From the IMG/VR virus record IMGVR_UViG_3300023170_004399, positions 96,001-160,000 of that record: a DNA stretch of 64,000 bases; one strand, written 5' to 3'. The number at the start of each line of letters is the position of its first letter. Within the stretch, counting starts at the first letter, position 1. The DNA comes from a virus (lineage: Duplodnaviria > Caudoviricetes). Below the pieces are notes generated by a model that searched no databases, had not been told where the DNA came from, and saw only the letters and a list, made by a program, of their open reading frames with translations. Shown in pieces: positions 1 to 64,000 of this stretch. The translations under genes were made by a program, and so were the position numbers.

Positions 1-2
1 CT

Positions 3-179
3 ATTATAAAAATATTCAGAGATAATTCTAATTTAGATTATTTAAATAAAAGAGCAATATTTGTTTATGTTAGAGAATTAAGTGGTCTTAATTCAAAACA
101 ACTATCTGTCTGCATGTCTAATATTAGAAAGTATTATAGAAAAGTAGTTGGTCCGGATAAGGAGTTTGATATATTATGA
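3..179 (+). CDS. 3' end of a gene truncated by the window edge; probable sigma-factor-like (late transcription) protein C-terminus
   Basis: Not in the ORF track. Open frame from base 3 reads IIKIFRDNSNLDYLNKRAIFVYVRELSGLNSKQLSVCMSNIRKYYRKVVGPDKEFDIL* and its TGA overlaps the next ATG (ATGA). NKxAIxxYxRExxGLxxKQ resembles the helix-turn-helix tail I recall from sigma-like proteins of large T4-like phages; the function is inference. Confidence 0.45.
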   Translation: MIKIFRDNSNLDYLNKRAIFVYVRELSGLNSKQLSVCMSNIRKYYRKVVGPDKEFDIL

Positions 180-526
180 GCAAACAAATGACATTTGAAG
201 AAATAGAAGATAAAGTAAAAGATTTTAAAAAACTATTAGAATCTATAGACGCTAGCAGTGACAAAAAGAAAACACTGTGGAAAGAAATATATGAAAATGC
301 TTATTTAGATAGAATGAATGCATATATGTTATTTACTGATGTATACATGGGTTTAAGTGGTGACAAATCAGATCACATTGCTTTAGGGCAAACAATGGCT
401 AAATATTTAGAGCGTATGAATAAAGCTAATGACCAGTTAATCAAATTAGCAGAGATTATTTCAAAAGAAGAAGAAAAAAGCTCAAAGATAAACCCAGATG
501 ATTTGTTCTCGGAGATATCAAAATAA
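176..526 (+). CDS. Hypothetical alpha-helical protein (116 aa)
   Basis: AAGGAG upstream; coupled to both neighbours (ATGA and TAATG overlaps); helical, charged composition. Confidence 0.75.
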   Translation: MSKQMTFEEIEDKVKDFKKLLESIDASSDKKKTLWKEIYENAYLDRMNAYMLFTDVYMGLSGDKSDHIALGQTMAKYLERMNKANDQLIKLAEIISKEEEKSSKINPDDLFSEISK

Positions 527-1944
527 TGGACGCGTCTAGATCAGGTTACATAGATAGGCTAAGAGTTAAAAATAATAGCGCCGGTGTGCTTAAGAAAGGC
601 GTTGTGCAATATATTGTTAACGATACCGACAACTTTTCTATTGACGAAAATGACGTTGTTATAAATGAAAGATATGTTGACTCTGCGCCAGCAAATTCAT
701 TGTTAGTGTATGATGTAACTAAAGGAAAATCAGATGAAACGTTAATGGTTTTGTACCCTATGTTTCAATCGCATATTCAACTGCCAGTAAAAGTTGGTGA
801 ACATGTTTTTTTCTTAGAAGATTCTAGTGGGCTTGGTTATTACATATCACGAGTTCACGATACTAGAGCAGTAGAAGATTTAAATTATACGCATTCTCCT
901 AGAAAATTTTTAGAAGACAGTGAAAGAACTACAGATCAAAAAGCTGAACAAAATAGTGGCAACAGTAATTCTAATTATGTGCCTGAATTTAATGATGGTG
1001 GAGAAACAGATGAAACTAAATCATTTGTAAACTTAGATTATGAACAAATTATTGAGAAGTCAAAAGAGAGCATTGTTTATGACGCTGTTCCTCCCTTGAA
1101 AAAAAGGTTAGGCGATTTAGTACTGCATTCAAGCTATAATTCATCTATTGTATTAGGTGCTGATCGCGGCCATATTGAAACTAACGAACGGCTGGAAGAA
1201 TCAAATGTTGGTACAATACCTAAAAATAAATCTGGTACAATTGATATAGTAGCAGGTCGTGGTCAAACCCGAGGTGTTAATGTTGCAACTGCACAGTTAG
1301 AAATAACGAATGCAAGAAATGAAAATGAGCTAGATAAAGCTCCATATTTAAATGGACTTGAAGTCAACGTTGCTACTGGTGATCCACATTTTAAGTATGA
1401 TGATTCTAGAATTTATGTAAGTATGAACACATCCCCAGATGACAATTTCCAAATATCCAAAAGTTTCGCGCAAAGATTTTCTACTGATTATAATTTATTT
1501 GAAAACGTGCCAGCAATAGTTTTAAAAAGTGATCACTTAAGATTTGTTGCTAGAAAAGATGACGATATGTCTGCTAATGGCTCTATAAGGTTAGTAAAAG
1601 AGGGCGCTGTTGACACTGATGCCTGTTCAATAGGGCTAGAACCAGATGGTGAAATACACATAGCTGGTAGTAAAATATATTTAGGTCGGCCCAGTGCTAG
1701 TTTAAAAGGGCCTGGCGAAGGTGGTTCAGAACCTTATATAATGTACTCTGCATTAGAAAAATTATTAAATGATACATTTGATATTATTACTAATTTTTGC
1801 ACAACCTTAGAAACACATGTGACGCCTGGTTTTGGTGCACCCAGTCCACAAATAACGGCTGCAGCAACAAAGTTGAAAACTGAAATAGGTTTTACAAGAA
1901 GAGCGATTGTTGATATAAAGTCAAAGAGGATATTTGGAGAATAA
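526..1944 (+). CDS. Probable baseplate central spike protein (gp5/gpV-like, no lysozyme domain)
   Basis: N-terminal OB-fold-like YPMFQSHIQLPVKVGEHVFF, then GDLVLHSSYNSSIVLG and beta-rich C-terminus (IGLEPDGEIHIAGSKIYLG); lies just upstream of gp25 and gp6. Confidence 0.55.
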   Translation: MDASRSGYIDRLRVKNNSAGVLKKGVVQYIVNDTDNFSIDENDVVINERYVDSAPANSLLVYDVTKGKSDETLMVLYPMFQSHIQLPVKVGEHVFFLEDSSGLGYYISRVHDTRAVEDLNYTHSPRKFLEDSERTTDQKAEQNSGNSNSNYVPEFNDGGETDETKSFVNLDYEQIIEKSKESIVYDAVPPLKKRLGDLVLHSSYNSSIVLGADRGHIETNERLEESNVGTIPKNKSGTIDIVAGRGQTRGVNVATAQLEITNARNENELDKAPYLNGLEVNVATGDPHFKYDDSRIYVSMNTSPDDNFQISKSFAQRFSTDYNLFENVPAIVLKSDHLRFVARKDDDMSANGSIRLVKEGAVDTDACSIGLEPDGEIHIAGSKIYLGRPSASLKGPGEGGSEPYIMYSALEKLLNDTFDIITNFCTTLETHVTPGFGAPSPQITAAATKLKTEIGFTRRAIVDIKSKRIFGE

Positions 1945-1945
1945 A

Positions 1946-2197
1946 ATGGCATTAAACAAAGCTACATTAAAAAACAAAATTGAGACTGCATTTAAAAATC
2001 AATTACAAGCATCAAAAGAAAAAAATGCAAACCCGGAAGCATTAATTGCTGAATTAAGCCAGTCAATTGCTGATGCAGTTGATCAATATATAAGAAGTGC
2101 TACTATTATTGTGCCTCCAGGGCAGCCAGTGCAAGTTGTTGTCCCGGCTGGTACTGGTGCCACAGCAGGACCTTCATCACCCGCCACTATTTCATGA
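1946..2197 (+). CDS. Small spike-associated protein (83 aa), possible spike tip
   Basis: Start moved to ATG 1946 behind GGAG (1936-1939); helical N-terminus and Pro/Gly-rich C-terminus; follows the spike gene. Confidence 0.5.
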   Translation: MALNKATLKNKIETAFKNQLQASKEKNANPEALIAELSQSIADAVDQYIRSATIIVPPGQPVQVVVPAGTGATAGPSSPATIS

Positions 2198-2225
2198 AAT
2201 TAAGTTGTATATTTTTTACTATAGT

Positions 2226-2232
2226 ATAATTA
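2226..2232 (+). promoter_or_regulatory. Candidate late promoter ATAATTA (gp25 unit)
   Basis: 23 nt before ATG 2249; recurrent intergenic motif. Confidence 0.4.
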
Positions 2233-2248
2233 TGCTTGGAGTGTTATA

Positions 2249-2755
2249 ATGACGTCAAGCAGAAATAGAAAAGTATATGATTTTAAATCAGTAGGAAATA
2301 AGTTAGATGTAATCGTTGACAGTAACAAAGCTTTTGTTAATGAAACGACGCCTACTTTGCCTCCTATAGGTATACAGACACCAATACAATTAAGTAATGA
2401 AGATAGTTTGTTTGCTATGCATAAAGATATAGCAAAAAATGTTTCGGACAATTTGCGTAATTTAATATTGACAAATAAAGGTGAAAGACTTGGTAGACAT
2501 GATTTTGGTGCAAATTTAAGAATCTTACTGATGGAATATACTAATTTAGAAGATTTTGAAAATGCTGCAGTTAGGTCTATAAAGCAAAACGTTAATAAGT
2601 ATCTTCCATTTGTTTCTTTGGGGTCATTTCAAACTTTTACGGACCAGGTTGACAATAAAAATGTAGCTAAAATAGGGATAAGATTAACTTATTACTTGTA
2701 TGACATTGATGACAAAGAAAGAATGTTAGAAATCATGTTGTATGTAGGAGGATAA
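2249..2755 (+). CDS. gp25: Baseplate wedge protein, GPW/gp25 family
   Basis: NLRNLILTNKGERLGRHDFGANLRILL matches the gp25/gpW signature; GGAG RBS. Confidence 0.85.
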   Translation: MTSSRNRKVYDFKSVGNKLDVIVDSNKAFVNETTPTLPPIGIQTPIQLSNEDSLFAMHKDIAKNVSDNLRNLILTNKGERLGRHDFGANLRILLMEYTNLEDFENAAVRSIKQNVNKYLPFVSLGSFQTFTDQVDNKNVAKIGIRLTYYLYDIDDKERMLEIMLYVGG

Positions 2756-2756
2756 A

Positions 2757-4544
2757 ATGGCGAAACTAAAAAACTATCTAGCTCGAGATTTTGCATCTTT
2801 TAGGTCAGAGTTGTTAACTTACGCGAGAGCTTATTTTCCGACAAAGATTAATGATTTTAATGAAGCCGGCTTAGGCGGCATGTTTATTGATATGGCAGCA
2901 TATATTGGTGATAACTTGTCGTTTTATTTAGATCATCAGTTTAATGAGTTAGATCCATCAACAGCAGTCGAGTTTGACAATATAGCAATGCATGCTAGAA
3001 ATGCTGGGGTCGTCATAGAAGGAAAAGCACCAGCTGTTGCTGAGTTAACTTTCTATATAGATTTTGTACCTACCAAGAGTGAAAATGGAGAGTTAATGCC
3101 AGATCTAAAATTTGCGCCCACAATTAAAGCTTATTCTAGCTTTACTACTGATTCTGGCATTGTTTTTACGTTGTTAGAAGATTGTGACTTTGCCGAAAAA
3201 GATTTTAATGGTAATTTGTTGGCAGATGTTATTGCAGATCCTAATGATTCTTCGAACGTAATATTGATCAAAAAAGCAACTGTTGTTTCTGGTCAAGTGG
3301 TAACCGAGGATTTTGTATTTGGTTCAACACCGATACCATTTAGAAATATAACATTGGCTAATTCTAACATTAGTAGAATTATTTCTGTTTTAGACAGTCA
3401 AAAAAATAACTACTATGAAGTAGAAAGTCTTAGCCAAGATACGGTATTTCAAAAAATAGATAATCCAACACAAGAATATTCGACGCTAAAATTAGCAGCT
3501 GCTCCTTACAGATATGTAACTGAAGTTAACTTGTTATCTAGAAAAACAAAGCTTACCTTCGGTGGCGGAGATGCTAGTGAAAAAGAAGATGACTTAGTAC
3601 CTGATCCATCACAGTTGGCATTGCCTCTTTATGGCCGAACCACTTTGTCTAAATTTAGTATTGATCCTAAAAATTTATTAAAGACAAAGACCTTAGGAAT
3701 AACGCCAACAAATACTACTGTGTCTGTTACTTATCAGTATGGTGGCGGTCTAGACCATAATGTTGCTCCAGAAACAATAACAAATATTAATACCCTAGAA
3801 ATGGTGTTTCAACCCGGCTTAAGTTTTGCCAGCATTGAATTAATTAGAAATAGTTTGTCAATAAAAAATGAGCTTGAAGCTAGGGGTGGTGCAAATGCAT
3901 TGTCAATTGATGAAATTAAAGAACAAATATTAAGCGCTAAAAATTTACAAAATCGTGTAGTTTCGAAAGCTGATTTGTTAGCAAGAATATATAGCCTACC
4001 TAGTGAATTTGGCCGTGTCTACAGGGCGACAATAGTGCCAAATGAAAACAACCCATTGGCAACCAATCTTTACATTTTATCAAAAGACGCTTCTAATAAA
4101 TTGACTTTTGCGCCTAGTTTACTTAAGAAAAATATAAAAACATATTTGAATGAATTTAGATTAATTTCCGATGCTATTGATATATTAGATGCACAAATTT
4201 TAAATTATCAAGTTAATATTAGCATAATTACACTGCCATCAGCAAACAAACTAAATGTTAGACAAGTCGTTGATGAAAAAATAAGAGAATTATTTAAAAC
4301 CGAAAAAATCCAAATAGGTCAGCCTATCGTTGAAATGGATATATTTAATGCAGTTGCTAGTGTTACTGGTGTTTTTTCAATTTCAAATATTGAGGTTAAA
4401 AATATTAATGGCACAGTTGATGGACGTTCTTATTCGAATACAAGTTACAATTTAATTAAGGAAAAAGGAGTTTATTTTATACCGAGCAACTCTATTTTAG
4501 AGTTAAAATTTCCTGATAATGACATCAGTATTTCAATACAATAG
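2757..4544 (+). CDS. gp6: Baseplate wedge protein, gp6/baseplate J-like
   Basis: ARDFASFRSELLTYARAYFP..DFNEAGLGGMFIDMAAYIGDNLSFYLD N-terminus; YQYGGGLDHNV, RGGANALSIDEIK, QNRVVSKAD motifs; AGGAGG RBS. Confidence 0.85.
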   Translation: MAKLKNYLARDFASFRSELLTYARAYFPTKINDFNEAGLGGMFIDMAAYIGDNLSFYLDHQFNELDPSTAVEFDNIAMHARNAGVVIEGKAPAVAELTFYIDFVPTKSENGELMPDLKFAPTIKAYSSFTTDSGIVFTLLEDCDFAEKDFNGNLLADVIADPNDSSNVILIKKATVVSGQVVTEDFVFGSTPIPFRNITLANSNISRIISVLDSQKNNYYEVESLSQDTVFQKIDNPTQEYSTLKLAAAPYRYVTEVNLLSRKTKLTFGGGDASEKEDDLVPDPSQLALPLYGRTTLSKFSIDPKNLLKTKTLGITPTNTTVSVTYQYGGGLDHNVAPETITNINTLEMVFQPGLSFASIELIRNSLSIKNELEARGGANALSIDEIKEQILSAKNLQNRVVSKADLLARIYSLPSEFGRVYRATIVPNENNPLATNLYILSKDASNKLTFAPSLLKKNIKTYLNEFRLISDAIDILDAQILNYQVNISIITLPSANKLNVRQVVDEKIRELFKTEKIQIGQPIVEMDIFNAVASVTGVFSISNIEVKNINGTVDGRSYSNTSYNLIKEKGVYFIPSNSILELKFPDNDISISIQ

Positions 4545-4552
4545 AGAATGAC

Positions 4553-6040
4553 ATGCACAAAAAATATACTGCAAAAAATGATACATACATAACTAACAAG
4601 ATATTATCAAATAATAAAAAGGCTATTCAATCTAACGTTGGTAAAGCTTCAACATTAGATTTATATAAGTTGTATAATGAAAATGATTATGCCGGCGAAG
4701 AAAACCCAATTGAATTAACCAGATTGTTACTTAAATTTGACACACCCGCAATCTCAGCTTCATTAAACGAGATTAATTTTAATGATCCATCTTTTAAAGT
4801 TGAATTAGAATTAAAAGACTTGCAAGGTTCTCAAATAGCACCAACAGATTACACTGTTAGTATATACCCATTAAGCAAATCTTTTGATGAAGGCGTCGGC
4901 CGAGATATTACTATGTTGTCTCATTTAGATAGTGCCAATTGGCTTACAGCTTCATATTCAAATGGCACATATTCTCTATGGAATACGGCTGGTGCTTCCA
5001 AAGAAGGCCTACTAGGTTCAGATGATATTGATATTATATCAAGCGGGAATTTAGGAAGTGGAATTGAGAAAATATTTGTCGATAAAAGTATATCAGCCAG
5101 GAACTCAGATTTACTAGTAGATGTTACAAAAATTTTTAGCGCTAGTGCCACCGGCATTTTACCGGATTACGGTTTTCTTATAAAATTTAGTGGATCATTT
5201 GAAACTGATCAAAAATCTTATTTTGTAAAAAGGTTTGCTAGTGCACAATCTGCTAATTCTTTTAAAAAGCCAACGTTGCACGTAAAATATAATGATCACA
5301 TAGTTGATGACAGAATGTTTGCCACTTATAACACAGATGGTAAACTATATTTAAAAAACAAAGTTAACGGTAATAGTAAAAATTTGTTAAGCGGCAGTTC
5401 AACTATTGATGGCGCAAACTGTTTGTTAATAAAACTGGATCATCAAACAAATAACATAACATATTTAACTGCTAGTCAAGCTATTAATGCTAGCAAAAAA
5501 ATAGTCGGTCTATATTCTGCTAGTTTTAATATTGATGGCTTAAATCAATATTTGTCAGAATCTTATGCTGCGAATAAAAATGTGACTATTCACGAAAAGT
5601 GGACTAGTTTGGATGAAAATGTATTATTTTACACCGGTTCTTTCGACCTAAAGAAAAGCTCATCAGGTTTTACCAGCCCAGGGCAGAACAAACAAGTTAT
5701 ACTCTATAATCTTAAGGAAAAATACAAGCTTAATGAGCATGCAAAAATAAATATTTTTATTAAACAATTTTTAAAAGATTTACCTGCTGTTCGAACACCA
5801 GTTGTTGCTAAAACTGATTTTGAAAAATATGTGTATTATCAAATTAAAAGTGTAAAAGAAAATAGTGTTATAATACCTTTTAGTGACTACACTAGGTGCG
5901 ATGTGGATAGCTCAACAGTTTCATTTGATTTACCAACACATTCATTACCAAAAGGTCACTCATATTCAATTGACATCAAGATAGTAACTGATGGTAATGA
6001 AAACATATATGAGACAACTAATACTTTTAAAATAGATTAA
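4553..6040 (+). CDS. Putative baseplate-associated beta-sandwich protein (DNRLRE/CBM96-like N-terminal half)
   Basis: DTYI...NVG...TRLLLKFD...DYGFLIK...F.S....KPTLHVKY resembles DNRLRE-type domains; sits in the baseplate operon. Confidence 0.45.
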   Translation: MHKKYTAKNDTYITNKILSNNKKAIQSNVGKASTLDLYKLYNENDYAGEENPIELTRLLLKFDTPAISASLNEINFNDPSFKVELELKDLQGSQIAPTDYTVSIYPLSKSFDEGVGRDITMLSHLDSANWLTASYSNGTYSLWNTAGASKEGLLGSDDIDIISSGNLGSGIEKIFVDKSISARNSDLLVDVTKIFSASATGILPDYGFLIKFSGSFETDQKSYFVKRFASAQSANSFKKPTLHVKYNDHIVDDRMFATYNTDGKLYLKNKVNGNSKNLLSGSSTIDGANCLLIKLDHQTNNITYLTASQAINASKKIVGLYSASFNIDGLNQYLSESYAANKNVTIHEKWTSLDENVLFYTGSFDLKKSSSGFTSPGQNKQVILYNLKEKYKLNEHAKINIFIKQFLKDLPAVRTPVVAKTDFEKYVYYQIKSVKENSVIIPFSDYTRCDVDSSTVSFDLPTHSLPKGHSYSIDIKIVTDGNENIYETTNTFKID

Positions 6041-6051
6041 CGGGAAATGCA

Positions 6052-9000
6052 ATGTCCATATTTGATGATAAAAATTTTATAAATTCTGTCAAGACTGGCG
6101 GCGCAACAAAAATAGCCTTTAACGCAGAAAGTTTGCAAACTATATATGGTGAAAACGCCAAAGGTATTTGGAAATTTGATTCACCTGAAACAGGCTTAAA
6201 GTCAAGTCAGCAAATCAATATTGACTATTCTGCTTTTGTAAATCATTGCTTTTTTAATTCCGCGGAAGCAAAAGTTAATTTAGCATTTAATAAAATAATT
6301 AATGAGTATCCATTTGATGGTACTGAAAGCGAATTTCTAGAATATATTGATTCGCTAGATGGTTACCAAAAATATATTTTAGATAACTTCCCAAAAAGCA
6401 GCGGTTATTTAACTTTCACTAGTGACAGCACTCAGTATGTTGAAACTCCAGACAAGGCTGGTGCGCTATTTACTAGCATTTCTAGAAAAAAAGATAATCG
6501 TGCAGTAATAGGACCTTCAATATCAAATAATGGATTTACAATAGAATCTTACATTTCTGTGCCAACAGTTACGGCTCAAAATAATATAGTGTTTCAAAAA
6601 CTATCTGAAAATGGTGGAGTAAGCCTAGTAATCTCAGGTAGTGACGCAAGTGACAATACAACAAAAATTTCTTTATATGTGTCTTCTGCCTCTAATGGTA
6701 ACATTATATCAAATACAGTTGATGCAAATATTAGCAAAGGTGACTTTAAATTTGTTGTTGCAAAATATGACAAATCAAGTAACAAACTTTCTTTACAAGT
6801 AGATGATGCAAAATCTGTTAGTACTGGTTCTTTAGAGATAGGTTATATTGATTTTAACAGCTCAAACATATTAATAGGTAGTGGGTCTGATCATTCTTTA
6901 AATGGACAGACTTTCACTGCGCAGCAAACATTTACTGGCAGTATTGACGAATTTAGACTATACGGTAAAATTAAATCTGATACTGAAATTGAAAATTCAC
7001 GTTATGGCATTGTTTACCAAGATGAAGATTTACAATTATATTATAGATTTAATGAAGCCAGTGGTTCATACACTTCGAATAATATATTGTTAGACCACAG
7101 TGGAAACGGCTTGCATGCTACTGTGGCAAATTACGCAACAACTATGAGGTCAGCGAGACCCTTTAACATACCACTTATATATGAACCTGGTATTAACTGT
7201 CCGATATTGTTCCCTAACAATACTGACTTACAAACATATAATACTAATTTGCTTACTGAGGCAAACAAATATGACATTAACAACCCTAATTTAATACTCA
7301 AATTAGTGCCAAAACATTATTTTGAAGAAGCACAATTTTTTGAAGGATTTGTTAATGAACAAGGTGATCTAGGTGAAAACTATAGTTACACTTCTGCCTT
7401 TCCTGGTGGAGGACAATTGCCGAGTAGTCAAATCTTAACTAGTTTTTTGCTAATTTGGGCTAACTATTTTGATGAGTTGAAAATATATTTAGATGCTTTT
7501 TCTTCATTAAAGCATGTAACATATGAAGACTTTAATAATGTGCCAACGCAGTTTATGCCTTTTTTAGCGAGACAATTTGGTTTCGAATTATCAGATCCAT
7601 TTGCTAATACCGGGCCTCTGCAGTATCACTATGGGAGAAATTTGGTTAATAACAGGGTGCAATCTGAAAAATCTTTAAGAGAAATAATGGAAGAGTTATG
7701 GAAAAGATTTTTGGTCCAAACGCCTTTCTTGATAAGGTCTAAAGGTACAATTGAATCTGTGCGCGCAGTAATGAATAGTTTAGGTATAAACCCTGACAAC
7801 AATTTTAGATTGAGAGAATATGGAAGAAATGAAAGAATTACAATAGATGATCATAGAAAATTAGTTAAAAGAAGTAAAAACGAGCTTCTAATTACAGAAA
7901 ACTCATTCGTCACCAGCTCAAATATTAGTGGTTACAGGCATGAATTTGGTCTACCCCTTGGGGGAGAACCAACTGCTACTACAACAGTTGTTGACACTGG
8001 CGGAATTAAATACACAGTTACAGGAGCACCAGTTAATACGTTATTTACATCTGCTAGTTGGAGTTTTGAATCAAATTACAGAATGTTAGAAAGTACAAGC
8101 ATACAACCAGTGACGCAAAGCTTATTTAGAATTGAAGCCAAAGATGCATCAAATAACCCGCACGTGTTATTAAATCTTTTGGCCATGAAAAATGATAAAA
8201 ATAAAAATGATTATAGTGTCAAACTAATACACAACGCCAATGACACACAGTTAGTAGACTTAAGTTTGCCTGTTAATGTCTTTGATAACAGAAACTGGTA
8301 TGTCAACATAGACCATACAAATGGTAGTGAAAATGGTTTGTATACTTTAAGGTTTTATAATGCTAGCAATGATGACATTGCGACTAGCTTCACTACTAGT
8401 TCATATTACACTATTGATCACAACTCTGAATTAATAGATATATCTAATTCTAACACAGATAATGGTATTTTCTTTGCTATTGGAAATTCGTTTTCATCTT
8501 ATTCTTCAAAAAATGTTAGTACAAGTATTAGCGGATCTATTAATCATTTATCAGCTAGTATATCTAGTTTGCGTTTTTGGTCTAAAAATTTAGATGAAAA
8601 AGAAAGCCAGGAACATGCTATTAATATTGACAGTGTCGGTACTAAACAGCCTTTGGTTAATTACAATTTTGTTACAGATTTAAATTTAGCTAAAACTAGT
8701 TTTGAAACAGAAAAAAGCATACCAGAAAACAGCTGGGGCCGACTACGTATGCATTTTGATATGATTGCTGAGCCTGAAGTGCAAAGCAATGGAGACATAG
8801 TTGTTTTAGATAATTCTCAACAAGAGTATAATTTAACTGGTTCCGGGTTTACGTCTAATGCAATTAACGTCAAAAACAGCTTAAAAACATTCAGTGTTAT
8901 AGATCCATATTGGGACCAACCTTCATCTGCAAATAAAATAAGGCTGCATGGTTTAGAAGAGCCGGTATTTTTTCTAGAAAATAGTGGAAAAACAGAGGAC

Positions 9001-9420
9001 AGGAGATTTTCTATTGAAGCAAGTGTTGTACACGCGTTAAATGAAGATATTGTTAACATGTTTAGTACTTTAGATTTTTTAAATGACGCAATTGGCCACC
9101 AGGAAGCTTTTTATGGTGTCAACTATCCTACTTTAGATCGTTTAGCAGATAAGTATTTTAACAGATTAACTGACAAAGTCAATTTTGTTAATTTTTATAG
9201 GTTTTTTAAGTGGTTTGATTTAAATTTTGGAAGCTTAATAGATGTATTAATACCACGTACAACAGAATTTTTAGGCGTAAATTTTGTAATTGAGTCACAT
9301 ATGTTAGAAAGACACAAGCTAGAATATAAACAAGGTGATGTACATGTCGATATAAATGACAGACTGGTTAGATCAATAGAACCGATATTAATAGCTTATT
9401 GTAAAAAGGAAATAGGGTAA
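6052..9420 (+). CDS. Baseplate wedge protein (gp7/P2 gpI-like core) with two LamG/ConA-like domains
   Basis: Core VPTQFMPFLARQFG...LWKRFLVQTPFLIRSKGTIESVRAVMNSLG; LamG hallmarks FTGSIDEFRLY, LQLYYRFNE, LLDHSGNG and ISSLRFWSKNL. Confidence 0.6.
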   Translation: MSIFDDKNFINSVKTGGATKIAFNAESLQTIYGENAKGIWKFDSPETGLKSSQQINIDYSAFVNHCFFNSAEAKVNLAFNKIINEYPFDGTESEFLEYIDSLDGYQKYILDNFPKSSGYLTFTSDSTQYVETPDKAGALFTSISRKKDNRAVIGPSISNNGFTIESYISVPTVTAQNNIVFQKLSENGGVSLVISGSDASDNTTKISLYVSSASNGNIISNTVDANISKGDFKFVVAKYDKSSNKLSLQVDDAKSVSTGSLEIGYIDFNSSNILIGSGSDHSLNGQTFTAQQTFTGSIDEFRLYGKIKSDTEIENSRYGIVYQDEDLQLYYRFNEASGSYTSNNILLDHSGNGLHATVANYATTMRSARPFNIPLIYEPGINCPILFPNNTDLQTYNTNLLTEANKYDINNPNLILKLVPKHYFEEAQFFEGFVNEQGDLGENYSYTSAFPGGGQLPSSQILTSFLLIWANYFDELKIYLDAFSSLKHVTYEDFNNVPTQFMPFLARQFGFELSDPFANTGPLQYHYGRNLVNNRVQSEKSLREIMEELWKRFLVQTPFLIRSKGTIESVRAVMNSLGINPDNNFRLREYGRNERITIDDHRKLVKRSKNELLITENSFVTSSNISGYRHEFGLPLGGEPTATTTVVDTGGIKYTVTGAPVNTLFTSASWSFESNYRMLESTSIQPVTQSLFRIEAKDASNNPHVLLNLLAMKNDKNKNDYSVKLIHNANDTQLVDLSLPVNVFDNRNWYVNIDHTNGSENGLYTLRFYNASNDDIATSFTTSSYYTIDHNSELIDISNSNTDNGIFFAIGNSFSSYSSKNVSTSISGSINHLSASISSLRFWSKNLDEKESQEHAINIDSVGTKQPLVNYNFVTDLNLAKTSFETEKSIPENSWGRLRMHFDMIAEPEVQSNGDIVVLDNSQQEYNLTGSGFTSNAINVKNSLKTFSVIDPYWDQPSSANKIRLHGLEEPVFFLENSGKTEDRRFSIEASVVHALNEDIVNMFSTLDFLNDAIGHQEAFYGVNYPTLDRLADKYFNRLTDKVNFVNFYRFFKWFDLNFGSLIDVLIPRTTEFLGVNFVIESHMLERHKLEYKQGDVHVDINDRLVRSIEPILIAYCKKEIG

Positions 9421-10370
9421 TGAGCCATTCTGGTGTTAAAAGTTTACGTACAAAAAACGAAGTTAATAAATTAACTGGTGAATACGGAGGTGAAAGTTAT
9501 TATCAAGGCGTTGAGATAAGAGATGCTGATGTACACTCATCAATGTTGCCATTAATTAACAGGGAACTAGAAGGAAAGTACAAAGTATACAACCCAGTAA
9601 GACACGATAATGTGCGCTATGCTGAAATAAGAGATTCTAGGTTTGACGACGATCAGCCATATAAAGAAAGCGACAATTCTGATTGCCTTTATATATCAGG
9701 ATCTGAAGTAGTTTTTCCAAATGGTCATTGGAAAAGGAATAATGTCACAGTAGAACTGCAGTCTTTAGATAAAGTCCAACTGCATGACAAATTTAGATTT
9801 AATACTGACACACCATTTGTAGATTTTGATTCTACTAGTTTAATATCACCTATTGAATATGCTGGTATAGAAATAGTTAACGGCTTAAGCTTCGTACACA
9901 GAGATGATCACACAGCTGCGCAGCATTTAAAAAACATTATAGATCCTATGACGCTGAAAACTAGCACGTGGGAAGACAAGTTAATAGCTTACGGTGATGA
10001 TTACTCAGGTGGAATATTTGGCACTAAGCAGAACATTATTGCATTTACTTATGACATTAATGAAAAAACCGAAAATGATCAATGGTTTTATGATTCATAT
10101 GATTTTATACATTCTATACATAGTGGTAATGAAAACCATATAGATCCACATTGGTTGCCTCTTAAAAATCTAAACACTTTAGAAGAAAAATATTTTTACG
10201 ATGACGTAATTGCAGATAGATTTTATGTTGAACCAGAGATAGAACAACACGTTGTTGATGGATATGCGGAAGGTGATATTAACCCAAAACATGTGCAAAT
10301 GTCAACCGGTTTTACGGAATATTCTAGTGAAAAACAAGATGCAATGTCATACAGAGGTTTGTTAAGGTAG
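9420..10370 (+). CDS. Hypothetical protein (316 aa), probably structural
   Basis: Long ORF coupled by TAATG overlap; acidic and aromatic; no family recognised. Confidence 0.7.
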   Translation: MSHSGVKSLRTKNEVNKLTGEYGGESYYQGVEIRDADVHSSMLPLINRELEGKYKVYNPVRHDNVRYAEIRDSRFDDDQPYKESDNSDCLYISGSEVVFPNGHWKRNNVTVELQSLDKVQLHDKFRFNTDTPFVDFDSTSLISPIEYAGIEIVNGLSFVHRDDHTAAQHLKNIIDPMTLKTSTWEDKLIAYGDDYSGGIFGTKQNIIAFTYDINEKTENDQWFYDSYDFIHSIHSGNENHIDPHWLPLKNLNTLEEKYFYDDVIADRFYVEPEIEQHVVDGYAEGDINPKHVQMSTGFTEYSSEKQDAMSYRGLLR

Positions 10371-10377
10371 ATTTATT

Positions 10378-13300
10378 ATGCCAAGATATGGAAGAAAATT
10401 AGAACCATTTAACCCAAATAAACAATTTAGACCACAAAACTCCGCTGATACTGGTTTTTATACTGGTGATGTCGGAGATGATCTGTTGTTTTGGTTAAAA
10501 TATAATCAACATGCGCTTACAGTTTCTAATGGCGCTAACAGTAATTTAGTTACTTTGTCAACTCCCGATCATGATTTTACGAATGGCCCTAACATTAGGT
10601 TCCCAGTTGGCGCTGCATTACATAAGCAAAATGTCGACGAAAATCTTCAAATAACTGGACTGACAGATCAAAATATGTTTCCAACAGACGAAAAAGGTTT
10701 TTTAATATCCGGATGGGTTTATTTAAAATCATATAATGCTGATGGTTCTGGTTCGAACAATGGCAGTTGTATCATATCAAAAAATCGATCAGAAGATGGT
10801 GGTTTTGATGTGTTTATTAACAATACTGGGAACATAGGAATTAGATTTTATGGTAATGGCGCATCACATTATCAAAAATTTATTGTTGCATATACGTCAT
10901 CTCCGGTACCATTAAATGCTTGGTTTCATTTTATCATATATGTAAATGGTGCTACTGCAGTAACAGAGAATATTGGCGATTATGAATTTTCTAGTGGTAC
11001 TTTTTTAGATGGTGTCAAGATAATGTTGAATGGCCAAGATAAAAGTTTAGCATTATCTTATACAAATACTACAATTCCGTTCTTAGATAGTAGTTCGACT
11101 GCAATGACAATTAATGTTGCGTACGGTGACGGTGAAGACGATGGCACTTTCCCTCCAGACGGTAAAGTTTTCTTGAATGGCTACTTAGCAGAAATAATAA
11201 TGATAAATGGTGCGTCTATACTAAATGCAGAAGACAAGCTTTCATTTATATATAAAGTTGCTAAAGATGGCATGTTAGGTTATCAATCTGGATATATAGA
11301 CAACCCATATCGTGTTGAGTTAAACGACAGACAAATTAACGTAAGATCTCCGTCTTTAACCATTCCGGGGGATCATAGAGCAAAAGGCAATCACAGAATA
11401 TTTTTTGATGACAGTAATGGGCAGCCAGATGGTGCTGTAGGAAGTATAAACTATGCTTCAAGATTATTTGTAGAAGATACATATAATGCTGCTGTTTTTG
11501 ATAACAAAACGTTTTTTGATGGCAATTTAATTTTTCAATCAACAAGCAGTACAGATTATTATGAGACTAGCAGAGTTTTTAGGAGCCCTTCTTTCAAGCA
11601 AAGTATCGAACCATTTATAGAAAGTAGAATTTACATTGAAGATGACAATAGTAATTATTTAGTCGCTACAGCTCCCGAAATATTACCAAATTTTAGTCAA
11701 TCGTTAAGAAATAAAGATGTTATAACAATAGAATTGCCATTAGCTAATGACAACATTATTGGCAACGTCAGTAATTCTTCAACAAGGACAGATCAAATTC
11801 CTGTAATGTGTTATTACAATTCTGAAAATAATCTTTTCGAAAATAAACCCGGCTTTACTTTATATACGTTTAACCGATCACCATCAGATGCACCTATATT
11901 TACCGGTAATTTAACTGGCAGTTGCATTGCATTTAATCATTTAACAGCTCCATTATCTGCTAGTATGGAAGCCGGCTCATTTTATTACAATAATAATTTG
12001 CATTTTTGGGCTGACGAGTATTACAAAGCGTTTTCAAACCCTATCTCAACTTATGGTTTTCCTGACAGCCAAAGGTATTTGCAAAACAGAGACAGCACGA
12101 TAAAATTAAAAGATTATATTACTGAACCTTTTGTATGCGAATACATAAGAATAAGCGGAATAGAAGCACAATTTTATAATGATGATAATATTTCACAGTA
12201 CCCTAGACCAAACCAGGTAGGAGTACAGGCTCAATTTCCGGGATCACCTACGTTAGTTGTTGCAAGTACATCTATATTATATAATGTGCTACATACATTT
12301 TTGTTGCGACAATATAAATCAAATAAAGTTTTTAGCAGTACGTTACCGGTAGTAGACAAAAATAATAATGTATACACCGCGTCAATTGGTGATGTTACAA
12401 CAAATGAATTTAACAGAGATTTGTTTTGGTCTGACCATTGTAGTTTGTTTTCAGGTAATTCAACTGAGCTGGGTGGAGCAGCACTATCGGATTGGGGTAG
12501 TGCCATGGCATCTTCCCCGCAGCATAACATAACAGATTTGATTGATGACGTATATAGGTTAAAAACAGATCACAAAATTATAAAAATAAGTGATACTAGA
12601 CTATCTGGGTATAGTGACACTCAGCAAATTAATTTTTCTAAAAAACCATCGATGTCTTTCAAAACTGAAACTTCTGGTTTTCTATCGCGATTGCCTTTGA
12701 GTGAATACTATTATGCAACTTTAAATCATAAGTATATTGGCAATTCTGCAAATCATAGCGAACTTTCATCTGCTAGGTTTTTTGGACCAGCTTTGGTTGG
12801 ATTGGGTGAAGAAACATCTTCACCTGGGAACGTATACGTAGATAATGTTTCATTTGCAACTAATCCGCCAATCAATTTTACGACAAAAGAACTTACAGAT
12901 AGTAAAACAAATTATTTATTGATGCCAGAAGACGAATTAATATTCGGCATGCAAACTAATAATATTATTGAGAATTCAAAATATCATGAGTTAGGTGTGA
13001 AAATATTAAGTACTTCAAATATAAAAATAGAAATGTTTGGGTCTTATCTTAAAGATTTAAAACCAAAAAAGTCGGTTAGAAATCAAACAATTGGTTTTGG
13101 AAAAAATATGTCTTCTGTGGCTAATGATGTGCCAAACGATCATGATCAGTTTGATTTAGGCACGATAGGCGAATATACTGGTTCAATGGTTGATGAAGTA
13201 TATGGCAATGTTTCAGCGCTTACGGAAATTAATTCAGGATTAAGTACTTTTCATGTTGATAGCATGAACCGCGGAAGAATAGGGAGCGTAAGTGCTGGCA

Positions 13301-14217
13301 CCGCAGGTGTTTTTGGATCTTTAACTAGAAATATTAGAATAGATAATGATCAAGAGTATGAAGAACACAGTCTTTGTTTTGATATTCCAAAACTGTTTGA
13401 GAAAATTGGTAAAAGTAATACAATAAGTGAAACAGAATCTGGTGGTCAAAGTAGAAGGTTGTTTCTTATAGGTGACCACAGCGAACCTTATAATGAAAAA
13501 TGGTCTTTTAGTTATATATATGAAGAATATGATATTGATAGCACTGATTTATTAATCACACCATTTTCAAATGATAATAGAGCACACGGCCTGCAATATA
13601 GAAATGCAGCGGTGTCACCCTACATGACAAATCACTTTAGTGAACCATTTGATTATTCAGTATATTCAGATGCGTTTGTTATTTTAGATCCAACCATTAC
13701 AAATAAATACACAGTTGATGATGTTGATACATTGGTTAAACAAATCTCACTAGGGGATGTTGACACTGCATACCGAGTACTAGTTTCTACGGGCCCTAGA
13801 TCTAGAGGTCGTCATCACTTTAGGCCTAACCCAAATCAAGCTTTGCAAAAATTTGCATTGCATCTGCGAGGGTTGAAATATGGTCTTAGTAATCACAAAC
13901 CTAGTTCTGACGCAGCTGTATTTAGGCGTACAAGTTACGGACAGTTTAGGGACATGCTCGAACAAAGAAAGCAAACGACTTTATACACTGCGCAAGGGCA
14001 GTCAGGGTTAGAAATTATTAATTCTTCAATCCCAGTGCAAATAGAATGTAGAGATATATCTGATGGCATAGTGTTAGATTTAACAGATGACGTTAGTAAA
14101 ATTAAAAGAAACAACAAAGATTTTTATCAGAAAAGCACAAAAGGGTTTTTTGACAACGAGCCTATATATAATGATCCAAACGCAATAACTGACGAGGATT
14201 TAATTACTATTGAATAA
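10378..14217 (+). CDS. Large virion protein with N-terminal LamG/ConA-like domain (1279 aa)
   Basis: GFLISGWVYLK..CIISKN..GFDVFINN..LNAWFHFII..LNGYLAEII pattern; remainder unrecognised. Confidence 0.6.
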   Translation: MPRYGRKLEPFNPNKQFRPQNSADTGFYTGDVGDDLLFWLKYNQHALTVSNGANSNLVTLSTPDHDFTNGPNIRFPVGAALHKQNVDENLQITGLTDQNMFPTDEKGFLISGWVYLKSYNADGSGSNNGSCIISKNRSEDGGFDVFINNTGNIGIRFYGNGASHYQKFIVAYTSSPVPLNAWFHFIIYVNGATAVTENIGDYEFSSGTFLDGVKIMLNGQDKSLALSYTNTTIPFLDSSSTAMTINVAYGDGEDDGTFPPDGKVFLNGYLAEIIMINGASILNAEDKLSFIYKVAKDGMLGYQSGYIDNPYRVELNDRQINVRSPSLTIPGDHRAKGNHRIFFDDSNGQPDGAVGSINYASRLFVEDTYNAAVFDNKTFFDGNLIFQSTSSTDYYETSRVFRSPSFKQSIEPFIESRIYIEDDNSNYLVATAPEILPNFSQSLRNKDVITIELPLANDNIIGNVSNSSTRTDQIPVMCYYNSENNLFENKPGFTLYTFNRSPSDAPIFTGNLTGSCIAFNHLTAPLSASMEAGSFYYNNNLHFWADEYYKAFSNPISTYGFPDSQRYLQNRDSTIKLKDYITEPFVCEYIRISGIEAQFYNDDNISQYPRPNQVGVQAQFPGSPTLVVASTSILYNVLHTFLLRQYKSNKVFSSTLPVVDKNNNVYTASIGDVTTNEFNRDLFWSDHCSLFSGNSTELGGAALSDWGSAMASSPQHNITDLIDDVYRLKTDHKIIKISDTRLSGYSDTQQINFSKKPSMSFKTETSGFLSRLPLSEYYYATLNHKYIGNSANHSELSSARFFGPALVGLGEETSSPGNVYVDNVSFATNPPINFTTKELTDSKTNYLLMPEDELIFGMQTNNIIENSKYHELGVKILSTSNIKIEMFGSYLKDLKPKKSVRNQTIGFGKNMSSVANDVPNDHDQFDLGTIGEYTGSMVDEVYGNVSALTEINSGLSTFHVDSMNRGRIGSVSAGTAGVFGSLTRNIRIDNDQEYEEHSLCFDIPKLFEKIGKSNTISETESGGQSRRLFLIGDHSEPYNEKWSFSYIYEEYDIDSTDLLITPFSNDNRAHGLQYRNAAVSPYMTNHFSEPFDYSVYSDAFVILDPTITNKYTVDDVDTLVKQISLGDVDTAYRVLVSTGPRSRGRHHFRPNPNQALQKFALHLRGLKYGLSNHKPSSDAAVFRRTSYGQFRDMLEQRKQTTLYTAQGQSGLEIINSSIPVQIECRDISDGIVLDLTDDVSKIKRNNKDFYQKSTKGFFDNEPIYNDPNAITDEDLITIE

Positions 14218-14220
14218 TTA
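14214..14220 (+). promoter_or_regulatory. Candidate late promoter ATAATTA (giant fibre gene)
   Basis: 33 nt before ATG 14247. Confidence 0.4.
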
Positions 14221-14246
14221 TTAGTTAAAGTTAGGAAAGTTAAGTT

Positions 14247-17200
14247 ATGCCAAAGCCAAAAAGTACAACGCTGGACAAGCTGGGTTTAAGTAAAGTCAAG
14301 CTAGGACAATCTGCCGCAACTAATAACACAAAGTGGACAGATAATGAAATAAAAAAATCAGACCTGCTTGTTTTAAGAAATGCAAAGACAGAATTTGTTG
14401 CAAATGTTATAGCGCCTAACGGTTTTCAAGTAGGTTTGACACAGAATGGTTATTCAAAAAATTTATTAGTAACCGGTGATGTTACAGCCACTGGGTTAAC
14501 TGGTTCATTGACACAATTAAAAAGCGGAGCTCCTTACCTTAAATCAGGTACAAATATTGCGATTACTACCGGATCAGATGGCTCTGTTACTATTTCTAGT
14601 GACAATATTGGCACGGCGATAGATATTGCTGGTTTAAGTAATAGTTTAACGTATAGCACACTAGCTTCCGGTGATCTAGCAGCTATAGCTGATGTTAATG
14701 ATTCTAATAATGTAAAAAAAATAACAGTCGCTAACATTGGAAGATATTTAGGGTCAGCAACAAATGCTGGTTTGATTGGCGGCACAAGCAGTGGTAAATT
14801 ATATTTAGATTTTGATAATTTGGCATCAGCCACAGTCAATGTAGGGTCAGATTTAATTGCATTTTATGACAGTAGTTCAACTGACACTATTAAAACTAAA
14901 AAAGATACTATAGCTGATCTGGTTGAAGCAATAAGAGGTACAACGTCTGATACAGGTTTGACTTCTACTAGCGGTGTTTTAAGTATCGATATTACAAATA
15001 TGTCTACTGTCGCCAGTTTAGCTGGTAGCGATGAAATATTAATATATGACATTACAGAATCCGGATTAAAAAAGACAACTGTCAGTGATATACAAAACCT
15101 AGGTTTAGATTTAGACACAGTTAGTGCAGGTATTATCGATGTTGGCAATGACAGTATAGTTTTTATTGATTCAAGCGACTCAAATGGCTCGAAAAAAGAA
15201 AGTGTTGTCGATTTTATAGCAGCTATAGCTGGTACCGGATTGTCAGCTGCAGCTGGTGTTTTAAGCTTAACTTCTAATGCAATAACAGTAACAGCTGGTG
15301 ATGGTTTAACTGGAGGCGGCTCAGTTGCTTTAGGTTCTTCTACGACTTTAACAGTTGATGCATCCGGGTTTGCTGGCACTGGGTTAGAAGATGATGGATC
15401 AGGAAATTTAAGAATTTCTTCTGCTGCAGCTGGAGCTGGTCTGACCGGTGGTTCTGGCACTGCATTGTCACTTAGTTTTGGCAATGGCTCCGGTAACGTT
15501 GCACAAGGTTCAAATACAATTACAATTGTTCCAGGAGATGGGCTATCGACTGGTGGCACTGCTATTATTGGTAACGCTACTTCAAACATTGTTTTAGATA
15601 TAGAGCCAGAAGATTTTGCTGGTACCGGAATATCAGTTAGCAATAATAATATGCATACATATTTAAGCGCTAGTACTAATATTACGATTACAACTGGGTC
15701 TGATGGGCATTTAATAATAGCAGCTGATGGTGCCGGTTTAGGTTCTATGTCATCTTTTAATATTCAAAGCGATGATAGTAACACTAGCACAATCGAGAAT
15801 AGTGAAACTATAATTCTTTCTGGTGGTATTGGTGTTAACACTTATAAACCATCAGATAATCAGATTGTTTTTGACATCGACGACTCAGTTGTTGCAACGC
15901 TTTCTGGTTCTCAGTTTTCTGGCAATGTCGGAGTAACTGGTTCTATAGAAGCTACTAGTTTCTTTAGTGGATCCATGTTTAAGGCACCAGTCTTATCTGG
16001 ATCTTTGACCCAGCTGGAGGACGGTAGTTCTTATTTGATTGCTGGTAATAATATTACTATCACAACTGGGTCAAATGGATCTATAACGATAGCAGCTGCA
16101 ACTGGCAGTGCTGGCAGTAATCCGGGCAGTCCCGTTAATAGTGTGCAGTTTAACAATTCCGGCACTCTAGGCGGCGATACGGATTTTTTATATAATAGTA
16201 CCGATAATATTTTAACCTTGTCTGGTACCGTACAGCAGTTAACTGCCAGTATATTTTCTACGGAATATTCAGGATCTGTTAGTTTAATTACACAAGCCGA
16301 TTTTGATAGTAACATTACATTTGTTTTACCTGAAGATGTAGGTGAAAAGTTTCAGTTTTTACAAACAGATGGTACTGGTAATTTAACTTTTGACTTTGCA
16401 GATCGTGTAAGAATACAAGTAAGAAATAATTCTGGCTATGATTTAGATGCAGGGACGCCTGTTTATATTACTGGCTATAATGCCGGGGGAGATAGAGCTT
16501 ACATTGCTGTTTCTTCTGCTTCTTTAGATTCTACAATGCCAGCAGCTGCTATTTTGGCAGAAGATTTAAATAATAACTCTAACGGACACGCAGCGCTTAT
16601 TGGTTTTTTAGAAGGCGTAGACACCTCAGCTTTTAGTGTTGGCAACACGTTATATGTTGCAGCGGATGGAGGTTTAACAGATACAAAGCCACTAGATGCG
16701 GATGTGTTGATACAAAACGTTGGATTTGTTTTAAAAGCTGCAAATAACGGAATTATGTATGTAACATCTCCGGGAAGGACAAATGACGTTCCAAACGACT
16801 TGGTAGGAAGAGCTGGTTTATCGGGATCTTTACAAACTTTAGTTAATGGTGACCCATATTTAATTGCTGGTACAAATATTACAATTTCTACTGGGTCCGA
16901 TGGTTCTATAACTATATCATCTACTGGCAGTGGTGGAGGTGGATCAATTACTGCTAGTAGTGGATCGACTACAATAACTAACATGTCGACAATAAGGTTT
17001 GGACCTGGTTTAATTATGAATGAAGATTCAACAGGAATAGCATCTGTCACAGCATCAATTGGCTTACCAGAGGATGGTACTTATACTGATGGGCTATTTA
17101 CGGATTTTACGCCGTCAACTCCCATAGGTACAGCTATCGATAGGTTTAATGAAATACTTTCTTCACTCTCACCTAGTCCAGCTCCTGCTTTGGACAACAT

Positions 17201-20200
17201 ATCAGAAAATGTGTCTAATGGTATCAGTGCAGTTTTATCTTTTGGTGCTAGTAATGATCAAACTTCTGAAACACCATCATATCCGTCTGTGTTGTCAACT
17301 GCAGGACTTGGCGACGAAAAAGATGTAAATGAAACATATTCAGCAACAACTGATGGTGACAACAATATCAGATTAGGAATATATGCTAAAACACAAGATG
17401 TTAGTGGGATATTAAATGATGATGTCGTTAGTAATAATCAAGGTGGCGGCAGTTATGTAAATTATCCTGCAAATAGCTTTGGTGATGGTGATACTGGTGT
17501 TTTAAAACTAGAAGTCAACGGATCTGTGTTAAAAGAGATAGATTTAACAGTCGAAGCTGGCGCAGGTGACTCTGGGTCAGGTACTGCTGACTATTTGAAT
17601 GCAAATTTATCTGGTTTTTTAAATATATCTACAGCTACGGCCGGTACCTTTTCAAATGGTAGCACTTTTGAAACATTTAAACACAGAACCGGTGAATATA
17701 TTGTTAAAACTGCAGATCAAAGAAACGGTTGGAACTACTTAAGAGTTACTCATGTTAAAACCGGATCAACTGTAACAACTAATTATGTTGAATGGGTTAA
17801 TGATGATAATGCGGATGCATTAAATAGCGCTGGAAATTCAATTAATTTTGAAGGGTCCGGCTCAATACATTTATCCGGTGTAGAATACTTTCAAAGTGGC
17901 AGCTTAACATATAACAATCGTGTCTCTAATGCTTATAAATACGTATATGACACAAATAATGTGACATTTTCAACTTCTAATTCAGCAGATAGTAGCAACA
18001 GTCTATCATTTAGTTTTTCTGCGCTATCAAAAGAGTCGATTGACACTGCTGGCGGTGAAGATCATACAAAACAGCTACATATTACTAGGTCAACTGATAT
18101 TGACGCAAATTATTTTTTAAATGGCACAGTAACTGTTGGCACAAATGTAACTCATCCTTTAAAAGCAAACCTTTCTAACTCTGGTCAGGCAACAGCTAAT
18201 CAAATATTGATGTATAATCTAACAAATACGTCAAGTCCGCAGCTGGAAACGTTTAGAAGGGAAGATTACCGCATAATATCTAGCAGTTATGACACACAGG
18301 CTAGTACTACTGCGTCAGAAAACATATGGAACTCAGAAACATACATTACAGGATCCGGAGCACACAGTGATGGGCTGCAATTTTATGATAGAAAGCTATT
18401 TGCGCCAACAAATACTTTAAATTCAGGCGACTTTTCATCTTTTGCAAATGGTCCATCAGGAAACCCGGATTATTCCGCGGAAACTAGTGGAAAAAGAACA
18501 TTTTTTAGAACCTTTCAAAACAATTCTGGTGATTTTGCTCGAGATTTTGATATTACAATATCAGGTACTGGCACAGATATTGATAGTTTAGGTACGTCTT
18601 TGAGCACAGACAACATACATGTATTGATTAGATGTCCACAAACCAGTAGTTGGATGGATTTAGGTAGTGAATTTAACTATCAATCTAGCAGTTACGGCGA
18701 TGGTGGTTACATTGGTACGTTTACTCGTGCTTTAGGAACACAAAATCATTTTAGTTTTGGCACCGGGTCTATAGCTGCAAATGACAGAATTGTTGTAGCC
18801 ATCGAAGCCGATGCCAGCTGGGCAGGTAATATATCAGAAATATCAGTAAATTTTCCAGCGACAGCTAATAATGCTGTAAATGACTCTGACCCTGTACAAG
18901 ATTTAGATTCTGCGGACAGCGGCAACGTTGGATACTTAAGTTTCGGTGCTAGCAATGATTTGTCTTCTGTCGCTGATGGCAGTTATGTTAGTGTTACAAA
19001 TGCAGCTGGGTTAGGAAGTGAAGACGTTAATGATCTGTATACTACTGAAACATCATCTGGAAATGAAAGAATTAGATTATTTCAGAAAACAACAGAAATT
19101 AATGGTACAGTTAACCAGAGTACGAATGCTAACGGTAACAGTTACCCGGCGAATAGTTTTAGAGATGGCCACACTGGTTCTCTAGTGTTAGAAATTAATG
19201 GCGTTGAAAGCCACAGTGTAGACTTGTATAATTTTACTTTAGGCACAGTTGGTAATACTACCTCATATAACTCGAATGGATCCGGGTTTTTTAATATTAC
19301 AGAGGCGCTTAATGGAAAAGATGGCGACAATTTACCTGATTTTCGGAAATTTTATAGAACAGCAGATTACAAAGTCTCAACTGCGGATCAAGTTAACGGC
19401 ATGAACTATGTTAGAGTAATACACAGAATAGATGGTGAAACAGATCGTGAAACTGATTACATAGAGTGGGTCAATGATGATGACTCTAACAACATATCAA
19501 TATCGAATACAGGGTATACTCAGTTTGGAGCGGCTGCATTTTATAATTTGTCTGGTGTCAAGTACTTCACAACTACCAATAGGCCAACTGGAAGTTTTGA
19601 TTTTACAGTTTCAAATGCATACAGAAACGTTTACAGTGACAGCAGCAGTGCTATATCAACATCTACTTCATTATTTACAGTAACCAGCATTGAAGTGTCA
19701 GGTTCGAAGTTAACATCAGGCGGTAACACCGTTTCTGGCACATCTCGTTCACTACAAACATTAGATGCGACAAAAAGTGACGTGCATGAAGCTGTGTTCG
19801 ATGTTACAGCAAGTATTAGATACTCCGGAGCAAATTCACTACCCCCTTCTTCAGTTGGTGTTTCAACAACACAAAGAAGAGGATCTTTTAACTCTACTAT
19901 TTCACACGTTTTTTCTGCAAAGAATGCTAGCGTTGGCAGCACTAACAGTGATTACTTCCTAGTTTTCAGCGATAGTAATACTTCGAATGCAAACACCCGC
20001 GAATATTTCGATAGTGAAACTTATAGATTGGTTTCAGGCAGTTATGCAGCACAGTCGGATGTTACTGATTCTTCGAATGAGTGGTCATCAACGACTAGCT
20101 TAAATGACAATGCTTCTTACCCTGAACATGCTACAGGGTTGTTAATATATAATACGCAACTAATGTCACCTACAAAGGGTCCAGACAGTGGTGATTTTAG

Positions 20201-20654
20201 AGACGTAAATGAGGGCGGAAGTTTTATAGCGCCACCTGGGAACCCAGATTACAGTAGCTTAACAAATAGTGAAAGAGATTATTATCGATACTTTTATAAT
20301 AACACAGTTAATAGTGTTGCGCAAGTAACAATAACTGTTTATGGTGATGCTACTTTGGTAACTAGAGCGACAGCCTTAAGTGGTAAAAATGTATACATCG
20401 ATGCTAAAATTCCTGGCAAAACTGGTTTTTTAGACACAGCTTTAGGCGCGCTTGGTGGAAACAATGATGGAGATGGAGGCCTTTCAGGCGATTTAGATCC
20501 AACCATCGATGGAAGCGGAGCAACAAATATATGTACCTTTAATGGCCAAAGATTACTTGGTTCAATTGAAGGTTCAGAATATTTAATATTAAGAATAGTC
20601 ACAAATGACAGCTGGACAGGATATATATCTAGAATAGACGTGAGTTACAGTTAA
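14247..20654 (+). CDS. Giant fibre/adhesin-like virion protein (2135 aa)
   Basis: Gly/Ser/Thr/Asp-rich; repeated SGSLTQLxDGxxYLxAGxNITIxTGSxGSxTI modules; large C-terminal tandem duplication. Confidence 0.75.
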   Translation: MPKPKSTTLDKLGLSKVKLGQSAATNNTKWTDNEIKKSDLLVLRNAKTEFVANVIAPNGFQVGLTQNGYSKNLLVTGDVTATGLTGSLTQLKSGAPYLKSGTNIAITTGSDGSVTISSDNIGTAIDIAGLSNSLTYSTLASGDLAAIADVNDSNNVKKITVANIGRYLGSATNAGLIGGTSSGKLYLDFDNLASATVNVGSDLIAFYDSSSTDTIKTKKDTIADLVEAIRGTTSDTGLTSTSGVLSIDITNMSTVASLAGSDEILIYDITESGLKKTTVSDIQNLGLDLDTVSAGIIDVGNDSIVFIDSSDSNGSKKESVVDFIAAIAGTGLSAAAGVLSLTSNAITVTAGDGLTGGGSVALGSSTTLTVDASGFAGTGLEDDGSGNLRISSAAAGAGLTGGSGTALSLSFGNGSGNVAQGSNTITIVPGDGLSTGGTAIIGNATSNIVLDIEPEDFAGTGISVSNNNMHTYLSASTNITITTGSDGHLIIAADGAGLGSMSSFNIQSDDSNTSTIENSETIILSGGIGVNTYKPSDNQIVFDIDDSVVATLSGSQFSGNVGVTGSIEATSFFSGSMFKAPVLSGSLTQLEDGSSYLIAGNNITITTGSNGSITIAAATGSAGSNPGSPVNSVQFNNSGTLGGDTDFLYNSTDNILTLSGTVQQLTASIFSTEYSGSVSLITQADFDSNITFVLPEDVGEKFQFLQTDGTGNLTFDFADRVRIQVRNNSGYDLDAGTPVYITGYNAGGDRAYIAVSSASLDSTMPAAAILAEDLNNNSNGHAALIGFLEGVDTSAFSVGNTLYVAADGGLTDTKPLDADVLIQNVGFVLKAANNGIMYVTSPGRTNDVPNDLVGRAGLSGSLQTLVNGDPYLIAGTNITISTGSDGSITISSTGSGGGGSITASSGSTTITNMSTIRFGPGLIMNEDSTGIASVTASIGLPEDGTYTDGLFTDFTPSTPIGTAIDRFNEILSSLSPSPAPALDNISENVSNGISAVLSFGASNDQTSETPSYPSVLSTAGLGDEKDVNETYSATTDGDNNIRLGIYAKTQDVSGILNDDVVSNNQGGGSYVNYPANSFGDGDTGVLKLEVNGSVLKEIDLTVEAGAGDSGSGTADYLNANLSGFLNISTATAGTFSNGSTFETFKHRTGEYIVKTADQRNGWNYLRVTHVKTGSTVTTNYVEWVNDDNADALNSAGNSINFEGSGSIHLSGVEYFQSGSLTYNNRVSNAYKYVYDTNNVTFSTSNSADSSNSLSFSFSALSKESIDTAGGEDHTKQLHITRSTDIDANYFLNGTVTVGTNVTHPLKANLSNSGQATANQILMYNLTNTSSPQLETFRREDYRIISSSYDTQASTTASENIWNSETYITGSGAHSDGLQFYDRKLFAPTNTLNSGDFSSFANGPSGNPDYSAETSGKRTFFRTFQNNSGDFARDFDITISGTGTDIDSLGTSLSTDNIHVLIRCPQTSSWMDLGSEFNYQSSSYGDGGYIGTFTRALGTQNHFSFGTGSIAANDRIVVAIEADASWAGNISEISVNFPATANNAVNDSDPVQDLDSADSGNVGYLSFGASNDLSSVADGSYVSVTNAAGLGSEDVNDLYTTETSSGNERIRLFQKTTEINGTVNQSTNANGNSYPANSFRDGHTGSLVLEINGVESHSVDLYNFTLGTVGNTTSYNSNGSGFFNITEALNGKDGDNLPDFRKFYRTADYKVSTADQVNGMNYVRVIHRIDGETDRETDYIEWVNDDDSNNISISNTGYTQFGAAAFYNLSGVKYFTTTNRPTGSFDFTVSNAYRNVYSDSSSAISTSTSLFTVTSIEVSGSKLTSGGNTVSGTSRSLQTLDATKSDVHEAVFDVTASIRYSGANSLPPSSVGVSTTQRRGSFNSTISHVFSAKNASVGSTNSDYFLVFSDSNTSNANTREYFDSETYRLVSGSYAAQSDVTDSSNEWSSTTSLNDNASYPEHATGLLIYNTQLMSPTKGPDSGDFRDVNEGGSFIAPPGNPDYSSLTNSERDYYRYFYNNTVNSVAQVTITVYGDATLVTRATALSGKNVYIDAKIPGKTGFLDTALGALGGNNDGDGGLSGDLDPTIDGSGATNICTFNGQRLLGSIEGSEYLILRIVTNDSWTGYISRIDVSYS

Positions 20655-23157
20655 TGGCCGGGAAAACAAATTTAACAGCAACATTATTTGCGCAGAAAAA
20701 GCTTCTGAACAAATCTCATACTGGGGTTAATGCTTCTGATGCACAAGAAACTATCCCATCAGCGGTTCAGGTTTCTGCGCAGACTATTTTTGCAGAAGAC
20801 ATACCAACAAATCCTGCAAAAACTCTGTATCTTTTGCAAAGTGCTTCAGCTGGTTTAAATGCAACCGTTGAATATGTACAATTTGATTTAGAAGCAATAT
20901 CAGGTACTGCTTATGACGCAAATGATTATGATTCTGATGCATCAGCGCAATCTCCTGGTACTCATGCCTATCAATTATATTTGACCGGAGACTATACTAG
21001 CTTAACTTCAAACACCAAGGCTGGGAATGGTACTTTTGACAATTCAAGATTACTTTGGGAAACCCTGGGTGCATTACAAATTGTACCACAAAGTTTTTCT
21101 GAGCTAGCGCCTAATCCATACAGATTAGACTTATTTGACCAAAATGGCAATACTATTGACCCGCTAGCTGAATTAGATTGGTCTATTGATACATATAGTG
21201 GAATTTTATTTGTACAAGATTATGATGCTAGCAAAATACCAACAACTGCTCGAGCTTTTATATATGTTGGTCAAATGCTTTCAGAAAGTCTTGGTTCCGG
21301 TGGGGGCGGTGGAGGCTCAGGTGATATCACAGCTGTCACTGCAGGAAACGGCTTAACTGGTGGAGGTACATCAGGTGCAGTTACATTAAATGTTGGTGCC
21401 GGTACTGGTATAACTGTAAATGCTAATGATATACAAATCGACGACTCCGCTGTTGCGACTTTAACTGGTTCAATATTTTCTGGCACTGTACAGGCGCCAG
21501 CATTGTCTGGCTCTCTGACGCACTTGGAAGATGGTACATCATATTTGATAGCAGGGAACAATATAACAATTGTTACTGGATCAAACGGATCTGTTACTAT
21601 TTCTTCAACTGCTAGTGGTGGCGGAGGCGGTGGAAGCGGTGAAAATGATGCAGAATACGTATTAACAACTGCAACTGGATCATTGACAAATGCTAAAGTT
21701 ATAGAAGCTGGAGCAGGTATATCATTAACTACAGGGTCAAACTCTTTAACAATATCCGCAGATATATCTGCTATTAATGGCAGAAGTAAGGTCACATATT
21801 ACTTAACTGGCACTCATAGCGCTTACAATCCTTTAGATATATCAGGGGTTAATTTTTCTGATGCTGGTTATGATTCTAATAAGATAGACGTGTCATTTAA
21901 TGGTCAGTTGTTACACACAGGTTCCAGTGCATTGGTCAATTCTAGTGATAGAGACTATTATCTTTCTGGTACTGGCAGTATTGTGTTTGGATTTGATTTA
22001 GTGCAAGATGATATCATTGATACTGTTATAAGTGTAGTTGGAGGGGGAACAAATAATCAAGGCGGAGAAACTGCAGCTAGTTATCTAGTTTTGTCAAACA
22101 CAGGTTCATTATCTAATGAGAGAGCTTTTGTTGCTAGTACTGGTTTGTCATTTACTGATGGCGGTTCTAATGGTAATTATACACTATCGATAGATGACAG
22201 CGTTGTTGTTACACTTACTAGCTCTGCAGTTTTTTCTAACGGGATATCCGGATCCCTAACACAATTAGAAGATGGTTCGAGTTACTTGGTTGCTGGTGAA
22301 GGAATTTCAATAGTTAGTGGGAGTAATGGTCAAGTTACTATTTCTTCTAGCGGAAACGCTGTAGTAACTAAATGCGTATATAACATTACTGCATCTATAT
22401 CTTCTGGTTCAGCTTTAAGTACTGCACAATCAGATTTTCAATCAGCAGGATACAAACCTAGTCTAATAGACGTTTTTTTCAATGGCGTACTAGCGATGTC
22501 AGGTACAGATACACAGGTAGGAGACGCAGCTGCAGATTATTTTTTATTTACCGACAATGAAATTAAATTTGGGACTAATCTAGAAGAAGGCGATACAGTA
22601 ACCGTTATTACAACAACTACTGGGTCTAACAATTTATCTGCTGGCAGTTGTGGTGAAGGTGGCGAAGTATACACTGCGGGTGTCGGGTTAAATTTGACTG
22701 CTAATCAGTTTAGTATCGATAACACTGTAGTCGCAACTCTAACCGGTTCACAGTTTAGTGGAAACGTAGGGGTAACTGGGTCTCTCGAGACGACCAGTTA
22801 TATGAGCAGTTCAATGTTTAAAGCTGCTATATTGTCGGGATCCTTAACAACCTTAGAAGACGGTAGTGCTTACTTAGTTGCTAGTGATAACATAACTATA
22901 ACAACAGCTTCTTTAGGGCAAATATATATATCATCGACTGATACTGATACTACGTATACAGCTGGCACAGGGTTAAATTTATCTTCGACTGAATTTGAAA
23001 TTGATGATTCTGTCGTAGTTACTCTCACGTCATCCGCAAATTTTTCAAATGGGTTAAGCGGTTCTTTAACACAGTTGACTGACGGTTCTTCTTATCTTAT
23101 TGCAGGTTCTAATGTAACAATTACATCCGCTTCAAACGGAGCAATAACAATTGCATC
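14502..23157 (+). repeat. Dispersed protein-level repeat (about 32 aa, 8 copies) shared by the 2135-aa and 1094-aa genes
   Basis: Copies near 14502, 15655 (partial), 15992, 16819, 21503, 22243, 22831, 23053; amino acids conserved, synonymous positions diverged. Confidence 0.85.
17235..20654 (+). repeat. Tandem intragenic duplication, period about 567 aa
   Basis: LSFGASND at 17235 and 18936 (1701 nt apart); paired YPANSF, TADQxNGxNY, EWVNDD, SGVxYF, VSNAY, GNPDYS motifs. Confidence 0.85.
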
Positions 23158-23938
23158 TACAGGTGGCGGCACCACTTATACAGCTGGGGATGGCTTATCT
23201 TTAGTAGGCACGGAATTTTCTATTACTAGCAGCATTGCCGGATCAGGCCTTACAGAATCTAGCGGTGTTCTCTCAGTTGTTAATGGGACAAACGGTGGTC
23301 TTTTTGTCGATACAAACAGCGTTAGCTTAAATCTAGCCAATCTTGCTGAGGCTGTAGTTGATGTTGCTAGTGACTCAATAGCTATTATTGATGCGGATGG
23401 TTTCACAACAAGGAGGGAAACAATAGCTGATTTGATCGATGCAGCTGCCGGTACCGGAATAAACGCAGCATCCGGTGTGTTTAGCATTGATGATTCTGTT
23501 GTAGCTACTATATCCGGATCTCAATTTTTTGGTAATGTTGGAATTACCGGATCTTTAGGCGTTGAAAGTACAACAATTTTTAACGGTGGTATTCACGAAA
23601 ACTTTGAAACAAAATCAGCAGCAACAGGTGTTGTAACGCACGATTGTAGTACCGGTCATATCTTTTTCCATTCTGGTTCAACTTCAAACTTTACAGCTAA
23701 CTTTACAAATCTTAATTTAGCTACTGCTTTTGCAACCAACTTGACGCTTTTAGTTACTCAAAGTGCAACAGCATATATTCCATCTGCAGTTCAGATTGAA
23801 GGTTCGGCACAAACACTAATGTGGCAGGGCGGATCTGCGCCGTCTGGAACATCCAATGGTCAAGATGTGATATCATTTAGTATACTTAACAATTCTGGAT
23901 CTTACGTTGTATTGGGTCAATTGGTAGGATTTGGATAA
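20654..23938 (+). CDS. Fibre-like virion protein (1094 aa)
   Basis: Same repeat modules as the upstream gene; C-terminal domain (WQGGSAPSGTSNGQDVISF) typical of phage fibre tips; TAATG coupling. Confidence 0.75.
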   Translation: MAGKTNLTATLFAQKKLLNKSHTGVNASDAQETIPSAVQVSAQTIFAEDIPTNPAKTLYLLQSASAGLNATVEYVQFDLEAISGTAYDANDYDSDASAQSPGTHAYQLYLTGDYTSLTSNTKAGNGTFDNSRLLWETLGALQIVPQSFSELAPNPYRLDLFDQNGNTIDPLAELDWSIDTYSGILFVQDYDASKIPTTARAFIYVGQMLSESLGSGGGGGGSGDITAVTAGNGLTGGGTSGAVTLNVGAGTGITVNANDIQIDDSAVATLTGSIFSGTVQAPALSGSLTHLEDGTSYLIAGNNITIVTGSNGSVTISSTASGGGGGGSGENDAEYVLTTATGSLTNAKVIEAGAGISLTTGSNSLTISADISAINGRSKVTYYLTGTHSAYNPLDISGVNFSDAGYDSNKIDVSFNGQLLHTGSSALVNSSDRDYYLSGTGSIVFGFDLVQDDIIDTVISVVGGGTNNQGGETAASYLVLSNTGSLSNERAFVASTGLSFTDGGSNGNYTLSIDDSVVVTLTSSAVFSNGISGSLTQLEDGSSYLVAGEGISIVSGSNGQVTISSSGNAVVTKCVYNITASISSGSALSTAQSDFQSAGYKPSLIDVFFNGVLAMSGTDTQVGDAAADYFLFTDNEIKFGTNLEEGDTVTVITTTTGSNNLSAGSCGEGGEVYTAGVGLNLTANQFSIDNTVVATLTGSQFSGNVGVTGSLETTSYMSSSMFKAAILSGSLTTLEDGSAYLVASDNITITTASLGQIYISSTDTDTTYTAGTGLNLSSTEFEIDDSVVVTLTSSANFSNGLSGSLTQLTDGSSYLIAGSNVTITSASNGAITIASTGGGTTYTAGDGLSLVGTEFSITSSIAGSGLTESSGVLSVVNGTNGGLFVDTNSVSLNLANLAEAVVDVASDSIAIIDADGFTTRRETIADLIDAAAGTGINAASGVFSIDDSVVATISGSQFFGNVGITGSLGVESTTIFNGGIHENFETKSAATGVVTHDCSTGHIFFHSGSTSNFTANFTNLNLATAFATNLTLLVTQSATAYIPSAVQIEGSAQTLMWQGGSAPSGTSNGQDVISFSILNNSGSYVVLGQLVGFG

Positions 23939-24786
23939 TGTTTAGTTCGTTTACAAGATCGTTTCGTGCTGGTAGAAGACCTCTTGTATCTTCTGGCACA
24001 GCTTGGTCTCCAAGTACGGATATCACACCAGTAGCATGGTTTGATGCATCTGACACTGAAAATTATACTACGAGTGGCACAACATTAACTAGTGTTACTG
24101 ACAAGGCTGGTACATATACTATGAATATTATCAACAATCCGACCGTTGTTGATAATGCGCTTAATGGATATTCTGTATTTGATTTTAATGGTTCTGCGTC
24201 ACTTATAAGCGACTCATTTGAAGCTCAGGTTGATGGTAACGGAAATCATTGGGCAATAGGTTTATTTCTGGCAGATACGGTTGATCACACTAGAGATAGT
24301 TTTTGGTCTTATCAAACAAATCAATCGCCTAAAAGAGATTACGCAATTTCATCGGCGGCTGATGATAATACATGGCCCGGAGAATTAGACTTAGATGCAT
24401 TGTCTTCAAATAGAATATCTTCTACTATAGGTAATAAGGAGAGTTTTGATTCATCATTAAGCGTGGATAATTGGCATATAGTAGTAGCAATTTTTAACAA
24501 AACTGGTAATCAAATTTCTGTAAGGGTAGATGGTGCTAATGCTTTCACTCCAGTTAACGATTATGATAATTCACTGTCAACAAATCAGGATTTAAGGATT
24601 ATGAGAAACAGAGCAAATAGAAGACTAGATGGTCAATTTGCAGAATTTTTTGCAGTCGCTGATCTTCCAGGTACCGGTGGCACAGATATCACAGACGTTG
24701 AAAAAGCAGAAGGTTATCTAGCTCATAAGTGGGGCGTCACTTCCGTTTTGCCTAGTGATCACCCATATAAAAATGACCAGCCATAA
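23938..24786 (+). CDS. ConA/LamG-like lectin protein, probable receptor-binding partner of the fibre
   Basis: VAWFDASD..TDKAG..VFDFNG..WHIVVA..LDGQFAEF..EGYLAHKWG pattern; TAATG-coupled to the fibre gene. Confidence 0.65.
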   Translation: MFSSFTRSFRAGRRPLVSSGTAWSPSTDITPVAWFDASDTENYTTSGTTLTSVTDKAGTYTMNIINNPTVVDNALNGYSVFDFNGSASLISDSFEAQVDGNGNHWAIGLFLADTVDHTRDSFWSYQTNQSPKRDYAISSAADDNTWPGELDLDALSSNRISSTIGNKESFDSSLSVDNWHIVVAIFNKTGNQISVRVDGANAFTPVNDYDNSLSTNQDLRIMRNRANRRLDGQFAEFFAVADLPGTGGTDITDVEKAEGYLAHKWGVTSVLPSDHPYKNDQP

Positions 24787-24830
24787 ATAAAATTAAAAAT
24801 GCAAATCAACAGATATTATAATATTATTGT

Positions 24831-24837
24831 ATAATTA
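24831..24837 (+). promoter_or_regulatory. Candidate late promoter ATAATTA
   Basis: 31 nt before ATG 24862. Confidence 0.4.
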
Positions 24838-24861
24838 GTTATATTACAAATGAGAGATTAA

Positions 24862-25083
24862 ATGAAAACATATAAAACATCAGATCTATCAATCGCTGCA
24901 TATATAATGATGAAAGGCATGAAGCTAATTAACGCGAATAGATCCAGCTCAGGCCAGTTTCAATTTGAGTTTGAAGACCCTAATGATTTAGGTACCAAAT
25001 ATGCAATTGAGTTTACTAGTAGCGACTGTGCTGTTTATGATAATCATGTAAGAAATTTAAAAAAAATATTATATAGAAATTAA
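24862..25083 (+). CDS. Small protein resembling DUF5659
   Basis: YKTSDLSIAAYIMMKGMKL...FQFEF matches my recollection of the DUF5659 pattern (TxDLxLAAxL..G..L..F.F). Confidence 0.5.
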   Translation: MKTYKTSDLSIAAYIMMKGMKLINANRSSSGQFQFEFEDPNDLGTKYAIEFTSSDCAVYDNHVRNLKKILYRN

Positions 25084-25225
25084 TTGACATTGTTTTTTTC
25101 AACATACTTAGTATAAACAGTTAAGAAGGGAAAGCAAAGGTCTCTAGTTAGGTTAGTAAGTAGTTAGGTATTATTCGAATAAAACAAAACTTAAACATAT
25201 TATATAACTTAAATGGAGATTTTTT

Positions 25226-26878
25226 ATGGCTATAAAAACTCAAATGAGATTGCCTCAAATCACTGGTTCTTTTGGAACAAACGCTGGGCGAATTAACGAA
25301 AATATTACCGCCGCAGAAAAAAACGATATTAATGCGACTGACTTGTCAGTTATACTTTCACATATGGCTGCAGGTATTAAGAGAATTCACGGTAAAGCTG
25401 ATTTTTCTAATGCTGCTGCTGGTACTTTTCATCAAAATTTAGTACCTGATGCAGATGGTACACGTGATTTTGGTTCATCAACTTTAGATTGGAACAATAT
25501 ATATGCTGCTACTGGTAGTTTCTCAAGTAACGTTACAATTGAAGGAAACTTGACAGTTAACGGTACAACAACAACTATCGATACCGTAAATACAACAATC
25601 CAAGATACACTTATTGCATTAAACTCTGGGTCTGATGGATTTGGTACATCAAATAATGACGTTGGTATCTTGTTTTCATCACCGACAGTAGGGGGACAGT
25701 CTTCTGCATTGTTTATTGATGAAAGTGATCCAAATGATGTGTTTGTATTTTCAAAAACTTGGACATCTGCAAGTGCGACACAAATTTCTTATGCTACATC
25801 TGATTTAGCAACAGTTAGATTGGGTAAATTAGAAGTTGAAGATGCGGGCGACTCTATATCTATTGACTCAAGCAATTTGTTAATTGCTGCAGCTGCAAAA
25901 GGTATTTTATCTGGTTCTACTGGTGTTGATATTGGCGTTGATAATGGAAGTGATGTAGCTATCCAAATTGGTGGATCAGATCATATCGTGATATCGGCTG
26001 AAAATAGTGATGGTCAAATCAGAGTTGAAGGAACCGCTGCCTTAATTCTTTCTGGTACAAACGGAACAGTACTTGGTGGTGATAACGGTGCTCAGGTCGA
26101 CATCCAATTGGCTGGATCAAGTATCGGTACGATTAATCAAACAAGCGGCAATTTTACACTTTCCGGATCAGATGGCACAGCTATACTTTTGGATTCACCT
26201 TTGGGATCTTTTACATTTGCTCGAGATTTAGCTAATAACAATGCTAGAGGTATTCAAGCACTAGTTGGGGCTGGCGAATTTAATTTTGTTAACGTCGATG
26301 CAATTGATGCTAACAATGCTGGCTTTAAGTTTGCCTTAAGTAACAATTTTCAAGAGCAAAGATTAGAAATGTCTGGTGCTGTCAGATTCTTAGAAGACAG
26401 CAACGGTGGAAACTTTGTCAACTTACGTGCACAAGACAGTATAGACAACAATTTTCAACTTTTACTTCCTAATGTACAAGGTTCTGCAGGAGAGGTATTG
26501 AAAATTGATAGTGTTGCTACTGTTGATGGTCTAAGTACTGCAACTCTAGCATTTGCTGCTGCTGGTGGTGCTGCTAACTCTTCAAAGAATGCTTTCACAG
26601 TTACAGCTAGTATGAATGCTGGGAATGTTTTGAGTAATGATGCAAATGGTGGTACTAAGTTTGATGTAAGTGCTGTATCTTCTGCAAACGCCGCAAATGC
26701 TATTGACGTATACTTGAATGGTCAGCTTTTGGTTTCTAGTTCTGACGCATATGTTGGTTACAACGCTTCATCAACTGGTGACTATGTAATGGATCATACC
26801 TCTATGTCTACAGCTGATTTTAAATTTAGTTTTGGACTGGAAAATGATGATATTGTACAGATCATTGTAAGAGCATAA
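25226..26878 (+). CDS. Fibre-like virion protein (550 aa)
   Basis: LVPDADGTRDFGSSTLDW and GNLTVNGTTTTIDTVNTTIQD are common phage fibre motifs; GGAG RBS; own terminator. Confidence 0.75.
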   Translation: MAIKTQMRLPQITGSFGTNAGRINENITAAEKNDINATDLSVILSHMAAGIKRIHGKADFSNAAAGTFHQNLVPDADGTRDFGSSTLDWNNIYAATGSFSSNVTIEGNLTVNGTTTTIDTVNTTIQDTLIALNSGSDGFGTSNNDVGILFSSPTVGGQSSALFIDESDPNDVFVFSKTWTSASATQISYATSDLATVRLGKLEVEDAGDSISIDSSNLLIAAAAKGILSGSTGVDIGVDNGSDVAIQIGGSDHIVISAENSDGQIRVEGTAALILSGTNGTVLGGDNGAQVDIQLAGSSIGTINQTSGNFTLSGSDGTAILLDSPLGSFTFARDLANNNARGIQALVGAGEFNFVNVDAIDANNAGFKFALSNNFQEQRLEMSGAVRFLEDSNGGNFVNLRAQDSIDNNFQLLLPNVQGSAGEVLKIDSVATVDGLSTATLAFAAAGGAANSSKNAFTVTASMNAGNVLSNDANGGTKFDVSAVSSANAANAIDVYLNGQLLVSSSDAYVGYNASSTGDYVMDHTSMSTADFKFSFGLENDDIVQIIVRA

Positions 26879-26907
26879 TTTTTTATAAAAATTATTAAAA
26901 AGTATGG

Positions 26908-26937
26908 AATGAGGTGTTTACGCACCTCATTTTTTTT
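26908..26937 (+). terminator. Rho-independent terminator
   Basis: AATGAGGTG-TTTACG-CACCTCATT hairpin ending in a T8 run, 30 nt after the 550-aa stop. Confidence 0.85.
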
Positions 26938-26971
26938 GTATGATTTTTTATTTTAATAGAGAGGGTGACGT

Positions 26972-27301
26972 ATGGATAACGTTAAATTGTTACATGATTC
27001 AATTCAAAAAATAGAAATTTCTCAATCAGAAGAGAATAATGCTGAAAATATTTTAAAAGAAGTATCGAAAAAAGTTTTGCAAATTGCTCAAAGCGGAATT
27101 GGTGCTGCTAACACTAGTGATTCTATCGATAAAAAAATAGAAATCTTGGCTAATTCACTTGGTGATGTTGTTGCAGCTGTTGATGATCGTTTAGCTACGA
27201 TTGTGGAAGTCAATAAAAAATATAAAAATCAGATAGCAATATTGGAAGAGGTGCTCGGTAAACTCGAACAAAGTCAAAAAAAAAATGATGAGAGTGAATA
27301 G
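26972..27301 (+). CDS. Hypothetical coiled-coil protein (109 aa)
   Basis: Heptad-like helical composition; GAGAGGG upstream; ends across an A10 run. Confidence 0.7.
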   Translation: MDNVKLLHDSIQKIEISQSEENNAENILKEVSKKVLQIAQSGIGAANTSDSIDKKIEILANSLGDVVAAVDDRLATIVEVNKKYKNQIAILEEVLGKLEQSQKKNDESE

Positions 27302-27413
27302 AGCTATTGAGTTGAATAGAGACAGACCTAGAAAGCTATATAAATCGCGAGCTGGTGTTGGTGAAAGGCCGGTTAAAATTAGTGATATAAGAAAGATGAA
27401 AGTTGTTAGTTAA
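27285..27413 (+). CDS. Small basic ORF (42 aa) below the ORF-track cutoff
   Basis: MMRVNRAIELNRDRPRKLYKSRAGVGERPVKISDIRKMKVVS*; overlaps the upstream ORF in the +1 frame and fills an otherwise empty gap; no clear RBS. Confidence 0.4.
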   Translation: MMRVNRAIELNRDRPRKLYKSRAGVGERPVKISDIRKMKVVS

Positions 27414-27435
27414 ACACGCAATTTTCATCTTTTGT

Positions 27436-27442
27436 ATAATTA
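27436..27442 (+). promoter_or_regulatory. Candidate late promoter ATAATTA
   Basis: 29 nt before ATG 27465. Confidence 0.4.
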
Positions 27443-27464
27443 AGATCTAGTAGGATTTGTTGTT

Positions 27465-28391
27465 ATGGCTGGTATATTAAATAAAAAACAAAGAATAATG
27501 GATGTTATTATTACGCAAAATGGTAGAAGACAGCTGCGTAATGGTACTTTTAATGTAAAATATATAAGTTATTCTGATAGAGACATAGAGTATATAAGTG
27601 ATGATGGCAAAACTGCTGCTGATGTATCAAACCATATTTCATTTGAAGCCTTTAGTAATGTTTATGATACTATTATACCTGAGATAGATAACATCGATGG
27701 TACGATTAGCTATGAACAAACATCAAATTTTATAATAAAAAATGGATTCTTGTTAAAACAAACAGAAGATGGAAATTTCCCGGTTACTGGTTCAGGTGAT
27801 TTATATGATGCTTCTGAAGAGATATTCAGTAAAAGTCTTGATGCGTTTTATAAACTAGATGCATTAGGCGTTGATGATGAGTTAAGTGGCATTGGTGAGT
27901 TTGCTATAGAAACCAACGGTAATAGATATACGCCAGCAGTTGTCAGCCCTTTAGAGGAAGTTGATGTTTTTAATGCACCGGGTTTGTTGAATGACAATAA
28001 ATTTAGAAACAGTTTAACTCATGCATATATGCCACCGGTATTCAAAGCTTCAAATGGCAGTATGCAAAGCTTCGGCAAATTTAAAAATCTTTTATCTCAA
28101 AACAAGGATCTAGATTTTAACGATTTTTATGAAAAAGAAAAATTGGCAGAGAAAAATTTTACTGCAGTAAAAATAACTAACAATACTAATTATAATGATT
28201 TGTTAGGTCAGGTATTTGAAATTGATACGCAGAATAATGAGCTAAATAAATTAGTGTTGCTAGAAGTTGGATCATTTGGAGATCCATATGGTAACCCTAC
28301 ACATAAGATATATTATGCTGGAAAGCTTTTGTATGATAACAGAGGGTATCAGAAATTTATAAGAATATTTACAATAATTTTTGAGAAATAA
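27465..28391 (+). CDS. Structural protein, N-terminus paralogous to 35628..36341
   Basis: MAGILNKKQRIMDVIITQNGRRQLRNGTFNVKYISYSDRDIEY aligns with MGLLDHSTNNILIDAVLTDAGRKAIADGNFSIQQYAFFDDEIDY. Confidence 0.65.
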   Translation: MAGILNKKQRIMDVIITQNGRRQLRNGTFNVKYISYSDRDIEYISDDGKTAADVSNHISFEAFSNVYDTIIPEIDNIDGTISYEQTSNFIIKNGFLLKQTEDGNFPVTGSGDLYDASEEIFSKSLDAFYKLDALGVDDELSGIGEFAIETNGNRYTPAVVSPLEEVDVFNAPGLLNDNKFRNSLTHAYMPPVFKASNGSMQSFGKFKNLLSQNKDLDFNDFYEKEKLAEKNFTAVKITNNTNYNDLLGQVFEIDTQNNELNKLVLLEVGSFGDPYGNPTHKIYYAGKLLYDNRGYQKFIRIFTIIFEK

Positions 28392-28392
28392 T

Positions 28393-30447
28393 ATGGGCGC
28401 ACCACAATATGGATTAGTCACTGTAGAAGAGTTAATTGAAGAAGCTCGAGAAGAAGGGAACTTAGGCGATCTGCTGTCTGAATTAGAAAGTTTTTTGGGC
28501 ACTATTGACGTAATGGATAAAAAAACCATAGTCGGACAACAAGTGTTAATTGATTTATATAATAAGGTAGTTGAATTTATTTTGGAAAAATATTCTTTAG
28601 ATTTTGATGTCAACTTATCAGAAGGTGTAGGATTACCACCTACATTTACCAATGATAATACTATAGACACATTAGGATTGGCTTACAAAGAATATCAATC
28701 TGAAGGTTATAGCACAGCTGTAAAAAATATATCGACAATCACTAATAGGGAAAGTTTAAAAAAAAGGATTACTGTTAACAAAAATATAGACTTTAATATT
28801 TACTCGTCAATTAATTCTGGGCCTTTTAATTTTACGGAAACTGAGGTTTTAAATTTTTACAATAATAAAGGAACAGCCGTACTAGATTTTAATAAAACAG
28901 ATAGAACTCAAGATATCCGTGTCAGTCCAGTGATTAGTAGAAATTTTAAAACTTTTACAAATTTATCTTCTAACTTTAATCATGAATTACCTTACACGTT
29001 AGGCACACAAACGGAAAGTTTAGACTTCAATATTGGTCCTGGTTTTTTACCAGCAATTAGATTCTCCGGTACCATAAATCAGCTTAGATCAAGCGGCTTA
29101 GAGTTAATTTTTGCCTTTATCGATACTGGCAACAACAATGCTGTAGCGGAACAGTTTGCTGGTGTAGAGTATGAAATATATTTTGTAAAAAACAATAAAA
29201 AATACAAAATTAATCTTCAAAATAAACCATCTCTCCCCTTTGACAAATATGCCGGCGTAAAAATACTAATCGATGATATTCAGAAAGTTTACAACTACAA
29301 TGTAAATCGAACACAAAATATAACATTTGAAATAAACTTTAAAAGATTGCCTAAAACCTATAAGAGACAAGTCTTAAAATGTTTATGGCAAACTGACAGC
29401 AACACTAGTGCGACATTGGCTAAAACAAAATCTGCAGATGGAATTTTAGTAAATTTAGCAAACCCTTGGCTTCCAAATAACATTGATGAATCAAAACTTG
29501 TTGTTGTAAATGAATCTATACTTACATCAATAAAAGACAAAAAAGAACTTTATTTTTTAGACATAAAACAACACGACAAACAAGAAAATATAATTAGGGA
29601 GTTAGGAAGATTTTATATTAATCCTGTTTCGGCAGATGCTAGTACATTGCAGAGTGTAATACAACCTGGAATATTATCTAGTTTTTATGAAAGCTTAAAC
29701 GAAGTTGAAATTGGATACGAACAGTTTTCTTCTTTGCCGGGTGTTACAAACTTTGCTAATTCTACATTTTATTTTAAGCTAGGATCATTTCCTTTATCAC
29801 AGTACTATTATCATAAGCTCAATGATATACCATATTATACGTTAGGTACTAAACTTTATAATCCTTTAAGTTTTGAACACCCATTTACTATTGAGACAAA
29901 AACGCACACGTCAATCCAGGATTTTCAGTTTCTTTTTGATTACGCAACTTACAATGAAACATATATGTTTAATGGGTCTGATATTGAAAATGTAGAAACA
30001 ATTGAAGGTGTAGCTGTAGGTGTCGAAACGGAGTTTGGTATCAATGCTGAGGCAAGTTATTTTGTTGATATGGATAATATCGATGCAGCTGCTGGGGGCA
30101 TACCATTATTAAGATATACTAAATTTGATTTTGTTGCACCTTATAATATATTAAGTATTGATGCGGACTGCGTAATCACCAGTGAAGATTCTACAGTACC
30201 TACCGGTGTAAATAACATATTTAAGTTGCGAATACCAGTTGGGCAAAACAGTGTTACTTTTTACGATTGGAAAGCTGGCGTTATTAGTACTGATAATACT
30301 AATAATAAAGACATTGTTTACGTAGGTGAAATATTGCAAAGCATGAAAGGTACTAAAACTGTAACTTACGAAATAACCATCGTATATGAAACCCCTGAGG
30401 GACAAAAGACATTTTCAGAAACAGTTGAAGTTAATTGGCCTTATTAA
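28393..30447 (+). CDS. Hypothetical protein (684 aa)
   Basis: Long ORF; start moved to ATG 28393 just after the upstream stop; no family recognised. Confidence 0.7.
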   Translation: MGAPQYGLVTVEELIEEAREEGNLGDLLSELESFLGTIDVMDKKTIVGQQVLIDLYNKVVEFILEKYSLDFDVNLSEGVGLPPTFTNDNTIDTLGLAYKEYQSEGYSTAVKNISTITNRESLKKRITVNKNIDFNIYSSINSGPFNFTETEVLNFYNNKGTAVLDFNKTDRTQDIRVSPVISRNFKTFTNLSSNFNHELPYTLGTQTESLDFNIGPGFLPAIRFSGTINQLRSSGLELIFAFIDTGNNNAVAEQFAGVEYEIYFVKNNKKYKINLQNKPSLPFDKYAGVKILIDDIQKVYNYNVNRTQNITFEINFKRLPKTYKRQVLKCLWQTDSNTSATLAKTKSADGILVNLANPWLPNNIDESKLVVVNESILTSIKDKKELYFLDIKQHDKQENIIRELGRFYINPVSADASTLQSVIQPGILSSFYESLNEVEIGYEQFSSLPGVTNFANSTFYFKLGSFPLSQYYYHKLNDIPYYTLGTKLYNPLSFEHPFTIETKTHTSIQDFQFLFDYATYNETYMFNGSDIENVETIEGVAVGVETEFGINAEASYFVDMDNIDAAAGGIPLLRYTKFDFVAPYNILSIDADCVITSEDSTVPTGVNNIFKLRIPVGQNSVTFYDWKAGVISTDNTNNKDIVYVGEILQSMKGTKTVTYEITIVYETPEGQKTFSETVEVNWPY

Positions 30448-30457
30448 GGAATGTTAA

Positions 30458-33400
30458 ATGGGATATAAAAAAATATATGAAGCTAATACTAGCAGTAATG
30501 AAAAAAACAGTAATATATTAACATCACTTTCTCAAACAGTTGAAAATGTTAGTACCAATATTGTAGCTACATTTAGTGATAGTCAATTAATAGATTTTGG
30601 GCTATATGCAGATAGACCAGTTATATTATCTACATGTTTTGTCAGTAGTGAAATAGCTAATAAGCAAATATTTGATAATGAAATATATGAAAAGCGACAG
30701 ATTAATTTTTTAGAAAAATATAACATGCTAGCTGATCATTTAGCTGTTTTAGGTGAAGAAGAGGTAAGCACTTTAACGGAAAATTTCGAAAACTATGAAT
30801 TAGAAGTTGATAAGATTATAAGATTAAAAAAACAAATATATTTTGCAATTAGCAAATTTTATAAAACAGTAGATAGTTTAATTAACACAAGTCAGAGAAA
30901 CAATGACAATTTTTTAGATAATACTAAAAAGATAGCTACCATGGTAAATACCATATACGCACAAAGCACTGCTTTAAATTCGGCTATATATGATAATACT
31001 AGTTTTGAAGAAATAGATCTTGAAGAGGGTTTCGATGTATCACTTAAAAACTCGAGTTTATCTAATTTTTTAGAACCGGTTTTTGATTCAACAAAAGTAA
31101 GAATATTTGATAAAAAGGGTAGTAACGTTGGTTTTAAAACAATCGGGAGCACTTTTTTTGTTAAGCGTACAGTCAAGAATTACTTAGAAGGTAATAAGTC
31201 AGATATAGCTGTTTTAAATGAGTATATATCATTTGCAGAAAATGATGTAAATAATTTTAAAAATGATATAAAACAAAGGCTTGAATATAACGAAGTGCTA
31301 TTATTTTCACAATTTATAAATTATTTTAGGACTGCTAGTAAGTCTGAGCCAGCATTTGGAGATTATGTTGCTTACTTAGAAAAAATGGGTAACACTGAAA
31401 TAGGGGGAAACATAACGGATTTAGTTGCTGATGCATTCAACGAATGCAATATGTTTTGCCCAAATAGCGTAGGTGCTTTATTTAACAAAGCAGTTATTTA
31501 TTATGGCGGCGGTGACATTGTTACACTTGTAGACCCGCTCGAAAATGATGTAGTCACTCTCAATACGTATATAGGACGTCTGAGTACTAAATTAAACAAA
31601 TATGACATTCTTGCTTTGCAGTCACTAGTAAAAACATTTAAAGAAAATATTAAGCGTATGCTTAACTTGCCTAATGATGCGTTTGTAACACTACATTTGC
31701 CAGGTGAAAACGGCATTGATGATGCAGGGATATGTGTCTTAAACAAAAAGGCAATACTTGTTGCTGCACAAAAGTCTTCATCCTTCGACAAGACTGCATC
31801 CTATCCTATCGCTGAGTTAATTATTAGCAATGAAATTGCCCCTAGTGTGGTAAAATATCCTTTGTCTGATTTTTCTGCAGAAGATAAACTTTATATTCTT
31901 TCTATGAGTTTTTTGCTAACATATAATTATATGGGGATGATCTCGGAAAGTTTGCCTAGCTCACCGTTTGATACAAAAGCGATGTATTTAAACACGACAA
32001 TATATAACTTGATGACTAATATCCCCGGGTATGATTTTAAAATAAAAAATATAACGAATGTTTCAGAACTTAACTTGTCGGGTATTAGTAACTTAGATTC
32101 ATCAAATGAAGGAAAATCAAGTGGACCAATACCACAATTTAAAGAGATAACCAGACCCTATAAAAATGCTTATTTTGACACACAAATGCGGTTACTGTTT
32201 CACAAAACAGCTCGAGCTAATGGGTTTAATAATTACTTATTTAATCAAATTTTAAAATTTAATCATGATTACATTGTGTCAAAGGTCCCGGGCACCCCTG
32301 TTTCTTTGATTGATCTTGCTAATATAGTATTTCCGATAGGTAGTGAAATAATTAATGTCGAAAGCGCTGAACCGGCAGTACTTAGAAGATTAGCGGATCT
32401 TCTTCAATACGCCCAGGTAACCGGTAACAGAATGCGTATTGCTGATGCATCATTTCAATATGAAATGTTTTCTAAATTTAAAAATTACAATTCCGATAAT
32501 TTAGATTTTAAGAATTATATCGATAAAAATATAGAAAGCGACCTAGGTTCATTTGAAAAAATTAAAAAAGAAACATATTTAGAAATTAATTTTGAAGACA
32601 CAGATTTAAAAATTCCTGCGCCGGTATATGAAACAATACAAGCTATAGTCACAGACACTGACACTATACCGCCCACAATAATTTTGCAAGATATTCAAAA
32701 CAAAACATCTCCGACTAGTCTAGATAGAAACAATTATTTTTACGCTGGCGTGTTAGACGACTATTCTAGATCAGCATATTACAACTCTCAAGAAAATCTG
32801 AAACCAGTTATATATTGTAACTATTTTACAGAAAAAGCAGAGTTTCAATATAACATTGTATCATTAAAAGCACTATGCAGAAGAAACAAAATCAATAGTA
32901 CAAGATTCAAAGTCTTATACGATTTAATAAACACAGTTAAGAGTTTTAGAGATGCTTTAGATTCTATTGTAAAATCAGATTTAATAGAAGAGATAAGAGG
33001 GTCTGGAGAAAAAACTGGTATAGTTGACATTGCAAATTTTGATTATATAAGTGCTGAACAGATTAGATTGAATATTCTGAACAAGTTTTACAATAGACCA
33101 TTACCGCAACTAAATTATTTTCTACAAGGGGACTTTCCTGATTTTCCTTATATTCAGAATTTAGATAAAAAGGAAAAATTGAAAGATTATTTTAGTGACG
33201 CATTAATATGTGTTGTAGGTATACCATATTCAATAGCTCGGGAAAAAGAAGTTATAACCTTAAATTTTGTCATCACAGATTTTAACAAAAATGAAGTTTA
33301 TTCGAATAAGTTCAAATTTGATTTGACGCAATTTTCTATCTCTCCCAACACGACTATTTCTTTTAATGGTTTAGAAGCTTCGGTGTTAGTTGGGGATAGA

Positions 33401-33805
33401 AACCCAAAAAATATTGAATCTAGATTAATTAAAGAGTTTTTACTAAGCAGTACTGGTATCGATTTTAATGAGCGTAATTATGTCAACAAAAATCTGAAAA
33501 AAGGTGTTAAATGTGTCAAAGATTACACACCAAATGATGTTGACATTAAAATTTACAAAGATCAAAGGTATATTCCAAATTACACAGTGGATGGAGAAAT
33601 AGATTTGAATAATTTTGTTTTATCAAACAATCAACTAATAAACCCATCTAAGTTTATTGATAACACAACTTCAGGCTTTGTTTTTGACAGAATATTTGCA
33701 TGCAAGCTAGATATTAGTGACAAAGATATCAAATACAACAATATAGCCATATCAGTTTTACTAGAAGATTATGTAGAAAGTGATTATGTTAAAATAAAAA
33801 ATTAG
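30458..33805 (+). CDS. Hypothetical protein (1115 aa)
   Basis: Long ORF with AAGGA RBS; Asn/Ile/Phe-rich; no family recognised. Confidence 0.7.
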   Translation: MGYKKIYEANTSSNEKNSNILTSLSQTVENVSTNIVATFSDSQLIDFGLYADRPVILSTCFVSSEIANKQIFDNEIYEKRQINFLEKYNMLADHLAVLGEEEVSTLTENFENYELEVDKIIRLKKQIYFAISKFYKTVDSLINTSQRNNDNFLDNTKKIATMVNTIYAQSTALNSAIYDNTSFEEIDLEEGFDVSLKNSSLSNFLEPVFDSTKVRIFDKKGSNVGFKTIGSTFFVKRTVKNYLEGNKSDIAVLNEYISFAENDVNNFKNDIKQRLEYNEVLLFSQFINYFRTASKSEPAFGDYVAYLEKMGNTEIGGNITDLVADAFNECNMFCPNSVGALFNKAVIYYGGGDIVTLVDPLENDVVTLNTYIGRLSTKLNKYDILALQSLVKTFKENIKRMLNLPNDAFVTLHLPGENGIDDAGICVLNKKAILVAAQKSSSFDKTASYPIAELIISNEIAPSVVKYPLSDFSAEDKLYILSMSFLLTYNYMGMISESLPSSPFDTKAMYLNTTIYNLMTNIPGYDFKIKNITNVSELNLSGISNLDSSNEGKSSGPIPQFKEITRPYKNAYFDTQMRLLFHKTARANGFNNYLFNQILKFNHDYIVSKVPGTPVSLIDLANIVFPIGSEIINVESAEPAVLRRLADLLQYAQVTGNRMRIADASFQYEMFSKFKNYNSDNLDFKNYIDKNIESDLGSFEKIKKETYLEINFEDTDLKIPAPVYETIQAIVTDTDTIPPTIILQDIQNKTSPTSLDRNNYFYAGVLDDYSRSAYYNSQENLKPVIYCNYFTEKAEFQYNIVSLKALCRRNKINSTRFKVLYDLINTVKSFRDALDSIVKSDLIEEIRGSGEKTGIVDIANFDYISAEQIRLNILNKFYNRPLPQLNYFLQGDFPDFPYIQNLDKKEKLKDYFSDALICVVGIPYSIAREKEVITLNFVITDFNKNEVYSNKFKFDLTQFSISPNTTISFNGLEASVLVGDRNPKNIESRLIKEFLLSSTGIDFNERNYVNKNLKKGVKCVKDYTPNDVDIKIYKDQRYIPNYTVDGEIDLNNFVLSNNQLINPSKFIDNTTSGFVFDRIFACKLDISDKDIKYNNIAISVLLEDYVESDYVKIKN

Positions 33806-33812
33806 GTAAAAA

Positions 33813-35546
33813 ATGAGTATAAAGAAAGTAAATGTAGGAGAGCCAATAAGTGGTGCTATTACTGAAATATCTAACAATGTATTAAGCATCGATCTAGATC
33901 AGTCAGATGTAACAGTTCGTGATCACGAAGTAAAATTTGTCTATGTTACTTATGATAAAAATGAATATGTAGACTATGCTGAAAATATGCAAAAAAAATA
34001 TCGTTACACAAATCTAGTACTAGATAGACCGGTAGTTATAAGTCGTGGAACATCGGCATACGAAGTTTTTACTGACAATTTTTTAAATAACAATGCGAAT
34101 AAACAATTTTTTGAATATATTCTAGATCATATTGATCAAAAAAGTATTTTTAGAAACACAGACACAAATTCAAACAGATATAGTTTAGTTGATTTTGCTA
34201 ATAACGTTATACCACCAATACAAAATATAAATCAGGTTACCGGTGAAATTATAAATATAGAGTCACAAAACATCGATGAATTTTCTGTCGTAAATAATGT
34301 AGCTGCTGACTTTATAGGCCAAATGACACAAAACGCTGCAAACAATATATTTTCCAATTTTAATGAAAGCTCTTCTGTTGGCGTACAAGAAGCCTTCGAA
34401 ATACAGGCACAAGCTAATGCGACTGCTAATTCAAATGTAAATCAAAACAATACTATAAGTTTAAGATTTACTACGTTACCGGTGGGTAATGTATCTGTGG
34501 CAAGGTTAAAAAATCTAGCTGCAAATCCATTAGTAATTGGCTACAATATATATAAATATGAAACAAAAACCGGGAAAAACGATAGTTTAATTGATGTAAC
34601 CTTTGTTAGTAATTTATACAGATTAAACGATGTAAAAACTAAAAAGGGGAATGTTTCATTTTCTGAGGTGTATAGTCTTTTTCAAAGAAGAAAATATACG
34701 TATAAAGACTATGATATATTAATGGGTAAAAAATATACGTATGAAATATTTCCAGTTTTTGTATATAGTATATTTAACGAAAATGCTGAAACGCTTAAGT
34801 TTACTGTTATAGAATCACGTTACTTTAAAAGATTTTCTGTGACTACAGATGATGTAATTAAACCTAACCCTCCTCACGTAAAAGTGCAAAGAACGGTAGG
34901 GCAAAATTTAAAAATAAGCTGGGTACCAAACCAGCAATCAAATGTTACAATAAACAACGTTAGACAAAGTGTTAATGATACGAAAGGGTACTTAATATTT
35001 AAAAGAAATACAATAAATGATGCCTTTGAATTAATAAAAGCTTTTGACTTTAGTGATAGCGTTGGATACAAAAACCCTATAAACAATATTTTAAAAGACG
35101 TGCCACAAAACTTGAAAAGTTTTGGCACTAGACATGTAACTAGTTTTAATTACAACATAAATGATGATGAAGATTATATATTTACAGTTTGTTCATATGA
35201 TGCTCGAGGCAACATATCTAATTTATCCAATCAAATCTTTTCTAGAATAAATAGCGCAACTAACATATTTGTTAAGGAAACTGTTTGCCAGTCAGGTGCA
35301 CAATTGCAACAACCAAATTTGTATATAAACAACGTGCCCAATCGATTAGACAATAAAATATTTTTATCAGATTCATTAAATGCTAGCAAATATAAAAATA
35401 TAAAGATATATCACTGTCCAGAAAACAACACAATAACAAAAAAAGTTAATAAAGACAGTGCTAACCCAAATTATAAAGTACAATTAATTGATATATTTAC
35501 CCAACAACAAAAAATAGTAGATTTGTATTTAGAAGAAGAAGTTTAA
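33813..35546 (+). CDS. Structural protein with fibronectin type III-like domain(s)
   Basis: PNPPHVKV..LKISWVPN..GYLIFKR..YIFTVCSYDARGNISNLS is an FN3 pattern; IGYNIYKY..YKDYDILMGKKYTYEIFPV may be a second copy. Confidence 0.55.
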   Translation: MSIKKVNVGEPISGAITEISNNVLSIDLDQSDVTVRDHEVKFVYVTYDKNEYVDYAENMQKKYRYTNLVLDRPVVISRGTSAYEVFTDNFLNNNANKQFFEYILDHIDQKSIFRNTDTNSNRYSLVDFANNVIPPIQNINQVTGEIINIESQNIDEFSVVNNVAADFIGQMTQNAANNIFSNFNESSSVGVQEAFEIQAQANATANSNVNQNNTISLRFTTLPVGNVSVARLKNLAANPLVIGYNIYKYETKTGKNDSLIDVTFVSNLYRLNDVKTKKGNVSFSEVYSLFQRRKYTYKDYDILMGKKYTYEIFPVFVYSIFNENAETLKFTVIESRYFKRFSVTTDDVIKPNPPHVKVQRTVGQNLKISWVPNQQSNVTINNVRQSVNDTKGYLIFKRNTINDAFELIKAFDFSDSVGYKNPINNILKDVPQNLKSFGTRHVTSFNYNINDDEDYIFTVCSYDARGNISNLSNQIFSRINSATNIFVKETVCQSGAQLQQPNLYINNVPNRLDNKIFLSDSLNASKYKNIKIYHCPENNTITKKVNKDSANPNYKVQLIDIFTQQQKIVDLYLEEEV

Positions 35547-35586
35547 ACAATAATGCTTTGTCGACGATTATTATTTTTACTTTTGC

Positions 35587-35593
35587 ATATTTA
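35587..35593 (+). promoter_or_regulatory. Candidate late promoter variant ATATTTA
   Basis: 41 nt before ATG 35628, in an 80-nt intergenic gap. Confidence 0.35.
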
Positions 35594-35627
35594 TAGATAA
35601 ATTAAGTTAATTTAGGAGTGTATACGT

Positions 35628-36341
35628 ATGGGATTGTTAGATCATAGTACAAACAACATTTTAATTGATGCTGTATTAACAGATGCCGGCCGAAAGGCAA
35701 TAGCAGATGGTAATTTTAGCATTCAACAGTATGCTTTTTTTGATGATGAAATTGATTATACTATCATTAAAAAATACGGAAAAACAATAGGTCGTGAAAA
35801 AATAGAAAAAAATACGCCTATTTTTGAAGCTAGCACTAGTGCAAACACTGGCTTAAAACATCAATTACTAACATTAGAAAGTAGTGAGTTTAATCAAAAT
35901 ACTCAAATAGCTCAAACGCCTCAGGATTTTTTCTTTTTAGAGGCATCATTTGCAAATCAGAACAATAAAATCAGTGTAATAGGTGTAGCACCTCAAGCAA
36001 TATCACTTACTATTGACTTGAAAAAGAAGGCTGGCACAATATTGGAAAACATTGATGGAAAATTTAGACTAGAGTATGATGGCAGATTTTTACGGGCTGA
36101 GGGAAGCAGCGAAGAAACTATTAACAACAGTTTTAAAAAAGCGGCTGAATATGATGGTGATCAAAGCTTTTCGCCAACAGTAAATACGGCTGATACAGTA
36201 ACGGTACAATTAAACAGATCAGAAATATATGCTCAATATAGTGCTGCATATTCTGCTAATAGTGAAATAAGTGTACCAGTAAAAATAATAGAAACAAACA
36301 CAAATATTAGCATAACAAAAGTAGTTAAAGTAGAAGTTTAG
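35628..36341 (+). CDS. Baseplate/fibre-attachment protein (tail-collar-like N-half)
   Basis: AVLTDAGRKAIADGNFSIQQYAFFDD resembles the start of DUF3751-type tail-collar domains; AGGAG RBS. Confidence 0.55.
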   Translation: MGLLDHSTNNILIDAVLTDAGRKAIADGNFSIQQYAFFDDEIDYTIIKKYGKTIGREKIEKNTPIFEASTSANTGLKHQLLTLESSEFNQNTQIAQTPQDFFFLEASFANQNNKISVIGVAPQAISLTIDLKKKAGTILENIDGKFRLEYDGRFLRAEGSSEETINNSFKKAAEYDGDQSFSPTVNTADTVTVQLNRSEIYAQYSAAYSANSEISVPVKIIETNTNISITKVVKVEV

Positions 36342-36351
36342 GGAGTAAACA

Positions 36352-37689
36352 ATGGCAATTAAATTTGGTAATTTTGAAGATGGTGGATTGGGAAACCAAA
36401 CTTCTACTAGAACAAAGCTTAATCAACTTATTGATGTAATTCAAGAAGATATTAGCGGCAGTGTTACAAGAAAAAAATATCAGGTATTTGTAACTGGTGG
36501 CATTGGCCCCGGAGTTACTTCATCGTTATTTCAAACCGTGTTTGATCAAGATTTTAGTTTGCAAACAGCAAATCCTATTATGGATATGACAATGGGAATG
36601 TTTTTCAATAAAACAGCCTTTGATGCCGGTGAAGCCAGTGGGGGAAATGCACCAGCAATGGATATTTGCACTAGTGTAAATAGTAACAACCGGCCCTTGT
36701 ATCCGAGTTCAAGCTTGATGATGCGTGAAAAAATTGACATTTATAGACAACACGCAAAAGTGCTCTTGGGTGACTCCGAAGCAGGGTTTTATTTAGGTGA
36801 TAACTTCCCGGCTAATAATCTAAATACTACCTTTGCAGCTTCATCCATTAATGCAAATTCCAACTTAATAGGAACAGCTTTGTTTTTAGATATTAAAAGA
36901 TTGTTTGCGCGGGATGCAATTAGAAAAGAAACATTTGCAATGCGTATATACAGAAGTGCTAGTCTTAGTTCTAATGATAGTGGTGCTGTACCAAATGTTG
37001 GCATCAAAGGCGAATGCACTTCTTCTATTTTAGGAAATAGAATTGTTGCTGATATATCTGCTACATCTAATTTACGATTAAGCAATGCCGGAGATTGCGC
37101 ACAACTTAAGTTTGCTGACAATACAACAGAAAATGCTGGATTAATATTTTATGATGCTGGTGTGGCTGTTTTAGATATGAAGAAAATTTTTGACCCTGAT
37201 CAACACATTCTTGGGGTTATAGATGGCATGAATAATACTTCCTATACTGGTGCTAGCGCTGGAGCAGTAACTGCCGGGGAAATTTCTATAGGTGAAGCTG
37301 ATGGCGGTGGAAATGCCAGTGCAACATTTATACCTGATTTTGTTTGCTCAGCTTCTATCGACAATGTCATTGATCATATTTCAACTGGACGTTTTCAATC
37401 TGGGTCCTTAACAGCGACTGCTTTTCAAAATCAGACAAATATTGAAAGTACAATATATTTTTGTAATGCACAGGCAGACCAATTTAATTTTAGTAGTAAC
37501 CCTACTTTTATTACATCTGATGGGTCTATTAATACAATCGAAGAAACTGGTGATTCAGCATTTGTTTATATTACTGGGGTTGGGTTGTATAATGACTCGG
37601 AAGAATTATTAGCTGTTGCGAAAATGTCTAGACCTTTAGAGAAGGATAATCAAACACAGCTTACAATTAAAGTACGTTTAGATTTTTAG
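36352..37689 (+). CDS. Baseplate/fibre-attachment protein (tail-collar-like C-half)
   Basis: Ends FVYITGVGLYNDSEELLAVAKMSRPLEKDNQTQLTIKVRLDF; GGGAG RBS. Confidence 0.55.
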   Translation: MAIKFGNFEDGGLGNQTSTRTKLNQLIDVIQEDISGSVTRKKYQVFVTGGIGPGVTSSLFQTVFDQDFSLQTANPIMDMTMGMFFNKTAFDAGEASGGNAPAMDICTSVNSNNRPLYPSSSLMMREKIDIYRQHAKVLLGDSEAGFYLGDNFPANNLNTTFAASSINANSNLIGTALFLDIKRLFARDAIRKETFAMRIYRSASLSSNDSGAVPNVGIKGECTSSILGNRIVADISATSNLRLSNAGDCAQLKFADNTTENAGLIFYDAGVAVLDMKKIFDPDQHILGVIDGMNNTSYTGASAGAVTAGEISIGEADGGGNASATFIPDFVCSASIDNVIDHISTGRFQSGSLTATAFQNQTNIESTIYFCNAQADQFNFSSNPTFITSDGSINTIEETGDSAFVYITGVGLYNDSEELLAVAKMSRPLEKDNQTQLTIKVRLDF

Positions 37690-37691
37690 AA

Positions 37692-40118
37692 ATGGCATTT
37701 ATAAAGTTTAGCAAATCTTATGAAACAACTTATAACACAGTACTGAACGGATTTAGAAGTTTTACTTCATCTAGTGTAAGTGGTGTTACTGGTTCTGTAT
37801 TTGTATTTGTTAATAGAAGTGATACACAGAAAGATTCAATAGATTTGCGTGAAGGACTTGGCGGAGTTGGACCTAATGGTGAAGCATTGGTGCAACCTTT
37901 TCACGTTAATACTTTTGAGCGTCGTAGACAGGAAATATACCAAGGCAATGTTGGCATAGGAAAAACTGGTGCAACTAATCATGAAACAGCTCTTGCTTTG
38001 TTGTTAGATGGTGCTAGTGCATATGAAAGTCAAGCAAACTGGCCACCAGAAATTTCCCCTAATAGTCAGCTGAATTTAAACTTTGCGCATAAAGGATATT
38101 CAGATTTTGGTATGCATCCTAGAAATGCAACTAAAAAAGATATTCGAATACTGTCACCTGGCAACTCTCTTTTCTCTTCTGCCAGTATGATTTACAAAAA
38201 CATGTACGATAGTGGCAATAATATATCAGCTTTAAATTATTTAAATGAATATATTGATAACGCTCATGTATTAAATTTAAAGCAAAAAACAACTGAAAAG
38301 CATGGCATATTTTATTATAATTCAAATAATGCTTATAACTTAGATTCTGATGGTATTACTATATCATTTTGGATAAAGCCATCTAAGTTTTGTACGGGGT
38401 CTGAAGGTATATTGCACCATTTGGATCAATATGCTGTCTCAATACACCCAGTTACATATGACGAAAATGGATACAGTGATAAGCTTGAAATAGTTACTCA
38501 GTTAGGAAACAGTATTAGCAATCCAGAAAATGTGTCTTTGGGAACTCATGGATATAGAAGCAGCGGGTACTTAACAGCTGGGGAATGGACAAATTATTTG
38601 TTTAAATGGTCACCTAATTATAATAGTGGGGAGCCGGTAATTCAATTAGACTATAACAAACAAGCAAATAATTTTACGCCTTTAGCAAGTGTTACGACCA
38701 GTACAAGTAATGCAATATTATTAGGTGGTTTTTTTACTGGTAGTACAGCTGATCAAGATAAAATATTTGGTGCAAATGGCGTTACACAGGGTGTTGAATT
38801 TACTAGTGAAACAGTCGATGGATTTGACATATCACCGCTTATTTCGCATTGTTTAAATGCTGAAATGCATGAAATAAAGATTGAAACTGGTGCAAAAACA
38901 AATGAATATATTGCTGACAGATACACATCATATACTGGGTCAATGGACAATTTTAAGTTTTATTTGCCGCTTTTGTTTAATTCTAATGGCCCACAAGTTT
39001 ATTCTAATGTGTTAAAAAACAACCAAAGTAATATTGCTGCTTCTAATAATTTGACTGATTTTTGGAATATTGACACAACTTGGGAAGTTAGATCAGGTTC
39101 GTATATTAACAATATAAATCATGCGCACATTGGTGGTTTTGCTAATGTTAATATTGCTAATTTTCTAAAAGAATATAAAACAAAAAATTATCCTTTCTTG
39201 CATTTGCTTTCCGAATCTGAAGCTCGCACATTATATAAAAATTGTCACAGTTTTACCGGTAGTTACTTTCAAGATAATCTGTTACGTAATAAAAGAAATC
39301 TAACAATATTACCCAGTGATAATTATGATTTTACATTTAATGCGACTCCGTTTTTAAACGGCAACGTTCAATCAGGTTCATATTATAATAATGATGTTAA
39401 TAAAATAAAAACACTAGATGTAGCTGTTGTTGATGATAAAAATTCTTTGTACATGATTGCTGATGAAGTGTATGCTGATGTTGTCAAGTTATTTTCAGCT
39501 GAAAACAGTGGTGCTACGAAAGCACAAGAAGTTATAGCTAGACCAGAATTTTTTAGCGGCTGGTTTAACGTTGCAAATAAGTTTGATAAATCAAATAATA
39601 CGTACATCATGATTACCATACCACAAATATTTTATGGTGAAAGAATTAAGCCAGGCAGTGTTATTATAAGAGGCAAACCTTATGATGATGAATATAGTAT
39701 CACTTTAGTGGATGATACAAGTGGAGCTTTTTACAGATCAGATTCTACTACTCCTGCAAAAAGACATCAAATTGGCAAAATAGATTATTCTACAGGAATA
39801 ATTGTAATTACTAATCCTACTCTGTATAATATATTTGATTATGAGTTTTATATTGAGTTTAGAGGTGAAAACCAAGTATTTGTAAAAGAATATAACCTAC
39901 CCGTGCAAAGAGGCTTGTTCACTAGCTCATCTAACCCTAATTACCAATCTTTAAAGCCAAGTGATTATGTACATGAAGAAGATAATAGTTTTGTATACAT
40001 AACTCGAGTTAATTTGCATGACAGCAATCTAAACGTAATAGCTAAAGCAACTTTAGCACAACCAATAATAAAACAGCCGAATGACAAATATTTAATAAGA
40101 TTAAGATTGGATTTTTAA
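37692..40118 (+). CDS. Structural protein with a LamG domain, C-terminus paralogous to 36352..37689
   Basis: GITISFWIKPS..GEWTNYLFKW..LNAEMHEIKI (LamG); ends FVYITRVNLHDSNLNVIAKATLAQPIIKQPNDKYLIRLRLDF. Confidence 0.6.
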   Translation: MAFIKFSKSYETTYNTVLNGFRSFTSSSVSGVTGSVFVFVNRSDTQKDSIDLREGLGGVGPNGEALVQPFHVNTFERRRQEIYQGNVGIGKTGATNHETALALLLDGASAYESQANWPPEISPNSQLNLNFAHKGYSDFGMHPRNATKKDIRILSPGNSLFSSASMIYKNMYDSGNNISALNYLNEYIDNAHVLNLKQKTTEKHGIFYYNSNNAYNLDSDGITISFWIKPSKFCTGSEGILHHLDQYAVSIHPVTYDENGYSDKLEIVTQLGNSISNPENVSLGTHGYRSSGYLTAGEWTNYLFKWSPNYNSGEPVIQLDYNKQANNFTPLASVTTSTSNAILLGGFFTGSTADQDKIFGANGVTQGVEFTSETVDGFDISPLISHCLNAEMHEIKIETGAKTNEYIADRYTSYTGSMDNFKFYLPLLFNSNGPQVYSNVLKNNQSNIAASNNLTDFWNIDTTWEVRSGSYINNINHAHIGGFANVNIANFLKEYKTKNYPFLHLLSESEARTLYKNCHSFTGSYFQDNLLRNKRNLTILPSDNYDFTFNATPFLNGNVQSGSYYNNDVNKIKTLDVAVVDDKNSLYMIADEVYADVVKLFSAENSGATKAQEVIARPEFFSGWFNVANKFDKSNNTYIMITIPQIFYGERIKPGSVIIRGKPYDDEYSITLVDDTSGAFYRSDSTTPAKRHQIGKIDYSTGIIVITNPTLYNIFDYEFYIEFRGENQVFVKEYNLPVQRGLFTSSSNPNYQSLKPSDYVHEEDNSFVYITRVNLHDSNLNVIAKATLAQPIIKQPNDKYLIRLRLDF

Positions 40119-40663
40119 TGATTTTAGGTTTAGATGTAAGTACTTCTTGTATAGGCTATTGTCTTAAAGAAGGCGAAGATATAAAAGCAATGCATTATAT
40201 CAAATTCTCTTCAAAAAAAACTTTAATGGAAAAAGCAAAGATTTTTGAAGAGTGGTTAACAATACTGTTAAGTAAAAACGACGTTGAAGAAATATATGTC
40301 GAAGAACCTTTTTTAGGTTTTGGGAAAGGTATGTCTTCAGCAAAAACCATAACAACCCTTTATAGCTTTAATGGAATAATACAGTTTATATGTTACAAAG
40401 CTACCCAAAAAGAGGTGCATTTAATTAACGTCAATAGAGCTAGAAAGTCCTTGGGAATAAAAACTGTTACCGTAAAAAAATGTGGCATTCCTATCAAAGA
40501 ACAAGTTTTTAACTGGGTGAATAATAAACTACTGTATCCTTGGCCTAAAAAAGTTTTGAAAAGTGGGCCTAGAAAAGGCACAGAAATTATAGTGGCGGAA
40601 GCAAGAGACATGTCGGATGCTTGGGTAATTGCTAGTGCTGGCCAAATACTTATACAAAATTAA
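40118..40663 (+). CDS. ruvC: RuvC-like Holliday junction resolvase
   Basis: ILGLDVSTSCIGY, IYVEEPF, DMSDAWVIA: RNase H-fold D-E-D/D catalytic set. Confidence 0.75.
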   Translation: MILGLDVSTSCIGYCLKEGEDIKAMHYIKFSSKKTLMEKAKIFEEWLTILLSKNDVEEIYVEEPFLGFGKGMSSAKTITTLYSFNGIIQFICYKATQKEVHLINVNRARKSLGIKTVTVKKCGIPIKEQVFNWVNNKLLYPWPKKVLKSGPRKGTEIIVAEARDMSDAWVIASAGQILIQN

Positions 40664-40683
40664 TTTTTTGTTATAGTATATTC

Positions 40684-41610
40684 ATGCATGATAAACTAAA
40701 ATACCTACAGAAGATATTCGGCCCAATAAAAAAGCATGGTGGTAATGAGATCTCCGTGCGTTGTCCTTTTTGTTCTAAACCTGGTAGCACAAAGAAAAAG
40801 TTGGCTATAAGAACTGACACTGATTATTTTCATTGTTGGGTCTGCGATATAAAAGGTAGAAACTTAAGCTTTCTTATTAAAAAAGTTAATTCTGGTTTGC
40901 TATCAGATTATATTAACAAATTTGGTAATTCAAAATACTCTATAGAAAAAGAAGTTGTAGTTACTAAAACAGAATTACCTGAAGGTTTTAGATTAGTAAT
41001 GGAGTCTTTGTGGGACCCTGATGCTAAAGCAATAAAGAAATATTGTGAAGAGCGTGGAATAACAGAAGATCTTATGTGGAGATATAGATTAGGTTATACA
41101 AACAAAGATTTTAAGTTGAGAAACCGCTTAATAATACCTAGCTTTGATGTAGATGGTGATATTAATTACTGGGCAGCTCGCACAATACAAAAAGACAATA
41201 ATTATAAGTACTTAAACGCACAAATTAAAAAAACGAATATCGTTTTTAATGAAATAGATGTTGATTGGTCTAAACCATTGTTTGTAGTAGAAGGGCCCTT
41301 AGATTTGGTAAAATGTAAACATTTAAATGCAACATGCATATTAGGTTCAAGTCTTAAAGAGAATGATATGTTGTTTTACAATATTGTTAAAAATAACACA
41401 CATGTGATACTTTGTTTAGACATTGATGCGGAAAAAAAGAAAAATAAAATTGCTAAAAACTTAGTAGAATATAATGTAAACGTTTCACATGTCACTGTTG
41501 AAAATGGTGATATTGGTGATTTAAACCCAGATCAAGTTCTAGATGTTTATAAAAAATCAACACCATGGTCTGAAAAAAGCGCACTGTTGCAAAGGATAAA
41601 AATGTTATGA
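40684..41610 (+). CDS. DNA primase (DnaG/gp61-like; Zn finger plus TOPRIM)
   Basis: CPFC...HCWVC zinc finger; VVEGPLD and LDID TOPRIM motifs. Confidence 0.8.
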   Translation: MHDKLKYLQKIFGPIKKHGGNEISVRCPFCSKPGSTKKKLAIRTDTDYFHCWVCDIKGRNLSFLIKKVNSGLLSDYINKFGNSKYSIEKEVVVTKTELPEGFRLVMESLWDPDAKAIKKYCEERGITEDLMWRYRLGYTNKDFKLRNRLIIPSFDVDGDINYWAARTIQKDNNYKYLNAQIKKTNIVFNEIDVDWSKPLFVVEGPLDLVKCKHLNATCILGSSLKENDMLFYNIVKNNTHVILCLDIDAEKKKNKIAKNLVEYNVNVSHVTVENGDIGDLNPDQVLDVYKKSTPWSEKSALLQRIKML

Positions 41611-44600
41611 AGATTGTTCATATTGCTGATGTTCATTGGCGTGGTCTGACGCGTCATAAAGAATATAAAGATAGTTTCACAGACATGTTTAATCAATGTA
41701 AAATGATTAAGCCGGATGCAATCGTTGTAGCTGGTGACATTGTACATAATAAAACACAAGGTATTTCACCTGAGCTTATTGATTGCTTAAGATGGTGGTT
41801 TACTGAGATGAATAATATATGTGATACGTATGTAATGCTAGGTAACCATGATGGACTTGTACTTAACACTGATAGACAAGATGCCATCAGTCCTATTTTA
41901 AGAGCCTTAAATCTTCCAAATGTGCATTTGTATAGGGACTCCGGTGTTTTTCCTTGTGATAAGCTTGGAGTTAACTGGTGCGTATTCAGTCCTTTTGATG
42001 AATTGAATTACAGTAACGTTGTGCCAAAGAATAATGGCAATATAAATATTGCATTATATCACGGTGCTGTTTGGGGTTCACATACTGACACAAATTACAT
42101 GTTAGATGGTGAAACAGGAATGTCACTATTTAAACCATTTGACTTTACAATGCTAGGTGATATTCATAAAACACAACAACTTGATAAAGAAGGTCGTGTA
42201 TGGTATTGCGGATCTACAATTCAGCAAAATTATGGCGAATCCATGGACAAGGGTTTTCTTCTGTGGGACATTGTGGATAAAGATAATTTCACTGTTGAGT
42301 TTAAAAAAGTTAAACATAATGTTCCGTTTGTAACTGTAGATTGGGCTGGTGATATAGACAGTACTTCATTTAATTGTATGACTAACTGGCCAAAAAAATC
42401 TAGATTTAGAATAAGGGCATATGAAAATTTAGACCCTAAAACACAAAGAAAACTAAGTAACAAACTAAGAAGGGAACACAATGCAGAAGAAGTAGTATAT
42501 AAAATAGATTTAAGAAACGATAAAACAGGTTTAACAGTAGACCAAACAAATAAAGTAAAATTAGAAGACTTGTCAAATCCGGATACTCATAAGAGATTGT
42601 TAAGAGAATATTCTGCTGACGAATCTCACAAAGATGAGGTTTTTTGGAACAAGGTTGATAAAATAGTTGATGAGCTAGTGCCTAATTTAAAATCTATATC
42701 TGATTTTAGATCAGCAAAGTGGTCAGTAAAAAAGATGAATTTTGATAATACATTTGGTTATGGTAAAGATAACACTATAAATTTTAGCAAATTAAATGGC
42801 ATTGTAGGTTTGTTTGGCAAAAACCGGTGTGGAAAATCATCTATACCAGGAACATTAATGTATTCCTTGTTTAATTCCAACGATAGAGGTTTGACTTCTA
42901 TAATGCATGTAATAAACAATAGATCTCAGGAATGTAATGCTGATGTTGTTTTTACTGTTAATGGAAAACCATATAGGTTGGAAAGACAATCGGTTAGATA
43001 TAGAAATCCTCGAGGCGAAGGTGCTATGTCGTATCTAAACTTATTTGAAATAGACAATGATGAAAACATTGTTAGAGATTTATCAGGCGAACAAAGAAAG
43101 GACACCGAAAAATCTTTACGTGAATTGATAGGTTCCCCAGATGAATTTATGATGACTTCTTTTGCTGCGCAAGGTAATATGAATAATTTTATTAACAAAG
43201 GCGCAACTGATAGGAAGAAGACTTTGAGCTCATTTTTAGGTTTAGATGTTTACGATAACTTATCTTCTGTTATTAGAGAGGAATCCGCTGGCATTAAATC
43301 TTTGATGAAAAGATATGAGCAAAAAGATTGGGAAAAAGAAATTTTAGCATGTAAAGAAAATTTAAAAAATTTGGAAATTAATAAAGAAAAACTCAAGTTT
43401 GATATTGGTGAATTAACAGCGGAATATGATAAAATAAAATCAGAGGCCAAGAGTGAAAATAAAGATTTTGTTGATCCAAATTCTCTGATCAATTTGCAAA
43501 AACTTATAAAAAAAGAAAATAAGAAATTAGATAGTGTAAATGAAGAAATAAAAGATAAATCAGAACAAATATCAAAACAGCTAAAGTATATTATTGATAC
43601 TAAAAAAATATTAAATAATGTTGATATTGACTTTTGTCACAAAACGCTAGATTTAATCAATAGTGTTAATGCAAGTATTTCTAAAATAAAGATAAAATAT
43701 AGTAAAGAACACTCGTTATTAGATAATCAAAAAAAATCTGTTAAACTGTTAAACCAGGTACCCTGTGGTAATCAGTTTCCTACATGTAAATTTATAGCGG
43801 AAAGTCATAAGAATAAACTGCTCTTGTCAGAACAAAAAACACTGGTTAAAAGTTTAAAAGGTGATATAGATAACTTAAAAGAAAAAATATCGGAATATGA
43901 CGAAACTGAATTAAAAGATAAAATTAAGAAATATGATGCACTTAAAAACAAACTATCTCAGGTAAATAATAATATTGCATTACTGAAGGAGCAAATAATT
44001 TCATTAAAATATGCAAAAAAAGAAATAGAGAAATCTATTGCAATGAAAACAAAAGATGCACAGAACATTGAGTTGTTGTTAGAGAATAGCGATAATGCTA
44101 TAATATCAGCTATTAATAAAAAACTTGCAGATGTAACTACACAGAAGAAGCAAAAGAAGAATAAGTTGCATGTTGTTTTACAAAATATGGGCAGCGAGCA
44201 AAGACAAATTGAAAAACTGATCCAAGATCAAAAAGAGTTTGATGATTTGCAAGTTGAGTGGACAGTTTATGATTTTCTTTTGCGCGCAACTAGCTGGCGC
44301 GGTATACCTACCTTTATAATGGAAAAACAAATGCCTGTTATCAACCTAGAATTAAGCAGGATTTTAGAAGATGTAACTGGTTTTACTGTTGAATTAGAAG
44401 TAGATGAAAGGAACACTAATATATTTATCAATTATGGTGACAGCAGAAGACCAATAGAGTGTGGTTCTGGTATGGAAAAAATGGTTTCGTCAATGGCTCT
44501 TAGAGTTGCTTTGTCAAATGTGTCATCACTTAATAAATCAGATATGTTTATTGTCGATGAAGGTTTTGGTGCACTTGACCCACAAAATATTGAAGCTGTT

Positions 44601-44738
44601 AGTGGTTTACTAAAAAGATTTAAGAAATATTATAGGTTAATATTGATTATATCTCATGTCGATGTAATAAAAGATTCAGTAGATGACATGTTGGAGATTA
44701 CTAAAAATGGCAGAGACGCTAAAATATCATACGAATGA
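41607..44738 (+). CDS. Fused Mre11/SbcD nuclease - Rad50/SbcC ABC ATPase (gp47-gp46 fusion)
   Basis: Phosphoesterase motifs IADVH, AGDIVH, LGNHD, YHG, LGDIH; Walker A GKNRCGKS; signature GSGMEK; Walker B FIVDEGFGALD; ISH loop; all in one frame. Confidence 0.9.
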   Translation: MKIVHIADVHWRGLTRHKEYKDSFTDMFNQCKMIKPDAIVVAGDIVHNKTQGISPELIDCLRWWFTEMNNICDTYVMLGNHDGLVLNTDRQDAISPILRALNLPNVHLYRDSGVFPCDKLGVNWCVFSPFDELNYSNVVPKNNGNINIALYHGAVWGSHTDTNYMLDGETGMSLFKPFDFTMLGDIHKTQQLDKEGRVWYCGSTIQQNYGESMDKGFLLWDIVDKDNFTVEFKKVKHNVPFVTVDWAGDIDSTSFNCMTNWPKKSRFRIRAYENLDPKTQRKLSNKLRREHNAEEVVYKIDLRNDKTGLTVDQTNKVKLEDLSNPDTHKRLLREYSADESHKDEVFWNKVDKIVDELVPNLKSISDFRSAKWSVKKMNFDNTFGYGKDNTINFSKLNGIVGLFGKNRCGKSSIPGTLMYSLFNSNDRGLTSIMHVINNRSQECNADVVFTVNGKPYRLERQSVRYRNPRGEGAMSYLNLFEIDNDENIVRDLSGEQRKDTEKSLRELIGSPDEFMMTSFAAQGNMNNFINKGATDRKKTLSSFLGLDVYDNLSSVIREESAGIKSLMKRYEQKDWEKEILACKENLKNLEINKEKLKFDIGELTAEYDKIKSEAKSENKDFVDPNSLINLQKLIKKENKKLDSVNEEIKDKSEQISKQLKYIIDTKKILNNVDIDFCHKTLDLINSVNASISKIKIKYSKEHSLLDNQKKSVKLLNQVPCGNQFPTCKFIAESHKNKLLLSEQKTLVKSLKGDIDNLKEKISEYDETELKDKIKKYDALKNKLSQVNNNIALLKEQIISLKYAKKEIEKSIAMKTKDAQNIELLLENSDNAIISAINKKLADVTTQKKQKKNKLHVVLQNMGSEQRQIEKLIQDQKEFDDLQVEWTVYDFLLRATSWRGIPTFIMEKQMPVINLELSRILEDVTGFTVELEVDERNTNIFINYGDSRRPIECGSGMEKMVSSMALRVALSNVSSLNKSDMFIVDEGFGALDPQNIEAVSGLLKRFKKYYRLILIISHVDVIKDSVDDMLEITKNGRDAKISYE

Positions 44739-44976
44739 AAAAGTGTGGACTAAAAAAGATAATGTTATAATTATAAAACCTAAAGGCTGGGCAGCTGAAA
44801 TCGATTGCCCAGTTTGCAATTTAGCATTACAGTCAGAGAAAGACTGTGTTTTTTTAAAAAAAGAAGGATGCTGTTATCTATGTTGTCTCCATTTTAAATT
44901 TCCTCAAAGGGAAAAATGGGAAAATGGCTGGAGACCTACAATTAATGAGGCAAGAAATAAAATAAACAATAATTAG
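44707..44976 (+). CDS. Small Cys-rich putative zinc-binding protein
   Basis: CPVC...DC...GCCYLCC and KWENGWRP; start moved to ATG 44707. Confidence 0.6.
   Translation: MAETLKYHTNEKVWTKKDNVIIIKPKGWAAEIDCPVCNLALQSEKDCVFLKKEGCCYLCCLHFKFPQREKWENGWRPTINEARNKINNN
44969..44975 (+). promoter_or_regulatory. Candidate late promoter ATAATTA (terminase unit)
   Basis: 32 nt before ATG 45001. Confidence 0.4.
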
Positions 44977-45000
44977 TAGTGTTACTATGGAGAATAAGTC

Positions 45001-45402
45001 ATGAAACTTGAACACGTACGCGCTTTAAATCAAATTCTAGATGCAACTTTTGGCACTCAGTCTATGTCTAATGCAGGTCATGCTGTCAGACATAAATTAC
45101 TTACTGGTGTTAAAGGTGAAACTAAGTTAGAAATTAGATTTGAATCTATTTGTAATTGGAACCCACGTATTGGTATGGATATGCAGAAAAAAGAATTAGA
45201 TGCACAATCTATTAAAGCAATCAATGAAAAAATTAAAGATTGCAAAAAAGAATTTAGAGAGATAACTGGTGTAACTTTAAAAATTACAGCTGATCCTATT
45301 CAAGATGCTATTGTCGAACATATTTCACATAATCCATCTTTAATTAGGGCCAAGTATTATCGTTGTAACACTTATGTTATAAATTTATCACAATTTGATT
45401 AA
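45001..45402 (+). CDS. Hypothetical protein (133 aa) directly upstream of TerL
   Basis: GGAG RBS; stop is 3 nt before the TerL start. Confidence 0.7.
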   Translation: MKLEHVRALNQILDATFGTQSMSNAGHAVRHKLLTGVKGETKLEIRFESICNWNPRIGMDMQKKELDAQSIKAINEKIKDCKKEFREITGVTLKITADPIQDAIVEHISHNPSLIRAKYYRCNTYVINLSQFD

Positions 45403-45405
45403 AAT

Positions 45406-47001
45406 ATGAGTACACATAAACAGAAGCAAATAGCAGAAATTATAAAATGTGGAAAGAATCCAGATTATTTTTTTAACAAATATGTTAAAATTCAACATCC
45501 GGAAAGAGGATCTATACCATTTAAAACCTATGATTTTCAAAATGATTGTGTTGATGCATTTAGGGAGCATAGGTTTAATATAGTTTTAAAAAGCCGGCAG
45601 TTAGGTTTATCTACTATAGCTGCGGGTTATGTTGCATGGTTAGCTGTTTTTCACAAAGATAAAAATATATTGATTATTGCTACTAAACTTAGTGTAGCAC
45701 AAAACTTTATAAAAAAAGTCAAATTTATAATAAAGTCAATGCCTAATTGGCTTTTGCTGCCTGAGATATCTGGAAACAATAAACAAACAATAGAGTTTTC
45801 TAATGGATCAGTTATCAAAGCTGTGCCAACTTCTGATGATGCTGGTCGTTCGGAAGCTTTGTCTTTGCTAATAGTAGATGAAGCTGCGTTTGTAAGAAAC
45901 TTTGATACTATATGGACTGGTTTATATCCAACGCTGTCAACTGGTGGTAGTGCAATTATACTTTCAACTCCAAACGGTGTTGGTGGTCAATATTATGATT
46001 TATGGATTGGTGCAACAAATAAAACAAATGTTTTTAATCCAATAAAATTAATGTGGGACGTGCATCCTGATCGGGATGATGAATGGTTTGAAAATGAAAC
46101 CAGGAACATGACGCAGAAACAAATTGCGCAAGAGCTATTATGCGATTTTCAATCTTCTGGTGAAACTTTTATAAGGCCAGAAGATATAGAATATATGTTA
46201 AGCTGGATAAAACCGCCTATTGAAAAATGGGGTCCAGATAACAATGTTTGGGTATGGAAATATTCTTTATCGGAAAAAAAATATATCATTAGTGCGGATG
46301 TAAGTAGAGGTGATTCTAAAGATTTTTCTACTTTTCATGTAATTGACACAGAAAACAGTGAAATAGTTTGCGAATACAGGGGTTTAGCACCACCCGATCA
46401 ATTTGCGCAAATTTTAGCAGAAGCCGGGAAAAGATACAATAATGCTTTAATATGCCCTGAAAACAATTCTTATGGTTATGCTTTGATTATGAAGATGGTT
46501 GAATTAGATTACAAGAATATGTATTACGCATCTGAAAAAGATAGATATGCAGCATTATATGGGTCAGTGGATATAGGAAAAATAGGTTTTCAAACTAACT
46601 CAAAAACTAGGCCGCAAATCTTAACAAAACTAGAAGAAGTACTGCGTACAAAACAAATTAAAGTATATTCAGAAAGGTTGTATGAAGAATTAAAAACTTT
46701 TGTATGGGTTGGTAAAAAAGCGCAAGCAAGAAAAGGTTGTCATGATGACTTAGTCATGGCACTAGCTATTGGTGTGTGGTTGTATGATACATCACCACAG
46801 TTATCGAAACAAGGGTTTGATGTAAATAAAGCAATGTTAGGTGCTTTTTCTGTTAACTCTGTGAAGTTTAATGATACAATATTAGACCAGGAAAATAAAA
46901 ACACTACTGATGTCAAAGATTCTAATGGCAGACATGTAAGAATTGTAAAAGATCCAAGGTTATCTAATAAAGATGATGATGAATTTAACTGGTTGCTATA
47001 A
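45406..47001 (+). CDS. terL: Terminase large subunit (T4 gp17-like)
   Basis: Walker A LKSRQLGLST, Walker B LIVDEAAF, STPNG, nuclease SADVSRG and HDDLVMALA. Confidence 0.95.
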   Translation: MSTHKQKQIAEIIKCGKNPDYFFNKYVKIQHPERGSIPFKTYDFQNDCVDAFREHRFNIVLKSRQLGLSTIAAGYVAWLAVFHKDKNILIIATKLSVAQNFIKKVKFIIKSMPNWLLLPEISGNNKQTIEFSNGSVIKAVPTSDDAGRSEALSLLIVDEAAFVRNFDTIWTGLYPTLSTGGSAIILSTPNGVGGQYYDLWIGATNKTNVFNPIKLMWDVHPDRDDEWFENETRNMTQKQIAQELLCDFQSSGETFIRPEDIEYMLSWIKPPIEKWGPDNNVWVWKYSLSEKKYIISADVSRGDSKDFSTFHVIDTENSEIVCEYRGLAPPDQFAQILAEAGKRYNNALICPENNSYGYALIMKMVELDYKNMYYASEKDRYAALYGSVDIGKIGFQTNSKTRPQILTKLEEVLRTKQIKVYSERLYEELKTFVWVGKKAQARKGCHDDLVMALAIGVWLYDTSPQLSKQGFDVNKAMLGAFSVNSVKFNDTILDQENKNTTDVKDSNGRHVRIVKDPRLSNKDDDEFNWLL

Positions 47002-47017
47002 AAAATAATAGTGTAGT

Positions 47018-47024
47018 ATAATTA
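47018..47024 (+). promoter_or_regulatory. Candidate late promoter ATAATTA (portal unit)
   Basis: 22 nt before ATG 47040. Confidence 0.4.
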
Positions 47025-47039
47025 TATGTGAGGGTTATT

Positions 47040-49031
47040 ATGGCGGAAGAAACACTATTCAACAGATTAACGAAGCTTTTCAGATCTGGGCCTACAATTA
47101 AAAGAAAGGTTAGGACATATACTAAAGCAGATAAAAATGCTAGCTCGGCTGTTGAGTTATTTAAAAAACATCACTCTGATGTTTATAACACTACATTAAG
47201 TGCTTATGGCACATTCGATAGAATGGCTAGATATAGTGATTTTTCAGAAATGGAAAGTACGCCAGAACTAGCCTCAGCTCTTGACATATATGCAGAAGAG
47301 ACTGTTTCACAAGATGCTGAAGGAAGAGTTTTGCACATATATTCTGACAATAGAATAGTGAAAGAATTATTAGAAACACTTTTTTACGATACTCTTAACA
47401 TTGATTTTAACCTGGTTATGTGGGTTAGAAACTTGTGTAAGTATGGTGACTTCTTTCTTTTTAATGATGTGCATCCGGAATACGGCGTTATTAATGCATA
47501 TCCTATACCTATAACTGAAATCGAGCGTGAAGAAGGTTATGATGCAGATGATCCTTCAGCTGTTAGGTTTAGATGGATAACACAAGGCAATCAGACTTTA
47601 GAAAACTGGCAGATTACACATTTTAGGCTTTTGGGAAATGATGCATTTTTACCATATGGGTCATCTGTGCTGGAATCAGCTCGTAGAATATGGCGACAGC
47701 TTATATTAATAGAAGACGCTATGTTAGTATATCGTGTAATCAGGGCGCCTGAAAGACGTGTTTTTTATATTGATGTTGGTAATGTGCCGCCAGAAGATAT
47801 AGCAACATACGTAGAGCAAGCAAAAACTAGTTTAAAAAGAGACTCTGTTGTTAACAAAACAACTGGCCAAGTAGATTTAAGATATAATCCAATGGCTGTC
47901 GATGAAGATTACTTTATCCCAGTAAGAGGTGGTGATTCTGGTACTAGGATTGATAATTTGGCTGGTGGGCAAAATGCTTCTGCCATTGAAGATGTACAAT
48001 ACGTGCAGAAAAAACTGTTTGCTGCGCTTAAGATACCAAAAGCTTATTTAGGGTATGATGAAGACACAGGTGCTAAAGCGACATTGGCACAAGAAGATGT
48101 TAGATTTAGTAGAACAATTCAGCGTATTCAGAAAACTGTTATTGCTGAGTTAAATAAGCTAGCCATGATACACTTGTATTCGCATGGGTTTGAAGGTGAA
48201 GAGTTGTTAAACTTTTCATTAAGTTTGTCTAATCCATCTTCTTTAGCACAACAACAAAAGCTTGAATTAATTAAGACTAAGTTTGATATTGCTGGAAGTG
48301 CACCTGAAGGAATGGTGTCAAAAACATGGTTATATAAAAATGTTTTTTCATTTACTAAAAACCAAATTGAATTAATTCAAAAGCAAAAAATGAAAGAGAA
48401 ATTAGATGATGCTGCATTAGAAGCTGCTGGGAGTGCTGGTGGAGAGGAAGGTGGTGATGCTGGTGGAGACGCTGGTGGAATGGGTGGTTTGTTTAGCGGA
48501 GACAAACCTGAGGGACCATTGCTTAATAATTTAGCTGCAGACAATTTTAGAGAGTCGGAAGCTGTTGTTGGTGATCTAATAGATGAAGATGAAGACGAAG
48601 ATATCGATTTTGTATATGATAAAATAGACAACTATAAAATACAGCCGGAAAAATCTGTTAAGAAAAATGTTTTTGGTGAACCATTAAAAACTAGTCGCAA
48701 AAGAGAAAAGAAAGAAACTTTGTCACCGGGTAAACTATCCGGGATGAACATGGTTAGTGTAACTAGTAACAGAAACACAACAAAAGAGTTTTTAAAAAAT
48801 CCTTTTGGTAACATATATGGAGAAAATTTGCGTTTAGCAGATTCAATTTTAGGTTTTGATCAAGAAGAAGAGGAAGAAGATACATATATAGGTTATAGAC
48901 CAGTTATGGATTATTCTATACAAAGAATGTTTGAGAAAATGAATTCTAAGTTTGGTGTTAAGAAGTTAATAAAAGAAAATAAAGATGAAGAGTTTGAAAT
49001 AGATATTGATTTGGAGGATCAGGATGACTAA
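47040..49031 (+). CDS. gp20: Portal protein (T4 gp20-like) with acidic C-terminal extension
   Basis: YRVIRAPERRVFYIDVGNVP, EDYFIPVRGG, ALKIPKAYL signatures; start moved to ATG 47040. Confidence 0.93.
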   Translation: MAEETLFNRLTKLFRSGPTIKRKVRTYTKADKNASSAVELFKKHHSDVYNTTLSAYGTFDRMARYSDFSEMESTPELASALDIYAEETVSQDAEGRVLHIYSDNRIVKELLETLFYDTLNIDFNLVMWVRNLCKYGDFFLFNDVHPEYGVINAYPIPITEIEREEGYDADDPSAVRFRWITQGNQTLENWQITHFRLLGNDAFLPYGSSVLESARRIWRQLILIEDAMLVYRVIRAPERRVFYIDVGNVPPEDIATYVEQAKTSLKRDSVVNKTTGQVDLRYNPMAVDEDYFIPVRGGDSGTRIDNLAGGQNASAIEDVQYVQKKLFAALKIPKAYLGYDEDTGAKATLAQEDVRFSRTIQRIQKTVIAELNKLAMIHLYSHGFEGEELLNFSLSLSNPSSLAQQQKLELIKTKFDIAGSAPEGMVSKTWLYKNVFSFTKNQIELIQKQKMKEKLDDAALEAAGSAGGEEGGDAGGDAGGMGGLFSGDKPEGPLLNNLAADNFRESEAVVGDLIDEDEDEDIDFVYDKIDNYKIQPEKSVKKNVFGEPLKTSRKREKKETLSPGKLSGMNMVSVTSNRNTTKEFLKNPFGNIYGENLRLADSILGFDQEEEEEDTYIGYRPVMDYSIQRMFEKMNSKFGVKKLIKENKDEEFEIDIDLEDQDD

Positions 49032-49866
49032 AAAATCCCACAACAAAAAACGAAATGTCGGGATTGTCTACGAACAACTAGTGTATACACTTAGCAAAGC
49101 ATTAGTCGAAGATAATTTTATAACGGCAAATAACACAAAAAAAATTATTAAAAAATTTTTTAAACCAGGTACTGAACTTTATAAAGAACATAAATTATTT
49201 AAAGCTTTGGTCAATGTTGAAATAAAAGATGGCAGTTTAGCAACAAAGATCTTAGAAGAAGCAAAATATGCCAGTAAGAATTTTAATGCTAGTTTACTTA
49301 ATAAAGAAAAATCAAGATTGATAAAAGAAATTAATTACACTTTGGGTAAAGAAGTATATAGCAGTAAGTTGTCTCAATACAAAAAGTTTGCCACAGTCCA
49401 ATCAACTTTAGATATGTGGAGAACAAAAAACCCTGATATATCTAAATTAGCATTGTACGAGTCCAAATGCCATGATATTCTCATGGAAGCTAAGGTTGAA
49501 ACTGATTTAGAAACTTTGAAAACACCGGAAGCGGAAACGTTAGTTGTTAAAATTATGACAGAAAAGTTTAACCAAAAATACAAAAATTTAGATGATACTC
49601 AAAAAATGTTGATTAAAGAATATGTATTTTTCCAATCAGGTCAAAAAAATAGTTTTTTACATGCTATTAAAAATATTAAGCAGAAAACGCTTAACGAAAT
49701 ATCTAGATACAATGTTTCTAGTACTAATAAGTTTGTTAATACTAAGTTAAATGAAGTTAAAAATGATATAGAAAAAATCGATGTAGCTAACGTTAAAGAT
49801 GATACAATTGCTAAGTTTATGCAGATGTGTCAGTTAGTACAGGAACTGGAGACAAATGATGAGTAA
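49024..49866 (+). CDS. Hypothetical head-region protein (280 aa)
   Basis: SHNKKRNVGIVYEQLV N-terminus; helical; between portal and protease; start ATG 49024. Confidence 0.7.
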   Translation: MTKKSHNKKRNVGIVYEQLVYTLSKALVEDNFITANNTKKIIKKFFKPGTELYKEHKLFKALVNVEIKDGSLATKILEEAKYASKNFNASLLNKEKSRLIKEINYTLGKEVYSSKLSQYKKFATVQSTLDMWRTKNPDISKLALYESKCHDILMEAKVETDLETLKTPEAETLVVKIMTEKFNQKYKNLDDTQKMLIKEYVFFQSGQKNSFLHAIKNIKQKTLNEISRYNVSSTNKFVNTKLNEVKNDIEKIDVANVKDDTIAKFMQMCQLVQELETNDE

Positions 49867-50467
49867 TCTAAAAGTACTTACAGAGTGGGCACCATGGGAT
49901 TTTGATAAAGATAAAATGCTGCAAGAGAGAGCAAAGGGTGATGGAAAATACATCATGAGAGGAATTCTTCAAAAAGCTAATACGTTAAATCAAAACGGCA
50001 GAATATACCCATTAGAAATTTTAGAAAGAGAAGTTAGAAATTATCAAAAATTTATTGCTGAAAACAGAGCCTTAGGCGAGTTAGACCACCCTGATTCTAG
50101 TGTTGTTGAGCTGAAAAACGCATCACACATTGTCAGAGAAGCATATATGGAAGGTGATATATGTTATGGCACAGTGGAAATTTTAGACACGCCATCTGGG
50201 AAAATATTGCAATCGCTTATTGACACTGGAGTTACATTAGGGATATCTTCACGTGGTGTTGGATCAACTAGAAGAGAAGGTGATAATCAAGTTGTGCAGG
50301 ATGATTTTCAATTAATTTGTTGGGACTTCGTTTCTGAACCATCTACACCGGGCGCATTTATGATGAAAGAAGGTAAAGAAGTTAGTAAAAAAGATTTAAA
50401 TAAAAGATTTAATAAATCAGATAGAATAGATAGAATCTGTAATGATATCTTAAGTTGGAGAAAATAA
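49856..50467 (+). CDS. gp21: Prohead protease (T4 gp21-like)
   Basis: NQNGRIYP, ALGELDHP, ASHIV, TPSGKIL, LGISSRGVGS, WDFVSEPSTPGAF. Confidence 0.93.
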   Translation: MMSNLKVLTEWAPWDFDKDKMLQERAKGDGKYIMRGILQKANTLNQNGRIYPLEILEREVRNYQKFIAENRALGELDHPDSSVVELKNASHIVREAYMEGDICYGTVEILDTPSGKILQSLIDTGVTLGISSRGVGSTRREGDNQVVQDDFQLICWDFVSEPSTPGAFMMKEGKEVSKKDLNKRFNKSDRIDRICNDILSWRK

Positions 50468-50469
50468 TA

Positions 50470-50883
50470 ATGGCTTATTTTGATATAGATAAAAGATTAG
50501 ATGGCACCTTGCCTGCTTTTACGGGTTCACAACAAAGCATGAGTTCAGGCTTGTTTAATGTACCATCGTATCAAGTATCTGGTATACCTTTAGTAAAAGC
50601 TTACACTGGCGCACAGTCAAACGTAAACCTAAGTTTTGAAACTATAAGTAGATGGATAATTGTAAGTGCTACTGGAGGAAATGTACAGTTAGCTTTTACT
50701 GAAGGTGGCATCGGTAGTGGTAATTTTATTACTGTGCCTAGTGGTGAAATGTCACCTAGAATTGAAGTAATGACAAATGGTATTTGGTTTACTTCTGTTG
50801 GTGACTGTCAAATCATGGCAGGTTTGACTTCAAATATCCTGTCTGGCAGTGCTCTTAATCTAACAAACTTCTCGGATGTTTAA
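50470..50883 (+). CDS. Small beta-rich head-region protein, possible capsid decoration protein
   Basis: GLFNVPSYQVSGIP..MAGLT; Gly/Ser-rich beta pattern; start ATG 50470; role inferred from position. Confidence 0.5.
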   Translation: MAYFDIDKRLDGTLPAFTGSQQSMSSGLFNVPSYQVSGIPLVKAYTGAQSNVNLSFETISRWIIVSATGGNVQLAFTEGGIGSGNFITVPSGEMSPRIEVMTNGIWFTSVGDCQIMAGLTSNILSGSALNLTNFSDV

Positions 50884-50903
50884 TAAAATATTATGGAGGC
50901 CAC

Positions 50904-51371
50904 GTGGCTAAATTAAATAAAAAAGCTTTAAAGCAACTAATCAAAGAATGCTTAGTAGAAATATTAGTAGAAGGAATTGGCGACGAAGGAGATATTCTGG
51001 AAGAGTCGTTTTATAGATCTGATATTGAACCTAAACGTACGAAGAAAAAAACTAGCAATGCTTATAAACAAAAAATGCAGCAAATACAAAAACAAAGAGA
51101 TGAATTAGATAAAGTTCGTGTTAATTCACAGCCTCAAGTAAAACAAGATTTTTCTGATATAACATCTGATAGTGTAATGCAAAGTATTTTTGCGGATACA
51201 GCTAAGACTACTTTGGTGGAACAAGTTGAAGGAAAGCGCGGTAGTATTTCTGGCCCTGTAGGTGGAAATGACACATATGCTAGAATTGCAAATGAGAATG
51301 ACCCTATGGACTTGTTTGAAAATTCAAGTCGTTGGGCTAATTTAGCATTTATGGATAAAAAACCGAGTTAA
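50904..51371 (+). CDS. Hypothetical head-region protein (155 aa, GTG start)
   Basis: GGAGG RBS; N-terminal LKQLIKECLVEILVE. Confidence 0.75.
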   Translation: MAKLNKKALKQLIKECLVEILVEGIGDEGDILEESFYRSDIEPKRTKKKTSNAYKQKMQQIQKQRDELDKVRVNSQPQVKQDFSDITSDSVMQSIFADTAKTTLVEQVEGKRGSISGPVGGNDTYARIANENDPMDLFENSSRWANLAFMDKKPS

Positions 51372-51374
51372 TAT

Positions 51375-51381
51375 ATAATTA
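51375..51381 (+). promoter_or_regulatory. Candidate late promoter ATAATTA
   Basis: 35 nt before ATG 51410; this unit would include bS21. Confidence 0.4.
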
Positions 51382-51409
51382 GGTAAGTACACTTTTCTGG
51401 AGATATGTT

Positions 51410-51721
51410 ATGAGAAAAAGACGCACAAAAAAAGTAAAAAAGATGTCGGCCGCAGAGCTTAAGAGATTAATCTTAAGTGAAGTGAAAAAATTGCAAATGG
51501 AAGCATTAACTGGCAAAGTTGAAGATATTTCAAAAGTCAAAGCTGAAGAAGTAGATGCATCTGAGTATGCTGATAGTATTGAGCAAGATATAGATTTTAT
51601 GAAAGCTTTAAAAATTCATGAAGCAAAACTAAATCGCAGACATAAAATTATGCGTAGAAAAATGTTAAAGTTGCAGGAAGCAAAGAATAAGTTACGTCGA
51701 AGAATAACAAAAAAATTATAG
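51410..51721 (+). CDS. Hypothetical basic coiled-coil head-region protein (103 aa)
   Basis: GGAG RBS; LKRLILSEV motif. Confidence 0.75.
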   Translation: MRKRRTKKVKKMSAAELKRLILSEVKKLQMEALTGKVEDISKVKAEEVDASEYADSIEQDIDFMKALKIHEAKLNRRHKIMRRKMLKLQEAKNKLRRRITKKL

Positions 51722-51733
51722 GAGTAACATAAT

Positions 51734-52249
51734 ATGGCTAAAAGAAAAGGCTTCACATTAGTTGAATCAAATAAAAACGGTCAAGATGGACAAAAAGGTA
51801 GATCTAATCATGCCAGATTAGCTGCAGCCTACCCAGGTAGCCCGGCTTATAGTGGTGATTATGGTGATCAGACTGTTCATGATTTACAGAAAAAAGAATT
51901 GCTAACTGGTAAAGTTATTAATGGGCACATGTTTGCTAGTTATGATAGAGATTTTACCGGTGATGGAACAATCTCACCACCCGGTTATGCGGAAGTTGAT
52001 GTTGATGGTGCAAACTTATCTAATCCTTTTATGGCAAATCTAGGATCCCCCGGTGAAGGTTCTTTTGATGATGATTCTAAACCAGCACCTAGTGAGCATT
52101 TGCAAGATGCAGAAGCTATTGTAAAAGATAATTTTGGAACAGGCGATAATATTGTACTGCGTAATCCAAAATCAACTAGTGAAAAAGCTGCTTTAGGCGA
52201 TCCTTCTACTCTTCAAAAAGGTGTTAGCCCTGCTAGTGCGAAAAGTTAA
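51734..52249 (+). CDS. Hypothetical head-region protein (171 aa)
   Basis: AGGAG RBS; Gly/Pro/Asp-rich. Confidence 0.75.
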   Translation: MAKRKGFTLVESNKNGQDGQKGRSNHARLAAAYPGSPAYSGDYGDQTVHDLQKKELLTGKVINGHMFASYDRDFTGDGTISPPGYAEVDVDGANLSNPFMANLGSPGEGSFDDDSKPAPSEHLQDAEAIVKDNFGTGDNIVLRNPKSTSEKAALGDPSTLQKGVSPASAKS

Positions 52250-52252
52250 TAA

Positions 52253-52831
52253 ATGACACATTCAAAAGTATCAATCGGAGGCGGAAATTTTCCGGCCAGT
52301 CATGGTGACAGTAGAGACGGGCTAGGTTATGGTCGTCTCCGACCTACTTATGGAATGAAAAGTATGGGTAACAACTACCCGTATACGTGGGAAGAAGATA
52401 GCGATTTTGACTGGGAAGACGCTGATGTCGATGAAGAAGATATAGCAGCTGTTTCTGATAAACAACAGGGTCCGAGAGACTATGATCATGGTGGTGGGCA
52501 TTATGATCCTTTTTCTTTTGCTGGTGGGAATACTAAACTAGGTGAAGCGACGTCTATAAGTCCTATACCACACAGTAAATTGTATGGTAAAAACTTTAAA
52601 AGAAGTGCTGTTGGTGGCACTAAAACTGGAAAGGTTATCCCTGCAGTCAAGCACAGTACTGTGCCAGACACTTATGGTAGCAATGATGGTTTTTCTACAA
52701 TTTTAAGCTATGATGGCAACCATTATGATGAAAATGAAAATGAGGAAGATATATATAATTTAGAGGACGTTGCTAATGTCCAACAAGAAAATCTTTTAAG
52801 AAAATATATAAGAAATTTAATTGAGGTGTAA
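52253..52831 (+). CDS. Hypothetical head-region protein (192 aa)
   Basis: Acidic patches; C-terminal LLRKYIRNLIE. Confidence 0.75.
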   Translation: MTHSKVSIGGGNFPASHGDSRDGLGYGRLRPTYGMKSMGNNYPYTWEEDSDFDWEDADVDEEDIAAVSDKQQGPRDYDHGGGHYDPFSFAGGNTKLGEATSISPIPHSKLYGKNFKRSAVGGTKTGKVIPAVKHSTVPDTYGSNDGFSTILSYDGNHYDENENEEDIYNLEDVANVQQENLLRKYIRNLIEV

Positions 52832-53083
52832 ATGTCAAAAAAAGGTCACTCTAAGGGTAATTTTACTGTTAGGCACAAATTTAACAAGAAAAAAGCAAAG
52901 TTTCAAGACATGAGTTTAGAAGATCAAAACATGTTGTTAGTTAAAAAGTTTCAGAAAAAATTTAAACAAAGCGGCATTATAAAGGAATTAAGAGATAAGG
53001 TTGCTCCTATAACTCGCGGTCAAAAAAGACGGGCTAAAATTAAGGCGGGCATTAGAAGGGCTAAAAAATCACAAAAAAAATAG
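52832..53083 (+). CDS. rpsU: Phage-encoded ribosomal protein bS21 homolog (divergent)
   Basis: LVKKFQKKFKQSGIIKELRDK...QKRRAKIKAGIRRAKK follows the bS21 pattern AL(K/R)(K/R)F..K..K.G...E.R.R....K.S..R......A..R; highly basic, 83 aa; GAGGT RBS. The usual (F/Y)xKPS is replaced by APITRG. Confidence 0.72.
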   Translation: MSKKGHSKGNFTVRHKFNKKKAKFQDMSLEDQNMLLVKKFQKKFKQSGIIKELRDKVAPITRGQKRRAKIKAGIRRAKKSQKK

Positions 53084-53101
53084 TTTATCTTATTTTAGGT
53101 A

Positions 53102-53108
53102 ATAATTA
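53102..53108 (+). promoter_or_regulatory. Candidate late promoter ATAATTA (scaffold-MCP unit)
   Basis: 33 nt before GTG 53135. Confidence 0.4.
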
Positions 53109-53134
53109 ATGAATAGTTTTTACGGAGAAATGTT

Positions 53135-54949
53135 GTGAAAAGTATATATGAGCAAGCTATTGCTGATGCTAAGAAACTCAAAGAAATTGCAGAAGCAAAC
53201 GCTACTAATAAAATTATAGAAGCAGTAACACCAAAAATAAGAAGACTTATTGAGCAAGAATTAGAGGGTGATGAGCTTGTTGATGATGATATGGAAGATT
53301 TAATTGATGATCAAGATGATTTAGATGATCTAGATGACGATGATTTAGATGATGACATCGATGATGAAATGGATGATTTAGATGACGAATTAGACATGGA
53401 AGATGAAGCTTATGATCCGGGTGGAGACTATGGTTCTGATGTAGAATTCAATCTAGATGGTATGTCAGATGATTTAGGTATGGAAGATGCAGGAAGTGAC
53501 TATGATATGGATGTTGATTTTTCTGCAAATGATGAACCAATATCTGTCGACACTGATATGTCAATGCCTGATAGTGATAGTGGTAAAAATGTTACTTTTA
53601 ATATCACTGTTGAGCAAGCAGCAAATAAAAATTTAAAACATTTGTCTGGTAGAAAGAGATATAAGCTTATGAAAGATAGAGCTGGTTTCCTTATTGCAAA
53701 ATTAGCAGAGTCAAAAAATAGACGCCAGCAAAAGAAAATTTTATCTGAATTAGCGAAAATTAAAAAACAGTTAATACTTATAAACAATGGAACAAAAACA
53801 GTCCTCACTGAGGGTATTTCTAAGTTACTAAAGGAGAGTAATATGAATAGAAGAAATCGTCGACGTAGTCGACTTAATGAAAACGCCTGGTGGTTGTTTG
53901 AAGCTGAGGGCGATGAAAAAGAAGCAGAAGAAGCAGAAGCTGGATTCGATGATGAAGAAGAAGGCGGAGACGAAGAAGACTTTGACATGGATGATGAAGA
54001 CATGGGTGAAGACGAAGAAATAGACGTCGATGTTGATGCGATTAAATCTGCTGTCGAAGATCTTGCTGCGGCCGTTGGTTTAGAAGTAGATGAAGGTGGA
54101 GCAGATGATGAAGACATGGACTTCGGAGATGATGAAGACATGGACTTCGATGATGAAGATTTTGGAGACGATGATGCTGATGCCGATGATGCTGATGATG
54201 CTGATGCCGATGAAGGTTACATGGCTGAAGAAGATGAGAAAGAAGTTGTTGAAATTTCTGAATCTATGCTTCGAAGAGAACTTAGAAAAATGAATGAGTC
54301 GAAAAGACGTCGTAGAAGAACACCTAGAAGAAGACGTAGATTAAGAGAAAGCGAAGCTAAAGATGCAGCATCTTCTTTTGGTGGTGGAAAAGCTGAGAAA
54401 GATATGTTCGTAGATGTTTCTGAAGAATCATTGCTTAATGCATTGGCTGAAGAGCTAGGTGATGCTCATGATATGACTATCAACTCTGAGCATGCAGAAG
54501 GCGGCGCAGATAAAATGGTTGGTCACTTTGGTGGTGGATCAATTCAAAAAGGTGTTGTACCTGAAGCTCGATTGCGTAGAGAAAGACGCAGAGCTCGAAT
54601 TGCAGAAAGAAAAGCAATAGCTGCTAAAAAAGAATTGCGTGAGTCGAATCTTTTTAACGCAAAGTTGCTTTATGTTAATAAACTTTTACAAAACCATAAC
54701 TTGTCAAAGAAACAACAACGTGCTATTGTTGAGGCTCTCGATAATGCTAAAACAGTACGTGAAGCAAAATTGTTATTTACTTCTTTGACAGAATCACTTC
54801 AGAGACGTAACACTAAGGGCAGTGCACGTCGATTGTCTGAAGGGCGTATAATAGGATCTGGATCAAGCAAATCAGTCCGTAGTGGGTCTCCTGCTAAAAT
54901 TGGAACTGAGTTAGATCGATGGCAGGTACTCGCTGGTATTAAAAAATAA
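53135..54949 (+). CDS. Prohead core/scaffolding protein (T4 gp22-like, GTG start)
   Basis: IYEQAIADAKKLKEIAEANA start, long Asp/Glu tracts, C-terminal LRESNLFNAKLLYVNKL..AKTVREAKLLF and ELDRWQVLAGIK; directly before the MCP. Confidence 0.75.
   Translation: MKSIYEQAIADAKKLKEIAEANATNKIIEAVTPKIRRLIEQELEGDELVDDDMEDLIDDQDDLDDLDDDDLDDDIDDEMDDLDDELDMEDEAYDPGGDYGSDVEFNLDGMSDDLGMEDAGSDYDMDVDFSANDEPISVDTDMSMPDSDSGKNVTFNITVEQAANKNLKHLSGRKRYKLMKDRAGFLIAKLAESKNRRQQKKILSELAKIKKQLILINNGTKTVLTEGISKLLKESNMNRRNRRRSRLNENAWWLFEAEGDEKEAEEAEAGFDDEEEGGDEEDFDMDDEDMGEDEEIDVDVDAIKSAVEDLAAAVGLEVDEGGADDEDMDFGDDEDMDFDDEDFGDDDADADDADDADADEGYMAEEDEKEVVEISESMLRRELRKMNESKRRRRRTPRRRRRLRESEAKDAASSFGGGKAEKDMFVDVSEESLLNALAEELGDAHDMTINSEHAEGGADKMVGHFGGGSIQKGVVPEARLRRERRRARIAERKAIAAKKELRESNLFNAKLLYVNKLLQNHNLSKKQQRAIVEALDNAKTVREAKLLFTSLTESLQRRNTKGSARRLSEGRIIGSGSSKSVRSGSPAKIGTELDRWQVLAGIKK
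54104..54208 (+). repeat. Short exact tandem repeats in the scaffold acidic tract
   Basis: GATGATGAAGACATGGACTTC at 54104-54124 and 54128-54148; GATGATGCTGATGCC at 54170-54184 and 54194-54208. Confidence 0.9.
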
Positions 54950-55001
54950 GCCCGTTCAATTATACCTTAATTTATAAAACAAAATTTATTGGAGATTTTT
55001 T

Positions 55002-56975
55002 ATGTCTTTTAATGTAAAAATGTTGACTGAAGGTATCCGTGAACGACACATGGGCGCTCAACACAAACGCCTAGTCGAGAAATGGAACCGCACCGGTCTA
55101 CTTAGAGGTCTTAATGGCCAAAACAAAGAAAATATGTCTGTATTGCTTGAAAACCAAGCTGCTCAAGTATTGCGTGAAGCTAACACACTTGGAAATGGTG
55201 GATCTGCTTCCGGTGATATTCGTGGTTTCCAAAACGTAGCATTTCCTATCGTTCGTCGTGTATTCGGTGGATTGGTTGCTAACGAATTGGTTTCTATTCA
55301 ACCAATGTCACTTCCTTCCGGACTTCTTTTCTATCTAGATTACACATACGGATCAAATGTTGGTGGATCAGATCAATCTGGAACAGATAACGACAGCTCA
55401 GTGTACACTTCTGGACAATCTATTTATAACAATCCTACTGGTAAGGGAATTCAAAGCGGTTCTCAAGCAACTGGTGGTCAATACGACTTGCTTGGTTCTG
55501 GTTTTTCCAGACGTCATGTAACACAAAAGTTTGACAACTCTGATAGTGAATTAATTTTAGGTGCATTTACAGATTTTAATACTTGGTCTACTACAACAAA
55601 TCTTATTCAAGAAGGTACAGCTAGTGCCGATGCTCAGGACTTGTTCTCTGCAGGTAACGGTCGTTTTTCTGGATATGATACAGCACTTGCTAATCGTATT
55701 GACAATGGTGATTATGATGCAATTTGGGCTTTGGTAAAGCTTTCTCAACTAACTAGTTCTTTGGGCAAAGTTGATGAAACCATGGTTAAAGACATCGGTC
55801 TTTTTACAACTGGTACAGTTAACGTCAGTACTAACATAGGTGCTTTTGACACAACTGATCAGCCTGGTAACAACCTTCTTAACCTTCGAAGATTGAATCA
55901 AATTGTACAATACAATAGTAGTACAAACAAAGTAACTCCTGCACCACTAGCGACATCTGATGTAGCTGATGCATATCTTTTGACACTTCTTCGAATGGAT
56001 GGAGCTTTAACTATAGTTCCTGCATCTGGTGACATTGGTGACGAAGATATTTCTGTTTCTTATCCTATTAAGGCACAGCTTGATGTTGGTTCTACAACTG
56101 GTGATGCATTGACTATTCCAACATTCGAATCAAACCTTGATAGCCAAAACGGTAGTTCTTATTCACAAGTTTCCCCTGTTATTCCAGAAATTGATATCAA
56201 AATTGAATCTCTTTCAGTAACAGCTGTAACTCGTAAGTTGCGTGCTCGTTGGTCTCCAGAATTGGCACAAGATCTTAATGCTTATCACTCATTGGATGCT
56301 GAAGTTGAATTGACACAAATCCTTTCCGAGCAAATTGCTCTTGAATTGGACCGTGAAATTCTTAATGACTTGTTGACAGCTGCTAATGGTGCTAACTTCT
56401 TCTGGTCACGTGCTCCTGGAAAATTTGTTAACAAAGAGCGTGGAACAACTATAAAACGTGCAGAAGGTACATCAACAGCTGATCCTGGACCTAACTTTAC
56501 TGGTACAGTTCGTGAATGGTATGAAACTCTTGTTGAGACCATTATTGATGTAGCTAACACAATTCAACGTAAGACATTGCGTGGATCAGCTAACTTTATC
56601 GTAGTTGGACCTGATGTTGCTACTATTCTTGAAGCTTCAGTAATGTACAAGCCTTCATATACACTTGATGGTGATGGACAAGCACAAGCTGGTCTTACAA
56701 TCGGTGCAGAACGTGTTGGTAACTTGACAAACCGTTTCACAGTTTATAAAGATCCTTACTTCCCACGTAACAAGATTCTTGTCGGTTACAAAGGTGGATC
56801 TTACCTTGAAACAGGTTATGTATATGCTCCTTACGTACCTCTTATCGTAACACCTACAATCTTTGCTCCTGAAGACTTCACACCACGTAAGGGTGTAATG
56901 ACTCGATACGGAAAGAAGATGGTTCGATCAGACTTCTACGGAACTGTAACATGTTTGGATATGAACATCATCTAA
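55002..56975 (+). CDS. gp23: Major capsid protein (T4 gp23-like)
   Basis: VRRVFGGLVANELVSIQPMSLPSGLLF, TRKLRARWSPELAQDLNAYH, EIDRE-like ELDREIL, YAPYVPL, FTPRKGVMTRYG. Confidence 0.96.
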   Translation: MSFNVKMLTEGIRERHMGAQHKRLVEKWNRTGLLRGLNGQNKENMSVLLENQAAQVLREANTLGNGGSASGDIRGFQNVAFPIVRRVFGGLVANELVSIQPMSLPSGLLFYLDYTYGSNVGGSDQSGTDNDSSVYTSGQSIYNNPTGKGIQSGSQATGGQYDLLGSGFSRRHVTQKFDNSDSELILGAFTDFNTWSTTTNLIQEGTASADAQDLFSAGNGRFSGYDTALANRIDNGDYDAIWALVKLSQLTSSLGKVDETMVKDIGLFTTGTVNVSTNIGAFDTTDQPGNNLLNLRRLNQIVQYNSSTNKVTPAPLATSDVADAYLLTLLRMDGALTIVPASGDIGDEDISVSYPIKAQLDVGSTTGDALTIPTFESNLDSQNGSSYSQVSPVIPEIDIKIESLSVTAVTRKLRARWSPELAQDLNAYHSLDAEVELTQILSEQIALELDREILNDLLTAANGANFFWSRAPGKFVNKERGTTIKRAEGTSTADPGPNFTGTVREWYETLVETIIDVANTIQRKTLRGSANFIVVGPDVATILEASVMYKPSYTLDGDGQAQAGLTIGAERVGNLTNRFTVYKDPYFPRNKILVGYKGGSYLETGYVYAPYVPLIVTPTIFAPEDFTPRKGVMTRYGKKMVRSDFYGTVTCLDMNII

Positions 56976-57009
56976 TCTAGTTATTAGATATATTGTTCAA
57001 CAATGTAAG

Positions 57010-57035
57010 AAAGGTGGCTTCGGTCACCTTTTTTT
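57010..57035 (+). terminator. Rho-independent terminator after the MCP, C(UUCG)G tetraloop
   Basis: AAAGGTGGC-TTCG-GTCACCTTT ending in a T7 run. Confidence 0.92.
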
Positions 57036-57112
57036 ATACAATGTTATATAAACTAGTATATTATATTGTCTCATTCAGAGACATTATTTACACGTTACAC
57101 GGAGAGTTTTTT

Positions 57113-57325
57113 ATGAGTAAAAACCCATATACGACAAGAGCAGATCTGTTAAGCCAAGCAGAACATATATTACATCGCAAATACGAAGATGCTAAAGGTA
57201 GGCTTTTTTTATTAATCGACAAAACTGGAAAAAGTCCTTCTGAAGTCAAATGGCCTGATCCACCCACGACAGAGGAAATTATTGCAGAGGCAGAAAAATT
57301 ATATCAATTTGTAAATAAAAAGTAG
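57113..57325 (+). CDS. Small phage protein (70 aa)
   Basis: Real start ATG 57113 behind GGAG (the 56993 start crosses the terminator); KNPYTTRADLL...PTTEEIIAEAEKLYQFV resembles a small family I recall from T4-like phages. Confidence 0.7.
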   Translation: MSKNPYTTRADLLSQAEHILHRKYEDAKGRLFLLIDKTGKSPSEVKWPDPPTTEEIIAEAEKLYQFVNKK

Positions 57326-57352
57326 TATTTTAAAACTTTTGTATAATTAAAA

Positions 57353-57385
57353 GAGGAAGCAGTTTACATACAGCTTCCTCGTTTT
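57353..57385 (+). terminator. Hairpin, possible weak terminator
   Basis: GAGGAAGC-(12 nt)-GCTTCCTC followed by GTTTT. Confidence 0.5.
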
Positions 57386-57429
57386 ATAATGTTTATTATC
57401 TTTATATTATTAAGTTATGGGAGTTAGTT

Positions 57430-57735
57430 ATGGCTATTACAAAGAAAACAACAAAAACTGTTACGACAGATAAGCAAACTGTAGAGAAAGAAGAGTGTTG
57501 CCAAGCTTGTGAAAAAAATGTTAAGGAGTTAGAGGCAAAGATTGGTAGTTTAGAAAAAAGTCTATCAGAAGCTTTGTCGCTTGTTAAAGAATTGCAAGAA
57601 AAAGTTAGTTCTACCCCTAAGCCTGTGGCTGCAACTGCTGGAACAGTTGACGGTGAGGCAAGATCTGCAATTAGAGATGTCATTAAAATATTAAGGTCAA
57701 ACAGAAGACCAAATATGGAATGGCCAAAAATCTAG
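57430..57735 (+). CDS. Hypothetical coiled-coil protein (101 aa)
   Basis: GGGAG RBS; heptad stretch; CCxxC; bounded by hairpins. Confidence 0.7.
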   Translation: MAITKKTTKTVTTDKQTVEKEECCQACEKNVKELEAKIGSLEKSLSEALSLVKELQEKVSSTPKPVAATAGTVDGEARSAIRDVIKILRSNRRPNMEWPKI

Positions 57736-57773
57736 ATTTTATAGGTTTTTTAAAATATATTTGCAGATATTTT

Positions 57774-57802
57774 AAAGAGGGTAGGTAAACCCTCTTTTTT
57801 TT
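57774..57802 (+). terminator. Rho-independent terminator
   Basis: AAAGAGGGT-AGGTAA-ACCCTCTTT ending in a T8 run. Confidence 0.85.
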
Positions 57803-57813
57803 GTTTTTATTAT

Positions 57814-57820
57814 ATAATTA
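57814..57820 (+). promoter_or_regulatory. Candidate late promoter ATAATTA (neck unit)
   Basis: Just after the terminator and 30 nt before TTG 57844. Confidence 0.45.
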
Positions 57821-57843
57821 GAATAAGAAACCGGAGAAATATA

Positions 57844-59025
57844 TTGGCCACTTTTGAAAATACTGTAAATCCAACACCCTTTGGTGTTTTTGATAGTGAT
57901 GCTGCATTTATAGCACATGCAGATTCTATGTTTACTTTTGTACGTAGAAAACTAGGTGATGATATACTCTCTGTGGAATTAACAAAGAAGCAAGTATGGG
58001 CTAGTTTTGAGGAAGCTGTATTTGAATATTCTAAAATGATTAACGAATACCAAGCAAAGTCACAAATAGGTAATTTGTTAGGCGAAAGTACTGGTAGTTT
58101 AGATGGCAATTATGGCCCTACTGGTTTACAAGGCAAATTTCCTAGAGAAACATTTGAATTTTTAATGCGTAAATCTGAACCTTATATTGCTCATGCAGGT
58201 TTAGGTGGATCATGGAATAATGTAAGCGGCAGTATTGCCTTAACTGCTGGACAACAAGATTACGATTTAGCAACAGACTTAAAAGATGGTGATGGAAACT
58301 TATTAATTGATCAAGCTAATGGAAAACTTAGAATATGGGAGATATTTCATTTTAGCCCACAAGCAGCATATAGATTTTTTGATACAACTTCAGCTATTAA
58401 CTATTTGAATAACGAATTTGCTTTTGAAAGTTTTACTCCAGAAACTGTCTTCTATGTACTGCCAGTATATGAAGATTTATTGCGTGCACAACAAATGGAC
58501 GTTTCTAATCGTGTGCGACGAAGTAATTATAGTTACACAATAACTGGTACTAAATTACGCATATTTCCAAAACCTTCTGCAGATCAAGCGACACAAAAAC
58601 TATGGCTAAATGTTGGTTTTCCAATGACTGGTACTTCTATATCAACTTATACAGATCCTTCGATTGATGGTGTTTCGGGTTTGCACAATGTCCCTTTTGG
58701 CACATTAGAATATAAGGCAATTAATTCAACGGGGCATCAATGGATAAGACAATATACATTAGCTTTATCAAAAGAAATTTTAGGCTTGGTAAGAAGCAAG
58801 TTTGGTAGCGTACCTATACCTAATGGTGACTTACAGCTTAATGGATCTGATTTATTAAGTCAAGCTCAAACAGAAAAAACAGAATTAAAAACGAGTCTTA
58901 AAGAAATGCTTGAGAGTATGACGTATGATAAAATATTAGAAACTGCGGCAGCGGAAGCAGAATCTAAAAACAGATTGTTAAAGTTAGTGCCAGTTCCTTT
59001 AGGCAAATGTATAACTATAGGATAA
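57844..59025 (+). CDS. gp13: Neck/head-tail adaptor (T4 gp13-like, TTG start)
   Basis: RRKLGDDILSVELT, WIRQYTLALSKEILG..RSKF..PNGDLQLNGSDL; GGAG RBS. Confidence 0.75.
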   Translation: MATFENTVNPTPFGVFDSDAAFIAHADSMFTFVRRKLGDDILSVELTKKQVWASFEEAVFEYSKMINEYQAKSQIGNLLGESTGSLDGNYGPTGLQGKFPRETFEFLMRKSEPYIAHAGLGGSWNNVSGSIALTAGQQDYDLATDLKDGDGNLLIDQANGKLRIWEIFHFSPQAAYRFFDTTSAINYLNNEFAFESFTPETVFYVLPVYEDLLRAQQMDVSNRVRRSNYSYTITGTKLRIFPKPSADQATQKLWLNVGFPMTGTSISTYTDPSIDGVSGLHNVPFGTLEYKAINSTGHQWIRQYTLALSKEILGLVRSKFGSVPIPNGDLQLNGSDLLSQAQTEKTELKTSLKEMLESMTYDKILETAAAEAESKNRLLKLVPVPLGKCITIG

Positions 59026-59035
59026 AGGATAAATA

Positions 59036-59680
59036 ATGGCTAGATTATTCATAACACCAAAAGAAATAGATTTTATTTCAGACTTGACAAAAGAAATAAC
59101 AAAAGATGTTATAGGTCAAGTTATTTACTATTATAGAGTTCGTCAAGATGTTTCGAATGTACATGATATTTACAATGAAAGTATTGATAAAATATTTGAT
59201 CCTCCGATTGAAATAGATTGTAGATTTGAATGGGACCAAGGAACAGTAAATATTGATAAGTTTAGTTATGATAGAACATATAATGTCTCTGTATATATTC
59301 ATTTTAGAGACATGATAGATAGAAATATAGATTTAATGCCGGGTGACTATTTTAGTTTTGGAGAAAACTTTTTTGAAGTTACAACTATAGTCTATGACAA
59401 AATGATTTTTGGTCAAATAGAACATTTAACTGGTTATATACTTAAGGCAAAAACAGCTAGAAAAGGTCTTATCAATAAAACTCCGATTGGCCCGACGTCA
59501 GAAATTTATACTGAAGATGATGCTGTGCAAACTGAATTTACGCAGCAACGTGGAAACAGTGAAAAAAGTGATAAAAGAGAATTGGTATCTGATGGCACTT
59601 TGGAAGAATCTATTACTGGTGCAAAAACAGTTAAAAAAGAAGATGGCGCTATTAAATCTTCATTTTATGGTGACCAATAA
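59036..59680 (+). CDS. gp14: Neck/head-closure protein (T4 gp14-like)
   Basis: IGQVIYYYRV..IYNES..KIF, MPGDYFSFGENFFEV; follows gp13. Confidence 0.65.
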   Translation: MARLFITPKEIDFISDLTKEITKDVIGQVIYYYRVRQDVSNVHDIYNESIDKIFDPPIEIDCRFEWDQGTVNIDKFSYDRTYNVSVYIHFRDMIDRNIDLMPGDYFSFGENFFEVTTIVYDKMIFGQIEHLTGYILKAKTARKGLINKTPIGPTSEIYTEDDAVQTEFTQQRGNSEKSDKRELVSDGTLEESITGAKTVKKEDGAIKSSFYGDQ

Positions 59681-60816
59681 TGTCGACTAGGTTTAAAATC
59701 AACAAGGTCCCAAGTATAGGGACGCAAAGATTCTACAAGTATGACAAAATAGAGGAAACAGTAGATGATTTTTACTTACCTTCTTGTGGTATCGAAGATG
59801 TTGACAGAGCACTTTTTAACCTTTTTGATAAAGATTTAAATTTTATTAACACAGAAGGTGGACAGACAAAAAAAGTGCCTGTTATTTTTGCTACTGGTGA
59901 AAGAGCTTTTTTACTAAGGAAGAAAATACCACTGCATGATGTTAATGAAACTTTGATATTACCTATTATATCCATAGTCAGATCATCAATTGAACAAGGT
60001 AGTGAAGCTGGTGTTGGACCTGGAAATGGTGAAATGATCATTTCTAAAAAAATAAGTGAAAAAAATGCAGACTACAAAGTTTTAACGGATAAAGATTTAA
60101 GAAACAAAGCAGAAAAAGCATCTGTAAATGGTTACAGAAACACAAGATCAAAAATAGCTGTTCAAAATACTTCCAGTGATAACATATATGAAATTATTAC
60201 TATGCCGTCACCTAGGTATTTTAAAGTTACGTATGAAATAACTTTTTGGACGCATTATCAAACGCAAATGAATAACATGTTAGAAATATTAATGCAATCA
60301 TACAACATTAATCCAGCAAGAAGTTTTCGAATTGAAACTGATAAAGGTTATTGGTTTGTAGCTACTGTTGATCAAAGTTTTAGTCAACAAAGTAACACAG
60401 ACAGTTATTCTGAAGATGAAAGAATGGTAAGACAAAGTTTTAATGTTAGTGTAAATGGTTACTTAATAAACCCATCGGGTGATGGTCATTTACCAGTTTT
60501 GAAAAAATACACTTCAGCTCCAATGTTAAATTTTACTTTACAGACTGATGATTTTGACAAAAAACCAACAAATAATGTTGCTAGTTCAAATCCAGATGAT
60601 TATATATATAAAGACTTTGAAAATGAAGCAGATCCTTTGCCTACTAGAGTTGTTGCAAAAAAAGGTGAGTTAAATGATGGTATTATGCGTGAGACTAATA
60701 TAATTAAAAATAACAGAGTAGTTTCGAAAGTAAATGACCCTTTTTCTAGTAAAAATGTTCGTGCAAATATACAAAAAGGTTCAAAAGGTGAATTGATTAT
60801 TAAAGTTTTGGAATAA
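59680..60816 (+). CDS. gp15: Tail terminator/sheath stabiliser (T4 gp15-like)
   Basis: VPVIFATGER, LPIISI, PRYFKVTYEITFWT..QMNNMLE; between gp14 and the sheath. Confidence 0.7.
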   Translation: MSTRFKINKVPSIGTQRFYKYDKIEETVDDFYLPSCGIEDVDRALFNLFDKDLNFINTEGGQTKKVPVIFATGERAFLLRKKIPLHDVNETLILPIISIVRSSIEQGSEAGVGPGNGEMIISKKISEKNADYKVLTDKDLRNKAEKASVNGYRNTRSKIAVQNTSSDNIYEIITMPSPRYFKVTYEITFWTHYQTQMNNMLEILMQSYNINPARSFRIETDKGYWFVATVDQSFSQQSNTDSYSEDERMVRQSFNVSVNGYLINPSGDGHLPVLKKYTSAPMLNFTLQTDDFDKKPTNNVASSNPDDYIYKDFENEADPLPTRVVAKKGELNDGIMRETNIIKNNRVVSKVNDPFSSKNVRANIQKGSKGELIIKVLE

Positions 60817-60830
60817 TGAAAAAAATCAAC

Positions 60831-60837
60831 ATATTTA
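60831..60837 (+). promoter_or_regulatory. Candidate late promoter variant ATATTTA (sheath unit)
   Basis: 31 nt before ATG 60862. Confidence 0.4.
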
Positions 60838-60861
60838 ATGTATGATGAAAGGAGATTATTA

Positions 60862-63800
60862 ATGGCAGAAAATACATTTAAAAGCCCCGGGTTTTTTGAT
60901 AGAGAAATTGAACTTACAGCACAAGTTGAATCTCCGTCAGTAACTCCAGCTGGTATTATTGGTACTAGTAAAAAAGGGCCCGCGTTTGTTCCCGTAACAA
61001 TAGGAAGCAAAGAACAATTTGATAATATTTTTGGAACAAATGATGTTGAAAGATTCGGACCCTATGCAGTTGAGAAATTTTTAGAAAACAAAGCTGGCGT
61101 GACTTTCTTAAGAGTGTTAGGTGCTGGTGCAAATACTTCCACGACGGATATCGCTAACACAGAAGAGAAAGGTATAGTAAAAAATGCTGGTTTTAGAATA
61201 GACAATGGTGATGCTGATGCAACAGCGAATGGACAAAGATTGGGTGTTGTACAGTTTTTAACTGCTAGACATACTGTCAGTGCAAACAGTGATGTAGGCT
61301 TCCCATGTTTTACTGATAATAATAGTTTCCCAAACTTAAGAGAAGCTAGCGCAGCTGATGATACAGTTAATTTGGTAAGAGCAGTACTTTTTACCACAAC
61401 TGGATCAGTTTTCTTTGTACAAGATCATAACGCTTCTACGCCGGCTGATAGTGATAGTGTTTCAGCAGACATTGCAACTACAAATACAAATACGAAAAAA
61501 TTTAGATTGCTACTATATTCTGAGAAGGGTTCAGATTTTGCAACAACAGACGGTGTTGAAGGCTTTAAAGTTTTTAACGTAAGTTTAGATCCAGACGACA
61601 AAGATTATATTGGTAAAGTGTTAAATACGGACCCAACAAAATTCGATCGAGAACAACATCTGCTATATTTAGATTATGCTGTTGAAGACGAGTTAGCTTC
61701 TGTAGTTGGAGGTGCCAACGCAGTAGCTATTTTATCTGGTTCAAATTCTGATTCAACTGTTGCTAATGTTACAGACAAGTCTTACCGATCTCTTTATGGT
61801 CGCTATGATACAAGATATACAACGCCAAAGACTACTAAGTTTATATCACAACCGTTTGGAAAGACAGAATATAACTTGTTTCATTTCGAAACACTGTCAG
61901 ATGGTGCAATGCAACAAGATCAAATAAAAGTTTCTATTAGCAATATTAAAGCTTCCGTAGAAGACAATTACAAGTATGGTACCTTTAATGTACAAGTAAG
62001 AAGATTAAAGGATACAGACCCTAAACCAGAAATATTAGAAGAATTTATTAATTGTTCCTTAGACCCTACAAACGAAAGATTTGTTGGTCGACTTATTGGT
62101 GATAGAAAAGTAAAATTTAATTTTGACGCTGATTTAGATGAAGAAAAGAGATTAGTCGTATCTGGACGATACCCTAATGTCTCAAGTCATATTAGAATTG
62201 TTATTGACGATGCTGTATATAAAAAAGACGTGCCTGAAACAGCTTTACCTTTCGGTTTTAAGGGAATACCAGTTTTAAAAACTAACCCAATGTTAATTGA
62301 TGACAGCAGTGCTGTTTTTACTGATAATCAAAGATTAGCTGGTAAAGGAATTAGTAACAGTATTACTGGTTCTATAGTGCCACCTTTGCCATTACGATTT
62401 AAAGTTACTCGCGGCAGTGTTTCTACCTCTCCTTCTTTTGTAGGTCACCCTGGTTCAAAAGAAAAAACAAGAGAACAATTCTACTGGGGCGTTAAAACAG
62501 ACAGAATAGTAGATTCTGCTCGAGTTGCAGATGGTGTTTTAAATTCAAATGTTTCATCTCAATATAATAAAGTTATTGATGCTTACTCAAAATTTCAAGG
62601 GATAAGCAAGTTAGACACGCTGGTCACTGGATCATCTGCAGATACATTCAATAATAATAAATTTACTTTAGGTCGAGTTGCATTGGTGCAAACACTAAGT
62701 GCTAATGGCTCATTACCATCATTTACAGCTTCAATACCTACACATATGAAAGACGCAGCTTATATTAGAAATGGTGTTATAGATCAGAAAACTTATCAAA
62801 TCGCTGATCCAATCGACACAAGTTTAAACAGAGTTACCTTTGCTACTATTCTAAATAGTTCTGCTACAACATTTAATAAGTTTTCTGGCTTTGCTAAGTT
62901 TACTAACATATTCCATGGTGGGTTTGATGGTGCAAATATTCTAAATAAAGATTTGTATTACATGAATGATAAAGCTAGTTCTCAAGTTGGATATGCTGGT
63001 GATACTATTACTGGTGGATTAGGTTTCTACGGTTCAGCAGATCAAACTGGCTCAGAAGTTGCACTTGGTACTGGTAAAAATAATAGCATAGTGGCTTCTT
63101 ATAGAACAGCTATTGATATTATGACAGATCCTATGGCTTCTAACATCAATATATTAGCTATTCCTGGTATTCGTGATTCTTATATAACAGATTATGCTGT
63201 AGAAAAGAATAAAGATTACTCTATGGGACTTTATGTCATGGATATTCCAACATTCGATGAAGATGGCAACAGATTGTTTGATGACAGTACTGCTAAACCA
63301 GATGTTGATAAAACAGTTGATGACTTAGCTGCTAGAACATTAGATGACAATGCAGCAGCTGCATACTTCCCAGATGTTCAGATGGAAGACATTCAAAATA
63401 ATAACAGAAGAGTTAATGTACCTGCTTCAGTAGCGGCATTAGGTGCTTTGGCATTTAACGATGCTGTAAGTTATCCATGGTATGCACCTGCAGGTTTTAA
63501 TAGAGGCGCTTTAGGTTTCGTAACAAATACTAAAACAAAATTAAGCGTTGCTGACAGAGATTCTTTATACGAAAATAGAATTAACCCGATTGCAAATTTT
63601 CCTGATGGCAGCTTTGTAATATTTGGTCAAAAAACTTTGCAAAAAGCACAAAGTGCTTTGGACAGAGTTAACGTAAGAAGATTACTATTAGAAGTTAAGA
63701 GACAGGTTTCAGCTGTTGCAAATAGATTTGTTTTTGAACAAAATGATAGTGCAACTCGAGAAAGATTTGTTTCACAAGTATCTCCTTTGCTTGCAGTTGT

Positions 63801-63975
63801 ACAGGCTCAGGCGGGTGTAGAAGAATTTAGAGTAATATGTGATAATTCAAACAATAGTGCTAATGATGTTGATGAAAACAGATTAAATGGTACCATTGTG
63901 GTTGTACCTACTAGAGCAATTGAATTTATTGCAATTGATTTTATTATTACTAACTCGGGTGTTAGCTTTGAATAA
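60862..63975 (+). CDS. gp18: Contractile tail sheath protein (T4 gp18-like, 1037 aa)
   Basis: FKSPGFFDREIE, KKGPAFVP, FHGGFDG, WYAPAGFNRG, LYENRINPI, FGQKTLQ, DRVNVRRLL, VPTRAIEFIAIDF; start ATG 60862 behind AAAGGAG. Confidence 0.95.
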   Translation: MAENTFKSPGFFDREIELTAQVESPSVTPAGIIGTSKKGPAFVPVTIGSKEQFDNIFGTNDVERFGPYAVEKFLENKAGVTFLRVLGAGANTSTTDIANTEEKGIVKNAGFRIDNGDADATANGQRLGVVQFLTARHTVSANSDVGFPCFTDNNSFPNLREASAADDTVNLVRAVLFTTTGSVFFVQDHNASTPADSDSVSADIATTNTNTKKFRLLLYSEKGSDFATTDGVEGFKVFNVSLDPDDKDYIGKVLNTDPTKFDREQHLLYLDYAVEDELASVVGGANAVAILSGSNSDSTVANVTDKSYRSLYGRYDTRYTTPKTTKFISQPFGKTEYNLFHFETLSDGAMQQDQIKVSISNIKASVEDNYKYGTFNVQVRRLKDTDPKPEILEEFINCSLDPTNERFVGRLIGDRKVKFNFDADLDEEKRLVVSGRYPNVSSHIRIVIDDAVYKKDVPETALPFGFKGIPVLKTNPMLIDDSSAVFTDNQRLAGKGISNSITGSIVPPLPLRFKVTRGSVSTSPSFVGHPGSKEKTREQFYWGVKTDRIVDSARVADGVLNSNVSSQYNKVIDAYSKFQGISKLDTLVTGSSADTFNNNKFTLGRVALVQTLSANGSLPSFTASIPTHMKDAAYIRNGVIDQKTYQIADPIDTSLNRVTFATILNSSATTFNKFSGFAKFTNIFHGGFDGANILNKDLYYMNDKASSQVGYAGDTITGGLGFYGSADQTGSEVALGTGKNNSIVASYRTAIDIMTDPMASNINILAIPGIRDSYITDYAVEKNKDYSMGLYVMDIPTFDEDGNRLFDDSTAKPDVDKTVDDLAARTLDDNAAAAYFPDVQMEDIQNNNRRVNVPASVAALGALAFNDAVSYPWYAPAGFNRGALGFVTNTKTKLSVADRDSLYENRINPIANFPDGSFVIFGQKTLQKAQSALDRVNVRRLLLEVKRQVSAVANRFVFEQNDSATRERFVSQVSPLLAVVQAQAGVEEFRVICDNSNNSANDVDENRLNGTIVVVPTRAIEFIAIDFIITNSGVSFE

Positions 63976-64000
63976 TATATATAGAATAGAAGATAAAATA

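Follow-up and report, generated by a model that had tools for sequence, protein, structure and literature searches.

A strongly diverged bS21-like gene with a constant place in the head operon of large T4-like phages

The S21-like gene and its place in the head operon

The stretch of viral DNA analysed here (64,000 nucleotides, positions 96,001 to 160,000 of IMG/VR record IMGVR_UViG_3300023170_004399; hereafter the window) carries a T4-type head module. The initial annotation, made from the sequence, had placed a divergent phage-encoded ribosomal protein bS21 in the core of this operon. An 83-aa basic open reading frame (ORF) matching the quoted sequence is indeed present at that position, and T4-type head genes lie on both sides of it. 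The features of the region are the following.

45406-47001: TerL (Terminase_6N), T4-type head module
47028-49031: gp20 portal (Portal_T4, E 6e-78)
Between portal and prohead protease: 286-aa ORF
49856..50467, + strand: prohead protease, gp21 type, Peptidase_S77
50455..52249, + strand: four small ORFs of 142, 155, 103 and 171 aa, all conserved, that lie between the protease and ORF192
52253..52831, + strand: ORF192, directly upstream of the S21-like ORF, with an amphipathic LLRKYIRNLIEV helix at its C-terminal end
52823..52828, + strand: GAGGTG, Shine-Dalgarno-like, within the 3' end of ORF192; its GAGG core lies 5 nt from the ATG of the S21-like ORF
52832..53083, + strand: S21-like ORF (P0001), 83 aa, ATG to TAG, stop included
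52832..52915, + strand: basic/aromatic N-terminal region of the S21-like protein (residues 1-28), predicted unstructured, containing clade-specific extra residues and the family-invariant N10 and V13
52916..53080, + strand: bS21-like core (residues 29-83), AlphaFold2 pLDDT 87-97, with predicted helices 29-47, 49-55 and 62-82 and a rewritten loop at 56-61 (the V-A-P-I-T-R-G region)
53135..54949, + strand: scaffold-like ORF, 604 aa, acidic (161 D+E), its function assigned from position and composition
55002..56975, + strand: major capsid protein (MCP), gp23 family

Farther out, the window also contains baseplate, fibre-like and sheath genes as well as a fused Mre11/Rad50-like ORF.

The product of the S21-like ORF is extremely basic, with 29 lysine and arginine residues (35%) versus five aspartate and glutamate residues. 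Its orthologue on contig L001, which is 86% identical and was recovered from Tara and other marine assemblies, was used to estimate the selection acting on the gene. The differences between the two comprise 31.5 synonymous and 16.5 non-synonymous sites, which corresponds to a dN of 0.086 and, with synonymous sites saturated, a dS of about 2. Because the resulting dN/dS is as low as 0.043, the ORF is more than a chance reading frame; it is a real gene under strong purifying selection. The ratio for the neighbouring 171-aa ORF is higher (0.128). All amino-acid changes except one fall in the first third of the protein or in its C-terminal tail, and the sole change within residues 33-76 is an isoleucine to methionine exchange at position 60.

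The TAA stop codon of ORF192 (52829-52831) touches the ATG of the S21-like ORF, and in all contigs examined there is likewise no gap between the upstream stop and the S21-like start, which abut or overlap. This arrangement suggests that translation of the two genes is coupled. A readthrough fusion of ORF192 with the S21-like ORF was also considered. In the window and in L001 the two are in frame with a single TAA between them, but in L007 and L009 they are in different frames, and the fusion was therefore rejected as a conserved feature. When promoters and terminators between the S21-like ORF and the head genes were searched for, sigma-70-like promoters and terminators in the operon did not exceed the numbers found in shuffled sequences, and the T4 late promoter TATAAATA was not enriched.

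The slot is the same in every contig examined (six loci: L001/L002, L007/L008, a 67-kb JGI contig, L009/L010, L140 and L141), with the S21-like proteins being 46-86% identical to that of the window. The protease, five small ORFs, the S21-like ORF, an acidic ORF of 555-615 aa and the MCP follow one another in the same orientation throughout. The phages that carry the gene form a T4-like lineage with large genomes (about 280 kb) from marine and salt-marsh habitats; one relative is represented by a genome unit of 280,180 bp with a terminal overlap of 25.7 kb. The window itself is near-complete (85-99% of sampled words) in eight salt-marsh metagenome runs, and three of these may be its own source; marine runs contain it in part. 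In four salt-marsh metatranscriptome runs, the MCP, the scaffold-like gene and ORF171 were matched by identical contigs; positions 52335-53456 lie outside these contigs, which by their nature cannot show absence of transcription.

Within the phage collection, the nearest relatives of the MCP are the uncultured phage LR756508.1 (484 kb; 50% identity) and the Flavobacterium phage immuto (47.5%), with Microcystis phage Mel-JY01 and Rhodothermus phage RM378 as further near relatives. No S21 was found in immuto, and a 75-aa ORF following its protease was rejected as a counterpart, being unrelated to S21. In the cultured pelagiphage Mosig, the S21 gene is situated among replication, chaperone and metabolic genes, outside the head module. 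Neither tblastn nor pattern scans, run with the protein or with the family, retrieved anything from cultured phages, IMG/VR or GTDB genomes, and no cultured phage was matched by tblastn with either the window protein or P0123.

Relationship of the family to bS21

The profile search that had been proposed along with the annotation placed PF01165 at the top of the families matched by the window protein, though below the threshold (E 0.0085, 16.2 bits versus a cut-off of 27, profile positions 15-54). A similar result was obtained with TIGR00030 (E 0.023, 14.6 bits versus a cut-off of 28.95), while a PHROG search with the window protein gave no match. Among PDB sequences the best match was bS21, chain z of 7JIL (E 0.16), which is the Flavobacterium johnsoniae ribosome as cited by Chen 2022 (PMC9723584). 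A proteobacterial bS21 HMM built from 27 sequences assigned the window protein 3.1 bits, a score equalled by about 3% of shuffled sequences. Scores of this size for the protein alone could be expected of a Lys/Arg-rich helical protein that is bS21-like in composition and otherwise unrelated, a reading that we consider highly improbable in view of what was found for the family as a whole.

Relatives were retrieved at E values of 1e-11 to 4e-5 in an exhaustive search of 1.8 billion representatives, and a profile search extended the family to at least 268 marine metagenome proteins, 70-90 aa in length. A few of these had already been named "ribosomal protein S21" by JGI, and several carry a precomputed PF01165 domain. 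PF01165 was the top family for 10 of 11 members scanned singly (best E 2.5e-6). When five more were scanned it again ranked first in four, at 25.0, 24.9, 17.2 and 13.2 bits, none of which reaches the cut-off of 27; the fifth had no PF01165 match. The signal is specific and reciprocal at the family level. Searched against all PDB sequences, the family profile matched bS21 in 20 of the 25 chains listed, including each of the top 16. Alignment of the family to 27 canonical bS21 sequences by hhalign yielded P values of 5.9e-5 to 1.1e-4 in two runs over 51 columns, pairing window residues 34-83 with canonical residues 13-63. The shuffle and reversal controls were clean: a score of at least 10 bits against the canonical HMM was reached by 26 of 123 real sequences versus 1 of 2460 shuffles, and reversed sequences reached at most 4.5 bits. 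Composition is not the cause of the resemblance of the family to bS21.

The residues of the bS21 core that had been described as kept, F40..K43.K45..G48 I49..E52 L53 R54, align without gaps to bS21 helices 1-2. An AlphaFold2 model of the window protein based on 58 family sequences has a mean pLDDT of 80 (87-97 over the core) and three predicted helices that follow the unstructured N-terminal residues. Canonical bS21 modelled likewise has helices at 12-26, 28-36 and 43-70; when the alignment offset of 21 is applied, these predict helices at 33-47, 49-57 and from residue 64 on. Both models place the end of helix 1 and the glycine break at identical positions, and the loop is shifted by two residues. 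According to these models, the layout of helix 1, glycine, helix 2, loop and helix 3 is kept in register at the level of secondary structure. With PF01165 as the top-ranked, though sub-threshold, match and with three predicted helices in the canonical register, the annotation as a bS21 was not refuted.

Searches with the predicted structure did not retrieve bS21, which would fit a protein that resembles it by composition alone: Foldseek against PDB and AFDB-SwissProt returned nothing for the window model, and a wide VIA-align search returned generic long helices at Z < 4. However, for a control model of canonical bS21, retrieval was limited to bS21 chains with 73-91% sequence identity (TM about 0.44, rmsd 8-12 Å), and E values were 0.05-9 already at 25-40% identity. 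Because the canonical control was found solely via high sequence identity, the empty fold searches are uninformative. The shape of bS21 is set by the rRNA.

Independent support for homology comes from LR756508.1. This phage has a single S21 gene, located directly upstream of the scaffold-like gene and the MCP on the same strand, and its product is canonical, scoring 39.9 bits (above the cut-off) over profile positions 2-53, with a Y-T-K-P-S loop and no N-terminal extension. The presence of an unambiguous S21 at the counterpart position strongly supports the homology, and again argues against a resemblance of composition. This arrangement points either to a single ancient capture with later divergence or to several captures into a slot that is favoured. 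Taken together, our results indicate that the family of the S21-like ORF is very probably homologous to bS21. The homology claimed in the annotation is borne out at the level of the family profile, whereas the window protein alone stays below every curated threshold. Since it is placed outside canonical PF01165 by these thresholds and by its loop motif, we classed it as a bS21-like homologue; the family is a strongly diverged bS21 homologue that has become fixed in the head operon of a T4-like phage lineage.

N-terminus, loop and Tyr54 position

Before helix 1, the family has about 8-9 residues beyond canonical bS21, and the clade of the window has four more. This segment is rich in lysine, phenylalanine and histidine, and residues 10-22 (13 aa) are absent from P0006, a natural 70-aa variant. 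An insertion of about 12 aa after the first strand had been proposed for the window protein. The N-terminal region is longer as stated, and the additional residues may represent either such an insertion or an N-terminal extension; MAFFT alignment with canonical sequences prefers the latter, and the AlphaFold2 model leaves residues 1-28 unstructured. In the first parse, the strand N-F-T-V-R (10-14) would be followed by an insertion of 12-14 residues; in the second, obtained by MAFFT, the canonical strand and turn fall on S-L-E-D-Q-N, and the first approximately 25 residues would form the extension.

The (F/Y)xKPS motif is lost, in agreement with the annotation, and the loop of the window protein reads V-A-P-I-T-R-G. 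Across the family the loop follows the pattern Y/F/A-P-x-T-(R/K)-G-x-K-x-R-x-K, in which T61, G63, K65, R67 and K69 are invariant, whereas in the canonical set (n=27) the invariant residues are E39, K40 and P41. As judged from these alignments, the motif was rewritten and fixed anew rather than having decayed. An equally conserved, rewritten loop could mean a different RNA partner, and the protein might act away from the ribosome, for example as a chaperone of mRNA or rRNA, as a regulator of head-operon translation or within another RNP. Extraribosomal RNP roles of bS21 are documented, as for the OLE RNP (PMC12054373). We regard such a role as unlikely here, since no candidate RNA emerged (no Rfam match and no conserved RNA structure signal were found around the gene), and since the retained bS21 core would most simply mean retained 30S binding, by analogy with the bS21 of phage HTVC008M.

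In an ungapped alignment to chain z of 7JIL, the residue equivalent to Tyr54 is R75, and the window protein contains no F, Y, W or H beyond F44. From its sequence, no aromatic residue would thus be available for the role that Tyr54 plays in Bacteroidia, where it stacks on A1534 and hides the anti-Shine-Dalgarno (anti-SD) sequence (Chen 2022, PMC9723584; McNutt 2023). Bacteroidota ribosomes hide the anti-SD by means of bS21 Tyr54 together with bS18 and bS6.

Putative role in late infection and comparison with known systems

The bS21 site is among the few loosely held, exchangeable positions of the ribosome, and the bS21 of HTVC008M was found in E. coli ribosomes, the activity of which fell to about 5% (Mizuno 2019, PMC6375957). 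The mechanism that we favour for the S21-like protein, with a chance somewhat better than even of being right as a whole, combines co-expression with the head genes, exchange on the 30S subunit and altered leader recognition. The protein would be produced late in infection along with the head proteins and, like that of HTVC008M, would exchange into the bS21 site, a loosely occupied position on the 30S platform near the 3' end of the 16S rRNA. There, its basic/aromatic N-terminus and rewritten loop may alter how the platform handles mRNA leaders, and phage messages, which in this lineage are mostly Shine-Dalgarno (SD)-led, would be favoured at initiation. The annotation had likewise supposed that a variant with altered conserved positions may retune the ribosome rather than simply stand in for the host protein.

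T4-type phages keep core proteins between the protease and scaffold genes, and the internal proteins of T4 are, like the window protein, very basic. The S21-like protein could itself be a basic protein, S21-derived or S21-like, that serves as a core or internal protein of the prohead and is packaged along with the DNA, neutralising charge or being injected into the next cell, with no ribosomal role in the infection that produces it. Its gene is one of the small same-strand genes that separate the prohead protease from the scaffold-like gene, apparent coupling of its start to the gene upstream recurs in every lineage, and its high Lys+Arg content would be in keeping with such a function, as would the LxE-rich N-termini of the neighbouring ORFs and the leader-like helix at the C-terminus of ORF192. 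None of the five small ORFs between the protease and the S21-like ORF (142, 155, 103, 171 and 192 aa) had a family match, and the first four are, by position, candidate prohead core proteins. The small proteins gp67, gp68 and IPI-III of T4 are likewise encoded between portal/protease and scaffold/MCP. The window protein differs from them in its sequence homology to bS21 and in the absence of an N-terminal leader ending in (I/L)xE: the sole match of the leader pattern in the window is the C-terminus of ORF192, and the only I-x-E of the S21-like protein (I50-K51-E52) is located in the conserved core, where canonical bS21 has L-x-E. The strong constraint on the entire bS21 core and the canonical S21 in the same slot of LR756508.1 also speak against a virion protein, as does the occurrence of canonical bS21 among head genes elsewhere, for which a role in late translation was favoured (Chen 2022, PMC9723584). 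On balance, packaging as the function of the protein is rather unlikely.

For the favoured mechanism of exchange into the 30S platform, a special case can be formulated in which the host is a member of the Bacteroidota. A protein lacking Tyr54 would replace the host bS21 and free the anti-SD, giving the phage a private pool of SD-reading ribosomes that prefer its SD-led mRNAs. SD-dependent initiation is gained by F. johnsoniae ribosomes when bS21, the bS21 C-terminus or Tyr54 is missing (McNutt 2023), and the window protein, with R75 at the Tyr54 position and no aromatic residue past F44, might act in the same sense. To score SDs, we called a gene start SD-led if GGAG, GAGG or AGGA was present at -17 to -4. 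In the window this applied to 25 of 43 gene starts, compared with a mean of 2.0 and a maximum of 7 at random positions, and five relatives were similar (7/14, 11/18, 7/12, 18/21 and 15/21). By comparison, the values were 0/23 for immuto, the nearest cultured relative and a Flavobacterium phage, and 2/17 for LR756508.1 with its canonical S21. A Bacteroidota host would agree with the MCP, which is closest to those of Bacteroidota phages, and with the AdoHcy hydrolase of the 280-kb relative, for which Bacteroidota make up about 72 of the best 80 genome matches; however, this hydrolase clade is old and its tree is unrooted.

Several observations weaken this special case, which we hold to be quite unlikely. 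SDs occur genome-wide in the 280-kb relative (182 of 347 genes) and precede 45% of its ORFs under 120 aa. The genes for RNR, a DnaB-like helicase and their neighbours are SD-led as well (20 of 27 genes at 270-300 kb), and SD-led RNR, helicase and small ORFs are expected to be translated before any head-operon product. As genes of the early class are also SD-led, the protein might, under this special case, have to enter the cell with the virion. TATAAT is over-represented upstream of genes (41 versus 19.6 ± 4.0), whereas the -7 motif of Bacteroidota, TAnnTTTG, shows no such excess (8 versus 7.9), and a search for T9SS sorting domains was empty. An ordinary SD-reading host fits the SD and promoter data equally well or better, and more simply.

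That phage bS21 genes lie beside capsid genes and are expressed late, as the annotation had stated, is documented in the literature (PMC9723584, PMC6375957). They are widespread in aquatic phages, and among phage ribosomal proteins bS21 is the most common by a wide margin (Mizuno 2019, PMC6375957). Often they lie next to the genes for the prohead protease, MCP, portal and TerL, and they are co-transcribed with head genes late in infection (Chen 2022, PMC9723584). In huge phages, rpS21 carries basic/aromatic N-terminal extensions (Al-Shayeb 2020, PMC7162821), which the N-terminal additions of the window protein resemble. Since the head-gene neighbourhood, late expression and N-terminal extensions have all been published, the S21-like gene is not unprecedented in type.

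The freshwater, Bacteroidetes-infecting phages of Chen 2022 (up to 331 kb; PMC9723584) likewise encode a small basic S21 amid TerL, portal, protease and MCP, for which a late-stage takeover of initiation was proposed (PMC9723584). Their bS21 genes are on the reverse strand, and the proteins are similar to those of host Bacteroidetes and keep Tyr54 or another aromatic residue (PMC9723584). In contrast, the window gene is on the same strand as its neighbours, start-coupled and below the Pfam cut-off, and it encodes a protein with a rewritten loop and no late aromatic residue in the context of SD-rich genomes. LR756508.1 shares with the window an S21 gene immediately 5' of the scaffold-like gene and the MCP, the latter being 50% identical, but differs in its canonical protein without an N-terminal extension and in a stretch without SD enrichment (2/17). 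HTVC008M and Mosig provide bS21 homologues of marine T4-like myoviruses, the former as a functional precedent (PMC6375957), although these proteins are close to host alphaproteobacterial bS21, at 54% identity (PMC6375957). With bacterial bS21, the window protein has in common its size, basicity, helix layout and the F/K/G/E/R positions of helices 1-2; it differs in 12-25 extra N-terminal residues, a replaced (F/Y)EKPS loop and scores below the cut-offs.

New is a large marine subfamily in which all of the members that we scanned ourselves are below the Pfam cut-off and most copies are without an S21 annotation. New as well are the rewritten loop, the expanded N-terminus and the fixed, start-coupled position within the head operon, on its coding strand, in SD-rich genomes. 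Surveys based on the PF01165 threshold undercount phage bS21. One operon slot holds a natural series that leads from a canonical S21, in LR756508.1, to a highly diverged family, and its S21-like variants can be used in assays of ribosome binding and mRNA selectivity. If the host belongs to the Bacteroidota, the family would provide a direct test case for specialised ribosomes made by a phage.

ORFs around the S21-like gene and the capsid gene

The space between the prohead protease gene and the S21-like gene (52832-53083, +) is occupied by five small genes, the last of which, ORF192 (52253-52831, +), ends in a helix directly before the S21-like start.

50455-52831: five conserved ORFs of 142, 155, 103, 171 and 192 aa
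52796-52828: amphipathic helix LLRKYIRNLIEV at the end of ORF192 (192 aa)

None of the five was matched in Pfam or PHROG, and LxE-rich segments (LKQLIKECLVEILVE; LKRLILSE) open two of them. They are candidates for prohead core proteins; if so, they far outnumber gp67 and gp68 of T4. The C-terminal helix of ORF192 resembles N-terminal leaders of the (I/L)xE type, and a similar helix is kept in the counterparts of ORF192 in related loci L001, L007 and L009 (IRLFVRATLLE..., LREWIRLTLL...). Only in the window's own clade are the helix and the S21-like ORF in frame across one TAA.

Three further ORFs of the window were noted.

41607-44738: single ORF of 1043 aa with Metallophos (Mre11/gp47-like) and AAA_23/SMC_N (Rad50/gp46-like) domains
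53500-54141 (-): Ser-rich antisense ORF of 213 aa, inside the acidic scaffold-like gene
55002-56975: gp23-family major capsid protein (MCP), 657 aa

The fused Metallophos and AAA_23/SMC_N gene is also found upstream of TerL in the related loci L140 and L141 and in the 67-kb JGI contig. Rather than being a real gene, the antisense ORF most likely arises as an artefact of the GAT/GAA richness of the sense strand. At 657 aa (638-672 in its family), the MCP is longer than those of Flavobacterium phage immuto and the huge phage LR756508.1 (536-544 aa). Since its tblastn matches fall into two pieces covering 57% and its match to Pfam Gp23 is likewise split in two, the MCP carries an extra segment in its N-terminal half.

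Translation and promoter signals in the phage lineage

Shine-Dalgarno (SD) usage was determined in the whole window and in the related loci L009, L001, L010, L140 and L141, with L042 and L043 as contrast set. It is very strong in this lineage, with an SD at 25 of 43 starts in the window against a random mean of 2.0. In contrast, immuto, the closest cultured relative, has an SD at 0/23 starts and LR756508.1, the closest huge phage, at 2/17.

The relative G001:C5 is a 305,838-bp contig consisting of a 280,180-bp unit and a 25.7-kb terminal overlap (99.8% identity); it is a phage genome, despite being binned in a Methylococcaceae MAG (GCA_002170535.1), in which PF01165 had no match besides the phage S21-like gene. 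Its SD use is lowest (22-33%) in the region of UvdE and a methyl-cycle block (MetH, AdoHcy hydrolase and SAM synthetase). Upstream of its genes, the 7-mers TGTGTAG and CTGTGTA are enriched 13-16-fold (10 and 9 occurrences, 0.6-0.7 expected), and TATAATA and GTATAAT about 10-fold. In contrast, its intergenic regions do not contain the T4 late motif TATAAATA.

A shorter variant of the S21-like protein

P0006, encoded on a 696-bp ENA contig, is a 70-aa variant that lacks precisely residues 10-22 (NFTVRHKFNKKKA) of the S21-like protein. Either the deletion is natural or the contig is misassembled; the variant is relevant to the question whether these residues are dispensable.
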